A DNA stretch of 63,931 nucleotides, filler included, from Rhabdomonas costata (lineage: Eukaryota): the NCBI GenBank assembly GCA_019059605.1. It is 46 parts of 46 records of this genome, joined end to end, with 100 filler letters (N's around TTAATTAATTAA, not from the genome) between each part and the next. Parts side by side here need not be neighbours in the genome. Positions count along the whole stretch, not along the records: positions 38,978 to 40,268 come from JAHMHO010020437.1; 45 more parts are not named here. The stretch is one strand, 5' to 3'. Below, piece after piece: positions 1 through 63,931 of the stretch. The notes beneath the pieces are model-generated. The model saw only the letters and a program-made list of their open reading frames with translations, was not told the origin of the DNA and made no database searches. The position numbers and the translations under genes are program-made. The number at the start of each line of letters is the position of its first letter. Within the stretch, counting starts at the first letter, position 1.

Positions 1-1393
1 GGATCACCCCAGTGAAGGGAAAGCTGTGGCGGCTGCAACCTGCCCGGCGGACCTGAGGGGTCACCACAAAAGAGAAAGGCAACCCACCGAAGACGGCTCT
101 CATGTAGCTTTCTAAATTGCTCGCCTCCTTTGGCTGCGTGCAACGGGCACCGACTCAAAATGAAGGGGGGCTACTCGAAGTCCACTCTGCACTATTGTCA
201 CACTTGCTCACGTATCACGCTCACCACAAATGAGTGCCCAGGCTCAACTCCAAAGTTCCGAGTAGAGACTGCTGTTCTGTTCGTCTTTCGATGTCGTACA
301 CCTTAGTTTGATGATGAAGCCATGAAAACCTACAGTGCTGGGACAAATTCCGTAGAACAGAGCAGGTGGGTGGGTGGAGCAGCACCGTAAGTTGGGAGAG
401 GTCGTTTGCCAAAAAGAACAATGCGATAACGGTATTGACGGTCTGCGCAGCCACAGGGCTAAGCCGAAGCAGGCCTGGGAACTTTTGTATGACCACAGCA
501 GGCTTTCCGAAATGGTGCGAGGTCAGTCCTTTCACCCTCGTCCGGTTGCGGTGCCCCTCATGGGCTCTTTCGTATTTTGCGCCGCTTCTCATCCAAACAA
601 ATCGCAATCGGAGTATCCGCAGACACTTCACTGTGCTGTATCATCTCCATGAATTCGCACCAAGGATCAAAAACACTTCAGCACACAAGCAGGCAGACCG
701 GACCTCCCACTCCACTGCATCATCCACAAGCAGCTCCACCGCCTCCACCTCCTGCAGGAGACGAGCGTAGTGCTTCCGCTCCGAGGCTCCCACAGTGACC
801 CCCAAGGCAGCCTGATAACCAGATCACAGCTCACGCAGTCCCAGATGATTGTCACACTTCGTAAGATGCTTCAGACTTACGCGCAAGAGCAAAGGTCTCA
901 CTGAAATCTTGAGATTTCAGTGAAATTCCGGAAATGTGCGAACGTCGGAAGGAGCGGAGGCTTTTGGCAAACTCTTTCACCCAACAGAGCCCACTTCGAA
1001 TGTGAAACGGCTCTGACATTTTATCATTCTCACAGCAGAGAGAGAGGAAACTGGTGGAATGTCTCACCATCCAGACTGCTGCACGAGAGGAAGTCGGTAC
1101 TCCTCGCTTGCAGAAGTGCCGCAGCTCAATGGTGTTCCCCTAAAAGCAAACACGAGTAGAAGATGGAGCCACTCTCCCCACTTTCCATCGACACAACGGT
1201 TACGTAACCAGTTGATTCAGGACCTATCGGGCCCAAAGCGGACGTCATTCAACCCACAACCCAAACCCCAACAACCCACACACACCCACCACANNNNNNN
1301 NNNNNNNNNNNNNNNNNNNNNNNNNNNNNNNNNNNNNTTAATTAATTAANNNNNNNNNNNNNNNNNNNNNNNNNNNNNNNNNNNNNNNNNNNN

Positions 1394-1735
1394 TGTGGTG
1401 GTGAGAGCGACGATGAAAGTGATGATTATCAAGTTTGTTCAGTCAATTAGCTTTTTTTGTTCGTTTTTTCATGTCTCGAAATTTCTGACGAAAAAAGGCT
1501 CGAAGAAATCGTATTTGAATCATTCTAAAACACTTCAATTATTATTATTGTGTATTAACCAACCCCAAAGGCTGATGATCTTGCTGATGGAGGCGATTGT
1601 TTCTTCTCACCCCTCCCAAGGATGCAAACCCGCGTCAAATGGCTGTTGGAATGGGCGGAGCTGAGCCTCGAGCAACGGGCGGGCTTGCGGGACGTGAAGC
1701 GGGTGAAGGGGGCCGAAATTAAGGAGCTAGCTTGA
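1394..1735 (+). CDS. 3' end of an unknown spliced gene (2 exons)
   Basis: Exon to 1432 (ESDDESDDYQ|gtttgt) joins in phase 0 to aag|1571-1735 (ADDLADGG...RVKWLLEWAELSLEQRAGLRDVKRVKGAEIKELA*). No family recognised. Confidence 0.45.
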
Positions 1736-2075
1736 CGGAGTTGGTGGCCATGCCTGCGAAAAACTGGCCCCGTTTGTAGAGGCCAGTACGCTGCAAGTAT
1801 GGAGGACTTGGCCTCCCTCCCTGAACCACAACTGTTGACTGATGGCTGAACCGCAATTCCTGTAGCGCCTTGGGCGATTTTTGGCTAGCACTCCTGGGGC
1901 AGTGTTGTCTCCGCCCGATGGGGTGGCCTGGCCTGGACTCTCCGCGTTGCGCAACAAGGCCGGGAACAAGAAAACTAACCACGTTTGTCTCCCGAGGGGA
2001 TTCTCGGGGATGTTTTTCGGGTGCTGAAACGCGGTTTAAGTCTGCGTGATGCTGCAGGGTGCTCGTCTAGTTTTT

Positions 2076-2660
2076 CTATGGGCGCGCCTTGTCGAAGTTC
2101 GCAACCGAAGCACGAAACCAGTGCGAGAGGTGTCTACGCTGCCGAAGAAAACGTACAGCCTGGTGGATGGAGGCAGGAAGGCCTCCAATGCCAGGATCCG
2201 CGTACCGCAACAGTTTGGAGGCCAGCCCAGCCAGCCCGCGCAGTAAAGCAGGCGTACGTGGATCCGGCCACTCCGGCCAGGTGCTCATGTATCGGTCGGC
2301 GTCCGATACGCCAAGGTGGTCTTCACTGCGGCTTTGCTCCTCCAGTCCAGTCCTGCTCCAGGGACCGCACAACCATGGGCAGCACCTTGACACCAGTCCC
2401 AGCCTGCGCCTCAAAAAGGTCGTCGTGCTTGAGGTCCCACGCACAGGCCGCGAGCAGCTGCACAGCCGTGATCTCCCAGTAATGGTTAGAGGACGGGCCC
2501 GCGATGAACGCCCGACTTTCCATCCTTGGAGATCGCGAAGCACGGCTGTCTACGTGTGGAGCACTGAGACGTCTGAAGCCAGTATTCCACAGCCTCAGCA
2601 CTGCTCGAGGCGTGTTCAGGAAGCAGTCCGTAACATCGTACTCCTCGCAGCCCCACCATC
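2076..2660 (-). mobile_element. Degenerate, frameshifted reverse-transcriptase relic, possibly Penelope-like
   Basis: Frames stitch to EEYDVTDCFLNTPR/EAVEYWLQ...FAISKDGK/HYWEITAVQLLAACAWDLKHDDLF.../WPEWPDPRTPALLRGLAGLASKLLRYA...AVRFLRQR. YDVxxCFxNxP resembles RT motif A and the end resembles a PLE thumb. The GxPxG and YxDD core appear deleted. Confidence 0.55.
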
Positions 2661-2935
2661 CATTTGTGGGGCTGACCCACAACACNNNNNNNNNNNNNNN
2701 NNNNNNNNNNNNNNNNNNNNNNNNNNNNNTTAATTAATTAANNNNNNNNNNNNNNNNNNNNNNNNNNNNNNNNNNNNNNNNNNNNGGTTTGGTTGCACCT
2801 CCTCCCCAACTAAAAGGAAGGTTTTCGACCGAAAAAAGTCTTTCCCATCCCGAACGTTTGCTTGTTGGGGGTGGGGAATGTTGCCGAGCGGCAGCATGGA
2901 TGGCTGTGCTCGGGTGGTGGTGACATCTTTTTTAG

Positions 2936-3730
2936 GGGTGAGGCCACGGGCAACTCGAACCCGCACCCGCACTGCCAGATTTACGCCGTGAACTTTGTGT
3001 TTCGGACAATTGCGGAGGAAGCGGAGGCCCAACAGGCGCACCTCCGTGCCACACAACGTGAGCTTTTCCAGGACATAATTGCCGCAGAAAAAGAGGTTTT
3101 CTTGTTTGACTTAGGGATGGTTCTGTCTACTCGCTCCGGAGGTGGTGGGTACTCGTTATCTTTTGCCTATTGCTGAGACTTGGACGACCCATTTGCTTGA
3201 ATGAAGAGGCTTCGGTTTCCGTTTGCTGTCGTGGGGTTTCCCTGCTGTGCTGTGACATTGCCTCCGCCAATACCCAATAGCACTTGACATGCCGCCGCAG
3301 AATTGCTGTTTTCCAGGACGTGATAGTTGTTTCCTGTGTTTATGTTCGGGGAGTGGGAATTGCTGTCGTTGCGGCTGAACGAAAATGAAACTCTTGAGGC
3401 CCAGCGGCCTGGTCACGTGGGATGATGTTGTGGGGTTGCTAGCTTGTCATGGCTCTGTCACCCAAACACACATTCGGAGTCGTAAATTTGAACTCCCTTC
3501 TGCAGGACGGGCGGCGCATTCTGGCCGAGAATGCCTCAGCGGTGTCGTTTATTCCGTACTTCGCTCGGCTTCCCTATGAGGTCTACGTGTGCCCCAAGGC
3601 CACCCACCCCAATCTCGGCACCCTGAGCGATGCCGAGCAGCTTGAGCTGGCAGAAGTCCTGAGGCAGACTCTCACTCGGCTAGACAATCTTTGGCAGTGC
3701 AGCTTTCCCTACATCATGCTGCTGCACCAA
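2936..3730 (+). CDS. GALT: Galactose-1-phosphate uridylyltransferase, internal fragment (2 exons)
   Basis: Exons 2936-3095 ([22 protein letters not shown], catalytic HPHxQ) and 3506-3730 (DGRRILAEN...[15 protein letters not shown]...[17 protein letters not shown]), joined by a phase-0 GT-AG intron. Confidence 0.93.
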
Positions 3731-4185
3731 GTTCCTGAGGGACCAGGTTCGCGAGATGAAAGGAGTTAAATGGAAAGATTTATATTCTCCCCATGATCGG
3801 CCCCATAATGCTCGTCAGGTGTTCAGCAGAGAGCGAAACTTGCAATGCACAGAAGCAGAGCGCGCGGGCCAACCAAAACCACAAAAAGGAAACAATAAAA
3901 TACAGATGAACGTGACAAATGCAAACAAGTAAGGAAGAAATCCAATCACAGAGGACGAGCGAATGGAAGACACGAATGAGAGCAAAACAATTGGGCTTTT
4001 TATTTTCTTTGGAGAGGGGGGCGTTAAACGCCGTTAAACGTCTATCACCGTTAAACAGCAAAAATCAAGACCCCCCCNNNNNNNNNNNNNNNNNNNNNNN
4101 NNNNNNNNNNNNNNNNNNNNNTTAATTAATTAANNNNNNNNNNNNNNNNNNNNNNNNNNNNNNNNNNNNNNNNNNNNGGTTGGGG

Positions 4186-5105
4186 TTACAGACAATCTTT
4201 TGCCGTGGGGTAAACATCGGAGAAAACCCACGAAACATCTGTCACGCGGTTATTGGCGGTAGCCGCGGCGAGGACTGGAGAAGACCTCTCGGGAAGCCCG
4301 TCAGCTGTGTCCTGAAGTGGGCCTAAATGCAGTTCCTCGGTTTCGGTTGCGGAGACAACACCAGCGAAGCCACCAGTACTGTCGAGAAAACTGGCCGACG
4401 GGGCCACCATCGAGGAAACAGATAGGGTGGTATCCACCGCTTCCTCTGCCGGGGTTTCCACAGTGTACATACCACAACCTGACTTTTTCTCCGCCACAGT
4501 GTGCTCACCCGTATCCGAAAAGCCCAATGAATCGTCCCAAGCCTGGTACTCAGAGTCCAAGCTCCCAGGCAGGATCGTCCCAGAAGACCCATCCCCTGCG
4601 CCCAGAAGACCCACCTCCTGATCAGCAATGAAGTCAGCATGAGGAAAGGCCAATAGGGCGCCAGTAATCATTTTTGAGTTTTGTTGTGCCAGAGGAATGG
4701 AAGAGGGCTCCGGAAGGGCATCGAAATCGTACCGAAAAGTGACTCCAGTGGGGTCCGGGCCTTCCTCCATCACACTTTTCGATGGAATATCAGCACTACT
4801 GAGACCCGACAGTGGCCTAGGAGAACCGCCTTGAGGGCAAAGTTCTGAAGAGGAGCAAGTATGCTCCAAATGAACGTCGCCGCAGGTATCCAGTGCGCTT
4901 TCCTCTGTGCACGATGGCATCGCCGCAAAGGGAAGGTTGTTGGGCAAAAGAGGTTCATTGGAGGGGTCCACCGGTGTTGAGGAGGGGAAAGGGGACAAGG
5001 TGTTCCGATATGGTTCGGCACGACAAGGAGGACAGGCAGGTTTTTCAGCTCTTTCCCTGAAGAACCAGGCCAACAAAGCCTCACGGACGTCACCAGACTC
5101 TGAGC
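4186..5105 (-). CDS. Long exon of an unknown Ser/Pro/acidic low-complexity protein
   Basis: About 300 open codons after a plausible acceptor (...gggattag). Disordered-type composition; no domain recognised. Confidence 0.5.
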
Positions 5106-5642
5106 TAATCCCACAAGACAAGAGGGGGCACCGTATAGCTATTCAAACTGCCCAATAGCAAAGAAATGCCACAAGGGAGTTATTCTTTTCTTAAAGTCAT
5201 ACTTTCATGCCTCATCGTTTCTCAAATACTGTGTCAGGTCAATCACCCTCATTTATTCATCAAGAATGTATCACGAAGGGTCACATTTGCACATGGACAC
5301 ACAAGTGAGATGCAATTTACAAGAGAGACAGACACCCACACCAACACTCATACCCAGACCCTCATCCATACCCACCCACCCACTTACCACAAATGTTCAG
5401 TGTCGCGCCAAAATTGTGTTCATTATTTGCCTCACTAACTGCTCTGCTTGATAGAAACCAGAAACCAAANNNNNNNNNNNNNNNNNNNNNNNNNNNNNNN
5501 NNNNNNNNNNNNNTTAATTAATTAANNNNNNNNNNNNNNNNNNNNNNNNNNNNNNNNNNNNNNNNNNNNGTGTGTGGGGGTGCTGGCGGTGGTGGGTGAG
5601 GTAATGGGGAAGGACAGTGGCATCGCGGCCCCCTTTGCGCAC

Positions 5643-6770
5643 CCCACGGCGTGACACACCGAGGAGCACTTGTGGTTCGCCAGGAATGCGGAGATCCCTG
5701 CGGACATGGAAAAGTGGTCAGTTGTCTAGGGGCCGAATCTGAAATGCAAGTTCCTTTCCCCCGGGCTTGAAGTGAGCGTGGATGAAGTCTGCCGCAAAAA
5801 TCCTTGCTTCCCTCTAGGGCTACATCAGTTGCTCTCGCCACGCCGAGCTCATCCATCCCAAGCCTTAAACTTCAAACACAACCAAACGATAGCCGTAGGA
5901 CAGCCACAGGGCATGAAATCGACGGCAGGGGATCGTAACAATTTTTTCTTGCGAAATTCTCATCAGCAGTCGTTTTCAAGTATTTTCTGAAACGAATCAC
6001 CCTTGGATGAAAGTCAAAAACTGGTTTCGGAGCATTTGAGTCCTTCCATGCTTTGCAGGAAAAGATCGCACCGAGCGTTTTATTCCGCCCCCAGAAAAGC
6101 TCATTTCCAAGATGACCCACAATAATACCCCAGAGCAGTGAACCCACCACCAAACCCACGGTCTTGAACCCCGCGCAAATGCCCTGCTGTTTGGGGCAGA
6201 AAGCAGCGCACCCGTCATCCCGGTGTCCGTGTAGCCGTGTCTGCCCTGCATGGTGCTGACGACCGCTGGGTCAGTGTAAGTCTCTCCCACACCCTGGATC
6301 TGTGTACACCAAACGACAGACACGCACACACAGTTAAAAAGCTATACGGCAAAAAAAAAAGACACAGCCCAGGCACGAGCTCATCGCGAATAAATAGGAT
6401 GCACTCGAATACGCGGGAAGGTCATCCCAAGCCAAGCCAGTATTCTTAGTGCGTTTTATTTCCCATGTGTGCCCGCCCCATCTTTCACTTGCTCACTTTA
6501 ATCTCGGTTCTCGATCCTCCCGACATCGGGTGCCCCCGATAGGTTGCGGAGGTATATTAACGGGCTGCATTCATACCGCCGACATTGCCCACCCGCACGG
6601 GGACGGGGGGGCGTGAAAAAAGGGACAGCGCAGCGTACGTCCAGAATCATCAGGGAATGCCCGGATTCCTCGTAGGTGAAGTGGGAGAAAGCCGAGGGGG
6701 TGTCCTGACCAGACTCCATCATGCCGAAGATGTTGTTGTGCTTCTGCCAGGTGCCCTGCAGGTACTCCTC
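5643..6770 (-). CDS. Alpha-kinase (eEF2K/myosin heavy chain kinase family), C-terminal fragment (3 exons)
   Basis: Exons ~6770-6639, 6299-6212 and 5697-5643 splice GT-AG in frame to EEYLQGTWQKHNNIFG...AFSHFTYEESGHSLMILD|IQGVGETYTDP...G|ISAFLANHKCSSVC, matching the FSHFT, DIQG, TDP and HxCxxxC motifs. Confidence 0.92.
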
Positions 6771-7022
6771 CAGGGCACCTGGCAGAAGCACAACAACATC
6801 TTCGGCATGATGGAGTCTGGTCAGGACACCCCCTCGGCTTTCTCCCACTTCACCAACAAACNNNNNNNNNNNNNNNNNNNNNNNNNNNNNNNNNNNNNNN
6901 NNNNNTTAATTAATTAANNNNNNNNNNNNNNNNNNNNNNNNNNNNNNNNNNNNNNNNNNNNGTTTTTGTGTGCGAGAAGAAAAAACAAAAAAGAAAGGCA
7001 AAGCGGGAATGACTGCACACAC

Positions 7023-8049
7023 CATGGTGCGAAGCTCCTCCAGCTTGGCCTCCACCTTAGTCAACATTCCTGTGGAAGACGGATGGCCAACGTAGAGGGT
7101 TTAGGTAGGAGACGGAGACCCGACCAGCGGGTACAACAAAGTTTTTGATACTGCCAAGGGATGGAGTTGGAGGATGAGCCACCATTCGTTTCGGATGGAT
7201 TCCGTACCAAGACTTAGTAACCCAGTGACTTCTCCAAGGTTCCGGGATTCCTGACAACACGTGCACAGGTAGAGAAGGAGGCCAAAGGGTGCTTTTGGAA
7301 TCCCCTCATAACTCCAAAAAAAAGGCTCACGCACACGTTAACTGGCACAAGAGACTGGTGGCGGTTGCCAGCACAACGGAAACCAAACCAAACCAAATGT
7401 TATTCATCTCAGGTTGTGGTGACATGTGGACGTTTCCAGATTTCTATTCTTTTTCTTTGAGTTGGCAATTGCTTTCTCGCCGCAACCCGACAACACACAC
7501 CCACACCCATACACACCCAGGGGGCTGATGTTAGCATCATTGTCACCAAACCCGCTGTCCTTGAAGATCGCGTTGACCTTGGCCTGAATCGCGTCGTTTA
7601 GCTCGACCTGCGACCGGGCATCCCGGCTCTGCGCCGTGCGCTGCAGCAGGGCCTTCTTTTTCGCTTCCTGAAATAGCCACCCCCCAACGCACGCGAATCT
7701 AACACCTCCGCTCAACATGGCCTTCATCCGTTACCAGTGCGATTTGCATTATGGCATGCACAATTACAAGCCCAGACCACGAGATACCGGAGTGTGCCTT
7801 TCGGGACGTTGGCATCAGCAAACCCCCCGCCAATGCTCCCTCAGACATGCCGAGCACATGAATAACCCACAAAAAAAGATTAGGTGGATGGTCGGTGAAT
7901 GAAAGCTCGCGGGCAACACATGACACCTCCACGGCGATCTTCTGGCGGATCTGCTCGATCTGCACTTTCAGGTTGCCTGCCTCCTCGTCCATGTGCACCT
8001 TGTCCTCGGTGAACTTCGTCTTCATGTCCTCCAGGCTTTCCTCCGTCTC
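7023..8049 (-). CDS. CFAP100/CCDC38-like flagellar coiled-coil protein fragment (3 exons)
   Basis: Exons 8049-7927, 7667-7517 and 7069-7023 join in frame: ETEESLEDMK...KVNAIFKDSGFGDNDANISPLGMLTKVEAKLEEL, like the family's QETEE and MLTxIExxLEEL segments. Confidence 0.7.
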
Positions 8050-8197
8050 CTGTGTGCACGTGCGTTGACCACATAACGTACCGGCTGAGTGTATGTGGTT
8101 TTGGTTTTGTGATTTTCCGTGGTCTTTTCCCCGCGGAAAGGACTAAAACAAAGTGTGTGTGTGCTTCCAAAAGGTGTGTGTGTCTGCTTCCAAAAGG

Positions 8198-8223
8198 TGT
8201 GTGTGTGTGTGTGTGTGTGTGTG
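8198..8223 (+). repeat. (GT)n microsatellite; similar tracts at ~27588-27624, 36956-36980, 51277-51324 and 56295-56323, plus (GA)n at ~61448-61470
   Basis: Seen directly, mostly in introns. Confidence 0.95.
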
Positions 8224-8636
8224 AGTTGGGCGCATTTTGGAAGCAGACACCCACACNNNNNNNNNNNNNNNNNNNNNNNNNNNNNNNNNNNNNNNNNNNN
8301 TTAATTAATTAANNNNNNNNNNNNNNNNNNNNNNNNNNNNNNNNNNNNNNNNNNNNAGACAAGGAAGACCAGCTGCAAGGCATTCGCGAAGAAGGGGCGG
8401 AGTGTAGGGGTGCGGGGTGCGTTTATTTGCGGGGCGCAATTATTGTTCCTAAGGTGTGAGAGAAGCCCCTGAGTATCAGAACGAAGCAGTAGCCCTGTAG
8501 CCCCTCCCTAGGCTTTCCGCGGCGAAACACAGAGGCTTTTGGAAGGAGCCTGTGCAAGTCAACGGCTGTGAACGAATCATACGAATTGCTGCTCACTGAG
8601 GTTCCTCGGTGTTGAAAGGACAACGGGCAAGAGGAC

Positions 8637-9606
8637 CTGACCATTTGCCCCACCCCCGCCCTGGAATGATTGGGTCCACCATCACGTCACGCGTCCTGTA
8701 ATTGGATTCTACCCGAACTTCATTCCCAGCTTGTTGGCGGCCGAGGTGCACACAAGACTGTGGATGAATGCGAACGAGGAATCGGCGTTACAGCTGCGCT
8801 GGTTGGTTCGCGGTGAATATCTTTTTCTTTTTCAATGCAAAAGGACCAAAAGTTGAAAGCTACTATTTTCATTTTTTGATGTCGCATTTTTCCGTTGCAC
8901 GCGTCGTGTCGCAATCTCCCTCCCAGAGACTCAAACCTGCGGCCTTGCATTGGCCACATCGAGGTCGTGCAGAGTGACGTCTTGGACAAGCTCCTTCTTC
9001 TTGTGGACGTCCCCTGCGATTGAAAGGTGGGGGACGAGCCCATGATGCGCGTGAGTATAGATATGGCCTCCGCAAAGGTCAGAAAGCAGCCAGAAAAAAG
9101 GAGCTTCGAAGAGTTTTTCCACCTCCAAACCCTCTGTGTACAAATCCGCGTCATCTCAGCAGTAAGACATGGCTAGGCAAACAAAAAACAGGCCGCTTAA
9201 GAAATGCAAGCATGTCCATAAGCAGTTTTTTCACTGTTTTGTGATTTTTTGTGGTGATATATCATTGCTCCTTGTGCATCAGGGTCATGGTCGGAGTTCC
9301 TTGACGAGTCATCATCAATCACACAAGAATATTTCCACAACATTCATTGTCACGTGGTTCGCCCAAGCTTGACTGGTTCACAAGCAGGTGCTCAAGGAAC
9401 GGGCTTGTGGGCCCTTCACAACGAAGAAGCGGAAACCCGCCGTGGTGGCGGGGAATACGAGGAAGTACGTGCCCACCGCGGGCAATGACAATCAAAACGC
9501 CGTCGGCCTCTGCTGAAAAATATGACAGCAAACCTTTGGGGAGCGGAACGTACTCTTCAGCCTCCAGGTCCACCTCCTGGGCATAGGCGTCGGAGCGGCC
9601 AACCCG
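8637..9606 (-). CDS. RUVBL1: RuvB-like 1 (pontin) fragment (3 exons)
   Basis: Exons 9606-9534 ([25 protein letters not shown]), 9013-8937 ([25 protein letters not shown]) and a probable 24-nt exon 8660-8637 (GGGGANGQ). Confidence 0.95.
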
Positions 9607-9811
9607 CTGCAAAGAAGAAGCCCGAACATTGGAAAAGGATGAAGGGCANNNNNNNNNNNNNNNNNNNNNNNNNNNNNNNNNNNNNNNNNNNNTTAATTAA
9701 TTAANNNNNNNNNNNNNNNNNNNNNNNNNNNNNNNNNNNNNNNNNNNNGGGTGGTTGTCTGTGCGGAGCACGTATGAAGGTGGGCTGGTCTTGCAGGTCT
9801 CCTGTATGCAC

Positions 9812-11035
9812 TGGCCGGGGCTGAGCTCCAGGACGTCCCACAAGGTGAACGTGCGCCCTTCCAGCGGGTCGGCCGGGGCGTCAGCAGCGGCAGAGTCCCC
9901 GTGGCCCTCCACGCCCCCGCCCTCCAGGTAGGGCACTCGAGGAGCCTCTCTTGGCTCCGAAGGCAGCACCAAGGGAAGGGCCAGGTTCATGAACACGTTA
10001 CGCAGCCGGCACAGTCTGCAGGGGGCCCACAAAATTTCTCAAGGGCTTGCGAACATCCCCTTGTCCTCAGTTGCTTTTTGCTGTCTTTTTGTTTATCGTA
10101 TACGTCGTTAACTGTGCTACATGGTTCTCGGTGCGCGCATTCCAGTGTGCGAGCTTTTTGAAATTGTGAAGATGGGGTGAAACTCCCAAAGCAAGCCCAA
10201 GGGAGGGAGAGGAGGGACACCCCTGAGCCTGCGTAAACCAAGCCTAATGTCAGACATCCACCCCAAATTGTGAACATTCCAAGGTTTAATAAAACCCGCC
10301 TGCCCAGTTCTTACCCGATCATAGGCTTGTGAGCAGCTGGATGTCCCCGTTTGGGTTCCAAAGTGATCCAAACAAGAAATGTGAAACGTGGAAGATTCCA
10401 GAGCTCACCGCACTAAGGCAGACAATGTTTGACATTCAGACTCCAGGATATTACCGGCAGTTCAGGAAGGATTGGTGGCATACGGCTTGCGTTGGGTCAA
10501 GGCGAGGAGCTGCAGGCAGGTGAAGCCCGTGATCGCGGCAGTGGTCGTAACTAGCGCAGGGATGATGCGCCCACTGACCCGCTTCACGTAAAGCCGGTCC
10601 GCCTGAGGGCCCCGCGGAGTCATTCAGTGAACGCAGAAAAATGCGTGGGCGGAAACAGATCGTTAGATCGTTGACAGGAAATGGGGGAAACGATCGTCCA
10701 AAATGGCACGGCCCATCGCTCAGCTTTGTGTTTTAAAACGAGTTCTCTCCAATAAGGAATCGATACATCAACATGTCCAAAACGCACAGGTGCATGTAAC
10801 GGCAGGGGTTCTGACCACTGATCGAATACTATCACCAACAAAGCAATTCCATGAGCACGTTAGCGAGTCTGTGTGCGCGTGTGGGGTGTGGGAGAAGGAC
10901 AGGGGGGGCTCTGCAGTACTCAGGAATGTCACAGCTTCTGGCGCGCAAATTTTCATTGGAGGCGACCAGGTCGACGTGAAGTTCGTCACTCTTCTCAAAG
11001 GAAATCGCACAGGCCTTGGCCAAGTGCTCACCCCA
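9812..11035 (-). CDS. Ubiquitin-activating enzyme E1 (UBA1/UBA6-like), C-terminal fragment (3 exons)
   Basis: ISFEKSDELHVDLVASNENLRARSCDIPE, then 10602-10484 ADRLYVKRVSGRIIPALVTTTAAITGFTCLQL, then 10015-~9812 RNVFMNLALPLVLPSEP...FTLWD. The first junction is ambiguous (see findings). Confidence 0.9.
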
Positions 11036-11140
11036 CAACCNNNNNNNNNNNNNNNNNNNNNNNNNNNNNNNNNNNNNNNNNNNNTTAATTAATTAANNNN
11101 NNNNNNNNNNNNNNNNNNNNNNNNNNNNNNNNNNNNNNNN

Positions 11141-11411
11141 AGCGAGACTGCAAAGGAAGAGTGGGGTTTATTCTCCCAAACTTTTCCTTTCTGTGCACAG
11201 TTTTCAGTAAAAGGGAACGGAGGTGTTGGACGCGGTATGTAGGGTGGAGCCTCCTCCCCTCCTCCCTCCTCGCCCACTCGTGGTTTAAAGATTGCGGTTA
11301 AGGAATCGCATCCGCGGGTTTCCCTTTTCCACGTTCGAGCGAGGCTGCAAAGGGAGAGTGGGGTTCATTCTCCCGAACTTTTCCTTTCTGTGCACAGTAT
11401 TCGGTAAAAGG
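11141..11411 (+). repeat. Imperfect ~74-bp direct repeat (11141-11214 and 11338-11411)
   Basis: agcgagactgcaaaggaagagtggggtttattctcccaaacttttcctttctgtgcacag... recurs 197 nt later with a few substitutions. Confidence 0.9.
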
Positions 11412-12534
11412 CGGAGACATGTCTCTTGTTCTCGTTTGTGCCAGCAAGCTTTTTTGCCGCCATGAATGTTCTTCCTTTCAAAGCTTTGGGACGCTGGACA
11501 TTAACACATTTTCAATATTTTTTTTTGGGTTGGGGGTTCAATTTTTTTGGGGGGTATCAGTATTCAGTGGGGGGCAAAGTTCGAGTGGTTTTCACGAAAG
11601 GGGGGTGTTGGCCATTACCTTCCCTGGGAAACAGTGTGTCGGGCAAATGGGTTTGTGCTTTTCTTTTCTTTTCGAAGCAGGGCTTGAATATGGCAAACAG
11701 CCAGGTCGTCCAGGTCAGGCAAAAGGTCGGTTGAGGTTAACTCCCAAGTCAGGTCCCCAAGAAACAAATAAAAAGAGCGCTGCGAACCTGGGGAGGGTCC
11801 ACGGTCAGAGGGAGAGCTTGGCGCACCTTCGGGGCGTGCTGCTATGCACGGGCTACATGGGCTTCCTCTATGGCGAGGGGGAATGTGGTCGCGAGGGCGA
11901 GAAGGAACAGAGCAGCGAGCGGACGCCCGGTTTCCCGCGCATTATCTGCGTTGGATTGACTCAACGCCTCAGCTCCCATGCAGAGAGCAGGCATTAAGCA
12001 ATTTTCGGCTGCAGGCCGTGCAGGCTGCAGCTCGACATTTTGAAATGCTGTTCTGAACATGAATTTTTCGGCTTTGCGGCTACTTGCTCGCTGCCCCTGC
12101 TACTTCTCGGGGGTTTTTTTTAGAGCCTTAGCACAAATTCGCTGTGTGCGGGTCATTACCCCTTGGCCGTTACCTGAATGCTTGAAGGTGTTCCCACGCC
12201 CCCCAAAATTAAGGTTCTTGTGTTGTGTGCCATGAAAAGACTTTCTATTGCCTGTGTCACACCGAAATGCTCAACGAAGCTCGCCTGCACAGAAAGAAGG
12301 ACAATCCCGGCGAATCTTCCTTCAGAAGGGTGTCCTCCACAAGGGTGGCAGAGTGAGCCAAATTTCCGCCAGGGGATGAGCCGCTTATTTTCCCCCAGGT
12401 TCCCCAGGAACGCAGCCCGCATCCTCGGTAAGNNNNNNNNNNNNNNNNNNNNNNNNNNNNNNNNNNNNNNNNNNNNTTAATTAATTAANNNNNNNNNNNN
12501 NNNNNNNNNNNNNNNNNNNNNNNNNNNNNNNNGG

Positions 12535-13824
12535 TTGTTTGTATGAGTTTCGAGACTACCAGCTGTAAGTGGATTGCACCCAGTGTATACACATTGGGCT
12601 TTAAAAATCAAGCATAGCAGACCAATAGGCATTTAAGTCGTGTTAAGGAATGTAAGTGGCACACCAAAATTATTATTCAAAACCAAAACGTTTGTCACAA
12701 ATGCACACAATTACATATAGACGTGATATAGCAAGTGTAAAACACAGAGTTGCCTATATTCAACAAAACGTTAATACATAAATTCAATCTTGAACACTAC
12801 TGATCTAACAACAACAATGACCCATCTAATTCTGAATAGGAGTCACATTTAATGTAAGTACTGCCAAACAGCTTTTAAAGTTTGTGGTGAAGTACAGCTT
12901 ACTCTAAAGATCTATCATTTTTATTGGGAATGTCAGGTTTTTGGGGAGAAGTTTTTTCCACATTAACATGCAGCTCAGTCCATCAAGTGATTTCTATACA
13001 AGTACCAACTGCCAAGCAGAACTGATGAACAACAATCAAGCAACTGATTCGAATTTCCAGTATGATAATCGTTCGTTTGTGGTTCTGTACTGGATATCTA
13101 CTTAACCAACGTCGTAGAGATTGCTGTAAAATGCCACGCTGGCAGAAGCGGACATTCTGCAGTACTAAATGAATCTCTGATACCACTTTTGCACATACAT
13201 TACGCAATAAAAGGGACCACTAAACCAGCTGAAGTAACGAAAACAGCCGTTTGATTTACTTTTGGCAAAATGTAATTACATTTCGACAGTTTTCAGTCAG
13301 AATAACGATACTTATCCACAGTCTAGAGGTAGTACTTAGGATCACCAAAAACCAAAACGTCCTACACAGTACGTATCCTCATACAGCGAGAAAATTAGCC
13401 CACAGAGTCGATACCACAACCTCATCAGAGACCATTTGTAGAAAAAATGCACATCTGAAGCATCTCCAAAGATTGGATTGCGTATTTTTCATACTCATAG
13501 CAGCTCACACCAGCAAGCGATTCATCTTCAAACTCATCCGAACCACTTCAAGCAGCAGACCCATTTACGTTGGTTACACAAAATGAAGACCCATTCGCTC
13601 TTGGGCCTCAAACCTCCAACAGATGTTAAAACACCGCTCGCACTCAAAGATGGCACATCATTCCAAGAACACTGATACTTTTACACAGAGAAAGATAAAG
13701 AGTCAGCACAATATCAAGCTCACAAAAAAACACCAATTGAAATTCAACTGTGTTCACATCAACGCTTACATCACACTGACCACACGTCCAGTGCTAAGGC
13801 AAGGTAATTTGAGTAAACACCCAC
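12535..13824 (+). CDS. Putative intronless CDS fragment read with a non-stop genetic code (TGA=Trp, TAR=Glu/Gln), likely a second organism
   Basis: AT-rich contig with no intron signature. The frame from 12535 reads ...IECKYCQTAFKVCGEVQLTLKIY...NWFEFPVWESFVCGSVLDIYLTNVVEIAVKCH...QSEERYLSTVEREYLGSPK... when stops are recoded. Family unknown. Confidence 0.55.
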
Positions 13825-14154
13825 NNNNNNNNNNNNNNNNNNNNNNNNNNNNNNNNNNNNNNNNNNNNTTAATTAATTAANNNNNNNNNNNNNNNNNNNN
13901 NNNNNNNNNNNNNNNNNNNNNNNNTTTTTGTTGTTTTCAATCTGCTATTGCAAAATATGGGGCAACCATACCCAGACGACAGAGGAAGAGGAACTGTGGG
14001 ACATATCGCCTCTCAACAGCTTCCAAAGCAAAATGAACAATCGGCCAACAAAGAGCATCGATCGTTATACATCCCTGTCTCGCAACATGGGCTCTTGCCC
14101 AATCGCACACTCCCACACTCTCCGACACGACAAAACGGGAGGGGGAGGAGGCAC

Positions 14155-14731
14155 CTGCAAGTCCGCAGAGGCCACCCACCGCAGGTCAGCGGACAAAGAG
14201 ACCGCCGTGACCGGGGAGTCGTGAAGGGCTCGGCGCACCGACACACACTTCAGAGTTTCCGCAGAAAGCAGGTACACTGCGCCCTCGTTGTCCCCGCAGC
14301 AAAGGTAAGCGCCACATGGGCTGAGGCAAGAATCATGACCTCCTTCCCTTCCTACACACCTCAATTTGTGATGCAGGCACTTTCCATCCCTAACTCTCTC
14401 TGAATCTGGACGTGCGGCTCCTTTAGGGGTCACTCGGACAATGGAAATGGCAAGACCAAACTCCATAAATTAGGGGAATGGTGGCTGAAAACAAAGAGGA
14501 ATCCCAAAGATTACTTAAACATGTCTGTCCTTGGCGAGCGCAGAGGTCTGCCTTTCGATTGATCGCGGTGGAAAGAGAAGAGAGCATGCTACTTTGGAAC
14601 GGCAGGAAACAACACAAACCCCATAACCACACCATACCTCACCATGAAGGCAGTGACAGAGTCCGAAGTGACCATCCTGGAGCGCACGGGCTTCAAGGTG
14701 CGATCGGGCTGCCACCCAGAACCACCCAAAA
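14155..14731 (-). CDS. WD40-repeat protein fragment, Sec12/PREB-like (2 exons)
   Basis: Exons 14731-14638 and 14320-14155 give ...SDSVTAFMVS|PCGAYLCCGDNEGAVYLL...LHDSPVTAVSLSADLRWVASAD. WD40 is clear; the Sec12 assignment is tentative. Confidence 0.7.
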
Positions 14732-15625
14732 CTAAAAAGAGTGCTGCCAAGACAGCATATCCTAAAGACAATCCTTCTGAAGGATAAACCGGCGGGTTTT
14801 CCCCCAACTGCAAAGTCAAGTGACGCTGCGGCACAGGGCACTGTTGAGATTCAGCAGAGCTCAGCACAGCGGCCGATCCAACCAAAATAACCATAGCCAG
14901 CACGGGCAAGTATGGGAGCAAAGGGCGTACAAATGTACCCCCCTCCAAAAAAACACAATGAAAATGACACAAACCTTGGAACAAGACTGCCTTTCGATTG
15001 GTTCGAGGAAAAAAAACGCCATGCACCGAGGATGAAAGTGAGATGAACCATGTTCAAATTGGAAAGGAAGCACAACTGAGTCAAGCTGGAATTTTACTTG
15101 GGCCTGGGCCCAAGCAGCCAGTGCTCAATACAAACCGCTTAAATACTACGGAAGGTCACGCGTACTTGCTACTTGCGACTCGATTCACAGCTTTGATGAG
15201 AGCCCAACACCCCCCCNNNNNNNNNNNNNNNNNNNNNNNNNNNNNNNNNNNNNNNNNNNNTTAATTAATTAANNNNNNNNNNNNNNNNNNNNNNNNNNNN
15301 NNNNNNNNNNNNNNNNGTTTGTTTGCGAGTACTCGATTTGCTGTCGTTCATTTTTCCACAGTGATGGCCATTTTTAAATCGCGTTTTGTCTTTTGCAAAG
15401 CTTTCTTTGTTGTCTCCCTTTGGGTACAGAATCCGCCTTTCGACATTCGCTGGCACACTGCTCTCACTCCGCCATTCCGATTCAAGACCGAACGATTTTT
15501 AGCCCTTTGTTTCGCTCACAGCAGGCGGGACACAACAAGACGGAAGCGTGTGCATATTCTTTCTTCAGAGCTTTTTTAAGCTCATCGCAAAGCTCACCGC
15601 TCACCGTCTTCCTCTGTTCCCACAG

Positions 15626-16328
15626 GGTGAGGTGGTCGCCGTTCAGCTCGGACATCTTCCTGTCGTGCTCTGCGGACTGGACCTCGCGGGTGTGGCAGCA
15701 GGACCGCCTGGATCCCCTGCTGACCTTCCAAAGCCTCCCCGACGCCGTGCACGACGCCTGCTGGAGCCCCTCCGTCAGCACCCTCTTCGCCACCGTCACC
15801 GCGAAGGGCAGGATCGACTTGTGGGACCTGGTAAGGACACCGACCCGCTGCACTGCGTGGGAGAGCAGAGAGGGCTTGTGGGCTTGGGTTGCAGTGGGAG
15901 GTGGGTAGTTCGCGCCTTCTTCCTTTGTAGTGAGTTAGTTTGAACCCATCTCTGAGGAGGCCTTGCAATTGTGTGCCGTTTTTTTTGTGATATTGTGTTT
16001 TCTATTGGGGGGTGGAGGTCGAACTATAATAATGCCTAGCGTTGTTTCTCGCACCCAACTGCACGCACCTGTATCACTTATTAAAGCACAGCAACCTTAA
16101 TCTCAATCGCTTGACGCTGGCGCTACCTTCCCCCTCCCCTAAAAAGCACAGTGTCCCATTTTTGTTTCACATACCTTTTGTCACGCCCATTCTCATCCCT
16201 ACGTCGTTTCTACATCTGACCTGTGGCACAAGCTCGCTTTCTTGCGCTCTAAGGTTAAGCCCTTGGAACCCAAGACGTACCTGGAGCTCCAGGGCAGGTG
16301 CCTGAACTGCGTCTCATTCACAAACCAG
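15626..16328 (+). CDS. Axonemal dynein intermediate chain (WDR78/DNAI4-like WD40) fragment (2 exons)
   Basis: Exons 15626-15830 (VRWSPFSSDIFLSCSADWT...DACWSPSVSTLFA...IDLWDL) and 16254-16328 (VKPLEPK...LNCVSF), GT-AG, phase 0. Confidence 0.85.
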
Positions 16329-16810
16329 GTGCGCGTGTACCATTGCCACCGCTCTCCCAGTTCTTGGACCTGTTTTCGTCATCTATCCCGCTCATTCGAA
16401 TCACAGAAGATGCATCGTGTATCGCCTGCCAACCCCCTGCAAAGGCTTCTATTGTCTTCCCAAGAACAAAACAAGGGGCTGTCCGTCCTCGACTTATCGA
16501 AGATATAAGGCACACAACAAGAAAAAGAAACTATCGTCCTGCCTGGGCTTGGCACAAGTGACTTATCCAGCCACACAACTGTCCTTCTCTTATTCCCATG
16601 GAACACCCNNNNNNNNNNNNNNNNNNNNNNNNNNNNNNNNNNNNNNNNNNNNTTAATTAATTAANNNNNNNNNNNNNNNNNNNNNNNNNNNNNNNNNNNN
16701 NNNNNNNNGTTTTTTTGTGTACTGCTTTCTGCTTTTTTTGTCGACCTGCGTCACCAAGCTATGCGCTCGTGCTGTGTGTACCTGCTGTGATCCCTCCCCT
16801 AGCGGGGTAA

Positions 16811-17022
16811 ATGTTGATGTCTAAGCCGCTCGCCAAGGTCCGTCTCCTCCTCTGCCGGCCATGTCGGAAGTACTGTCCCTCAGATGACCTGATGGACGAC
16901 CCCCTGCGAGGGGCTCGTGCCCACGGCTTTGAGCGCCCCTTTGACCAGCTTCAGGTCACGTCCTGGGGGGTCATTCTGATGTTCCTTGTCCTCTTCTACG
17001 TCTTCAATGGGCCCTGCTTAAG
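16811..17022 (+). CDS. First exon of a DHHC palmitoyltransferase (ZDHHC1/11-like N-terminus)
   Basis: RAHGFERPFDQLQVTSW followed by a TM helix matches the RxxGWxxPxHxLQxxxW motif. Donor ag|gttccc after 17022. The DHHC motif itself is not in the contig. Confidence 0.7.
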
Positions 17023-19019
17023 GTTCCCTCGCCTCCCCCCTTCTCTTTCTGACGTTAGCGTGTTCTGTGGCAAGCTCAGACTTCTGGTTGGCAAATCCGT
17101 TGATTGTTATCTTCCCATTGCTCCATTCAACTCAGCTGAACAGGGGTTGGACAGGGGCTTCTTTTTTCGAGTGCACGTTTTGTGTCGTCGCACTTCATCG
17201 TGAGCTTGTTTCAATGGAGAGTCGAACGAGGAAAGGGATACCCTTCAATGCAGACGTGCTGGGTTTTGCACAAGACGGGAAACAATTTATAACAAAAAAC
17301 ACATGGGCCAACTTTTTTGCAGGGGAAATAGGCATATGTAGAGGGGGTGAAGGGGAGAACAGAAGGGGTATTACCCGCCACCGGTTCTGCGCTCGCAGTA
17401 ATGAAAAAGAGAAAGCATACTTGGGTTGGGGAAAGGAAGGGCCTTTGCCACAAAGATCACACAAATCCAAGAAGAGAGAGAAAGACAACACAAGTGGAGA
17501 AGGAAGGAAAGTAAGGATGCGCGCACAGGAAGGGGGGGGGCCATTTAAGCCTGTTCCCCATTCAGTTTGCATGGTCGCTGCTTTCTTGTGTGCTTCAAGG
17601 GTGAGGGAGGCAGGGGTGCTGTACTGCTGCTAGTGCCCACCTCTTTGTCCGATAAAGAAGTAACCACTTTGTTTTACGGTGGCATGCGGTTCCCTCCTTT
17701 TACTTTCTCTCCGGCAGTAAAAGGTTTCCGCCTGCAAACATAAGCATCTTTAGTGAAACAACAAACCCGCTCATAGAAGCCGCGCGGTTCAGTTGTTTGG
17801 CCCACGCGTATAAAGAAAATTGATTACTCATGCATGTGGCACGACAACCTCAAGCTCCTCATTCTACTCAGGATCCCACAACCTTCCCTTTCAACCAACG
17901 CCTCACTTGCTCACTTCAGCCGGTTCTGCAGGCTGCAAGACTGAAGCTTATGATCCATTCATTGACTTCACTGAATGCCATGTAATTCCCCCACAACACA
18001 NNNNNNNNNNNNNNNNNNNNNNNNNNNNNNNNNNNNNNNNNNNNTTAATTAATTAANNNNNNNNNNNNNNNNNNNNNNNNNNNNNNNNNNNNNNNNNNNN
18101 GTTTGTGTGGGCGACCTCTGCTCCCGGGCCCGCGAGGGTGGGCCCACCCAGGGCCACATCGATGGTACCCAGTTTGACTTCGAGGTAGCCATCTCCGTCT
18201 GCGAGAATCTCGGTAATCAAGGGGAGGGGGGCATTACATGTTAGCACCTTAAACGTATTGTCTGTCGAGGGGCAAAAAAATAGTATAAGTAACCCCATCG
18301 TTGCTGAAACCCTGAAACACGAAAGCCCTAATGCATTTCGCATTAGTGCCGTACCGCATTTGCATTAGTTGAAGCAGTTCACCTGACCCCAGTGCCCTAA
18401 AAATAACATTGCCAAAAAGTGATCGGTTCGGTCTATCGCGGCTAAATGGTTAGCCGTGCTGAACGGAGCATCACCGACCCCATGGAACGCCCCAGTCTAA
18501 CCGCCCGCTCCGGCCGCGCGGCGGATTGGCCCGTTGACAGACATGGGGTGCCGGCTCACCATCATCTTTGCCAATGGATGCTGAACTCGTTGGAGCTTCC
18601 TGGATTCTTCACCAGGCTGCACACTTCATCAACGACCTGACCACAGACTCTGCGCACTGCACCACACCTTTGTTTCCAGAACGGAGTGCGCATTGGAGAT
18701 ATAGCTTGCATTTTAGTGTTCTTTACCCGCTGCGATGTCAAAGTTCTAGCCCATTGCTGCTATTGTTTTGAGTTTCTGAATTGGAGCCGGAATGATTCTG
18801 CTCGGGTCCCTTTGCTGCTGGGGCAACAGCAACAGCAACAAAGGATTCTCGGGTACTCTGTGGAAGTTTGCCTTGCAGTTGATGTGAATGGTGACTATAG
18901 CCAACATCTGTGATGAAAAACTCTCATGGGAAACAGCCATGCGGTTTTTAGAAGCTTCATCCAAATGAATGGATTTCCCAAAGGCCACTCCACGGACCCC
19001 TCGTGACCGACCTGTGCAG

Positions 19020-19205
19020 GTGGTGTGGAAGCCTCCGACCTCCCCGTCCGAAGCCGAGGGGGAGGTGGACGTCCTGCTGGGCTCCTCGGGGCTGGAGCAC
19101 AGGATCCGCGCCTTCCTCACTCGAAGCTTCGCCACGCACTTCGTGCTGGAGAACGCCATGGGGGTGCCGCTGAGCGCGCTGAGCTACTTCCCTAAAGAAG
19201 ACGAG
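19020..19205 (+). CDS. Exon ending in a mono-ADP-ribosyltransferase-like catalytic loop
   Basis: cag|VVWKPP...HFVLENAMGVPLSALSYFPKEDE|gtacct resembles GxxISxxSxFPxExE(VL) of R-S-E ARTs. The other motifs are not seen. Confidence 0.45.
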
Positions 19206-19509
19206 GTACCTCCCGTCGTGCAGTTAAGGAGGAGTTTTATGACCCCCAGTCCAGAAATCACGCACTCCATCGTGCATCGAATTACGCTGCTTCAGCCTCA
19301 CCACAGCCACGGCTTACCACGCCACCGTGCTCGTCTCAGACCCTCTTAAGGGCAAGCACAACCTGCACTCCACCGCGGAGTACCCCAAAAAANNNNNNNN
19401 NNNNNNNNNNNNNNNNNNNNNNNNNNNNNNNNNNNNTTAATTAATTAANNNNNNNNNNNNNNNNNNNNNNNNNNNNNNNNNNNNNNNNNNNNGTGGGTGT
19501 GTTGCGGAC

Positions 19510-20367
19510 GGACGAACCCCGCTCCAAAGAGGGGTAGGAGCTGCAGGAGTGCAGGGCAGGGATGGTAGTGGAGGGCACCCGGGGAAGTGCCGAGGAGGAT
19601 GGGTTCTGGAGGGAGGGCAGCAAGGGCTTGGGCCCACCTCGGGAGGGCGGAGACTCCGAGGAGGGGATCGAGGGCTCTGAGAGGAACTGCACTCGCATCG
19701 CCTGAGGACTGGGCGGCTGAGAGAGCCACACCACGTGCAATTTACCATTTGCTCATACACACAGACACGAGAGATACGTGTGAAAAGTGCATGCTAATAT
19801 GGATCGATCTTCGCGGCGAATATTCTGCATTTCTGATGTACCGCATTACAGAGCGCGGTGTGGCTACTCCGCGGAAGGAAGCGTTTGAAAAACTGCACAT
19901 GGATCAACAAGATTGCACATGCACCTTCCATTATGTGCACAGGAAACTTGGGTGGCTGTTAGGGCCCTCATACATACCAGCACTGTCACAGTGCAGCTTA
20001 TTGGAAAGTTTCTCCCATTTGCTAAGTTCACTTTGACGTCAGTGTGTTGCCAGCCACGTCTGCGACAACACGTGTTGACAGCAAAAAGCTTACCCAAGAC
20101 AAGTTTACGCAGCACTCTGAGAAGTGGGCACCATCTTTATCCAACCCTTTGCTCACTCAGTAGCGTTCTTGCAGTGCGGGCGCGTACCCCCAGAGGTGCT
20201 CTCTCCCGTTTCATGGGAGAGGTCAGCCTGGGGAGCGTCTCACAGGCTTCCCTGGAAAAATCCACGTGGTTGGGACTGAGTGGGGCCACGTCCTCCTGCC
20301 CGCTCCATGTGCCGGATCGCGGGAAGGCCGGCGAAGACCCTAAGGGGAATGGGACGCGAGTGATATA
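19510..20367 (-). CDS. Unknown Pro/Ser-rich protein (2 exons)
   Basis: Exons 20367-20188 and 19701-19510 are bounded by AG/GT and join in phase 0. Confidence 0.55.
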
Positions 20368-21221
20368 CTGCAGATAATGCACCAAGAAGGCGTGGGTGTG
20401 CAACCCTGATCCGTGAATATCGCTCAATTGATGGGAGAACGTAATGTCATCAATCCATTTCTTTTAAAATTCAGTTTCCACCAATGAACCAATGGTACCG
20501 CTACACCCCTCCCCCCTCCAACGTCAGCTGCATGAGTCAAGACAGCCTTCCATACACCATTTAGAGCGTTCCACCACGTGGGTGTAGGATCAAAACTGCG
20601 TGCGAGGTATATGTCAAATCCGGGTGCAGATTATTGGCAAGTAGTAGGGTTGGGGCATCACTCGCCACCTTTCCTGAACAAGAAATCTACGTGGGCTGCC
20701 TCGCAAGGGGGCGCTTGAATGCACAGCAGGAATTCCTCACCCGCTCACGCGCAACGCTAAGAGCTCAAGATGGAGACAAAAACCNNNNNNNNNNNNNNNN
20801 NNNNNNNNNNNNNNNNNNNNNNNNNNNNTTAATTAATTAANNNNNNNNNNNNNNNNNNNNNNNNNNNNNNNNNNNNNNNNNNNNGGTGTTTGGTGGACCA
20901 GAATAGGATGAGATGATATTGGGTGGGTGAAGATTCCACTTTATTCATCTGAATCGCTTTTCCTTGTAACGTTGTGGGTGGATGCCCTGCGTGACCTTAC
21001 TTTGTTTCGAATGAAGGCTTTGCATAGGATCTTTGCATTTTCGATAGATTGCCCTCGTGGTGGTTTGTTTGATCAACTTGGTGGTAGTTTGCAAGCGGTT
21101 TGAATCCACAAAGTTTTGCTGCAGACAGGCACTCACACATGCACACATTTCCGAACGCCGCCCTGCGATGCCGCATGCCCTTAGGCTTTTCTCTCTTGCA
21201 CGCCCGATGTCCTGCGTATAG

Positions 21222-21874
21222 GTGGCCCCTGCGCAGTGGGCTTGTCTGTCGTGTACGTTGCTCAACCCGGCTTCAACTGAAGTGTGTGATGCGTGCGGGC
21301 GCCCTTTCGGGGCCCCGCCGGGGCCTGCAGAGGCTGCGAAAAAGGTGGACTCCCCCACGCACGCTCCGCGTTATGGACTTTCATTTATTCCGAATACACG
21401 GTAGGTCTCAATGAAGCCCACACAAACTCGAACTCGTCTTCAGCGTTCAAGGGATTCACCGTAAAGCGAGTCGGGCTCGGAATTTTGATTGTGGGCAAGT
21501 TGGGGTGGGGTGACCTTGGCCTCCTGTGAGGTGTGCGTGGCTGTGGGGGTGGAGGTGGTTCCCAAATGGCTTTGTCTGGCTTTTTGTTAGTGGGTGTTTT
21601 TCTTATCCATGAGTCCATTTCCTTACTTCATTTCCCCTCACACTCACTCTGTGTCCTTCTCTTTCGTGTGCGTCGGCCCGACTCCTGTCCCCCGTTGTAA
21701 TTTCACGCTCTGCTGTCGCTGTCAGCGAAATGTTCACGGTTTGGTCGCATCTGCTCACAGCTCCCTGGTCCCTTCCCTTTCCAGGATGCTGGGAAGGCCG
21801 ATGGCTCCCACGACGTGGACGTGGTGATTCTGGGCTCCGTAAAACGCAGCCGGGAAGCTGGCGCTGCTTCTGAG
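21222..21874 (+). CDS. RanBP2/NZF-type zinc-finger protein fragment (2 exons)
   Basis: Exon 21222-21344 WACLSCTLLNPASTEVCDACG (WxCxxCTxxN...CxxC) joins exon 21785-21874 (DVDVVILG) in phase 0. Confidence 0.85.
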
Positions 21875-24800
21875 GTTTGACTTTTTTGTCGGACGCTCTG
21901 TTTTCGCCCCTTGAGCTGCATATTGTCTTGAATTGCTATTTTTATGTTGGGGGCACCTATTGCGTTGCTGGAACCTGTTGCATGTCGTCGCCTGGAGTTT
22001 GCGTGATTTTGTCCAATGTTACTTGCTTGCAGCACATGTGCATTTTGCCGTCTCGTGTCTTCGAATTCGCTGGCAAAGTCTGAGAAAAGGCGCTTGAAGA
22101 ATCAGGCCGCATGAAGTCCCTCGAAAGACCCAAGGGTTGCCAAAAGAGAGAGCACATTCACCTAAACCACACAAANNNNNNNNNNNNNNNNNNNNNNNNN
22201 NNNNNNNNNNNNNNNNNNNTTAATTAATTAANNNNNNNNNNNNNNNNNNNNNNNNNNNNNNNNNNNNNNNNNNNNGGTGTTGTGTAAAGTTTATATTTTC
22301 CCGGCTGCGCCTTCCCGACTGCGCTCTTGGCACCCCGTTTGTGCGGGTATACCTTGTGCAATTTTCCGAACATTAACAAATTTCACGGCGGAACGGCTGA
22401 CAACCACTTTCGCATCAAAAATTTAGTTCGATTTCGTGGCTTCCGTTTGTGCGTTTTCCTTAAGCGTGCCCGTTTGTCCCCTGCCCAGGCTGAAGGAGTC
22501 ATAAGAGGCTCTTTGACCCTCCGACCCGCCAAAGCCCACGCGCTGCCTTCTCCCGCTGAAAGTTCCCCCACACACACACCAAAACAAAAGCACTTTCTCC
22601 CCGCGCACGTCCCGAACCATTTCTGTTACCTTCGTTTTTTCCCTCTCTGTTCCAGTGGACGCTTTTGTGCTGATTTCCTTTGTCTTTGGGCGGGGAAACA
22701 ACGTCTTCGGAGGACCATATTGATTACTTTAAATTTTTGTTTGTCGCCCGTCGGCGAGTTTGCGCAAAACTTTGCTTTTCGGCCCTCTGGACGGAGAACG
22801 CGACCCCACAGCTTCTGCCAACTAGCGTTGCCCAGGCACCGCAAACAGGCCAAGGCGGAGGGCGCCGCGGGCGGCAGGGGCAGTGCCCAGGCCATCCTGC
22901 TTTGGCGGGAAAGCATGAAAGGGCAGCGGAAACTGACGTGATCCGTGGGTTCGAAGGCGCCGTAGTGTTGCTTGTGTTGTCACCACCACCCAACCCACCA
23001 ATAGGAACAGAGGGCCAATCCACACTCCGGATCGCTATGCTCATGTTCGTTGGCCCTGTCTTGTATTTGCTGGTCGGTGTCGCTGAGCTTCACCTCCCTA
23101 GATGTCACTGCGTCTTTTGCCCCTACCCTTACTCTTGGTCACTCGTCGCCGCGCTCCTTGTTTCTATCCTCATACGATCGTTCTCCTATCCCCAAAGGCT
23201 TCATCTTTAGCACGGCGGCGGACGTAGGCCCGATCCAGCGTGAGAGGGCCCGGTTTTCCCGAACCTTGATTACCTTTAATAGTACTTTTACTTTTTACTC
23301 TTTCTTTACAAAACACTTTAATGAATACGCCTTTCCAAGCCCAATCAAAAGCGTCAGAAGGAACCAAAAAGACACCCAACGTGATGGAGGGCTGCTTTAA
23401 AAAAAAGGGGGATTTTGCCAAAAGGGAATTTCGTTCGGGGGAAACCGCGGTGAAAGTATGTGTTTTGGGGAGCCCGGTCGGTTACCATCCGACCCAAGCG
23501 GGACCAATGGACTTTGCAATGGCTTCCCGGCCCGAATCACTTGAAACCAAGACCAGGGACCAAACCCNNNNNNNNNNNNNNNNNNNNNNNNNNNNNNNNN
23601 NNNNNNNNNNNTTAATTAATTAANNNNNNNNNNNNNNNNNNNNNNNNNNNNNNNNNNNNNNNNNNNNGGGTTTTGGTGTCCTCGACGGCTTCCAGGGGGC
23701 ATCCATGTTGCTGGCCTTCCTACAAACCTCGCAGTCCTGCACCTAAACAAAGCAAAGGCGCGTCTTCTTCTTAGGGAACGTGCCCGGGGAAAAAGCGAGC
23801 GGGGGAAATGCAAAACCGTTTGCTGTAGTATTGTATTGGTGTGAAGGCAGTGAATGGAAGAGCGAGGAGTAGAAAGGTTGTTCTTTTGGTATTTCCGTGC
23901 TTTGAGGATACCTGAGGAACAATTTAAAGAAAATGGGGCCAGGGCAGGCTTGGGAAAAGCTTTATCTTTTGGTGCTTCTGTGCTTTTTTGGGGATGGATT
24001 ATTTTTTTTTGCTGGTTTCCGATCGATCCTGTACAAATTCCAAAATTCAGGCTGATCCATTCTCCTCAGGTTAGGTACGGGGCAGTGTCATTTTACTGCT
24101 GGGCAGTTATCTGATTGCTTGGTTAAAAAGTGCACCAAGACCGCATCGTTTGAGTTCCGGTCAGATCGTTCTTCCCTTCATCAAAACAGTGGGAAATAAG
24201 GGGAGAAGTCCTCGGCATGCCTGACCAAGGGCTTCCCTGACAGCATTCTCCACCCTCCTAACGAAAACAGCAAAGCCACAGGAGACGGGCACCTCGTAGC
24301 GCGGCAGGAGCAGCTTCCACCACTGTGGCGGAGGGCTTCGCTGGGCAAGTCCACCCCACATCCCCACTCGGAGCGAGACAAGGCACACACATGGAATGGC
24401 CTTTGTAGGGCGCACAGTCCTTCACGCACTGATCGAGATCAGTGCAGTCATCTTGGAGAAAAAATTACAATGAAAAAAAGAGAAGCGTCTCGCCACTCAC
24501 GGCATGAAAGAAGTACGACGAAATGCGTGACCCTACCTCCCTCACACTGAGAGGGCGGAGGCCACTTGGTGAGGGTAGCAAAACCATAAGGAATGACGAA
24601 AAGGACGCCGCGGGCCTGCAGAGCGAGGGTCCCACAACGAAAAAATTCGAAATGGGCAGAGCCTCTTGTTCGCCATGGCGCCCATATTCTCCTTCCCCCC
24701 ATCCACCCACCCTCACACCCATTAGCAAAGGAGTAAGCATGGTATACCTAAGGTTGTGGGCGGGGGTGGGGGGCAGGGGGCCGAACAGTGACCACTGGTG

Positions 24801-25075
24801 GATTTTTGTTCGTCTTTTCTTACGTTTACGGGGACCATCTGCGGGATCTACTCGCCATCCCCTCTGGCGCGGACTCGTCCACATGGAACGATTCTCTCAG
24901 AAGAGCGAGAAGAGTAAGGAAAGACTGCAACGAAGGACCCAGAACCACAACAANNNNNNNNNNNNNNNNNNNNNNNNNNNNNNNNNNNNNNNNNNNNTTA
25001 ATTAATTAANNNNNNNNNNNNNNNNNNNNNNNNNNNNNNNNNNNNNNNNNNNNGACGGGGTGGGTGGGGCAGCAC

Positions 25076-26284
25076 CGCTGGGTAGTCGCACAGATCGGTA
25101 GCGTTGCGGCAGAGCGTGCCCAAGGGCAGCAGGCTGTCCCCGGGGCACTCTCGGGAAACCCCACTGCAGTACTTAGCGGTGTCGCACAGGCCGCCTGTTG
25201 GAGAATACACGTGTGGTGATGGGGAAAATATAAAGGGCCCCTTCCCATCCTCACGGGCGGGGGAGAAGTCGCGCACACACGTGAACTGGGAGGGAAGGGG
25301 GAGCAAAAGACACGCACGTGCCCCAAACCTGGCGAATGGCACATTGTGCCCGCAGCGTACAGGGTGTCAGGGGGACAAGCTGCCGAGGTGCCGCGGCAAA
25401 TCTGTCGTGAGGCAGAGGCACAGGGGAGAAAAGAGAACAAGGGACGAGCTCTATTTCTCAGAAAAGAATTCCGGTTCTGTTGAGCCTATGCTAAGAAGGA
25501 TGAGCTCAGCAAAGGCTTTGGCCTGCAAAGTCCAAAAAGCGCGCATCCATTGCAAAGGTAGCTCCGGACCTTAGCTCAGGGAAGGCTGAGAAAATAACCT
25601 GCCAACTCACCCTTGCTATCATCCCACGAAGTATGGGCTGCAATCAGCCAGTCGAGTTGAGAAGGCCGCAGTCCATTTCATGTACATATGCGTGAGCCTC
25701 GCGCCGCAACAGCCCCAGGCTGTTATTACCTCAACCCCTTTAATTCGTTCGCACACATGGCATATGGCACGGCAAGGAAGCCTCACACGAAGAAAAAAAA
25801 AAGCGACAAAAGGAGCAGCAGTAAGGAGTAGTCTTGCACTGTGCACGTACCTCGGGGGCATCGCAGGATCCGTTGGACGCCCTGCACGTGGTGCCCATGG
25901 AGAACTGGTCGGCAGGGCACGCTGCTTTAAGCCCATCGCAGACCTGTGTTTGAAAGAGCTTACCCGTGTCTGCACAGAACGTTTTTTCCCATCTACAGAA
26001 GTCATGTGTGAGAACCACTTACAAACATCACGAAACACTTATGAACACATGAACACTGAGCGCAACTTGACCATTATGTGCGCAGCACGGAAAAACACTG
26101 CCCAACTCCATCATCGACCCTTTTTGTTCTGGCCCTTCCGTTTCTTCGCAGCCTCCCAAAAACACAGGAGCACAGGAACATAGGAAACCTCGTTAACGTC
26201 ACAAGGTCCCTGAGCATCGCGGCACACGGTTCCGGCGCCGCTGAACGCGTCGTCCGGGCAGGTCCCGTTCACTCCGTCACACAT
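25076..26284 (-). CDS. Cys-rich disintegrin-like repeat surface protein (4 exons)
   Basis: Exons 26284-26189, 25943-25851, 25401-25329 and 25194-25076 encode four CxGxxxxCPxD...GTxCRxxxxxCDxxE units; all junctions GT-AG and in frame. Confidence 0.88.
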
Positions 26285-26533
26285 CTACGCAGAAATTCGA
26301 CCAATTCCGACAAAACCAGGCAAGGCAAGGCAAGGCAACACAAAGNNNNNNNNNNNNNNNNNNNNNNNNNNNNNNNNNNNNNNNNNNNNTTAATTAATTA
26401 ANNNNNNNNNNNNNNNNNNNNNNNNNNNNNNNNNNNNNNNNNNNNATCCTAGGGTTCAGAGTTTTACTTTTGGAGCAGGAATCGTTGAGCAGAGCTTTTC
26501 AGTGGCTATTTCAGTGGTTTTTCTCATTGGTAG

Positions 26534-27584
26534 TATAGCACCGAAGGTGCGATGACTGCCATACTTTCCTCCACCCTGGACTACGCCCTGCTGCCTGTGG
26601 AGCCGGGCCTCAGCGGCACCACGCTGGCCTCCCTGGGCATTGCCTCCGTGCCCCTGCTGGCGAATGCCGTTGTGGTGGTGCGTGGACTGAGTCGCGCTGC
26701 AACTTTATTGCGGATGTGTGGCAGGAACACACTCAGCGAGGGAGCGAATGGCCCTGTATCTTGCCTGAACAAAAAATCCATCTGCTTTCCGCGGGTTCTG
26801 TGGTGGGCACTTCTGTTTCCATTTTGGAGGGTCTTGCGGGGCCTGGGTTTCAGGTGTTCAATCTGCCCGGGGTCCCCGTGGGGGTGTCGATGACGTGGGA
26901 CCGTGAGACGATGGTCGGGGTGTTCAACGGCAGCATCTCGCTGTGGAGTGACCCCCGGATCGCCCGCCAGAACCCATTCATCAACTTCCCTAGTCTGCCC
27001 ATCGCCCTAGCCATGCCTGCCCGGTAGATATCAAACCCGCACCCTTCTCCTCCGGGTGGAGGTGGGGGTTCAGGGAAGTGAGAGGCAGAGATTCCGGAAT
27101 CAATAACTCAGCACCCAGGGTGGACAGAGGGCGAGATGCAGAGAAAGTGGCAATTGGCAGAAACTGGAAGAGTACGGTGGTGCCACAGGACGGCTCAAGT
27201 ACCAATGGTGCCCATTCATGCACTCGAGGCGCCTGGAAAGGCCCTGTGTAGAAGCAGAAGACCATCCTGCACCCCAAGAAATCATCGTTTTGGTCTCCAA
27301 ACTGAGTCGAAGGTTGTTGGGTCCAAGTGTCAATGGGAATTCTTCAGTCTTTGATTGTGCTTACAAATTAATAAAGTCCAAAAACGGTGATCGAGTGAAA
27401 AAATTCCGATTTTGTGTGTGCCCTCAGTGAGGACGCTGCCGTGGGGGTGTTCAAGGCCGCCCTGCAGGCCTTCAGCCCCACCTGGACCGATCTGGATCTC
27501 AGCGCCAGCCCCACGTGGCCCACCGCCATCCAAAGCCGCCTTCACTTCTGCTCGGACTATGTCACCCTTTCCAAAGTGGTGAAG
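26534..27584 (+). CDS. PstS-like periplasmic-binding-protein domain, diverged (3 exons)
   Basis: Exons ~26534-26677, 26854-27023 and 27428-27584: AVVV|VFNLPG...GVFNGSISLWSDPRIARQNP...FKAALQAFSPTW, matching PstS YNLPG, IFxGxIxxWNDP and SPxW. Confidence 0.82.
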
Positions 27585-27587
27585 GTG

Positions 27588-27627
<40 letters not shown>

Positions 27628-28102
27628 GGCGGCCTTCGAGCCTTGGAAAGTGGAGGCATTGATTCTCATGTGAAGCGAGTGAAGCAAGCAAAAGGCAGAA
27701 GCAAAGCAAGCAAATCTGTCCATCACTTTCACAGCATATTGCCTTNNNNNNNNNNNNNNNNNNNNNNNNNNNNNNNNNNNNNNNNNNNNTTAATTAATTA
27801 ANNNNNNNNNNNNNNNNNNNNNNNNNNNNNNNNNNNNNNNNNNNNGGGGGGTGTTGGGGTCTAATATGAGCCTAAAAGTAAGGCATAAGTCTTTTTGACA
27901 TGACAGATCGAGCGCGTGCGCCTAAATGAAATGTGTATGAGTGAGCGTGTGTGTCTGTGTTAAACGGTTTTTCATCATCGACTCCTGAACATTGCACCCC
28001 ACCCATTCGAAGCCCACCGGCACATTTTTCCGACAATCCTAAAGCCACGCACTCACTCAGTCAAGCGCATAAACAGGCATTGGTGTGTGCGTGTGTGCAT
28101 AC

Positions 28103-28215
28103 CTCCATTCCGATGCAGAGAAGGGTGCACAGCTCGTTCAAGACGGCCACCTGCACATCCGCGCTTTCCGCGGCCTCCAGGTTGTGCAGCAGCTCAGTGA
28201 TGGTGCTCATTTCTG
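28103..28215 (-). CDS. Exon of a TRIP12/UPL3/Ufd4-like HECT E3 ligase (start of ARM region)
   Basis: ITELLHNLEAAESADVQVAVLNELCTLLCIGME|gtatgc resembles the QxxALxELCxLLxxGxE motif. Confidence 0.7.
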
Positions 28216-29716
28216 CTCAGGGTATGCTCGGCGGAAAAAGACCTTCAACACTTCACCAGAGCCGTCCTTTCCCTCTCCCTTAAGCACAAACCCCTCACCC
28301 TGCTTGAGCAATGGAAGAATGGCGGGAGGTGACCAAAACACACAAAAAAATCAAATTCCCTTGAACCAAAAACATGGAGGCGATGAACTCCCACCTACCC
28401 ACTCACACAAACACGCTCCCCTTCAAGTTACCCGCGCCATCCAGTACACTTGAGTGAACTGAGCGGGAGTCGTGGAAACCCATTGGTGTCTGAGCTAGCC
28501 CGTGACTGTTTGGGAGTTGGCGGGAAATGCATAGGAAGTGTATCGTAGTAAGAATTGAACCAAGCGGATTGATGCGTTGAAATCCAGCATCAATACTCTG
28601 AATTTTTCAAAGACAGCTAAACTCATGGAAATTCTAGCTCTACAAGTGTCACAGTTTCCGATGTTCACACTAGAATTGTAATGAGATATTTGGTGCACAA
28701 ATTTCCGGTCTTTCCCTAACTACTTCAAACGAAAAGAGAGCGGAGCGGCTGCATTTTCACACACACGGTAATGTTCCACGCCCAAATAAAAACATTTACC
28801 TACATACTTCTGCTTCGTGTAAACAAGCACTTCTTTCAGAGCAATGCCGATTTGCCACCGTGTGCAGGAATGCATTTATCTCCGCAAAAGTACGAAGTCA
28901 ACGCGCGGCCACAAAAGGGACATTAAAAACTGTGCCGAGTACTTTTTCCCAGCTGATTCGGCTGAAAATCTGCAAAAGCAAAATCCAGGCATGTCAAAAA
29001 CAATCACATGCGTCCGCTGTGTCCTTTTCCACTCTAAAAAGCCGTCCGACTGACTGCGGAGATCGGTTACACGAGGCCCACTTTGCTTCGAGCAAACAGC
29101 CTCAGCGCAGCCGCAGTCACGCGGGAAACCCACACACNNNNNNNNNNNNNNNNNNNNNNNNNNNNNNNNNNNNNNNNNNNNTTAATTAATTAANNNNNNN
29201 NNNNNNNNNNNNNNNNNNNNNNNNNNNNNNNNNNNNNATTTTGTTGATGGTGTTATTCGTATCATCATTATCATTCCAAGACACCCCATAATATTTCGAT
29301 ATAGGAGGCTGCGAGGTTGTACTCTCAGAACATGTCCGTCGGTAGTCACTCGAAAAGACAAAACACACCAGTAATTTTTCTGTCCCAGAACTGCAGCAGT
29401 CTCTGACAGAGCGAATCGGGCGCCTATCAAAGACAGAAAACTGCGTCACAACCAGGGAGGAGCCAAATTTGGGAGTCTGGATTTTCTATTCTATTGTGAA
29501 ATAAACTTATGCCGTCCTGCGCGCGGAGCAAGCCCGGAGTGGCAAGGAAGAGCATCAAATAAGGCACACAAAGCCACGCAACACCAGGAAACTGTAGAGC
29601 CAAAAAGTAAAATGGAAAAGAACACAGCCGCTGCCGCTAACTAGTCAACAGTCAATGAAAAATTATCAAGGCGCAATAGCATGTCCCCATTTCGTCGAAT
29701 CGTCGTGTTTTTGAAC

Positions 29717-29991
29717 TCAGCGCATCACCAGCACTGTTTTGATACCCTGCATTGCTGCGGTGATGTCTTCTGAACCCAGAGTAGAAGCGGGAAAAAACTC
29801 TTTCCTGCAAATTCCCTGCATGATGCTCACCTCCGCATTCGTCAACTTCGACGGGTCAAACAGAGATCGACCAGGTTGCGCACAATGCTCACAGACCTCC
29901 TGGGATATCCCCTCAATCATCTCCTTGGAGAAGTCCGACGCTGTCCATCCTCCGATGACCCCGAGAAACTCCAGAATGCGCTGAGCGGATG
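29717..29991 (-). CDS. Terminal exon of an unknown protein
   Basis: Acceptor ctcag, then SAQRILEFLGVIGGW...AMQGIKTVLVMR* with globular-type composition. Confidence 0.5.
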
Positions 29992-31345
29992 CTGAGCAGC
30001 ATAACAACGTATCCAAGAAAGCGAGAAAGCGAGAGCATGGCAGTTTAGAGGACTGGTGGCCAAGGTCACACGTTGGCATGAACGCAAAAAGAGTAAAAGT
30101 TTTGAAAGAGTTTTCCCTTCCCTTTTTTGTCGCACAAACACAAACAAGCGGGAACAATCAAAGCTTACGAAAAAGACGGCAGCAACTGAAGGTGTCATTT
30201 GCGACTGAAAAACTACTTCCAATAACGCCGACCCACGGTATGCTACCGGCCGCTTTCCCGATTTCAGCGTCTGTCCTTCAAACCAACTTGGTTGATGCAA
30301 TATCAATTGCAACATTGGAGGCCGCACAGTGAGTTTGTGGGCGGCCAAGAGCCGTTTGCCTGGCCCCGTTCGCCGTGACGGGAGAGGCGGGGAGGGATTT
30401 GCGTTTTGTTTTACATATTTTGTGGGTGCCGTCGTTAAACCCTCCGCTGCATGAGGAGAGAAGCGGCACAAAAGGGTTGCTAAAGAGCCGCAAAAGAGGG
30501 GCATCACCACCGGCCGAGGGTGACAGGTCNNNNNNNNNNNNNNNNNNNNNNNNNNNNNNNNNNNNNNNNNNNNTTAATTAATTAANNNNNNNNNNNNNNN
30601 NNNNNNNNNNNNNNNNNNNNNNNNNNNNNGTTTGGGGGACAGGGGTGGGCAAACGGCGGGAAATCGGAAAAGGCTCGCAATTTTTTTTGTTGTGCTACAC
30701 CGCGGAGTCTTTCTCCCTTGCCGGCTGGGTTGTTGAACTCACCGTCCCACTTCGGCTCTTTGCCTTCGAGTCCATTCTCTTTGTGGGTCGTTCTCATGTC
30801 TGTTTCTGTTTGAGCGTTTCTTATGTTGCGTCCTCAGGGAACGGGCTTTCTCGTCAAAAGGGTGTGCGTTGCGGATTGAAGGTACCCCTTTTGCGGGTTT
30901 CAAATTTTTTCTCGGGTGAGGTAGCTGTACGTTTCTTTGCGCTCACACTCTCCCTCGTTGCCTTGCAGTCCCGGTGCGTCAATCTTGCTGAATTTTGTGG
31001 GAAGTCGGCAAAGACTAGAAATTATCGTGGTTCTTTCGTGGAGGCTGTATCCCCTATTTTTAAATGTCATTTTCAGCAACAGGGTGACCATTTTCTGACA
31101 AAATGACAATCCTTTTGTCTTTTTGTCCCTAGAGGGGACCTTCTGCCCCTTAAAAATATCGCAAAAAAGTGCAAAATACAAAACCACACAAGCCAAAATT
31201 TTGCCCGGGGTGGAATTCTACATCCCATTTTGACAGTGCTGAACTGGGCAGAAATTCGCCTCGTCAGCAAGAGCATACATTTTGGGGGCCTGTTCAACAG
31301 TACGCACCACCCCCCCCACCAGTGGCCGACACTCGCCCCACTCAC

Positions 31346-31910
31346 TCTGGCCTTCTCCTCTGACCTCCCTTCGTCATTGATCGTCACGTCAATGATCTCC
31401 CCGAACTTGCGGAAGTGCTCTTCCACCAGCCACTCCACTGTGTGGCGGTGCTCCGGTACGAGTGAACTGGGAAGTTGACTCACCTTCACGCAGTACCGCA
31501 GCCGGGAGTCCTGTTGAGGCGCTCCTTCAGGAACCAAATCGATGTACATCTGCCCGTCATATGTCAGCCCCTTCAGGGCCCCAGCCACACTTTTGGTATG
31601 AAACCCGGCCACCCACACCGTCTTCCCGGGAATGCTCTGGATGGACTTTAAAGGGTTCGCAAAGTCGGAGTCCCCCGAGAGCAGCACAATGTCTTTGGCT
31701 CCGCGGTAGCAGCTCTCCATGAGCTGGGTGGCAATGGCGCAGTCCACCCCGCACTGCACTAGGCCTTTTGTCGGCACCAGTTCCCGCTCGTTGAAGGTGG
31801 CGACGGTCTGCATCTTAAACCCGAACTCCTCGACCTGGACGTGCTGCTCACGCAGGAATTTGTGGAAGTTCTCCTGTAACATCCCCCCGCGTTTGATACG
31901 CCACCACCTT
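31346..31910 (-). CDS. NYN (LabA/DUF88-type PIN) ribonuclease domain followed by an RRM-like domain
   Basis: QCGVDCAIATQL...IVLLSGDSDFANPL...GKTVWVAGF (NYN), then CVKVSQLP...EEHFRKFGEIIDVTI (RRM). Donor aga|gtgagt at 31346. Confidence 0.88.
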
Positions 31911-32233
31911 GAGCTGAGTTTNNNNNNNNNNNNNNNNNNNNNNNNNNNNNNNNNNNNNNNNNNNNTTAATTAATTAANNNNNNNNNNNNNNNNNNNNNNN
32001 NNNNNNNNNNNNNNNNNNNNNTTTGTTTGGTTTTCCAATTCATTTTGAATTCAGTGGGATGCCCGCAAAGTGTGCGCAGTGTATGCGACACAGTGTGCAA
32101 ACTACACACCAAGCTGTGCAGGAAGTTAACCAGTGAAACGGAAGGAAAATGTGCAGGGAGTTACCGTGATGTGGGTTGCGGGACCTGAAAGGCGAGGGGA
32201 ATAACTGGCATTGGGCGAAGCTCAGCAGCTCAC

Positions 32234-32445
32234 CTGCGGTTAGTAAGGCAAAGGAAGAGGTGTTTCATGCTGTTCGCGAGATCTGATAGAGTCGCACGCC
32301 GCGTGCGGAACGGCCGCAGTCCCCGCGTTTGGGCTCCGCCGTTTAGCTCCATTGAGTTCCATTCGGCATAAGAGCGTGCGCGTAGGGGAGACAAGGTAAG
32401 CTGACCGACTGAGCTCCCCTGCGATCCGGAAGGGCTCGTGGACAT
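32234..32445 (-). CDS. Probable first exon of an unknown protein
   Basis: MSTSPSGSQG...RRATLSDLANSMKHLFLCLTNR ends at a strong donor cag|gtgagc. Confidence 0.4.
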
Positions 32446-33614
32446 TCTTGTCGAACAGAAATCGGAGTCCTGACATGGTGCTTGGAGTGCTTTCGTTCAG
32501 CACTCCCCTTTGTGCCTTTTTGTCAGGTCCCTCTCAGCGCACCGAAGGGCAAGCCGAAGAGGAGACTGAGCTTTATAGCTCAGCGTTATAATTCTGTTCT
32601 GGTTAAGGAGCACTTGGGAGGAGGCCACCTCCTTCCCAAACGTGGCTTTCCTTTGTTTTTTGTGTGATTTTAGTACTTCTTTGTGATGTAATGTGTGCAA
32701 TTTTGGTTCCCTTCCTTGACGGGGAAAAAGCGCGGAATTGAAAGTCTCTGTACTTCCCCCACCCCAACCCATCACTCCCATCTGCCCGCACACACACATA
32801 CAAACAGACATGCGACCTCGCTGGTCCTCGTCGGCAGCTGGATATACTGTGTGTTATTCCGTGACTTAGTGCCACTGTGTTGTGCTCGAGAACTGACTCG
32901 CAAGCTGCCGCACGCAAACCGTTTTATTCTGTATTCACACTGAGTTGTGTCTGTGGGCGATGTTGAAACCTTTTGCACGGGCTGCATTGAAGGGGGTGGG
33001 AGTGGGGGTCGTTAAACGTTTAACGCTGGCACAAGCATACCTTATCCAACCCCCTTGCTCGAAAACTTAACCAAACCCCGAAGCAACCTTAAACAAACAA
33101 CAAAACGTAAGTTTTGCGGCTTGCCCAATCGATCCGAAGCCCCAAAATATGTAACGCTACCCTCCCCAACCACCAAAAATCGTCCCGCGATAAATGGGAG
33201 GTAGACGGGAATGTCGTGCGAAAATTTTCATCGACTGTGTGGGATTCGGGCAAACGTTGATCAAAATCGTCAAGAAAGACGAATTAACAGAACTTTTACC
33301 AAGCAAAAAAAAANNNNNNNNNNNNNNNNNNNNNNNNNNNNNNNNNNNNNNNNNNNNTTAATTAATTAANNNNNNNNNNNNNNNNNNNNNNNNNNNNNNN
33401 NNNNNNNNNNNNNGTGGGGGTGGTACAGTTATCTTCCGATTCTCGAGTTTCGTCGACTTGAGAAATCCATTTGAAACCGCTAATCGGAAATCTACCCAGC
33501 GCCGCCAGAAACTCGAGAATCGGAAGATAACTGTACCACCTCAATCCAGGTAATCAAACGTACAGTGCATCAGTGAACCAAGCAATTGAATCCAGCTTCG
33601 GATCGTCGGACGCC

Positions 33615-34695
33615 TCATTTGAGCTTGTCACGGGAAGTGGACTGTCGCCTCCCTCCCTCCCGTGGCGTTGCCTTTGCCTTGGCATCCGCGGCAGAGCGGA
33701 GCACACGGTGGTACTTCTGCAGAAAGTTATCCAACCGCTCCGGCGGGTGCACAGCGCGGTTAATGACCTTCTTGGACCTGGGGCCCAGAGCAATGCCCAG
33801 CCGAGCGGATTCCAGCACTGTGGCCTCCAGCCTTGCCATGTCCTGAGCGGTGGCATAGCCCTCCAGCAGGCCCAAGCAGCAATCCATGTTCAGCGACCTC
33901 CTCCTGAGCTCCCCAACTCGCTGGAACAGGCGCTCAGCCTTCACAAGGTGCCGGGTGGAGGCGAACGTGGTAATAATCTCCTCCAGCCGAGGTGGGGGCA
34001 GGGCTCGAACAAATTCAGGAAAGTTCTCCAGAAGATGACTGAGCTGGTCCTGCATTCCAGACTCCAGGCAGAACCCCACCACGCATTGCCAGTGCTCCGC
34101 AGAAGGCCTCGTGGTCGCGATGGAGTGCAGGAAGTGTCCCACACTCTGAGGAGAGTGAGCCGAAAAGCACTCCAGCACGGCTCTGCACTCCTCCGGGAGG
34201 GGAAGAAGGGAGGAGGTCCTCGCCGTGGAAAGCACGGCCTTTATCTTCTCGGTGTCTTCCGAGGCCAACACAATGGCTAAAAGTCGACTCAATGATTTCG
34301 CGGTGAGTCGGGCCCAGCCACTGCCCACCAACCGCCACAGAAAAGCTCCCCCACCGTCATCCTCCACGCAGATCTCCACGACTCCTTCCCAAAGTTCAGC
34401 AGAGGCCTCGACGGGAGGTACATCCTTTCCAAGCAAAGTGTCCAGAAACTCCCACAGTTCATGGCGGTTCCCACTTGCCACAAAAAGCTGCAGAATTTCG
34501 CCCAAAAGCTCAGAGGAAGGCCTAAAGCCAAAGCTGAGCGTTTTCCGCAGTGTCGAAAGCATACGCGGAAAATTTTGTAGCCGCACATACGTCCTCAGCA
34601 AATTAACACACAACACCTCAGTTGGGAGCAATCCGTCAGCAGCAGTCCTGGTTACCAGCTCCTCCAGTGATTGAGAGTTACCCTTCGAGACCGCA
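33615..34695 (-). CDS. PPR-like helical-repeat protein, C-terminal ~360 aa in a single exon
   Basis: Frame open from the contig end to TGA at 33615. PPR-like units: EVLCVNLLRTYVRLQNFPRMLSTLRKTLSFGFRPS; LEEIITTFASTRHLVKAERLFQRV; CCLGLLEGYATAQDM. Confidence 0.7.
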
Positions 34696-35160
34696 CCACA
34701 AAAANNNNNNNNNNNNNNNNNNNNNNNNNNNNNNNNNNNNNNNNNNNNTTAATTAATTAANNNNNNNNNNNNNNNNNNNNNNNNNNNNNNNNNNNNNNNN
34801 NNNNTGTGGTGGGTGTGTGTGGTTGTTGTGGGGTGAAGCCAGAAAAAACGGGAGGCAACAACAGAGTGGACCCTGCGGAGGATGCAATGTCAGGGTCGCC
34901 AACTGTGGAGCTGCAGCAGAACGCCTCAGGGCAATCAGGAGGGAAAAAGTGGTGGTAACATGAGACAAAAAAACAGCAGTGTTCGCAACCGATGCGTATG
35001 CCTGTGCGTCTCAAGGGATGCGCGGATTTGGCCTGCAACACTGCTGTGGGTTGCCGCGACTGTAAAATGCCACCAGCCTCTCCTTTTTTAAGCCGCACCT
35101 CCGAAAACCATAAAATGGGATGAGTGTGCCCCCCACAAACACACACGCGTCGACGAAAAC

Positions 35161-35870
35161 CTTTGGGGAAGTGCCCGTTCGGCGCCGCTGTGGCGGCAGG
35201 GCGGTGAACCGGAGGCCGAGGTGTGACCCGCACCAGGAGCGGCGCCAGCTTAAGCTCGGAGAGATCCTGCAGCTCGTCCGCCATCCGGCTGTAGGTGTGC
35301 TCCGGGCCATTGAACCTCCGGCAGTTGTCCCAGATTAGCCGGAGGTCCGCAATGAAGTCGTCGGCAGAGGGGTACACCCCACCGGTCAGATTTTGCTGTA
35401 AATTTGGTTGGGTCTGTTTGTTGTGACATTTGGTGGAGGGATGGCAAGTGAGATCTTGGGTATGGATCAGTATGGGATTTCTTTCAGTAATGCAAGCATA
35501 TTAAAAATCGGCAACCACGGTCCCCAACACCTCATCACCTTGGAATCAATTGCGTCGCGATATGAGCCACAAGACGGGAATCAAAGTGATCGCTGCTCAA
35601 CGACAACAATGTTCGGGAGGATGGGGGTCCACATTTTCCGGTCCAATGGTGCCATATATGCACTTGAAGATAAGTGAGGGTGCCTTGGCGGACAGGACAG
35701 GACAGGACAGGACAGGACAGGAAATCGGAGGAACGAATAAAAACAAAAAGTTCCGAGATAAACCCCCAGGGTGCTGAGATCCATGGGCTGGGTTATAACG
35801 GTGTAGTACTCGGGGACGTTCAGCCCGACGGCATCGACAGGCTCCAGAAAGGGCAACGCCTGCTTGTGAT
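35161..35870 (-). CDS. Bromodomain protein fragment (2 exons)
   Basis: Exons 35870-35764 (ALPFLEPVD...PEYYTVITQPMDLSTLG) and 35395-35161 (QNLTGGVYPSADDFIADLRLIWDNCRRFNG); conserved acetyl-lysine-binding Asn present. Confidence 0.95.
35690..35721 (+). repeat. (GACAG)6 pentanucleotide repeat in an intron
   Basis: gacaggacaggacaggacaggacaggacagg seen directly. Confidence 0.9.
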
Positions 35871-36269
35871 CTGCGCGACAGACGTGACGGAGGGGACCTG
35901 GGCAGGGTGTGTGAGTGGCTTCCAGGACACGAAAGCCACCACGACAACCACCACCCACGTCCGCTCCACCATAACATCGCGACTCTTGCCTCCTCATTGG
36001 GGCATAAAAAAGCTAGCGAGCAATCGGAGTAACAGCAGATTTCGTTGGAATAACAGCGACAGCCATTCCCAAACCACCCCAAACACACACAACAAANNNN
36101 NNNNNNNNNNNNNNNNNNNNNNNNNNNNNNNNNNNNNNNNTTAATTAATTAANNNNNNNNNNNNNNNNNNNNNNNNNNNNNNNNNNNNNNNNNNNNGGTG
36201 GTGGTTTAAGTTTCGAAAATCGGCGGCATCTGTTGGCGTGGTCGGCACATCGTATGGGTTGTTCCGCAG

Positions 36270-37278
36270 GGGTGTCGAGGCAGGTCTCGGTTCTGAACAG
36301 CGTGACTCAGGTCGAGAACGGGGTAACTCTGGGTGCACACCTTAGCACCGCGGTTCTCGTCCTGGAGAAGGAGCGTACCTACAGCCGGATCTACCTGCTC
36401 TCCAACGGTGAGCATTTTTTTCTTTTTTCCAGTCACACTTCATCGATATGACCCTTTATCGGCATGCGGCGGTGTGCTTTTCTGTTCTCAATCAGGTGCG
36501 AGTTTGGAACAACCGCCCGCCCAGAGGGCGCTTTGCAGCGCCGTTCTTGTCTGCTGTGGTATTGCTGTTTTTCCGTAATAAAACTGGGGGGTATCCGTCT
36601 CCTGCTGTTCCAGGGACCCTGTACAGCTCTGAGCTGACTCAGTCCCGGAAAATGAGCGACCTTGCCCTGTCCCAGGTCATTCGCGCAGCGCCCTCCGCTG
36701 GGGCCTCGCAGCAGCCGCGGTACCTGAGCCTTCTGGCCGCCGTGAGTCAGCTTCCCTCTTTGCGCACCATGGTGACCCAAAAACAGGTGTGCGTGGCCCC
36801 ATGTTTCACAGGGAAAGAGCTGGTTGGAGTCGGGCCAGTGTTGCCTTCAGCCTATCGCCTAATCCGAGACCAGCGTGTTGTACACTGATATGAATTCGAG
36901 TCGATTTCGGTGTCTGACAGTATCCGCACCAGTGATAAACTTCACGCCCAGCTCAGTGTGTGTGTGTGTGTGTGTGTGTGAGGACGGAATCCACTCAGTG
37001 AACATATTCTGTTCAAGCACGGAAGCAAGTCCTTTTATATCCTTTGCGCTCCTGTCTGCAAGACCAGCACTTCTGCTCTACTCAGACGCAGATCGACTTG
37101 GATGGTGATTTTTACACGGACCTTATCGAGGACATGCTTGTGCTGATTGGCGCGGTGGCCGTGGCGGCGCCCTACCCCGAGCTGCAGCTGCGGATCACGG
37201 TGCTGTACTTCGTGAGCATCTCAGCGGAGCATGCCGGGCTTGAGGAGGGGGCTGGGGTGCAAGCCCTTTCTGCCTCAG
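36270..37278 (+). CDS. NIT (nitrate/nitrite-sensing) domain protein fragment (3 exons)
   Basis: Exons 36270-36407, 36614-36786 and 37086-37278 join in frame: LEKERTYSRIYLLSNG...LTQSRKMSDLA...LPSLRTMV...FYTDLIEDML...AEHAGLEEGAG, matching the NIT LQxERGxS, QRxxTD, YTxLI and KExAGxERA segments. Confidence 0.75.
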
Positions 37279-37587
37279 GTGTACCGAGGATAGGAAGATA
37301 GGAGAGAAAATCGGAAGGAGCACTTGAGGTGACCCTGGACAACCACAAACGATTTCGATTGTTGTAGCTGTTCCTCATGCATCTCAAAATTCTTGATTTC
37401 CCAAGTTGTCCCACATTTGCGTGCTGGGAATCGGCTCGGGTAATCAGTTTTTGCATTTTGACATGTGATGTTCGCGTACCCACCACCNNNNNNNNNNNNN
37501 NNNNNNNNNNNNNNNNNNNNNNNNNNNNNNNTTAATTAATTAANNNNNNNNNNNNNNNNNNNNNNNNNNNNNNNNNNNNNNNNNNNN

Positions 37588-38594
37588 TGTTGTTGTGCTG
37601 GACTCGAGCGGGAAGCGTGAGGAAGGGGCCTTGCCCGACGGGTCGGCGGAGGCTGTGACGTATCTCATTGTCAAGCGACCCTCGAAGGTGAGTGTTGACT
37701 GCCCTTTGCACCATAAGTTACATCCAAAACTCGCATGTGACTCATTTCTCTCATTTCTCATATTTCTCATTTCCACTTGAGCGGTTTTAGCAAATGTAAA
37801 GCAGCTTTCGAAAAATCCAGGATGGCGTCATTCTGAGTGTACGGTGCGACGTACGTAATGATCGTTTTGTGGGCGTTGGCATAAGTAATCAGCTTTTTGG
37901 GGGGGGGGGTGGCCCCACTGTGGGTGTTGCTTTGTACTTTCCTGCCCCACAGTCTACTTTTCTGCCCCCCCTCAAGCCTCTTTTCCTTTTACTTTCGTTC
38001 TCCCGTCCCTTGTTTGCTGTTTGTTGGCTTGCTTATTTGCCTTTTTAGTGTCTTTTGTTTTTCGTTTGTACGCGGCTCCCGTTCAACCAGTGACATACAA
38101 TACCTCACCCCCCCCCCAGCCCGGCGATGCATCCACAATCAGTGCCTCTCAGTCTTTGCCTTTCAGTCCTGTCATACAGGTTGTGCTTTTGCTGTAATTT
38201 TTTTCTGTTTCCTTTAATCTGTGAATCTGTTAATCTGTGAACATCATGCTGTCCCCTTTGTGTTATGAAACGTGCCACCCCTTCGTTTGTCCTAATAACA
38301 AAAAGTCTTCACTTGTCGAATCTCGTGTTCCACAGGGGCTGCTGGCGAACCTTTGGGAGTTCCCTTGTGTGGAACTGGAGGGCTCGTCGCGGCCACCACT
38401 TCCCCAGGGTCGAGCCCCGGCGGAACTTCTACAGCACCTCAGGTTACTTGGTGTTGGGCTGCCGCCCGGCAGCGAGCGCCTCACCCCTCGGGGCGTGTAC
38501 ACACATAAGTTCTCGCACTTCACGGCAAACCTTGCGGTGTACCAGGCAAAGCTGCCGAGGCCGCCCAGGAGCAGCCCGGGGGTCGCCCTGCAAG
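37588..38594 (+). CDS. MUTYH: Adenine DNA glycosylase MutY, C-terminal NUDIX-like domain (2 exons)
   Basis: YLIVKRPSK|GLLANLWEFP...GVYTHKFSHF (HxFSH motif); exons to 37687 and 38336-38594. Confidence 0.88.
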
Positions 38595-38978
38595 GTTTGC
38601 GAGCTCTTGCCTCCGATCATCCTCCCACGCACACGGACACCCACGCACAGACACCGCGTCGGCGCCCTTCTCTCCGCACTTTTGTTTTCTGTGTCGCTTT
38701 CCTGTCATCCGAAATTTACGCTGGTCATCTGACTGGGCAGGATGTGCTTAGTGCTGTGCTCTTTTTGGACGAATGCGCACCCCGTTGCATTTTCAATACC
38801 CCACTGCCGTGCACCCTTCCCAGTCAGATGACCAGCGTAAATTTCGGATGACAGGAAAGCGACACAGAAAACAAACCNNNNNNNNNNNNNNNNNNNNNNN
38901 NNNNNNNNNNNNNNNNNNNNNTTAATTAATTAANNNNNNNNNNNNNNNNNNNNNNNNNNNNNNNNNNNNNNNNNNNNC

Positions 38979-40268
38979 CGATTCTAAAATTTTCTGGTAG
39001 AGAAGCACATTCGTCTTGACAAAATGTTGTTTCTTCTTTAAGCGTGTGAGGAAGCGTGTGACTGACTACGCTTACGTGTTGGTACCTTTGAGTTCTACGT
39101 TCTAAGCGTTGACTTTTCTTGGTGTTTCTAGGCATATCTGTGAGAGTACAGGCTGCATTATCACGTTTTAACACTCATATAGTTGCTCTAGTAGTTGCAT
39201 TTGTTGTTACTCTTCCATTTAGTTCTATTAATTCTACAAATCCACGATAACCTGTGTCCCTGGATCCACAAATCGTGGCGAGCATGCAGAGGCCTTCTCA
39301 TTACTAGTGAGTGGTGAGTGTTGTTTGTCTGGGTGTGTTGTACTTCTGGGTCTTTCACGTGTTGGTGCTAGTTGCTCCTCTGTTTGTTGAATTTATTCAA
39401 TGTGTGGTGAGTTGATAAGTTTGAGCTGTCGTGTGTTGTTGTTGTTGTTGGAATGTAAACTTTGCATTAGTCTTTGTTATCTTCATCTGGTTGTTTGGGT
39501 GTGTTCGTGTGACACATAAAGAGTCCAGTGGGTTATCAGGTGGAGTGTCTGATACTGATTAGTAAGTATATCTCTGAGCAAAACATTTTTTGTACAATAT
39601 GATTTATCTGGTAAGTGCGTCTAATTTTACAATGTAGCGCATAAAAGTTTATGCAGTTTTCAGATTTCTTCCAGGTTGGAGAAAATTGGATCTTTGACTC
39701 CATTTAGGTTATTTTTAACACTGAATACAACATTCTACATTATCGGAGCCACTTTGTGAGGTAGACAAGATAATCCATCCCAGTTGACTGAGGCAATTGA
39801 CAATCTCACTGGATCTAACCAACCTCAGACACCTAACCAATAAAATAGTCGTTAAGAACTTACTATTGCATCGCCGCTTATGAGGATACATAACGCTTAC
39901 GAGATATCATACGCCTAAATTGCCACAAGCTAAACTTCAACACTCTACATATTTGAATGCGTACGACCATACTCTGAGTTCACACTCTTTTTATTCACCA
40001 CAATAGAAATTGCTACAGATGGCTAATACTCTGACTTACCTGTCACGGTTTTAGTTAATTCTGGTGATTAAATACACCACCAAATCTCATAAAAACCCAC
40101 CGGATAGCACGGTAAATTTACGAGCATTATACAGTACTGTATTTGAATCTCTGCATGGGAAAACTCTGTATCAATGACACCACAGATCTTGAAAGGCAAG
40201 GATTTGATTCAAAGTCATTCAATCACGTGACTGTAAACTAGCCTCGTTAAAACTGTTCAAAAAAAACA
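38979..40268 (-). CDS. Putative intronless CDS fragment read with a non-stop genetic code (TGA=Trp, TAR=Glu/Gln), likely a second organism
   Basis: AT-rich contig. One minus frame reads ...MESVEVELVAIEAYDISEALCILISG...KDPIFSNLEEIWKLHKLL...VDLENEENEMEEEQQMQLLEQLYECENV... with TAR=Glu and TGA=Trp. Family unknown. Confidence 0.55.
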
Positions 40269-40889
40269 NNNNNNNNNNNNNNNNNNNNNNNNNNNNNNNN
40301 NNNNNNNNNNNNTTAATTAATTAANNNNNNNNNNNNNNNNNNNNNNNNNNNNNNNNNNNNNNNNNNNNTGTGGGTGTGTTTGGTTGGTGGTTTCCGAGAA
40401 AGAACGACTCAGTCGTAGTACCCGCTTCTGATGCAGGGCTTGTCACTGCTCCAGAGCTGCTCCAGAGCAGGGAATGCCGGGTACCCCCCTCCCAAAAAAA
40501 ATCACTCACATATTCTGGCTCTTCTGACGACACCACCGTATTCGAATGAGAATAACACCTCTCCCCGCCGTTGTAAACTCTCTCCCTCGCTGTATTAACA
40601 CCACGTCCCGGTTTTCACTACTTATAAAGCGCACCCACGACCCATGGCTCGTTTCCTGCCATCGACCGAAGAACAAGAAGGGAAGGGATGGGATGGCCAA
40701 TTCGCCCCCTCCCATTGACCCTCGGTCTTACACTACAAAGCCCCAGTACTAAAAACAAAAAAGGTCAAGCAACACCCACAAACTTTTTTCCCTTCACAAA
40801 CTGAAAGCGCCATATTTCATAGACAAGCACATTTTCAAACACACACACACACATGCGCACAACACACGAAGAGGGGCAGCAAGGAAGGT

Positions 40890-41550
40890 TCATCTGTTGG
40901 GACGAGACCCTCTGTGCCGGAAAGACGGCCGCCGGGTTTTTAGAGGGGAGGCGATCCCCAGCACTTTGGCGGCTTGCACGGCGTCGAGAAGTTGTTGCCC
41001 CAGAATCTGAGCAAATCACGCAAACAAAACCCACAGAGCCCGTCACCTGTCATACAAGATCCGCTTTGCATGAAGGAGATGGACCAGATACAAGGAAAAC
41101 ATCACACTATAAGAATTTCCAAGGACACTGTTAATTTCGGATTAATGGATAAGATTTTTTGATCAGCGTGAGCTTCGCGCCAAATCAATACCACTGAAAA
41201 AGGTAAATAATAAAGTCGAGTTTTGAATTGTGAAGAACGCCCGCAAACTGCGCGCCAGGGTAATATCCGGAGTGAAACCAGCCAATGGAGCACTCAAAAC
41301 TATTCCCGTTTCCACTCCTTCACCATCTCTTGAACCACGGACAAAAGACATAAAACCCAGTCCCAGAGCCAGACAACACCTTGTCCACGTCCGCCCTTGC
41401 ACCCGTCTTCACTGTATAATGCGAGCATGTGTGCAGCCGCAAGGTGCGGTTGGCGTTGGCCTCGCTCAGGAGGTGATTCCAGGTGTTCACCCACACCACG
41501 GGGCGCTCGCTGCCCACCTCGATTGCAAAGTGGCTGAGCAAAGTTGCGCG
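40890..41550 (-). CDS. 3' exons of an unknown protein
   Basis: ...RPVVWVNTWNHLL...CSHYTVKT|...|ILGQQLLDAVQAAKVLG...RPNR* with plausible AG/GT borders. Exon structure is tentative. Confidence 0.4.
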
Positions 41551-41771
41551 ACAGAAGGGGCTCAATGCCACACCAGGAACAAACAGCAACCAGATCGCAT
41601 CTCAATTCACTTCAACTCACCGCTGGCTCGGGCATAACAGACATGGTTCACAAGACGAANNNNNNNNNNNNNNNNNNNNNNNNNNNNNNNNNNNNNNNNN
41701 NNNTTAATTAATTAANNNNNNNNNNNNNNNNNNNNNNNNNNNNNNNNNNNNNNNNNNNNGGGGGGGTGGGT

Positions 41772-42525
41772 CCACGCTGAAGTGGGCGAGCGTCACCCAC
41801 GAGAGCAGCCCAAAGGCCACATCAAAGGGTTCCGTGCCCCGGGCCCCCGTGATCGCCTGCACCCACCAGCGGAGGAGAACGGGAACTTCCCGCACCGGGC
41901 CAAACCACCGCCTCCGCTCTGGACCGCCCGACGCGGCCGCGGTGTACCGCAATAGTTCCTGGTGAACAGAGGCCGGCAGCTCTTGTGGTCGGGTGGCAGT
42001 TATAATCGAGACGTAAGTCCGGCAATACGGACAGTGCACCCCAGAGGATGGGGAGCGACTTCTCCAAAAGCCCAGGATGCAGGCTGTGAAGGTGAACAGC
42101 AAGCAGAGAACAGAGCAGATACTTCAACATCAACCTTTTTGAAAATGCAAACGGCCGAGAGTTCTGATGCACTGATAGTTAAAGCTGGCGGACGAAGAGC
42201 AATGGAGTCAAGAAAACCGGAAATCACCCCGGACTCACTATTAAAACCACAGGGAAACATTGTTTCGTGGTCACAAAATCAACGGGGCGGCGGAAAGCAC
42301 AGAACTGCGTGCCATAAAAGGATACACGGCACACAGCCACCCAATGTACTCAGCGAATGTATTCACTGACACTGAAAATCCGCGGCATTGGATGCGAGAG
42401 ATACCAACGCAGTACGAGTGCCCGCAATTGGTCTGCACGGGCTGCCAAACGGTCTCCAAGCAGATGGGACAAGTGGGGCGATCGGCGCCATGGGCATTCT
42501 GGGACACAGCGCAGGGGCGTCCATC
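41772..42525 (-). CDS. RNF170: C3HC4 RING E3 ligase, RNF170-like (2 exons)
   Basis: Exons 42525-42405 and 42083 onward: CPICLETVWQPVQTNCGHSYCV|ACILGFWRS...VHCPYCRTYVSII...VPVLLRW. Confidence 0.82.
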
Positions 42526-44018
42526 CTGCAACAAAGCAAATGTCCAGACCCCACCACCACCACAAAAAAAATCAACGCTAATCACTACAGATTCCGCTAA
42601 GCAGGCAAGGGCCATTTTCGCATCAAACTACAAAAACGCTTTGGTATGGCCCAACTCACATTAAAAGTGAGAGTTTTAGAAATCCAAAGATAAAAACATG
42701 GGAAGCGGCAATGCAACGAATGGGCAGCGTAAGAAGGGGTCATCTCAGTTCGTTGTTTTCTTCATTTTTCAACCCTTTTGTCGCTATGAAGTTCGTAAAT
42801 GCTCTCATTTATTGGACAGTTCTCACTTTTGAAGTGAAGCGGACAATATAACAATTGCAACGGGGATTTAACTCATCTGAAACCTTCATACTTCCCTTTT
42901 TATCGAAAAAACAGACTTGCTAACAGGTAGAAAAGGGTCGATAAGAATGGCAGGAATCCCTCCCCTTCCAACTCGAACCCTAACCGAATCCGCAGCAGCG
43001 CCGAAATGAGTGAGGTAGGGAAAAGATAGAGCACCACAGCTTGCTCCTGGNNNNNNNNNNNNNNNNNNNNNNNNNNNNNNNNNNNNNNNNNNNNTTAATT
43101 AATTAANNNNNNNNNNNNNNNNNNNNNNNNNNNNNNNNNNNNNNNNNNNNTGTTGTTGGTGGAAGTGGAAAGGTCCACTCAATTTGAAACTGAATGAGCC
43201 ACCCTATTCTTGACAGGCGCTCGCCCTACGGTGTTCACGCTGGTTTACATTCACTCCAAACACGCCACAAAAGTCAAATCAACAGCCAGGACTGACCTTC
43301 AGAGACCTAATTGAGTGCGGATAAATCTCCCGCGAAACGGGAACGCAAATACCTGGGGCACTATCACCGCGATCGCTTCCGTGGAGTTGAGGTTTGGATT
43401 GAGACTCCTCAAAGCCGGGTCTGACCAGTGGGTCACATTTCCTGTTATTGGAAAAAACAAAAAATCGAGACCTTGCCACATCCCAAAGTGCGCACAACAA
43501 CAAGATTTGGGAATAGCACATTAGACGGTCCCCCACCCCGTGACGCAGACCCGAGCGTAGCGATCGCTACCGAGTATACTCATTCCAGAAGTGTGTTGGT
43601 GCCTAGAATTTTAGGTGTTAAGTGTGTCAGAACCTAGAATCGCCCAAGACATCCTGGAAACTTTCCATGGGAAACGTGCATCGCCTCCTAACCCCCTGCA
43701 AAGTCTCTTTTAGACTTCCACGGGACACATACTAAAGCCCACCGCAAAAGTTGCGTAGCGGTCGCCACGCACAGAGTGAGTAACGCCGCTAAGCAAAAGT
43801 GAATAACGGGGGGCGGGGTCTAATGTATTATAGCCACATATTTTTTTGGGGGGTCCCTCCTCCAAAGTTGAGAATCGGGAATTGCGCCTTGTGCTTTGTG
43901 CCCTAGGCATCAGAAAAATGAGGATTTACATCATGCATCATGCGTAAGAGGTGAATGACACAGTTAATGCACAAACGTGCATATATGTGCAAGATTCCAG
44001 TTAGAATGAAATATTCAT

Positions 44019-44050
44019 GAAATAAAATAAATAAAATAAATAAATAATAA
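44019..44050 (+). repeat. (AAATA/AATA)n AT-rich simple repeat
   Basis: aaataaaataaataaaataaataaataataa seen directly within an AT-rich non-coding patch. Confidence 0.8.
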
Positions 44051-44934
44051 TTATAATATTAATAAAAAATTATTATAACAATATTCATTCATATTCACTA
44101 TGAAAAATAAGCATGAAAATTAGCGTATGAATTTTCCCCAAAAAATTGCCCCTTTTTATCCAGACCAGCGCGATAGCCTGGAAAATTAACCACTTTAACC
44201 ACTCAGCACACCCGCCGACGTGTACATTTTTACGTTGGTGTGGTCTTGTGTGGTCTGCACCGTCCTATTGCCCTTAAATCGAGTAAATTTCCTGGTTGAG
44301 TCAAACCTATTGTTATTTATGCCCTCTTTGCTTGTTTTGAGGGGCATTGTATGCACGATAGCATCGAAAACGTGCAATTTCATTTGACCCAATACTAATA
44401 CCAGGCCGCATAATTAAAGTCGCAATATTCCACCACCACACNNNNNNNNNNNNNNNNNNNNNNNNNNNNNNNNNNNNNNNNNNNNTTAATTAATTAANNN
44501 NNNNNNNNNNNNNNNNNNNNNNNNNNNNNNNNNNNNNNNNNTCTGACATTCCGGAAAGACCAGCCAGAAAACAGAACATTCTGGCATTTTTGTGCAGTTT
44601 GGAAATAGGAGGTTGGCCGAATCTCAAACTGAATATGTAAGGCGAAACAGACTGCCTTGGCGTTGGGCTTGTAAGTTTGGGAAGTACAGCGGAAAACGAC
44701 GCACGATATACTCACCTTCATTTTTGCTGCCTAATGAATTTGCCTGTGGACATGGCATATTGTTATTTTTTATCACCAAACTGTGTGGCATCACGACGGT
44801 ACTCCTGCTGCGATTTGGTGTCTGGCAAGGTATAGCCACAATTTAGCAAGAGAAACCAAGCAAAAAAGCTAAATTTGCCTTTTTAATTTCAAGCAAAGGG
44901 CAGCTGAACACCTCTATTGGACCTTCTTTTGCAG

Positions 44935-45115
44935 GGCTGCTGGCTTGGACGTCACCGAGTCCGAAGTAAAAGAAGCTGCACCCGACCTTCTGGGAAAAGG
45001 GTGGGAAGAACTCGTTCGAGGCGAAGGCCTGAGCCTTTCGGAGTTGGCGCAGCTGGAGGCCTGCCTGAGACCTTCCCACGAGGAAGCGGCGTCAGCCAGC
45101 ACCGTTTCTCGCGAG
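44935..45115 (+). CDS. Isolated exon of an unknown protein
   Basis: ttttgcag|...AAGLDVTESEVKEAAPDLLGKGWEELVRGEGLSLSELAQLEACLRP...|gtagcg. Confidence 0.4.
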
Positions 45116-46154
45116 GTAGCGCGGCACTGAGTCAGTCGGCTCTTTCGGCTCTTGTGAGAAATCGCATGATGAAGGGCCTGGGCCGCGGCTTTCTGGCTGC
45201 TACTTGTTAGGTCGGCAGGGCTGCGGGTCACAAAAACATGCACATAATCAGGCTCACTGCCCCGGTTGCAAAATTCTGCGGCTCCGCCACCCCCCACTCC
45301 ACCCCGCGCTTTTCGATGTTGGGCTTAAATACTTGCAGTGATGTGTTTTGATCACGCCGAACATTTTCTGAATTCTCATTCAAGGACAAGATTTGACCTC
45401 GACCTCGACCTATGTTGCGAATTTTGTTTTGATTTCAAGCTGCATGCTGAAGACTTGCCCCTTGTAGGGCTTTGACGGACAGTGGGCTAAAATCATTTCA
45501 AGGGCCGCGGTGGGGGCCGCTCCAGCGGCGAGGAGTGGGGGAACGTTGCCTAGGGAGGCAATTATTCGGGTGCATCGATGGAAAAAACGATGGTGTTCAC
45601 TGAGACGAAGCGCAGCCGTTTCCTGTACTTCGTCTTAAGCCTTAGTGTATTTTCAGCTGTGTTAGCGCTCACTGAAAGACGACAGCGACGAAAAGAATGT
45701 TTATGGCGTTGTTATCATCCTTTGACACCATTCAACATCGGTATCGACCCCCCCCCTCCCGAGCAGCAAATCCTATGAAACACCTTCCGACGACACACCG
45801 TAACATTTGCTGACGAACCCTTCCCCCAAAAANNNNNNNNNNNNNNNNNNNNNNNNNNNNNNNNNNNNNNNNNNNNTTAATTAATTAANNNNNNNNNNNN
45901 NNNNNNNNNNNNNNNNNNNNNNNNNNNNNNNNTGTTGTGGTTATAATTAAGCATGCCCCTGGCCGGTTCGGGCTCGAGAAGAAGTTCACGTCTCCACGCG
46001 CCCCCCCCCGCACCCATGCGTCCTCTTGTCTTCTCGTATGTGGATCTGTTCCATCACGCTTGGCCACCGAGACCACCTTGAACAGACCACACATTCCGGT
46101 GGGTTACGTGCGTACACAGCGGGACACCCCTGTTCCCTTCCGAGGCCCCGCTTC

Positions 46155-46350
46155 AAGGCTCGCGTCAAATGCCTGCCGGTATTTCGCGTCCATCAAAATT
46201 TACGCCTTACAAAGCATCTAAAAGAGGGCTGTTGCCTTCTCTGTTTTCGATGGGAGCTTGTCCATGTGGCATTCCAGCGCCAGGAGCCTAATGCTGTCAT
46301 TATTGCTGTTGACGAGGCCTTATTATTCCTTACCGCTGCCACTCTTACGC
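46155..46350 (-). pseudogene. Decayed DnaJ (J-domain) coding sequence
   Basis: KASSTAIMTA[frameshift]RLLALECHMDKLPSKTEKATALF*MLCKA*ILMDAKYRQAFD aligns with ASxxEIKKAYRKLALKYHPDK...AxxxFQxIxxAYEILSDxxKRxxYD. Confidence 0.7.
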
Positions 46351-46973
46351 ACTCCTCCATTCCATAACACGTTATGTGATCCCATTCTGACACATCTTTT
46401 GTTCTTCTACTGCTCCTCTCAACACGTCACGCAGTACGACCCTGTCGTCTCTTTCCGATTCTACCTTTGCCCCCAACGCGGATTAGCTGTCACGTCCCAT
46501 GTTCCCCACTCCGCGCCCCCTCTGCGGTAGAGGGGGTTCCTCATTGGGTGCTCGCTTTCGCCAATCCCTTGTGCCAGATCCGCGCTTTACTCCAATAATA
46601 GATGAAGTTCTGTGATCTCTTCCACCTCCAGCCCAGGCCTTACATCAGAATCATCCAGGGCAACCCAATTTGGGAGTTCCAGCTCCCACGTCCAGCACGT
46701 CCAAAAAACTGATTTTTTGGAGCATGGCACGGCGTTCTCTGGAATCTTCATACATGACGGAAAACCTTGCGCTCGCTTCTCTAACGAACAGTTGTTCGCC
46801 CCACGGTTCCGAGGAAGCGTCCATCACGCGTGTGGTGCGTCTCGCTACCACCAATTATTTCCACCAGTTAGGTTCCGCAACTCTCTCTTTCGCGCGCACG
46901 CACACACACATGGCGCCTTGGCACTGTGTGCTGTGGCGTGTCCTTGTGCTGCTTGTTCTGCACACATGTTGTT

Positions 46974-47072
46974 TTTTTTGGCGCGTTCAAGGTGCTGCTG
47001 TTCGTGCTGGACAACACGGCTGGCATTGGGGCATTGTGGTGAGAGTGTGCGCCGTGCCCATCCACACACACA
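46974..47072 (+). repeat. Dispersed ~95-bp repeat ending in (CA)n, copy 1
   Basis: ttttggcgcgttcaaggtgctgctgttcgtgctggac...ggtgagagtgtgcgccgtgcccatccacacaca matches the reverse complement of 51313-51405. Confidence 0.9.
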
Positions 47073-48240
47073 AACCCCTCAAAACACATACCATCCGGGC
47101 AACAGCCAGCACACACCTTGTCCCTGGCAGGTCAGAGAGATTTGCGGGTCGGGCATCCTCTCGTAAAGAGTCTTGTCTACATTTCCTGGTTTAAACCAGC
47201 CACAAAACCGCAAATGCACGGTATNNNNNNNNNNNNNNNNNNNNNNNNNNNNNNNNNNNNNNNNNNNNTTAATTAATTAANNNNNNNNNNNNNNNNNNNN
47301 NNNNNNNNNNNNNNNNNNNNNNNNCTGACCAAGCAAACCCCCGCGACACCGCCTGTGGCTGGGGCCGAGAGTCCTGCGGTGCAATCCGTGCCGTCTCCGG
47401 CGCCCTTTCTGGGCAAGCCAGAGCGTACTGTACTTGCTGTCTAGTCCACGTTATCCGTTTCAAAGCTCATGGAGGGCGGCTGGGGGGTTCCTTTTTGCAG
47501 CTGTTTGCAATTGTTCACCTGATGTCTGAGGGTGAAGGTGTGTTGCGACTAGCTAGAGTATTTATTGCTGAACTGGGCCCTCCCAGCGGAGCACCTAATG
47601 TCAGGCGATGTCCCAGTACGTGTGCGCATTCGAATGCATGTCCCCGTGCGTGTATGCTCCCTTTTGGTGTATGCAGGACTCCCTGCCACCCCCCCCTCCC
47701 CTGAGAGTCCGGATTGCGGGGGGGGGGGGGATTGAAGCAATGGATTTTTCTCGAGATTCTGTGGGTTTTGGTTAGATAGGTTCTCGCAAAGGAGGAGTGA
47801 ATCCCCCCCCCTTGCCCTGCTCAGACCCCCTGAGGTTTATAAATTCTATAGGAATATAAATTCTTAACATGGGTGATTGGGTGATTGTGGTTCCTTAATG
47901 AGTGCTTTCTCAACCTCTGAGCCTTTTGAAAACTTGTTCCTGTTCGGTTGTGTTTTTTCGTTGCCGGGCTTTTTTACAGCTTCTGTGTTGTGAGTTTTCG
48001 TCCCACTTGATTTTGTATCAGATGGAACCTGAAAGCCAGGTGTGCGGTTTTTCCGTCCGTTGGAAGATGTATACTTCTGTTGTGGCATCGCCGTTCTGCG
48101 TTATCAGCCATGCGTGACTTCCACGGGAAGTTCGGGGTGCCCTCACCCACTAAGGGCAAATTGGAGAGGCGGACAAAGAGGAACAACAAAAGAACCATAA
48201 ACCCGACGCGGCCCCTGACCACCATTTTGCGTTTTTTCAG

Positions 48241-48586
48241 CGCGAGGTCAGAGGAAGAGGCCATGCCCTAGAAGAGGTCTCTCTAAGGATCGCTCGCTTC
48301 AGGGGTCCTGGCCAATTTGGAGGATGGAAAGTGTTTACGGTGTAACGACGTTATACATACAGTGTTAAAGCAGTTGTACGGCCCCTTGATGTGGTGGACG
48401 CGCTCAGGGGCTTGTTGGGTAGTGGGCGGTCACAGGTTCTGCAGGAGTCAGCCCTGCCCGCTTCGTTGCACGGTGACCTCGCTGACCTTTTATGGACGTG
48501 CTCGGGTCAAGCCCAGCATCACCCCGAGACTCTGTCCACCCTGGAGGAGTGCGTAGCCCTCTATCTGCGTGACCTTTGCCACAGTG
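48241..48586 (+). CDS. TAF13/Spt3-like (TFIID-18 kDa) histone-fold fragment
   Basis: Exon 48445-48586 LHGDLADLLWTCSGQAQHHPETLSTLEECVALYLRDLCHS resembles FxxDLxxLMYxFGDxxxPxPETVxxLEEIVxxYIxDLC. A possible in-phase upstream exon lies at 48241-48276. Confidence 0.6.
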
Positions 48587-49219
48587 GTGCCTAATTGCCG
48601 TCGCCACCCCACCCCNNNNNNNNNNNNNNNNNNNNNNNNNNNNNNNNNNNNNNNNNNNNTTAATTAATTAANNNNNNNNNNNNNNNNNNNNNNNNNNNNN
48701 NNNNNNNNNNNNNNNTGTGGTGGTTGGACTCCTTTTAGCTTTACAGCGTTGTCTTCAGCTTTGGCGGACATGTAGTGCCAGCCCGGACAGACGGGAGAAA
48801 GCGAAGCATGCAAACGCGTCCATCACCATCAAAGTAAGCGGCACCCCTCCCTCCAGACTCCCGGATTATGGTGGCACCCCCGCAAACCATATGGAAGCGG
48901 TTCGCCCATCGAGATGCCAGAGAGCCGAAGGGTTGGACCAAATTATTTGTGGGGTGGTGGTGTAAAAGTGGTTAAACGGCGTTATACGGTGAGGTGCGAA
49001 ACCAAGCTCATAAACTACTTGTCCTATATGTCCGCCAAAGCTGAAGACAACGCTGTAAAGCTAAAAGGAGTCCAACCAGCCACCAGAAATACTGAGGACA
49101 GAATGACCACAAGCCTTTTTTCTGCTTAACTGCAACGTTAAACTGCTTAACCCGTGCGTGTGCTTGTGTGTTTGTGTGGGTGGTGGAGGACAAGCCAGAT
49201 TGTGAAAAGCAGTGCACAC

Positions 49220-49294
49220 CCAAGTACTCGCTGACATAAGAACGAATCTCATCCGGTGAGTGGACCGCCACCAGAGCAGACATCAGTATTGAAT
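49220..49294 (-). CDS. Small exon, weakly like the GIGYF C-terminal helical motif
   Basis: cag|SILMSALVAVHSPDEIRSYVSEYLG|gtgtgc resembles SPxEVxDYxxxYLG. Confidence 0.35.
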
Positions 49295-51274
49295 CTGAGG
49301 GGGGGGGTCCAAATCGGAGCACACTCAGACAGCGTGACACACAGTGTGACCTCAGAAACAGTCTCAATGCCACCAAAAGAACCCAAGACACAGCGCACAG
49401 GACTTCACAGGGCAATGCGAAGAGAGGAGGGGGAGGGGCAAATGGCGTAAAAGGAAAACTAGAACGTGGTGTGCACAAATTTCAAAGGACAACGGGATGC
49501 GCCCCGCATATGTTCCAGCAATGTCTCTGAGTTCTCTTTGGGTGTGGTTTGTGAAAGCAATCCTCGCCAGCGGAGTCGGCAAGGTGTACGACGTGGACCA
49601 AAGCTAAACTCCTGGAGTTGAAAATCCATGCACTCCCCCCACCCATTCACACACAACACCATCCACAAGCTTTCGCTGCTTCATTTTCTGCATTCGGGCC
49701 TTGCCCCACTCCATCAGCTCCTGCTGCTTTTCCTGCGATGAAAGGAGAAGGAGTTGGTTTGCTTTTTGATTCATGATTCAATGAGTTAAAATCAAGGGAC
49801 CATTGCAATGATCGGTGCGATGACAAGACACACACATACACGTGCACGCACACATTCCGGATTCTGCAACTTTCCAGCAAGTCATTGGCATTTGGACCTA
49901 CCTGACATTCCCTAATAGCCGACAGCAAGCGCTTACGTCGAAGCAGGTCAACCGCTATCGTTGATACTTTTGTTGAGAATCCCATGTGGTCTGTGACCCC
50001 AAACCCNNNNNNNNNNNNNNNNNNNNNNNNNNNNNNNNNNNNNNNNNNNNTTAATTAATTAANNNNNNNNNNNNNNNNNNNNNNNNNNNNNNNNNNNNNN
50101 NNNNNNTGTTGGTGGTATGACCTCATCTATAACCGCAACGATTTCAAGTTAAGGTTAACGGATGTCTTCACCTCGTTGGGCAAAGACTCCCATCTGGTAG
50201 AGGTACTGGGCACGCGTTGATTGCGTCAGAGAGAGGTGGACGAGCGTTGTGAAGGATGCTGGGGCATAGGCCGGGGTGTGCATGAGGTGGGTTTCCAGTG
50301 TTTGTGTAGAGGGTTCCGGGTTTGGAAGAAGGGACGGTTGGTCACGTGCTTTCCCCCGACGTTCACAAAACGATTTTGCGAGCGTTGGGGAGGGTCGTAT
50401 CTTGGGCCACTTTGGAAACTCTGGCGATGTATCATCAGATAGGTGTTCTCCCTTTCACGAAAATGGTGATCCCATCATTGGGTTGGAGTCTCTCTCGGTT
50501 TCTTTTTTCTCGCCAGTGCTGAGAGCACCCTTGCCAACAAACAACAACAAGAAGAGGGGCTCAGAGGGTGGGGAGGTAGTCCATAGAGCGCGAGCCTCAT
50601 AAAAGTATTCATACCTTTTGTCAACGTATTGCACAACCAAGCAGTGGTGTTGATACGTGTGTGGATTGGCCATATTTTCGTGCATTCGTTTGGCCATATT
50701 TTCGTGCGACTCTGCGAGGAAGAATGAAATTGCAGTTTCCTCCTTTCCTTGACTTTTATCAGCCGAACCTACTCCAACGAAGCTGCCTAGCCTTGGGTCG
50801 GACCGCTTTGTGAAGCCCAAGTCCCCCATCTCGTTGTCGCCACTCACCCAGCCGAAGACCGTCTGGGAACGCCGAGGTTTCATACTGCTGTTGAATTCAT
50901 AAACTTACAAATTCCAAAGGAGGGCAGAAAGGAAGCAGCGTAGCAGGGCGGTTTTATTGCGATTCTTTCACATGATCCGCATGGATGCTGTCGATTTTCG
51001 GCAGATTTTGGTTCGGTCTGGAAATTTCGTTTGATGTCGACTTCTTTTTTGCTTCAGATACGGAATCCGCGTCGACGCCACCCTTCGGCGATTCCAAGTC
51101 GCTGCCTCCTGTCGTCGAGCCCAGGTGTCGCAAGCCCATCCTTTGAATGGCAGTGGTAACGCCTAACGTGGGACATTTGCTGATTTGCTGCCCCCTTTGA
51201 GTGTTCATCCCCAAAAAAATTTGATCCGAGGTTGAAATTGGATTCCTTTCCCAACTTTGGTTTTATTGTGGGCT

Positions 51275-51276
<2 letters not shown>

Positions 51277-51325
<49 letters not shown>

Positions 51326-51405
51326 ATGGGCACGGCGCACACTCTCACCCCAATGCCCGTCGTGTCGTCCAGCACGAACAGCAGCACCGTGAACGCGCCA
51401 AAAAA
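51277..51405 (-). repeat. Dispersed ~95-bp repeat copy 2 with a long (GT)n tail
   Basis: Reverse-complement match to 46974-47072; (GT) tract at about 51277-51324. Confidence 0.9.
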
Positions 51406-52517
51406 CCANNNNNNNNNNNNNNNNNNNNNNNNNNNNNNNNNNNNNNNNNNNNTTAATTAATTAANNNNNNNNNNNNNNNNNNNNNNNNNNNNNNNNNNNN
51501 NNNNNNNNGTGTTGGGTGTGGGTGGTGTTGGGGGGGGAGAGGCTCCGGCCCATCTCGAGGCCTGCGGGAAAAATGAGCTGAACCCGGGCAGCACAAAGCC
51601 TCATCTGCTAAGAGTCTCGGCCTGAGAACAGCCTGCTTCCGTTTTGGGCTGGTGCTGACTATGTTACGGATTATTTCTGTTTCTGTTTCCTTTTGTGTAG
51701 TGCGGGAGCGGTGGCTGCATCCCTCCGCGTGGGGTGGGCTCCAGTTTGGGACACTTGTGGGTGAAAGTGCTTATGGGTGGATGGGTAGATGTCGGTTCTC
51801 GACGATTTGACTTTGGATGCTGAAACGTTAGACGCCGTTCAGCGTCAATGTTTTTTATTTTTCGGTTTTCTTTTTTTTTCGAGCACGAGGGTTACGTAGT
51901 GTCCGTATACCCACTACACTCTAGATGATGTTTTTGCGGAGAGGGGCATAGGTAAACTACTCCATTGCCTTCGAGGGTTAGTTAAACTGTGTCAGAACCA
52001 TCAGATGTAATTTTGCCGAAAGGGTTTGGTGTACTGTGCCAGTTCCCTCAAAGGACAATTTTGAAAAAATTTTATATTTTATATTTTATATTTCCATCTT
52101 TTACCGCATCAAACGCTTAACCCCCTCCCCCTCCCAAAAATGCATGAGTCCTTTCCTTCAGTGATGTCAGTCTTCACTGGCCACCGCACAACCTCCATTG
52201 GCCTAGTCCCGACTTCCGGTCGTGTTTGCGGATAATCAGGTATTCTCCATGTGGTCATTGGCATCTCATACTTAAACGTCTTTCTCCAGGTCCTACCCTT
52301 CTTTTGTGCTTCGTAGCAACCCCCCCCCCTTCTCGTAGACATCGCTCGAGCTTAGCCTCGCCCTTCACTCTGGTTTCTGACCCCACTCCCTTTGGGGCCC
52401 TATCCCTCTCTCTCTCTCTCTTCCTCTCCCTCCCTCCGACCGCTCCCCGCACCATATCCTCAATATCTTTGACCTTCCAAAGCTCCGCGGCCGCGGCCAG
52501 AGCGCACGGCTTCCGAA

Positions 52518-52626
52518 ATGCCGGAGCGCTTTCGCAAGTTCAAGATCGAGGAGCTGTCCAAGTTTAGGCTGCTCCTGTCCTGGGCCCTGCTGATCACCTC
52601 CTTCGTGGCCCTTGTGGTGCTTGCAG
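52518..52626 (+). CDS. First exon of a membrane protein
   Basis: MPERFRKFKIEELSKFRLLLSWALLITSFVALVVLA|gtcggt with GC3-rich codons, downstream of a long pyrimidine tract. Confidence 0.6.
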
Positions 52627-53289
52627 GTCGGTGATGCCTCCTCCGCTGTGTCGCAGTCAGTCCACCTGTCACATTGCACCGCACATATGTGAGGGTGTGT
52701 ATCACGCATAGACTCTCCGGAACCAATAATTGACAAAACTCGAAATAAAAAGGGGCTTAAAATGGACAATAATTCTGTATCTCGTTACTCCCAACCCCCN
52801 NNNNNNNNNNNNNNNNNNNNNNNNNNNNNNNNNNNNNNNNNNNTTAATTAATTAANNNNNNNNNNNNNNNNNNNNNNNNNNNNNNNNNNNNNNNNNNNNT
52901 TGTGTGTTTGGGGTTTGTTGTGCTTCTTTTCGTTCCATCGTACCTTGCAGCGTTGGTTGGTTGCTTTGTTGTCGGTACATTATTGTCAACTTTACGTGAA
53001 AACGATGTAAAACACGACGGGTGTTGCAGCGGGGTAGTGCTTGTCGGGGATTTAGGGGAAGTATATGTTTCTTTATACAGACTCGGGATCTGGTTTAGGG
53101 GAACCTACTTACTCATGATGCACTGACAAAATCCGGTGTTTTCAATGGATTTCTTGCACTCACCCCCCTAGTCGCGATTCTGATAAGGCATATGCTGCAA
53201 AACTATGCTGGCGCGCCCGCAGAGTTACCGCCTGGCTTCTGAACGAGATTGCAACAAAAGAGCACACCGACGTCGCCTGCTCCACGGAT

Positions 53290-53682
53290 CCGAAACAGTT
53301 TTCGGAGGCTGCGGTTGCGACGGATGTGGTGAGCGTGAAGCACGTGGAGACCAGCACCTCGGCACGACCCACAACCGAATCATCCTCCACGAATACGGAA
53401 GTGGCGATTCCGAAAGAGTTTTCGGAGGCTGCGGTTGCGACGGATGTGGTGAGCGTGAAGCACGAGGAGACCAGCACCCCGGCACGACCCGCAACCGAGT
53501 CGTCCTTCACGAATACGGAAGTGGTGATTCCGAAAGAGTTTTCAGAGGCTGCGATTGCGACGGATGTGGTGAGCGTGAAGCATAAAACGACGAGCACGCC
53601 CGCTCGGGCGTGCATCGCCTCCAGTACTAATACCGAGGCTGAGGCAGTGAAGGAGGTTTCGGAGGCTGCGGTTGCGACGGAT
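53290..53682 (+). repeat. Coding 120-bp tandem repeat (~3.3 units of 40 aa)
   Basis: PKEFSEAAVATDVVSVKHxETSTxARPxTESSxTNTEVxI repeats at 53290, 53410 and 53530, with a partial copy near 53650; frame preserved. Confidence 0.92.
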
Positions 53683-54299
53683 CCTGTGATTTTCCCTTTG
53701 GGCGTAATCTCTGGTGGTGATCAGGGGGATGGGCTTTCAGCTGACGGGAAGGTTCCGGCAATATTGTTGAGGTATGCTGCGGTATGCGCTCTTAGTTTCC
53801 GCAGATGGCAGAAGTGCCCTACCCACACTTTTTGGTTCTCTCGGTTTTACGGTGCCCCTCAGTCCGTCAACCACAAAAGCAACATTACCAGGACAATCGT
53901 TGAAAATATTTAGTCTAACCCACCCCGAACATATGGGGGTGCCCCATTCTACCCTATCTCCTCCCTTTGGCTAGCAGTTCCCCCGGAGCCCAACAAACCT
54001 TACCTCTACATAGGTACTCTCGCCTCGGCTAAAACAAGGCGGTGACTGCGCTTGCGGCACAGCTCATATACAAGATCTAATTTGTAGGGCCTGGTGTGGT
54101 AGTGGTAGTCTGCAATGAAAGGGGGAATGCTGGAACGCCATGGCCCGGAAGGCGGTGCACGTTGCTCTGTGATTTGCAGTATCCCAAACCNNNNNNNNNN
54201 NNNNNNNNNNNNNNNNNNNNNNNNNNNNNNNNNNTTAATTAATTAANNNNNNNNNNNNNNNNNNNNNNNNNNNNNNNNNNNNNNNNNNNNGGTTTTGGG

Positions 54300-55202
54300 T
54301 TGCTTCTTTTTACTTACATACCCTACCTTTGGAGGGAGTGGGTGGTACCCCTATCCTTCTCGATCAAAGATGAAGCGGCCAGAGCCTTGGTTCTTACCGC
54401 TCGCGGGCTTTCATTGACATGGAACGGAGCTGTTGTGCCCACCCTGAGAGCGACCTACAGGTTCATTCTGTGCCCGCTGGGCAGGCTTGTTGTGGCCTCG
54501 GTGAAGTTTACCTTTGTTTCCCTGCCCAAGCTGATCTACCACTACGTCGTCTACCCCATTAGGCTTGCTGGCTCTCTCCTGTACATCAACATCATTCTCC
54601 CCGTGAAGTACAAGATCGCCCAAGCTCTTTACTGGGTATTTATCACGGGCCCCCGAGCCTTTTACCACAGTGTCATGGTCCCCTGCTACTGGAAGGCCCT
54701 TGTTCCTTTAGGCCATGGCTGTCTTCACGGGGGCCAGTGCGCCGCTCGCTATGCCGTTGCCGCAGGAAAGGCGGGATTGCAAGCCAGCAAGCTTGCGTGG
54801 CTGGAAGTATATCACATGGGTCAGATTCTCCAGACCCAATTGGTGGTCCCGTTCTACTCACAAGTCATTTGCCCTGCCTCCCAGGTGACTCTGAGTGCCT
54901 GTGTGTTCTCCCTTCGGACGACCTCGGAGGGTGCGCGCTGGGCTTACTACGAGATCGTTCTGCCGAGCGGCCGAGCCGTGGAGGCCGCCGCTGTGCTGAC
55001 GTGGGTATCCATTGTGGTTCCCATGTACTTTACTGTGGTGGGCCTTGCGGGTGTGATGTGGGGGAACCTCGTTGAGGTTCTCTGGGAAACCCAGCGAGTA
55101 GCAAAAGAAACCTGCCGGGTCGCCCAGCGACAAGTGGAGTCCACCTGGAAGGTGATCTACGGGGAGGTATCCGCCCAGTTTAAGGGGTTGATTCGCCGCT
55201 AA
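54300..55202 (+). CDS. Unknown hydrophobic helical-repeat protein, C-terminal ~300 aa in a single exon
   Basis: Long ORF ending TAA with a recurring YxxVVxP-type motif (YRFILCP, YHYVVYP, YINIILP, YHSVMVP, YSQVICP, YYEIVLP). Confidence 0.75.
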   Translation: MLLFTYIPYLWREWVVPLSFSIKDEAARALVLTARGLSLTWNGAVVPTLRATYRFILCPLGRLVVASVKFTFVSLPKLIYHYVVYPIRLAGSLLYINIILPVKYKIAQALYWVFITGPRAFYHSVMVPCYWKALVPLGHGCLHGGQCAARYAVAAGKAGLQASKLAWLEVYHMGQILQTQLVVPFYSQVICPASQVTLSACVFSLRTTSEGARWAYYEIVLPSGRAVEAAAVLTWVSIVVPMYFTVVGLAGVMWGNLVEVLWETQRVAKETCRVAQRQVESTWKVIYGEVSAQFKGLIRR

Positions 55203-56031
55203 GTGGAAACGGAACGTGAGTTGTGTGTTTTGGGTCGCCCTTCCTTCACCATTTTTGTACACACACCCAGCCGTTGGCGTGCTTTGTACTTAGGTGTTTT
55301 CAAGCCCACACAGCTTTTCTGTAGTATAGTGAGTGTACGTTCGTTTTTTTTCTGAGTTTCAGTTTCTATGCACATGAGCGTGTGGTGCTGTTTTCCCTTT
55401 TTTTTTTTCAAAGTACAGTTCGCTTCAGTCGCTTTGTTGTCAGTAATCCTTTGGTGGATTTCACGCAGCTGGTTCTGGACGTTTCCAATTGATTTCGATT
55501 ATTTTTGTTTTGACGTACAGGGTTGCCCGCTTAAACGGTAACTGGCTCAGACCAACCGTCGGATTTCTTTGCCCTCGGCGGNNNNNNNNNNNNNNNNNNN
55601 NNNNNNNNNNNNNNNNNNNNNNNNNTTAATTAATTAANNNNNNNNNNNNNNNNNNNNNNNNNNNNNNNNNNNNNNNNNNNNCTCATGTTAGTGTTGTGAA
55701 GAGAAAAGAAGGACAGGGAGCCAGACCATTCGCCGCGAAGGAATGCAAAATAGCAAGTGGACATGGAGCATAGGTTGGTCTCCTCGAAATACACCTTCTT
55801 CCGTTTGCAGGGTTCGGGAGCGTGGTGACTTTTGTGGTGGTTTATTTGTTGTCAAATTCTGTTCCAATATTCTTCTGTACGGTTGCCTTCTCGTTATCAG
55901 CTATTCGCTGTAATTTTTTTTGGCGCCCAAACACCATTGGCTGTCTCATTGCTGCGCACATTAGTGCGCTTGCTTTTTTCGGGTTGCGGTGCACCCCCCC
56001 CTCTCTTGTTTTGTCGCGGTGCGTGTGAGGG

Positions 56032-56291
56032 ATGTCGGATCAGCTGCTAGCCGGAAAGTACCAGCTGGGCAAGACCTTGGGGCGGGGTCGCTTTAGCAAG
56101 GTCAAGGTCGCAACAAACACCCAGACCGGTGAGCAGGTCGCGGTGAAGATCACAGGTGCGCGACCATGCGTCTATTTTCTCGTGTGTACGTGCAGGTGTC
56201 TGTGTGTATGCTTCCCTCATTTCCCAGGGGGGGGATTGCTTGTGTCGCCTCTGTGGCCTCCTACCATCTTGCAAGTGAGAGTGAGTAAGAG

Positions 56292-56323
<32 letters not shown>

Positions 56324-56929
56324 CACATTCGTGCAGACGTTATGATTTGTCGTGTCGTGTCGCGTGGGTGAGTGCCCCCCTTGCTGCTGTGATATTTTCT
56401 GGCCAGACTTGCTTCTTGGTGTGATCCTAGGTTTGCTTTGCCTCAGTCACTGTATCCTTGCAAAAATGTACTTCAGAACTTCCATGAGATTGAAATGCAC
56501 CCGGTCGAGGTCCTTCCAGCCACCACCCCTCCTTTTCCGGTTCAAAAGGGGGCTCACCTTCCCGTTCAAAGGGTGCCTTGCATTCGGTGTCCTTTTTTCG
56601 ACCCGGTTTCAGAGCGGGACCAGATCACTGACCCACGGTTTGAGGAACAACTCCGCCGGGAGATCGCCGTGTTGCGGAAGCTGAATCACCCCAACGTGGT
56701 GTGACTCCTTTGGCTTCTTTTTTGTCCCAATGCAATCCCCCACACCCCAGTTCCGGGGGGACATGTTTGGGTTTTTCAGCCCCCGCCCCCCCTCCGATAA
56801 TAGTTCTTGGACCTGTGAAGGAAGGCTGGGTTTGCCGCCCCCCAATGTGTTTCTTTGGGTGTGACTCCTCAGGTTCGGTTGTTGGACGTCTACACCACAC
56901 CCAAGACGATTTACTTGATCCTCGAGCTG
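56032..56929 (+). CDS. CAMK-group Ser/Thr kinase (SNF1/AMPK/CIPK-like), N-lobe (3 exons)
   Basis: Exons 56032-56155, 56613-56698 and 56873-56929: GKYQLGKTLGRGRFSKVKVA...VAVKIT|ERDQ...REIAVLRKLNHPNV|VRLLDVY...IYLILEL. Confidence 0.95.
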
Positions 56930-57340
56930 GTTTGTTGTTGACCTCGAGTGTGAGTGGTGTCACCCCACAACCAAANNNNNNNNNNNNNNNNNNNNNNNNN
57001 NNNNNNNNNNNNNNNNNNNTTAATTAATTAANNNNNNNNNNNNNNNNNNNNNNNNNNNNNNNNNNNNNNNNNNNNTTTTGGTTTTATGTCTCGGTGCATT
57101 GCCGTTGGCTGGTCCCTTTTTTGTGTGCCTTTTACTTTTGTCGGCTTGCTGCAGCCGGCGTACTTCCGTCCTGGTTTTTCATTTCGCCTTTTCTGTTCTT
57201 GCACATCACCGCGGCAACCAACACTAGTTTCTTTGCTTTCATCGCGCTTTGCTCGCTATTCTCTGTTATGCTGGTGTTTTCTGAACTCGCCAATCATCTC
57301 CTAGTCTGCCAGTTGATGAAGGGGTGCTATGGATTCCCAG

Positions 57341-58265
57341 GCCTACTGGCGGGGCTTAACTGTGATCCTGTCCGGCTCGGACGTCCCCGGAGAGGGCGAG
57401 CACAAGATCATGGAGTTCATCCGCCAGCAGAGGCTGCACCCAGCCTATCGTGCCGACACCTCCCACTGCCTATGTGGGCTGGACGCCGACCTGATTTTGC
57501 TGGTGCGTCCTCCCCCTCCCTCGCTTTCAAGGATGTGTTTGGCTTCTGGCCGTACCGTGTCGACGGGCTTCAAGAGGGGTTTCGGATTGGCTTCGACTAT
57601 TGCGGCTTCTGTGGCTGGAACGTGAGTGCTTTCCCCTCAAATGAAACAGGCACTGGCAACACATGAGCCTCGGTTTACGATTATTCGGGACCACGTGGAG
57701 CTGGAGGCCGGGGCCTCACCTGCCAAGCACCTCCATCCTGCTTTCGACCTTCTGTGCATAGGTGTTGCATCCTCCACCTTCTTACAAGTATTATATTTTT
57801 TCTGGGGGGGGGGGACGGGGTGCGTTTCTGTTGAAACTGCCGCGGACGCGCTACCGGCATCCACGATCGTGCTTACGCAAGAAAGATTCTCAACGAAATG
57901 CGAGCAACCTCTTTATGCGATGGAAGTGTCTTGGTTTCTCTATCCCATTGCATCCATGGAGCGCACGAATTGAGGGTACGCTACCCTTTTCTGTGCTTTG
58001 GAGCTTGTTGTGCATGTGGCCTTACCCCTTTCCCTCTCTTTCCAATAGGAGCTCTTCGGGAGTGCCTTGGGGAGGAGTTCTCTGCGCTGCGGGGCGCTGG
58101 CCTTCCGTTCGGGTACTCTCTGGAGCGCGTGGTGGACGACTTTGTGTTCCTGTGCTGCTTCGTGGGCAACGACTTCCTTCCCCACCTGCCCTCCCTGGAT
58201 ATTCGCGAGGGGGCCATGGAGATGTTGCTGGGATGCTACCTGAAGATCCTTCCTACGCTGCAAGG
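57341..58265 (+). CDS. XRN-family 5'-3' exoribonuclease fragment (3 exons)
   Basis: Exons 57341-57502, 57650-57761 and 58049-58265: [14 protein letters not shown]...[20 protein letters not shown]...[19 protein letters not shown]. Confidence 0.96.
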
Positions 58266-58803
58266 GTATGTGCCCCCCCCCCTCAGCGAATATCCAGGGA
58301 GGGCAGGTGGGGAAGGAAGTCGTTGCCCACGAAGCAGCACAGGAACACAAAGTCGTCCAACACCACNNNNNNNNNNNNNNNNNNNNNNNNNNNNNNNNNN
58401 NNNNNNNNNNTTAATTAATTAANNNNNNNNNNNNNNNNNNNNNNNNNNNNNNNNNNNNNNNNNNNNGGGTTTGGTGGTGCAAAAAAGAAACGAGGTTCTA
58501 CCGCTGGGATGCGGTGGTCCTGTGGGGAGCTGGCAATGGTTAGGTGCGGAACTGTTTGTGATTTCGTTCGTTTCAAGCAGTTGCCTGCAGCGCGATATGG
58601 AGCTGACGCGGGTGCATGGACGAAGTGCTAAGATGAAACTGAAAACTTCAGGGCTTTAGGTAACAGTTCTGCCTTTCCGCTGAAGCCGCATGCCGCAGTC
58701 CCAAGCAGACAACAAACGATGTCATTTTGGGCCTGTGCCCTCTTTCTGGCAGTCCATTGCTTTATCTTGTTCTTCCGTGCTCATGCCCATTTTTCTTTTG
58801 CAA

Positions 58804-59701
58804 ATGAAGCTTCTAGCTCTCGCCGTGCTCCTTCTGCTTGGCCCGACTGGCTGCAGGGGAGAAGTGCACCACCGCAGTCAGGAGCTGGGCTTTCATCCCG
58901 CCGTGCTTGGGGAAAAGGACGAGCTTCTGGTCGTCCTGCAGGCTAACCCTTCCACGGGCTATGGGTGGGAAGCCCACTACGACGGCGACGTGATTGCAAA
59001 GAAGGAGCACTCCTGTACCTACCCCCGGGAGGGACTTCTTGGTCAGCCCTGTGAGATGACGATGTTGTTTGTCGGGTCCACCACCCCCCGCTCCACTCAC
59101 CTGACGATGCACTACCGCCGCCCGTGGGAGACCTCGAAGGCCCCGCTGCGCACCGTGAACATGTCGGTGACTTCCTTGAAGGCCTACAGTGGCGCCCGGG
59201 ACTTTACCCCAGCACAGAAGGAGGAGGACTCGACTGTTCAGGTCTCGCCCTTGCCAAAAGGCCCCCCCGTAGGGCCTGGGCGCACCACAACGCTCCCGCA
59301 AGCCATCCCCTCCGTCTATGACCCTCGCGCTTCCGCAGGCTATCCTCCGATCAAGAACCAGGTGCTCCCTTTGCTTGTGGCTTCTCACCGTACACTCGCG
59401 CATATGAGGTGCATGCGTGGATATCCTTTGGCAGCGACCATGGAAAGGGTATAGCATGCAATGAGGACGTCATATGTTTTGATATGACGGATGATATGAC
59501 CTGCTTTCTTCGATCTCAGCTCAGCGAGTCCTGTGTTATTAACGTACTTGTATCTTTGAAGAAGCGGCTTCTTGAGGTGCGGGTGTGTTTTGGGGAACTC
59601 TCACAGCAAGCCTGTGGGGCCTGCTGGGCGTTTGCCACGGTGGGAATGCTGGAGGTTACTTTGTCGGCCGTTTTCCAGTCCACAGTACAACTCTCGGAGC
59701 A
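58804..59701 (+). CDS. Secreted chagasin (inhibitor I42) - papain-family (C1A) cysteine protease fusion, 5' part (2 exons)
   Basis: Exon 58804-59361: signal peptide, NPSTGYGW, GLLG, YRRPWE (I42), then IPSVYDPR...PPIKNQ. Exon 59607-59701: QACGACWAFATVGMLE...LSEQ (catalytic Cys). Phase-0 GT-AG intron. Confidence 0.9.
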
Positions 59702-60299
59702 GTATTCCTTGCTTTCCCTCCCTCCGTGCAAAGTTCTTCATCGTTACCACCCACACCNNNNNNNNNNNNNNNNNNNNNNNNNNNNNNNNNNNNNNNNNNN
59801 NTTAATTAATTAANNNNNNNNNNNNNNNNNNNNNNNNNNNNNNNNNNNNNNNNNNNNTTGTGTGTTTAATTTCCTCTTTCTTGCATTTGTTTGGGGTTTT
59901 GGTTGTAGGGGTTGAGTTGGTAGGGTGCCGCGCAAGAGGTGTTGTGAAGGTTTGGGCGGTGGGGAATCAGCGTGAATGAAAAATTGGATCCGTGGATCAC
60001 CACTGCACATACAGAACGTATTACGCCGTAGTGCCGTACGATATTTGAAGTGTTTAAGCACCCCCATCCCGATGGATACCGCAGTGGAGAGAACGCGGCG
60101 AAGCGGTGGGAGACGTTGAGGTGCATGCTGCTTCTGTCCAGGTTGGTTGTTCCCAAGAGGACGTTTCCCCATCAGTTTGGAGCTAAGCTTTCGGTGGGGA
60201 AATTCCGAGCGGGAGGCTACAGAACCACCATCACTTGGAAAACAAAGGGTGGCTGATGCGCCGCAGGTGCTGTGGTGGATGGGACGGGGTGCCGCACAG

Positions 60300-60860
60300 G
60301 TCGCGGCGATCAGCTTCAAGCACTTCGTGGGACGGCACTGGAAGAAGCGCGGGCGGGTGGACAACGAGCCCTGCTCGCTGCACTCCAGCGAGCATGCCAA
60401 GGCCCAACTCAGAGCCGGGGTTCTCACCCTTCTGGAAGAGCCCAGCAAGGCCTCCTCCTCCTTCCACCCCCTCTGACCGCCGTATTAATTCCTCCCCTTT
60501 ATCGTTGGGCGATCGTCAGCTGTTGACTACACTTCAGCCATACCAAAATCAGCATTCTGTCATTGATGATGTGAAGGGATGTCGCCCAGGAAAAAGCGAT
60601 ACACCCTGTGACCCTGCCATTCCCGCTCGAGCACTTCGCGCAGTCGAGCGCTGTCATTGCTGGCGGGCACTTTTGTTTTTGCCCCCATCCTTCTCACTGC
60701 GTCACCGCAGATGTGCAGATGTGGTTTTCATTCTCGTACGCGTATGTGTATGTTTGGACGTACCCAGGCCATCGCTACGCAGCTAGCGCTTCTGGTTGCG
60801 CGAGTGGTGCGCGTGGACTACCCCTCGCAGTGGCCGCAACTTCGCCCCACCCTTTGTCAG
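60300..60860 (+). CDS. IPO11: Importin-11-like N-terminal fragment (2 exons, GC donors)
   Basis: Exons 60300-60449 (VAAISFKHFVGRHWKK...LLEEPSK) and 60768-60860 (AIATQLALLVARVVRVDYPSQWPQL). Confidence 0.8.
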
Positions 60861-61744
60861 GCACGAACTTGCTCGTTGCGGGGGAGGGGGGGGGGCTGTC
60901 CCGTTGTCTCCCACCAAGTGCCGCTTCGCTTTTGTTTATGTGCACTGCTTTGGCTATTGTGTGAAGGGTGGGCGGGTGGTGGATGGGTGGTTCTATTGAG
61001 GGGTCGTCACTGCGAGCTTGGACCATGATTGCAGGAATTTAACTCAGAACCAAAACCAGAAAGGGGGAACCCGCCCAAGGCTGCCTCTATCTCCCCTCGT
61101 AAACAAAAAACGCTCAAAAATCACAACCCCCACCAAACACACCAACACNNNNNNNNNNNNNNNNNNNNNNNNNNNNNNNNNNNNNNNNNNNNTTAATTAA
61201 TTAANNNNNNNNNNNNNNNNNNNNNNNNNNNNNNNNNNNNNNNNNNNNGTGGGGTTTGGTTAACTGTGCACAGCACTGTTGGCATGGCAGTCTCCAGGGT
61301 CACATGGTTGAAAATATAGGAGAAAGGGAGGAGAGAAAGGAAAAAAGATTTGGCCGAAGAGGTGAGGAAAGTAAACACAGAAAGAGAAAGACTACGTGGC
61401 GATACAGGAGAAAGTACAGATATAATAAAGAGCTCGGGCAGCGTCAGCGAGAGAGAGAGAGAGAGAGAGCGAGAAAACGCAGCAAGTACAGTCACCCCGA
61501 CACGTTCTCCGCGAAAAAGCGTGAAAGACCAGAACCCGAAAAAAGTGTTGGAAGAGAGGAGAAAAGGCAAAGTTTCCTAAAAATTCTTTCTTAAAAATAA
61601 AGGGAAACAGTGCAAAAGGACGGCAAAGGACGAGTTTTGTTGGTTCTTCATTAAGAATATGTTAAAACGCAGAAACACAGATCCATAGTTCAAAGGATCC
61701 GGGCTGCTAGCCAGATAACGCATTGGGAAGGGAGGCATACATCG

Positions 61745-62535
61745 CTTGCAGCACTCACTCTGTGTGCAGTTCAAGACTGAGGCGCAGGTGGACCCGGTGA
61801 GGTCAGACTTCAGCACAAGGCCCGATCGGCATGTTACCACTGGAGAGTCGGAGCAGGTCCGTGCTAAAAGGAATAACGGGAAACCCGCCCGAGCTACTTG
61901 CTATTTGCACACGGGAAAGCATCAGACACCTGGGTGAGGCACCGTTAGAGGGCCGATACGTAATAATGGAGAGCAGCGCTCGCTCCTTGGTGGACCCCAC
62001 ACCCTACAGTGGCATACATTTGAAAATATTTGCCAGACAGAAACCATCAAGGCAAAGACTCATCAAATAACCAGAAGGTTCGCAGGACTCACAGCCGTTC
62101 GTAAGCATTGCCCGGTGGTTTGTGAAATGGAAAAGCCACGAACACCGGCAGCGGAACGGCACTTGAGTGGAAGTCAGAGTGAGTCAGAGTGTCAGAGTGT
62201 GTGAGCCAGAGAAATGCACAAGCAACAAAAAGGTGCGTGAGAATCTAGAGCAGAGAACGTAGTGAACGGGACGCACTCGACCTTTACGCGACCTTTGGCA
62301 CGTGCACGAAGACAAGGATGCTAGCAGAGGGCAGGGAGGAGACTGCGCCGTGACAGAAAAACAAAGTGCAGGCACAAAATGCAGGGATCCATACGGCAGA
62401 GTTCCGTGTTACACGACGAGGTGAGGACTTCGTTGGCGGAGTAGTTGCACTGCGCCCCGCCGTTGGCTTCAGGAGTAAGCACGAAGAAGGTCTGTGATTG
62501 CACCCCAGAGCCGCAGCTCTGGGGTGCAATCACAA
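61745..62535 (-). CDS. Thrombospondin type-1/spondin-like and Cys-rich surface protein fragment
   Basis: Exon to 62395: SCGSGVQSQTFFVLTPEANGGAQC...SCNTELC (TSP1). A later exon reads TCSDSPVVTCRSG...CASVLNCTQSECC. Middle exons are uncertain. Confidence 0.7.
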
Positions 62536-62640
62536 CCCCCNNNNNNNNNNNNNNNNNNNNNNNNNNNNNNNNNNNNNNNNNNNNTTAATTAATTAANNNN
62601 NNNNNNNNNNNNNNNNNNNNNNNNNNNNNNNNNNNNNNNN

Positions 62641-62894
62641 CGGTACTGATTGGAGAGATGGGGGTGGGCAAGAAGAAGCTCCAGGGCGGCCGAGGAGATG
62701 GTGTCGGGAAGAGTGGGAGGAACCTGCGGGGCGAGAGAAATGGTGAGGGCGGCGAACTTCGCCTCAAGGTAGAGCTTGGAGACAGAGAACTGCGTCTGTA
62801 GCTCGACGTGACTCTGCTGAAGGGACTGCTGGGAAGCCTTATTCTGCTCCACAGCAGCGAGGATGTGCTGCAACAGGGTGTTGGGATCCGTCAT
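62641..62894 (-). CDS. N-terminus of an unknown coiled-coil protein (could be a retroelement ORF1/gag start)
   Basis: MTDPNTLLQHILAAVEQNKASQQSLQQSHVELQTQF... is open to the contig end. Confidence 0.35.
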
Positions 62895-63931
62895 CGCCGA
62901 GCCCAAAAGAGGCACTGACACGTGTCTACAAAAAGAATGATGCTGGTGGGAAAGAGAGAGAAGAAAAACATCAGTAAATTGTTTCCTAAGTTTCATAAAC
63001 AAAGACCAAAGAATGTTTGTACAGTCCACGGAATTGAACAAATGGCAACTAAAACAACAATGATTGTTCTCCAGCACGGTGGCATTGGACCACTATTGAT
63101 TTGCAAAGCGAGCAGTCGTGCGTAGTATAAACTCGTAAATGATCAAAACCACCAGCAGCGCGCGCCACGTATGTTTGACGCAAATAATATGTGACCCAAT
63201 CCCTATTTTTCAAAGCCGACCGAACAAAAAACGACCAAATTTCTGCTGACTCCCGGAAAAGTTGCCTGAAAAATTTTCCGGCAAGAAACTGAAACGAACA
63301 TGCGACAAGGAAGGCATAAAGGCAAAAACAATGAATCGAATTCTCGAAGAAGGAATTTGGGGGTCTGCAGCCTGTGCTGCCAGATTTTGCGGTAGCGCCG
63401 CTTCGGGAATCGGTCCTGCCGAAGGGCCCGGTCGGCTTTGTCCCGGTTGGTTGGCCGCATCATTTCCGAAAAGGTCAGCCCTTGGCTTTGCGGTACTCAC
63501 ATCCGGAGTTATTCAACAGCCAGCATTTGCGCCCATTTTTGTCCCAATGTGACCTGGGTCGCTTACACGACTAGTTGCGACACGAACCCGGCCACAGCAC
63601 TGACGGATAAAAGGAATTTCAAATAAGGCATGGTGGGGCAGCGTGAAACCAAGCCGATGTGAGCGGCATTTTCCTCTGTGGTATTTCGGCTGTCAGCAGT
63701 GTTTCTAAGACAATCGCCATCCTGTCACAATGAGATCGTCATCATACCCGCGAGTAGCATTTCGAGCTATTTCGCGTAACAACTCAGGCAGTGCCCCAGC
63801 AACGAAACAAAGTAGCGACTTTTTGGAGCAGCATGTCCTGGAAATCGACGAGGGGACCAGAAGAAGGGCAGGGAAGGCACGCACTCTCCAAAAAGAGCGC
63901 GGGCTAACTCTCGGCAGGACGCTGCAGCACA

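Follow-up and report, generated by a model that had tools for sequence, protein, structure and literature searches.

An AT-rich contig in the Rhabdomonas costata assembly: very probably non-coding DNA, most likely from a second genome, and almost certainly not a gene with all stop codons reassigned

Whether the draft assembly of Rhabdomonas costata harbours a gene in which TAA, TAG and TGA are all read as amino acids is the question raised by a short, AT-rich contig in which a first-pass annotation saw a protein encoded in the frame from position 12535. If this were true, it would reveal a new lineage in which all three stops have been reassigned, a notable addition to the few cases that are known. 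The analyses described here indicate instead that the contig is almost certainly not a recoded gene, and that it is very probably non-coding DNA, most likely derived from a second, AT-richer genome that lies outside the main genome of about 52% GC. The window, by which we mean the whole stretch of DNA that was analysed, comprises 63,931 bases in 46 separate contigs of 1286-1302 bp each, placed end to end and joined by artificial spacers that consist of an N run, TTAATTAATTAA and a further N run, with TTAATTAATTAA presenting stops in six frames. It represents one slice of a fragmented draft assembly sorted by length, in which adjacency is biologically meaningless, and because the spacers between contigs are artificial, the sequence on either side of the AT-rich contig does not provide genomic context (Table 1).

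Table 1. Positions, counted along the whole window, of the AT-rich contig, the reading frames considered within it, the adjoining spacers and a second contig of like composition.
Feature	Position	Strand	Remarks
Whole assembly contig, 1292 bp, 38.9% GC	12533..13824		Reads as non-coding in six frames; no Rfam match
Proposed frame, 430 codons with 25 in-frame stops	12535..13824	+	Stop count equal to shuffle expectation; no periodicity
T/G-rich stretch, residues 128-150 of the recoded frame	12916..12984	+	Segment matched by phmmer
Run of 200 codons without TAA or TAG, in another frame	13224..13823	+	Open only if TGA is sense; reaches the contig end
Artificial spacer (N run, TTAATTAATTAA, N run)	12433..12532		Joins unrelated contigs
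Artificial spacer (N run, TTAATTAATTAA, N run)	13825..13924		Joins unrelated contigs
Second AT-rich contig, 38.6% GC, reads as non-coding	38978..40268		Oligonucleotide signature matches that of contig 12533-13824

It is clear that the contig stands apart from its neighbours in base composition, as had been noticed at the outset. Its GC fraction is 0.389 against 0.489-0.563 for 43 of the 45 other contigs, the remaining two being contig 43151-44441 at 0.44 and contig 38978-40268 at 0.386. The AT-richness is uniform, with 18 of 20 sliding 300-bp windows not exceeding 42% GC, and the + strand contains A 35%, C 22%, T 26% and G 17%. The excess of A over T and of C over G on this strand was considered as a hint of transcription from the - strand and was set aside as weak and inconsistent from one part of the contig to another. 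The absence of a (GT)n signature, also remarked upon earlier, is confirmed by Tandem Repeats Finder, which detects neither (GT)n nor any other tandem repeat in this contig and places (GT)n/(TG)n arrays in other contigs at 8197, 27590, 36956, 51276 and 56295. Rfam returned 0 matches at E<=1 for the contig, ARAGORN in its standard mode found no tRNA anywhere in the window, and comparison of the contig with the other 45 yielded no similarity, the best match being 23 nt long at E 0.22.

Several features of the remaining contigs are of interest in their own right. An exon-like ORF at 31073-31921 on the - strand (contig 30630-31921) carries an NYN domain, and over about 170 residues it shows just 3 differences from a 434-residue protein sourced from EukProt (P0005) that also has zinc-finger Pfam families; the similarity breaks off sharply on either side, as it would at exon/intron borders. 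This near-identity identifies the bulk of the window as the DNA of a eukaryote that uses ordinary codons in that exon. The dinoflagellate spliced-leader motif, sought as a clue to the main organism, has 0 matches in the window with up to 3 mismatches allowed, an outcome that is uninformative in either direction. A second ORF, at 58684-59454 on the + strand, contains a peptidase inhibitor I42 domain of the chagasin family, which scores 39.9 bits (cut-off 27.2; E 5e-10). A 120-bp tandem repeat at 53289-53582 (2.5 copies, 94% identity), which probably encodes a 40-residue protein repeat, is located in the contig with the strongest period-3 signal in the window (9.4). The only similarity between contigs anywhere in the window is that of 46974-47075 to 51312-51405 (contigs 45933-47224 and 50107-51408), which extends over about 100 bp, oppositely oriented and 87% identical, and may reflect a repeat dispersed in the main genome.

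The central proposal, that the frame from 12535 reads as a coherent protein once its stops are recoded, fares no better than chance by stop content, periodicity or codon-position tests. The hand counts on which it drew are exact (TAA 10, TAG 5, TGA 10, GAR 15 and CAR 19), TGG accounts for a further 4 of the 430 codons, and the peptide strings quoted in its favour are all present in the frame. Over 2000 shuffles of the sequence that preserve dinucleotides, this frame has 22.6 ± 4.4 stops against the 25 observed, and 25 or fewer were obtained in 75% of these shuffles. Stop counts across the six frames of the contig are 24, 14, 25, 31, 24 and 17, the value of 25 being that of the proposed frame, where mononucleotide composition predicts about 27 per frame; the lowest of them, 14, is matched in some frame by 8% of shuffles, and the longest run that is open under the standard code, 117 codons, is reached in 11%. 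The proposed frame is open because any frame becomes so once TAA, TAG and TGA are all taken as sense, a caveat that the first-pass annotation had itself attached to the proposal and that is well founded, the apparent coherence being at the level of chance. Its other reservation, that the Trp content comes out high, is equally justified, with Trp at 3.3% of the residues in the recoded frame and TGA roughly threefold too frequent for a Trp codon. More generally, the recoded translation is low in Ala (4.2%), Gly (3.0%), Asp (1.9%) and Met (0.7%) and high in Thr, Ser, His and Trp, as is obtained when an A+C-rich strand is read at random. None of the 21 NCBI translation tables tried on the contig gave a frame that exceeds chance.

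The 3-nt periodicity that had been put forward as a check on the frame is lacking, with Fourier period-3 power at 2.0 times the median compared with 5.2-9.4 in the coding contigs of the window. Base content by codon position over the whole proposed frame gives a chi2 of 12.7 (p = 0.048); for four ORFs of the main genome, 849-1089 bases in length, the values are 36-50 (p 2e-6 to 6e-9). Within the proposed frame, bias is lacking from the first half (p = 0.82) and weak in the second (chi2 14.2, p = 0.028, uncorrected). Coding sequence is usually enriched in G at codon position 1, and G occupies 19% of these positions in the proposed frame as against 30-37% in the four main-genome ORFs.

Homology was sought with translations of the proposed frame under tables 31 and 28, which differ from one another at 15 of 430 residues. 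Seven read-through translations, namely those of all six frames under table 31 and that of the proposed frame under table 28, were compared with Pfam, and no family reached its cut-off in any of them, the best score being 14.8 bits against a cut-off of 24.5. Exhaustive HMMER searching covered the proposed frame, the other five frames were covered by Pfam, and the 200-codon run listed in Table 1 was in addition the subject of a word-based search. When the table-31 translation of the proposed frame was searched with phmmer against 1,835,955,588 representative proteins (2.4e11 residues), two matches were obtained at E<=1e-3 (1.7e-5 and 6.5e-4) and none at E<=1e-10. Both matched sequences (P0003 and P0004) are internally repetitive ORFs with a unit of about 25-35 residues, and every repeat copy aligns within query residues 128-150, over 18-23 residues and at 39-48% identity. 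The reported E-values are as low as they are because up to six repeat copies have been summed on this one segment of the query; the best single aligned stretch scores at most 30.8 bits, and by the usual score statistics thousands of such stretches would be estimated to arise by chance in a library of this size. The sole in-frame stop within the aligned segment, the TAA at residue 144, pairs with Phe and not with Glu, Gln or Trp, and neither phmmer against the 1.84e9 proteins nor Pfam produced a homologue that extends across the in-frame stops. Negative homology searches are by themselves insufficient to dismiss coding, since a fast-evolving orphan gene would also be without homologues. Here they stand beside the periodicity results, and on all three of the grounds on which the original proposal was to be judged, namely periodicity, a homologue across the stops and the residue opposite a stop, the outcome is unfavourable to it.

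A different reading of the contig takes it to be organellar, most likely mitochondrial, with TGA as Trp and the stretch 13224-13823 as part of a gene. With only TAA and TAG counted as stops, one + frame contains 7 of them and the 200-codon run, a length reached in just 2% of 1000 shuffles, a figure uncorrected for the several codes and frames that were tried; low GC and an A+C-rich strand also recall organelle genomes. The translation of the run is nonetheless not hydrophobic but basic, with abundant Ser, Thr and His, no homologue was found for it among 35 word-sharing candidates and no match in Pfam, and its positional bias is weak (chi2 15.5, p 0.017) and has G lowest at codon position 1 (13%). 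Neither an rRNA or other Rfam match nor a standard-mode tRNA lies in the contig, and recognisable mitochondrial genes at high density were not found in it by Pfam, Rfam or aragorn. A tRNA-like fold at contig positions 882-950, called by aragorn -mt, was rejected as background, there being 10 such calls over the contigs of the window, 9 of which fall in main-genome contigs. The run is most likely a product of chance, and an organellar origin of the contig is highly improbable.

If the contig is foreign to the main genome, its composition should set it apart in ways that go beyond GC content, and it is in this respect that contig 38978-40268 is informative. This second contig is also uniformly AT-rich (GC of 42% or less in 18 of 20 windows) and has no sequence similarity to the first; it is without coding signal (19-34 stops per frame and no Pfam match), and its one Rfam match is at chance level (E = 8.3). 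The dinucleotide odds ratios of contigs 12533 and 38978 agree closely with one another and differ from the mean of the main contigs (n=43): AC/GT is 1.19 and 1.25 against 0.95, CC/GG 0.82 and 0.80 against 1.07, TA 0.73 and 0.80 against 0.50, AA/TT 1.08 and 1.03 against 1.30, and CG 0.61 and 0.67 against 0.78. Their dinucleotide deviation vectors are correlated at r = 0.93, rank 3 among 1035 contig pairs, and their trinucleotide vectors at r = 0.84, rank 1 of the 1035. When second-order Markov models were compared with a leave-one-out model of the main genome, only these 2 of the 46 contigs fitted each other better than that model, by +0.08 and +0.10 bit per base, and the scores of the remaining 44 ran from -0.02 to -0.19 bit per base. 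As an AT-rich control, 19 regions of the main genome were pooled (5540 bp, 42.6% GC), and these retain the main signature (AA 1.37, AC 0.92, CC 1.10, TA 0.52 and CG 0.79), from which it follows that low GC alone is insufficient to generate the deviant pattern. With GC normalised, the signature of the contig is distinct both from that of the bulk and from that of the AT-rich DNA of the bulk. The 44% GC contig at 43151-44441, in which GC falls to a minimum of 29% in an AT-rich tail and an (AAATAA)-like repeat occupies 44020-44083, has a signature uncorrelated (r about 0) with those of the 39% GC pair, and its Markov score falls between both classes.

The composition of these two contigs, 2.6 kb in all, suggests that contig 12533-13824 comes from a second source genome, which we consider the better-founded attribution and hold with some confidence, and contig 38978-40268 probably comes from the same foreign source. 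CpG occurs 30 and 32 times in the two contigs against 48 expected, with CA/TG in excess, and this moderate depletion is compatible with a methylated eukaryotic genome; two contigs that are wholly non-coding would likewise be easier to reconcile with a gene-poor genome than with a bacterium, a virus or an organelle. On the preferred account, contig 12533-13824 is ordinary intergenic or intronic DNA, geneless in any frame or code, and probably belongs to an AT-richer and gene-poor genome that may have been co-sequenced and co-assembled with the main one, whether as a contaminant, a food organism or an associate. Earlier, a second eukaryote in the assembly had been put forward, with a variant code as one of its possible attributes. 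Composition favours the foreign DNA and nothing points to the variant code, and the suggestion of foreign DNA is probably right but mundane. No match to contig 12533-13824 was found by blastn in distant mode against plasmids and phages, and its exact 24-mers occur 0 times in metagenome, prokaryote-genome and viral contigs, collections that include no eukaryote genomes.

Origin from a second genome has to be weighed against the possibility that the contig is the main genome's own non-coding DNA, such as a degenerate transposon relic, centromere- or telomere-proximal sequence, or a horizontally acquired segment of atypical composition. Such a reading accords with the non-coding character of the contig and with the lack of an external DNA match in the collections searched. 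Main-genome contigs show local dips to 39-42% GC, and some are themselves dinucleotide outliers, with contigs 22276 and 11141 at distances of 150 and 122 where the two AT-rich contigs are at 152 and 161. What is seen could also be produced by a transposon, or by some other main-genome compartment, with a signature of its own. Against this, the pooled AT-rich DNA of the main genome (5.5 kb) keeps the main dinucleotide signature and the contig deviates from it, the contig is AT-rich from end to end rather than over a local dip, and its pattern of deviation is common to a second contig with which it has no sequence similarity. We regard the main-genome reading as unlikely, though it is by a wide margin the least improbable of the alternatives, and prefer the second genome as the source.

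The reading of the frame from 12535 as a gene, with TAA and TAG as Glu or Gln and TGA as Trp (table 31 or 28), draws its appeal from the fact that such codes are known from AT-rich genomes, Blastocrithidia genomes being described as GC-poor (PMC12153298), and from TAA and TAG frequencies near those given there; the slight codon-position bias seen in the latter half of this frame might be added. Set against these are a stop frequency that equals chance and is similar across the six frames, a TGA load about three times that reported for Blastocrithidia (PMC12153298), a Trp content of 3.3%, the lack of periodicity, the low G at position 1, and a search record with no Pfam domain and a single 23-residue low-complexity phmmer match in which TAA stands opposite Phe. 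Coding signal is likewise missing from contig 38978-40268, which falls into one compositional class with contig 12533-13824. This reading is accordingly scarcely credible, and the same must be said of a variant of it in which the 39% GC contigs would come from an unsampled eukaryote with all stops sense, and 12535-13824 would be a weakly biased, fast-evolving orphan gene.

With non-coding DNA from a second genome as the preferred explanation, the contig serves mainly to show what recoding of all stops does to any AT-rich non-coding DNA. The practical value of the result is limited, in that 2 of the 46 contigs of the window (about 4%) are probably from a second genome; since such a genome is probable, low-GC contigs need to be binned and checked before gene content or genetic code is inferred from this assembly.

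Comparison with systems in which stop codons have been reassigned is instructive. The nuclear code of Blastocrithidia is NCBI table 31, in which UAR specifies Glu and UGA specifies Trp, with UAA also serving as a terminator. The GC-poor genomes of these organisms are reported to have coding sequences in which UAA makes up 2.06-2.28%, UAG 1.38-1.66% and UGA 0.72-0.85% of codons, UGA use mirrors Trp content, and the suppressors are tRNA-Glu with UUA and CUA anticodons and a tRNA-Trp with a shortened anticodon stem (PMC12153298). The contig resembles Blastocrithidia in being AT-rich and in the TAA and TAG content of the proposed frame, 2.3% and 1.2% of codons respectively, figures close to those reported there; the agreement in TAR codons is an effect of composition, shuffles giving about 15 TAR per frame. 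It differs in its TGA content, which at 10 of 430 codons (2.3%) is about three times the range given there (PMC12153298) and matches random expectation, and in having a similar stop load in all frames with neither periodicity nor a homologue. Condylostoma, Parduczia and other karyorelict ciliates (codes of the table 28 type) and Amoebophrya sp. have ambiguous stop/sense codes (10.1101/2022.04.12.488043; PMC6394959) and offer a formal likeness only, that of all stops read as sense. Such codes were deduced by aligning numerous conserved genes over their in-frame stops, whereas here nothing aligns, and translation of the proposed frame under table 28 had the same Pfam outcome as under table 31. 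A closer parallel is found in the contaminating or co-assembled DNA of draft eukaryote assemblies. Although contig 12533-13824 has no donor match in the plasmid, phage, prokaryote, metagenome and viral collections, it is, as in such cases, a short contig, odd in both GC content and oligonucleotide signature, and accompanied by one fellow contig of the same kind, with neither of the two linked to other sequence.

Follow-up and report, generated by a model that had tools for sequence, protein, structure and literature searches.

The list of nuclear genetic codes in which all three stop codons can be read as amino acids is very short and comprises those of Blastocrithidia, of Condylostoma along with other karyorelict ciliates, and of a single Amoebophrya. 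In Blastocrithidia, the nuclear code (NCBI table 31) assigns UAA and UAG to Glu and UGA to Trp, and UAA is a stop as well. In the sections of the Blastocrithidia report drawn on here (PMC12153298), ORFs have a GC content of 38.7-46.4% and intergenic sequence one of 23-26%, coding sequence shows a third-position GC bias, and in-frame UAA, UAG and UGA account for 2.06-2.28%, 1.38-1.66% and 0.72-0.85% of codons, respectively. The recoding is established there from stops at conserved Glu and Trp positions of homologues, from dedicated tRNAs and from an altered eRF1. For Condylostoma, Parduczia, other karyorelict ciliates and Amoebophrya sp. ex Karlodinium, the relevant parts of two further reports describe codes in which all three stops can be sense, and these ambiguous stop/sense codes were inferred from BLASTx and transcript evidence (10.1101/2022.04.12.488043; PMC6394959).

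We analysed a 63,931-base stretch of the Rhabdomonas costata assembly (the window), in which N/TTAATTAATTAA spacers link 46 contigs, each 1286-1302 nt long. A sequence-only reading had proposed that one of these, contig 29, is written in a code without stops and had placed it at 38979..40268; the end of the contig is right and the start is one base late, the contig occupying 38978..40268 (1291 nt). It is AT-rich, as that reading had it, with a uniformly low GC content of 38.6%. The minus frame from 40268, which had been singled out as the recoded one, contains 11 TAA, 10 TAG and 6 TGA codons in 430, so that the hand counts of about 21 TAR and about 6 TGA were exact, and all three of the codon strings quoted from it are present. 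The first, DL-stop-N-stop-stop-N-stop-MEE-stop-QQMQLLEQ, has TAR codons at 39236-39209 and, from its Leu onwards, forms a cluster of TAR, Glu and Gln codons (39183..39239, minus strand) to which five of the 21 TAR codons in the frame belong. The second, NM-stop-SVEV-stop-LVAI-stop-A, has TAR codons at 39947-39917; from its Met to its Ala (39912..39950, minus strand) these are three TAG codons, at 39947, 39932 and 39917. The third, IFSNLEEI-stop-KLHKLL, has a TGA at 39662 (39660..39662, minus strand), a lone anecdotal position.

Two properties of contig 29 recall Blastocrithidia. Its GC content is at the bottom of the ORF range, and not in the intergenic range, given in the cited sections of PMC12153298. 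Stops make up 6.3% of codons in the minus frame from 40268 (TAA 2.6%, TAG 2.3%, TGA 1.4%), compared with about 4.2-4.8% when the frequencies from the same sections are summed. Because this stop frequency, although of the same order as in Blastocrithidia and only about 1.4 times its values, is also the frequency expected by chance, stop density and GC together fail to separate a recoded reading from a chance one. Unlike Blastocrithidia, contig 29 has no homologue, no tRNA in the window and no contrast between frames, and its stop density is only at chance level. Unlike the karyorelict ciliates and Amoebophrya, its proposed recoding is accompanied by no BLASTx-type or transcript evidence.

The stop total had been judged close to random expectation, and shuffling bears this out: dinucleotide-preserving shuffles of contig 29 gave 17.5 ± 3.7 TAR and 9.6 ± 2.8 TGA codons per frame, compared with the 27 stops observed. 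The six frames contain 25, 34, 22, 27, 29 and 19 stops per ~430 codons, and stop-phase contrast is absent from both the minus strand (27/29/19, p = 0.33) and the plus strand (25/34/22, p = 0.24). In six main-genome ORFs used as a control, the reading frame was free of stops and each of the other phases contained 3-14. The minus frame from 40268 is not set apart by stop density or by phase. Standard ORFs are almost absent, as the sequence-only reading had also observed: none of the six frames has a stop-free run of at least 100 codons, and the longest run within the contig is 65 codons (82 aa if spacer N's are counted), compared with a longest open run per frame of 58.9 ± 18 under dinucleotide shuffling.

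The clustering of TAR codons among GAA, GAG and CAA codons had been offered as the signal that remains when stop number is uninformative. Counting GAA, GAG, CAA and CAG as Glu/Gln codons, we found 10 among the 67 distinct codons that lie within two codons of a TAR in the minus frame from 40268, compared with 34 of 342 elsewhere in the frame (Fisher one-sided p = 0.16), an enrichment that falls short of significance. Shuffling gave lower values, with the excess reached in 4.8% of frames under dinucleotide shuffling (p = 0.048) and in 1.75% under shuffling of 30-nt blocks (p = 0.018), p values that are uncorrected for the picking of one frame out of six. The excess comes largely from a single 30-nt cluster (39209-39236), where most of the Glu/Gln codons that adjoin a TAR are found alongside five of the 21 TAR codons. 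The minus strand is rich in A here and in the low-complexity tract beside it, with 36-47% A per 100 nt from about 39070 to 39570 and 39-40% in the two 100-nt bins that begin at 39268 and 39168, at the TAR cluster itself. A locally A-rich minus strand raises TAA, GAA and CAA together and so gives a Glu/Gln-looking TAR context; our reading is that composition produces the context, and the clustering is not a significant signal of recoding. Contig 29 also contains a G+T-rich low-complexity tract (39290..39530, plus strand; A+C-rich on the minus strand), within which (TGT)5.7 spans 39434-39450 and 18 nt recur as an imperfect direct repeat (39322-39339 and 39488-39505), and the minus-frame translation of this tract consists of polar, protein-like strings.

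Codon periodicity in contig 29 is weak and lies within the range of the non-coding contigs of the window. The base-by-phase chi-square is 13.4 (p = 0.037, uncorrected), compared with 22.5-50.9 for the six main-genome contigs whose ORFs span 256-362 codons and 1.7-18.2 for the remaining main-genome contigs. The weak periodicity does fall in the phase of the sequence-only reading, with a GC1 of 0.433 and a larger G1 than in either of the other minus frames. This G1, the share of G at the first codon position, is 0.219, as compared to 0.29-0.37 in the six main-genome ORFs. The minus frame from 40268 did not exhibit the combination of periodicity and contrast with the other frames that is expected of a coding frame.

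Homology searches that allowed for recoding, as the sequence-only reading had proposed, returned no homologue of contig 29. None of its six NCBI table 31 translations had a Pfam match at E ≤ 1, and a phmmer search of 1,835,955,588 representative proteins with the minus frame from 40268 gave no match at E ≤ 0.001. With the fewest-stop frame, a word-index protein search yielded 950 word-sharing candidates, none of which was confirmed. Pattern scans with six peptides of the recoded minus frame from 40268 matched metagenome contigs 94 times and viral contigs 6 times, again with no match confirmed; only two of the peptides (FYEIWWCI and DKSYCTKN) were judged free of recoded residues, and a pattern that holds a recoded residue cannot match contig 29's own DNA. 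For minus frame 2 of 3 and for two of the plus frames, the comparison was with Pfam only. There being no homologue of contig 29 to align, no stops were found at conserved Glu, Gln or Trp columns. Replacing Glu with Gln at 21 of the 430 positions would not be expected to rescue a search that is otherwise matchless. In contig 10, when stops were read through, none of the six frames exceeded the Pfam cut-off, the lone weak match (E = 0.068) scoring 13.7 bits where 24.5 is required, and none of 716 candidates for its most open frame was confirmed. There are no tRNA genes in the whole 64-kb window, and Rfam gave nothing at gathering thresholds over the window and nothing at E ≤ 1 in contig 29.

Taken with the chance-level stops, the missing phase contrast and the weak periodicity, the lack of a homologue leads us away from a non-stop code and to the view that contig 29 is very probably non-coding DNA with no recoded gene. 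It could be intergenic sequence, an intron or a decayed repeat, for example, and its in-frame TAA, TAG and TGA would then be what 39% GC yields in any frame. The DNA appears to be without function.

The bulk of the window is a standard-code eukaryote. The main genome has a GC content of ~52%, and 43 of the contigs fall between 0.49 and 0.56; the others are contig 29 (0.386), contig 10 (12533-13824, 0.389) and contig 32 (43151-44441, 0.44). Four of 18 ORFs scanned carry bromodomain, NYN, chagasin-type inhibitor and NUDIX_4 fragments in open frames of the main genome. A 318-codon ORF of contig 4 (4189-5142, minus strand) shows 99% identity to eukprot:RCo040767, a protein of 544 residues with a WW domain. 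By tblastn, residues 55-344 of this protein align to contig 4 and residues 1-54 are absent from it, which suggests an intron or a contig break. Cluster look-ups for main-genome proteins returned "eukaryote, PPR-like" and bacterial chagasin clusters, which say little about its taxon. Contig 39 has the strongest codon periodicity in the window; its 264-codon ORF has no Pfam match and contains ~120-nt tandem repeats of 83% identity (53289-53682), and probably encodes a repeat protein.

Several kinds of repeat occur in the window. Self-complementary palindromes of 42-243 nt (77-96% identity) lie at the ends or starts of several main-genome contigs, at 6672-6857, 38681-38875, 58129-58363 and 62493-62534 and also at 33419-33540, and one of them directly precedes the spacer before contig 29. 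They look like either a fold-back artefact of assembly or amplification or a real foldback element. The main-genome contigs 6, 20, 27, 37 and 41 match one another over short dinucleotide-repeat tracts (e.g. 51275-51325), and the tract inspected among them is (GT)n. A 102-nt element is present with 87% identity and in opposite orientation at 46974-47075 (contig 34) and 51312-51405 (contig 37), possibly as a dispersed repeat of the main genome, and a 74-nt direct repeat of 92% identity (11141-11214 and 11338-11411) lies at the start of contig 9. Contig 32 has a very AT-rich core (43851-44250, 31% GC) and a dinucleotide signature unlike that of the main genome and unlike that of contigs 10 and 29; with stops read through, it gave no family match above the cut-off.

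Contig 29 had been assigned to the same source as contig 10, and here composition supports the claim. The two contigs are mutual nearest neighbours in GC-normalised dinucleotide distance (0.064), whereas contig 29 lies at a mean of 0.176 and a minimum of 0.116 from the main contigs, which are 0.095 ± 0.033 from one another. The comparison of tetranucleotide profiles that had been suggested gave a correlation of 0.76 between contigs 29 and 10, compared with 0.04 between contig 29 and the main contigs. On AA/TT, AC/GT, CC/GG and TA, contig 29 is 2.5-3.7 sd from the main contigs, values that are noisy, as are all composition tests on contig 29, which rest on 1.3 kb. Low GC extends over essentially every 300-nt window of contigs 29 and 10, as compared to 9 of 442 such windows in other contigs that round to ≤0.40. 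When five low-GC stretches from the main genome are pooled (1.6 kb, 40% GC), AA/TT stands at 1.32, AC/GT at 0.95, CC/GG at 1.04 and TA at 0.61, and the corresponding values for contigs 29 and 10 are 1.03-1.08, 1.19-1.25, 0.80-0.82 and 0.73-0.80. Since the low-GC stretches of the main genome keep the main signature, the difference is not a simple effect of GC, and contig 29 has a signature that is distinct from the bulk and that GC alone is insufficient to explain, as is looked for in a foreign contig.

We therefore find it moderately likely, from composition, that contig 29 has a separate source, a second and AT-richer eukaryote that was co-assembled with the first. That source of contigs 29 and 10 might be a contaminant, a prey or a partner organism, for example. 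As with foreign contigs in other fragmented eukaryote assemblies, contig 29 is a compositional outlier over its full length and has its signature in common with one other contig. A taxonomic hit or a deviating read depth is what usually gives foreign contigs away; contig 29 is set apart here by its composition. Contigs 29 and 10 have no DNA or translated similarity to each other, and neither has sequence in common with any further contig of the window, which weakens the case for a second source. An exact 24-mer (39780-39803) had no match in metagenome contigs and none in prokaryote genome contigs; a single word is a weak probe, and since the DNA searches covered JGI metagenomes, prokaryote genomes and viral contigs but no eukaryote genome collection, this absence says little. 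CpG depletion was considered as a mark of a foreign methylated genome and rejected, the observed/expected ratio of contig 29 (0.67; contig 10, 0.63) lying inside the main range of 0.59-0.97.

The alternative that survives best is that contig 29 belongs to an AT-rich non-coding compartment of the main genome, whether repeat-derived, pericentromeric or subtelomeric. We consider it unlikely, though deserving of real weight. Local low-GC stretches do exist in the main genome, as the nine windows show, the CpG ratio of contig 29 is a main-genome value, and the Pfam, phmmer and word-index searches found no foreign homologue. Contig 29, however, is low in GC from end to end, its dinucleotide signature departs from the main contigs by the margin given above, and the low-GC stretches known from the main genome retain the signature that it lacks. 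Nor does it share a repeat with any other contig of the window. Over-representation of CA/TG does not fit the pattern expected of fungal repeat-induced point mutation. With CA/TG at 1.31 the dinucleotide pattern of contig 29 is of this over-represented kind, and repeat-induced point mutation was rejected for it. Between such a compartment and a second genome, our preference is for the latter.

A second alternative keeps the foreign organism and gives it a standard code: contig 29 would be mostly intron or flank of an intron-rich gene, with at least one short exon. Open runs of 52-65 codons, for example at 39715-39906 and 39188-39367 on the minus strand, could accommodate such exons, and the strand asymmetry of the contig (442 T and 351 A on the plus strand) is compatible with a transcribed region. 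The open runs are no longer than those in shuffled sequence, however, the six read-through frames gave no Pfam match at E ≤ 1, and nothing was found when two frames were compared with large protein sets. We regard this reading as improbable.

Recoding itself fares less well. It would make contig 29 the coding DNA of a co-assembled organism in which TAA and TAG are Glu (or Gln) and TGA is Trp, with a lineage-specific protein in the minus frame from 40268. The quoted codon contexts exist, the weak periodicity falls in the right phase at its uncorrected p of 0.037, and the uncorrected shuffles of TAR context reach p = 0.018-0.048. GC and in-frame stop frequency are near the Blastocrithidia coding values given in the cited sections of PMC12153298, a second source seems to supply contigs 29 and 10, and an orphan gene would likewise lack homologues. 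Against this, the stops in the frame are the chance number and no fewer than in other frames, the periodicity is inside the range of the non-coding contigs, and the Fisher test of TAR context gave p = 0.16. Matches were absent from Pfam in six frames, from 1.84 billion proteins in the frame of the sequence-only reading, and from metagenome and viral contigs; contig 10, with none of six Pfam frames above the cut-off and none of 716 candidates confirmed, is matchless too, and the window holds no tRNA. Together these make recoding very unlikely.

An organellar or extrachromosomal origin, for instance from a non-coding part of a mitochondrial genome or from circles of the kinetoplast type, is equally hard to credit: low GC and strand asymmetry would suit it, but reading TGA as Trp brought up no mitochondrial protein family in Pfam, there is no rRNA and no tRNA, and contig 29 has no internal conserved blocks or repeats. 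The idea of a kinetoplast minicircle was rejected on the last of these grounds and on the absence from contig 29 of the conserved minicircle 12-mer, whose one single-mismatch match in the window lies outside contig 29 and is at chance level. Least probable of all is that contigs 29 and 10 come from an unsampled AT-richer eukaryote that lives alongside the main organism, in which all three stops are sense and contig 29 encodes a lineage-specific protein whose relatives escape detection.

We return to non-coding DNA as the reading of contig 29. A new lineage with three sense stops, if true, would mean that a stop-less nuclear code had arisen independently once more, and the evidence here does not support adding one to the short list. 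For screening, the lesson is that any frame at 39% GC carries ~6% stops and that A-rich patches set TAA beside GAA and CAA, so that hand-picked contexts can mimic recoding. Recoding can be told from such mimicry by stop-phase contrast, by periodicity and by homology, and for contig 29 each of these tests came out negative. For curators of the assembly, the useful flag is that about 2 of these 46 contigs are probably from another source.
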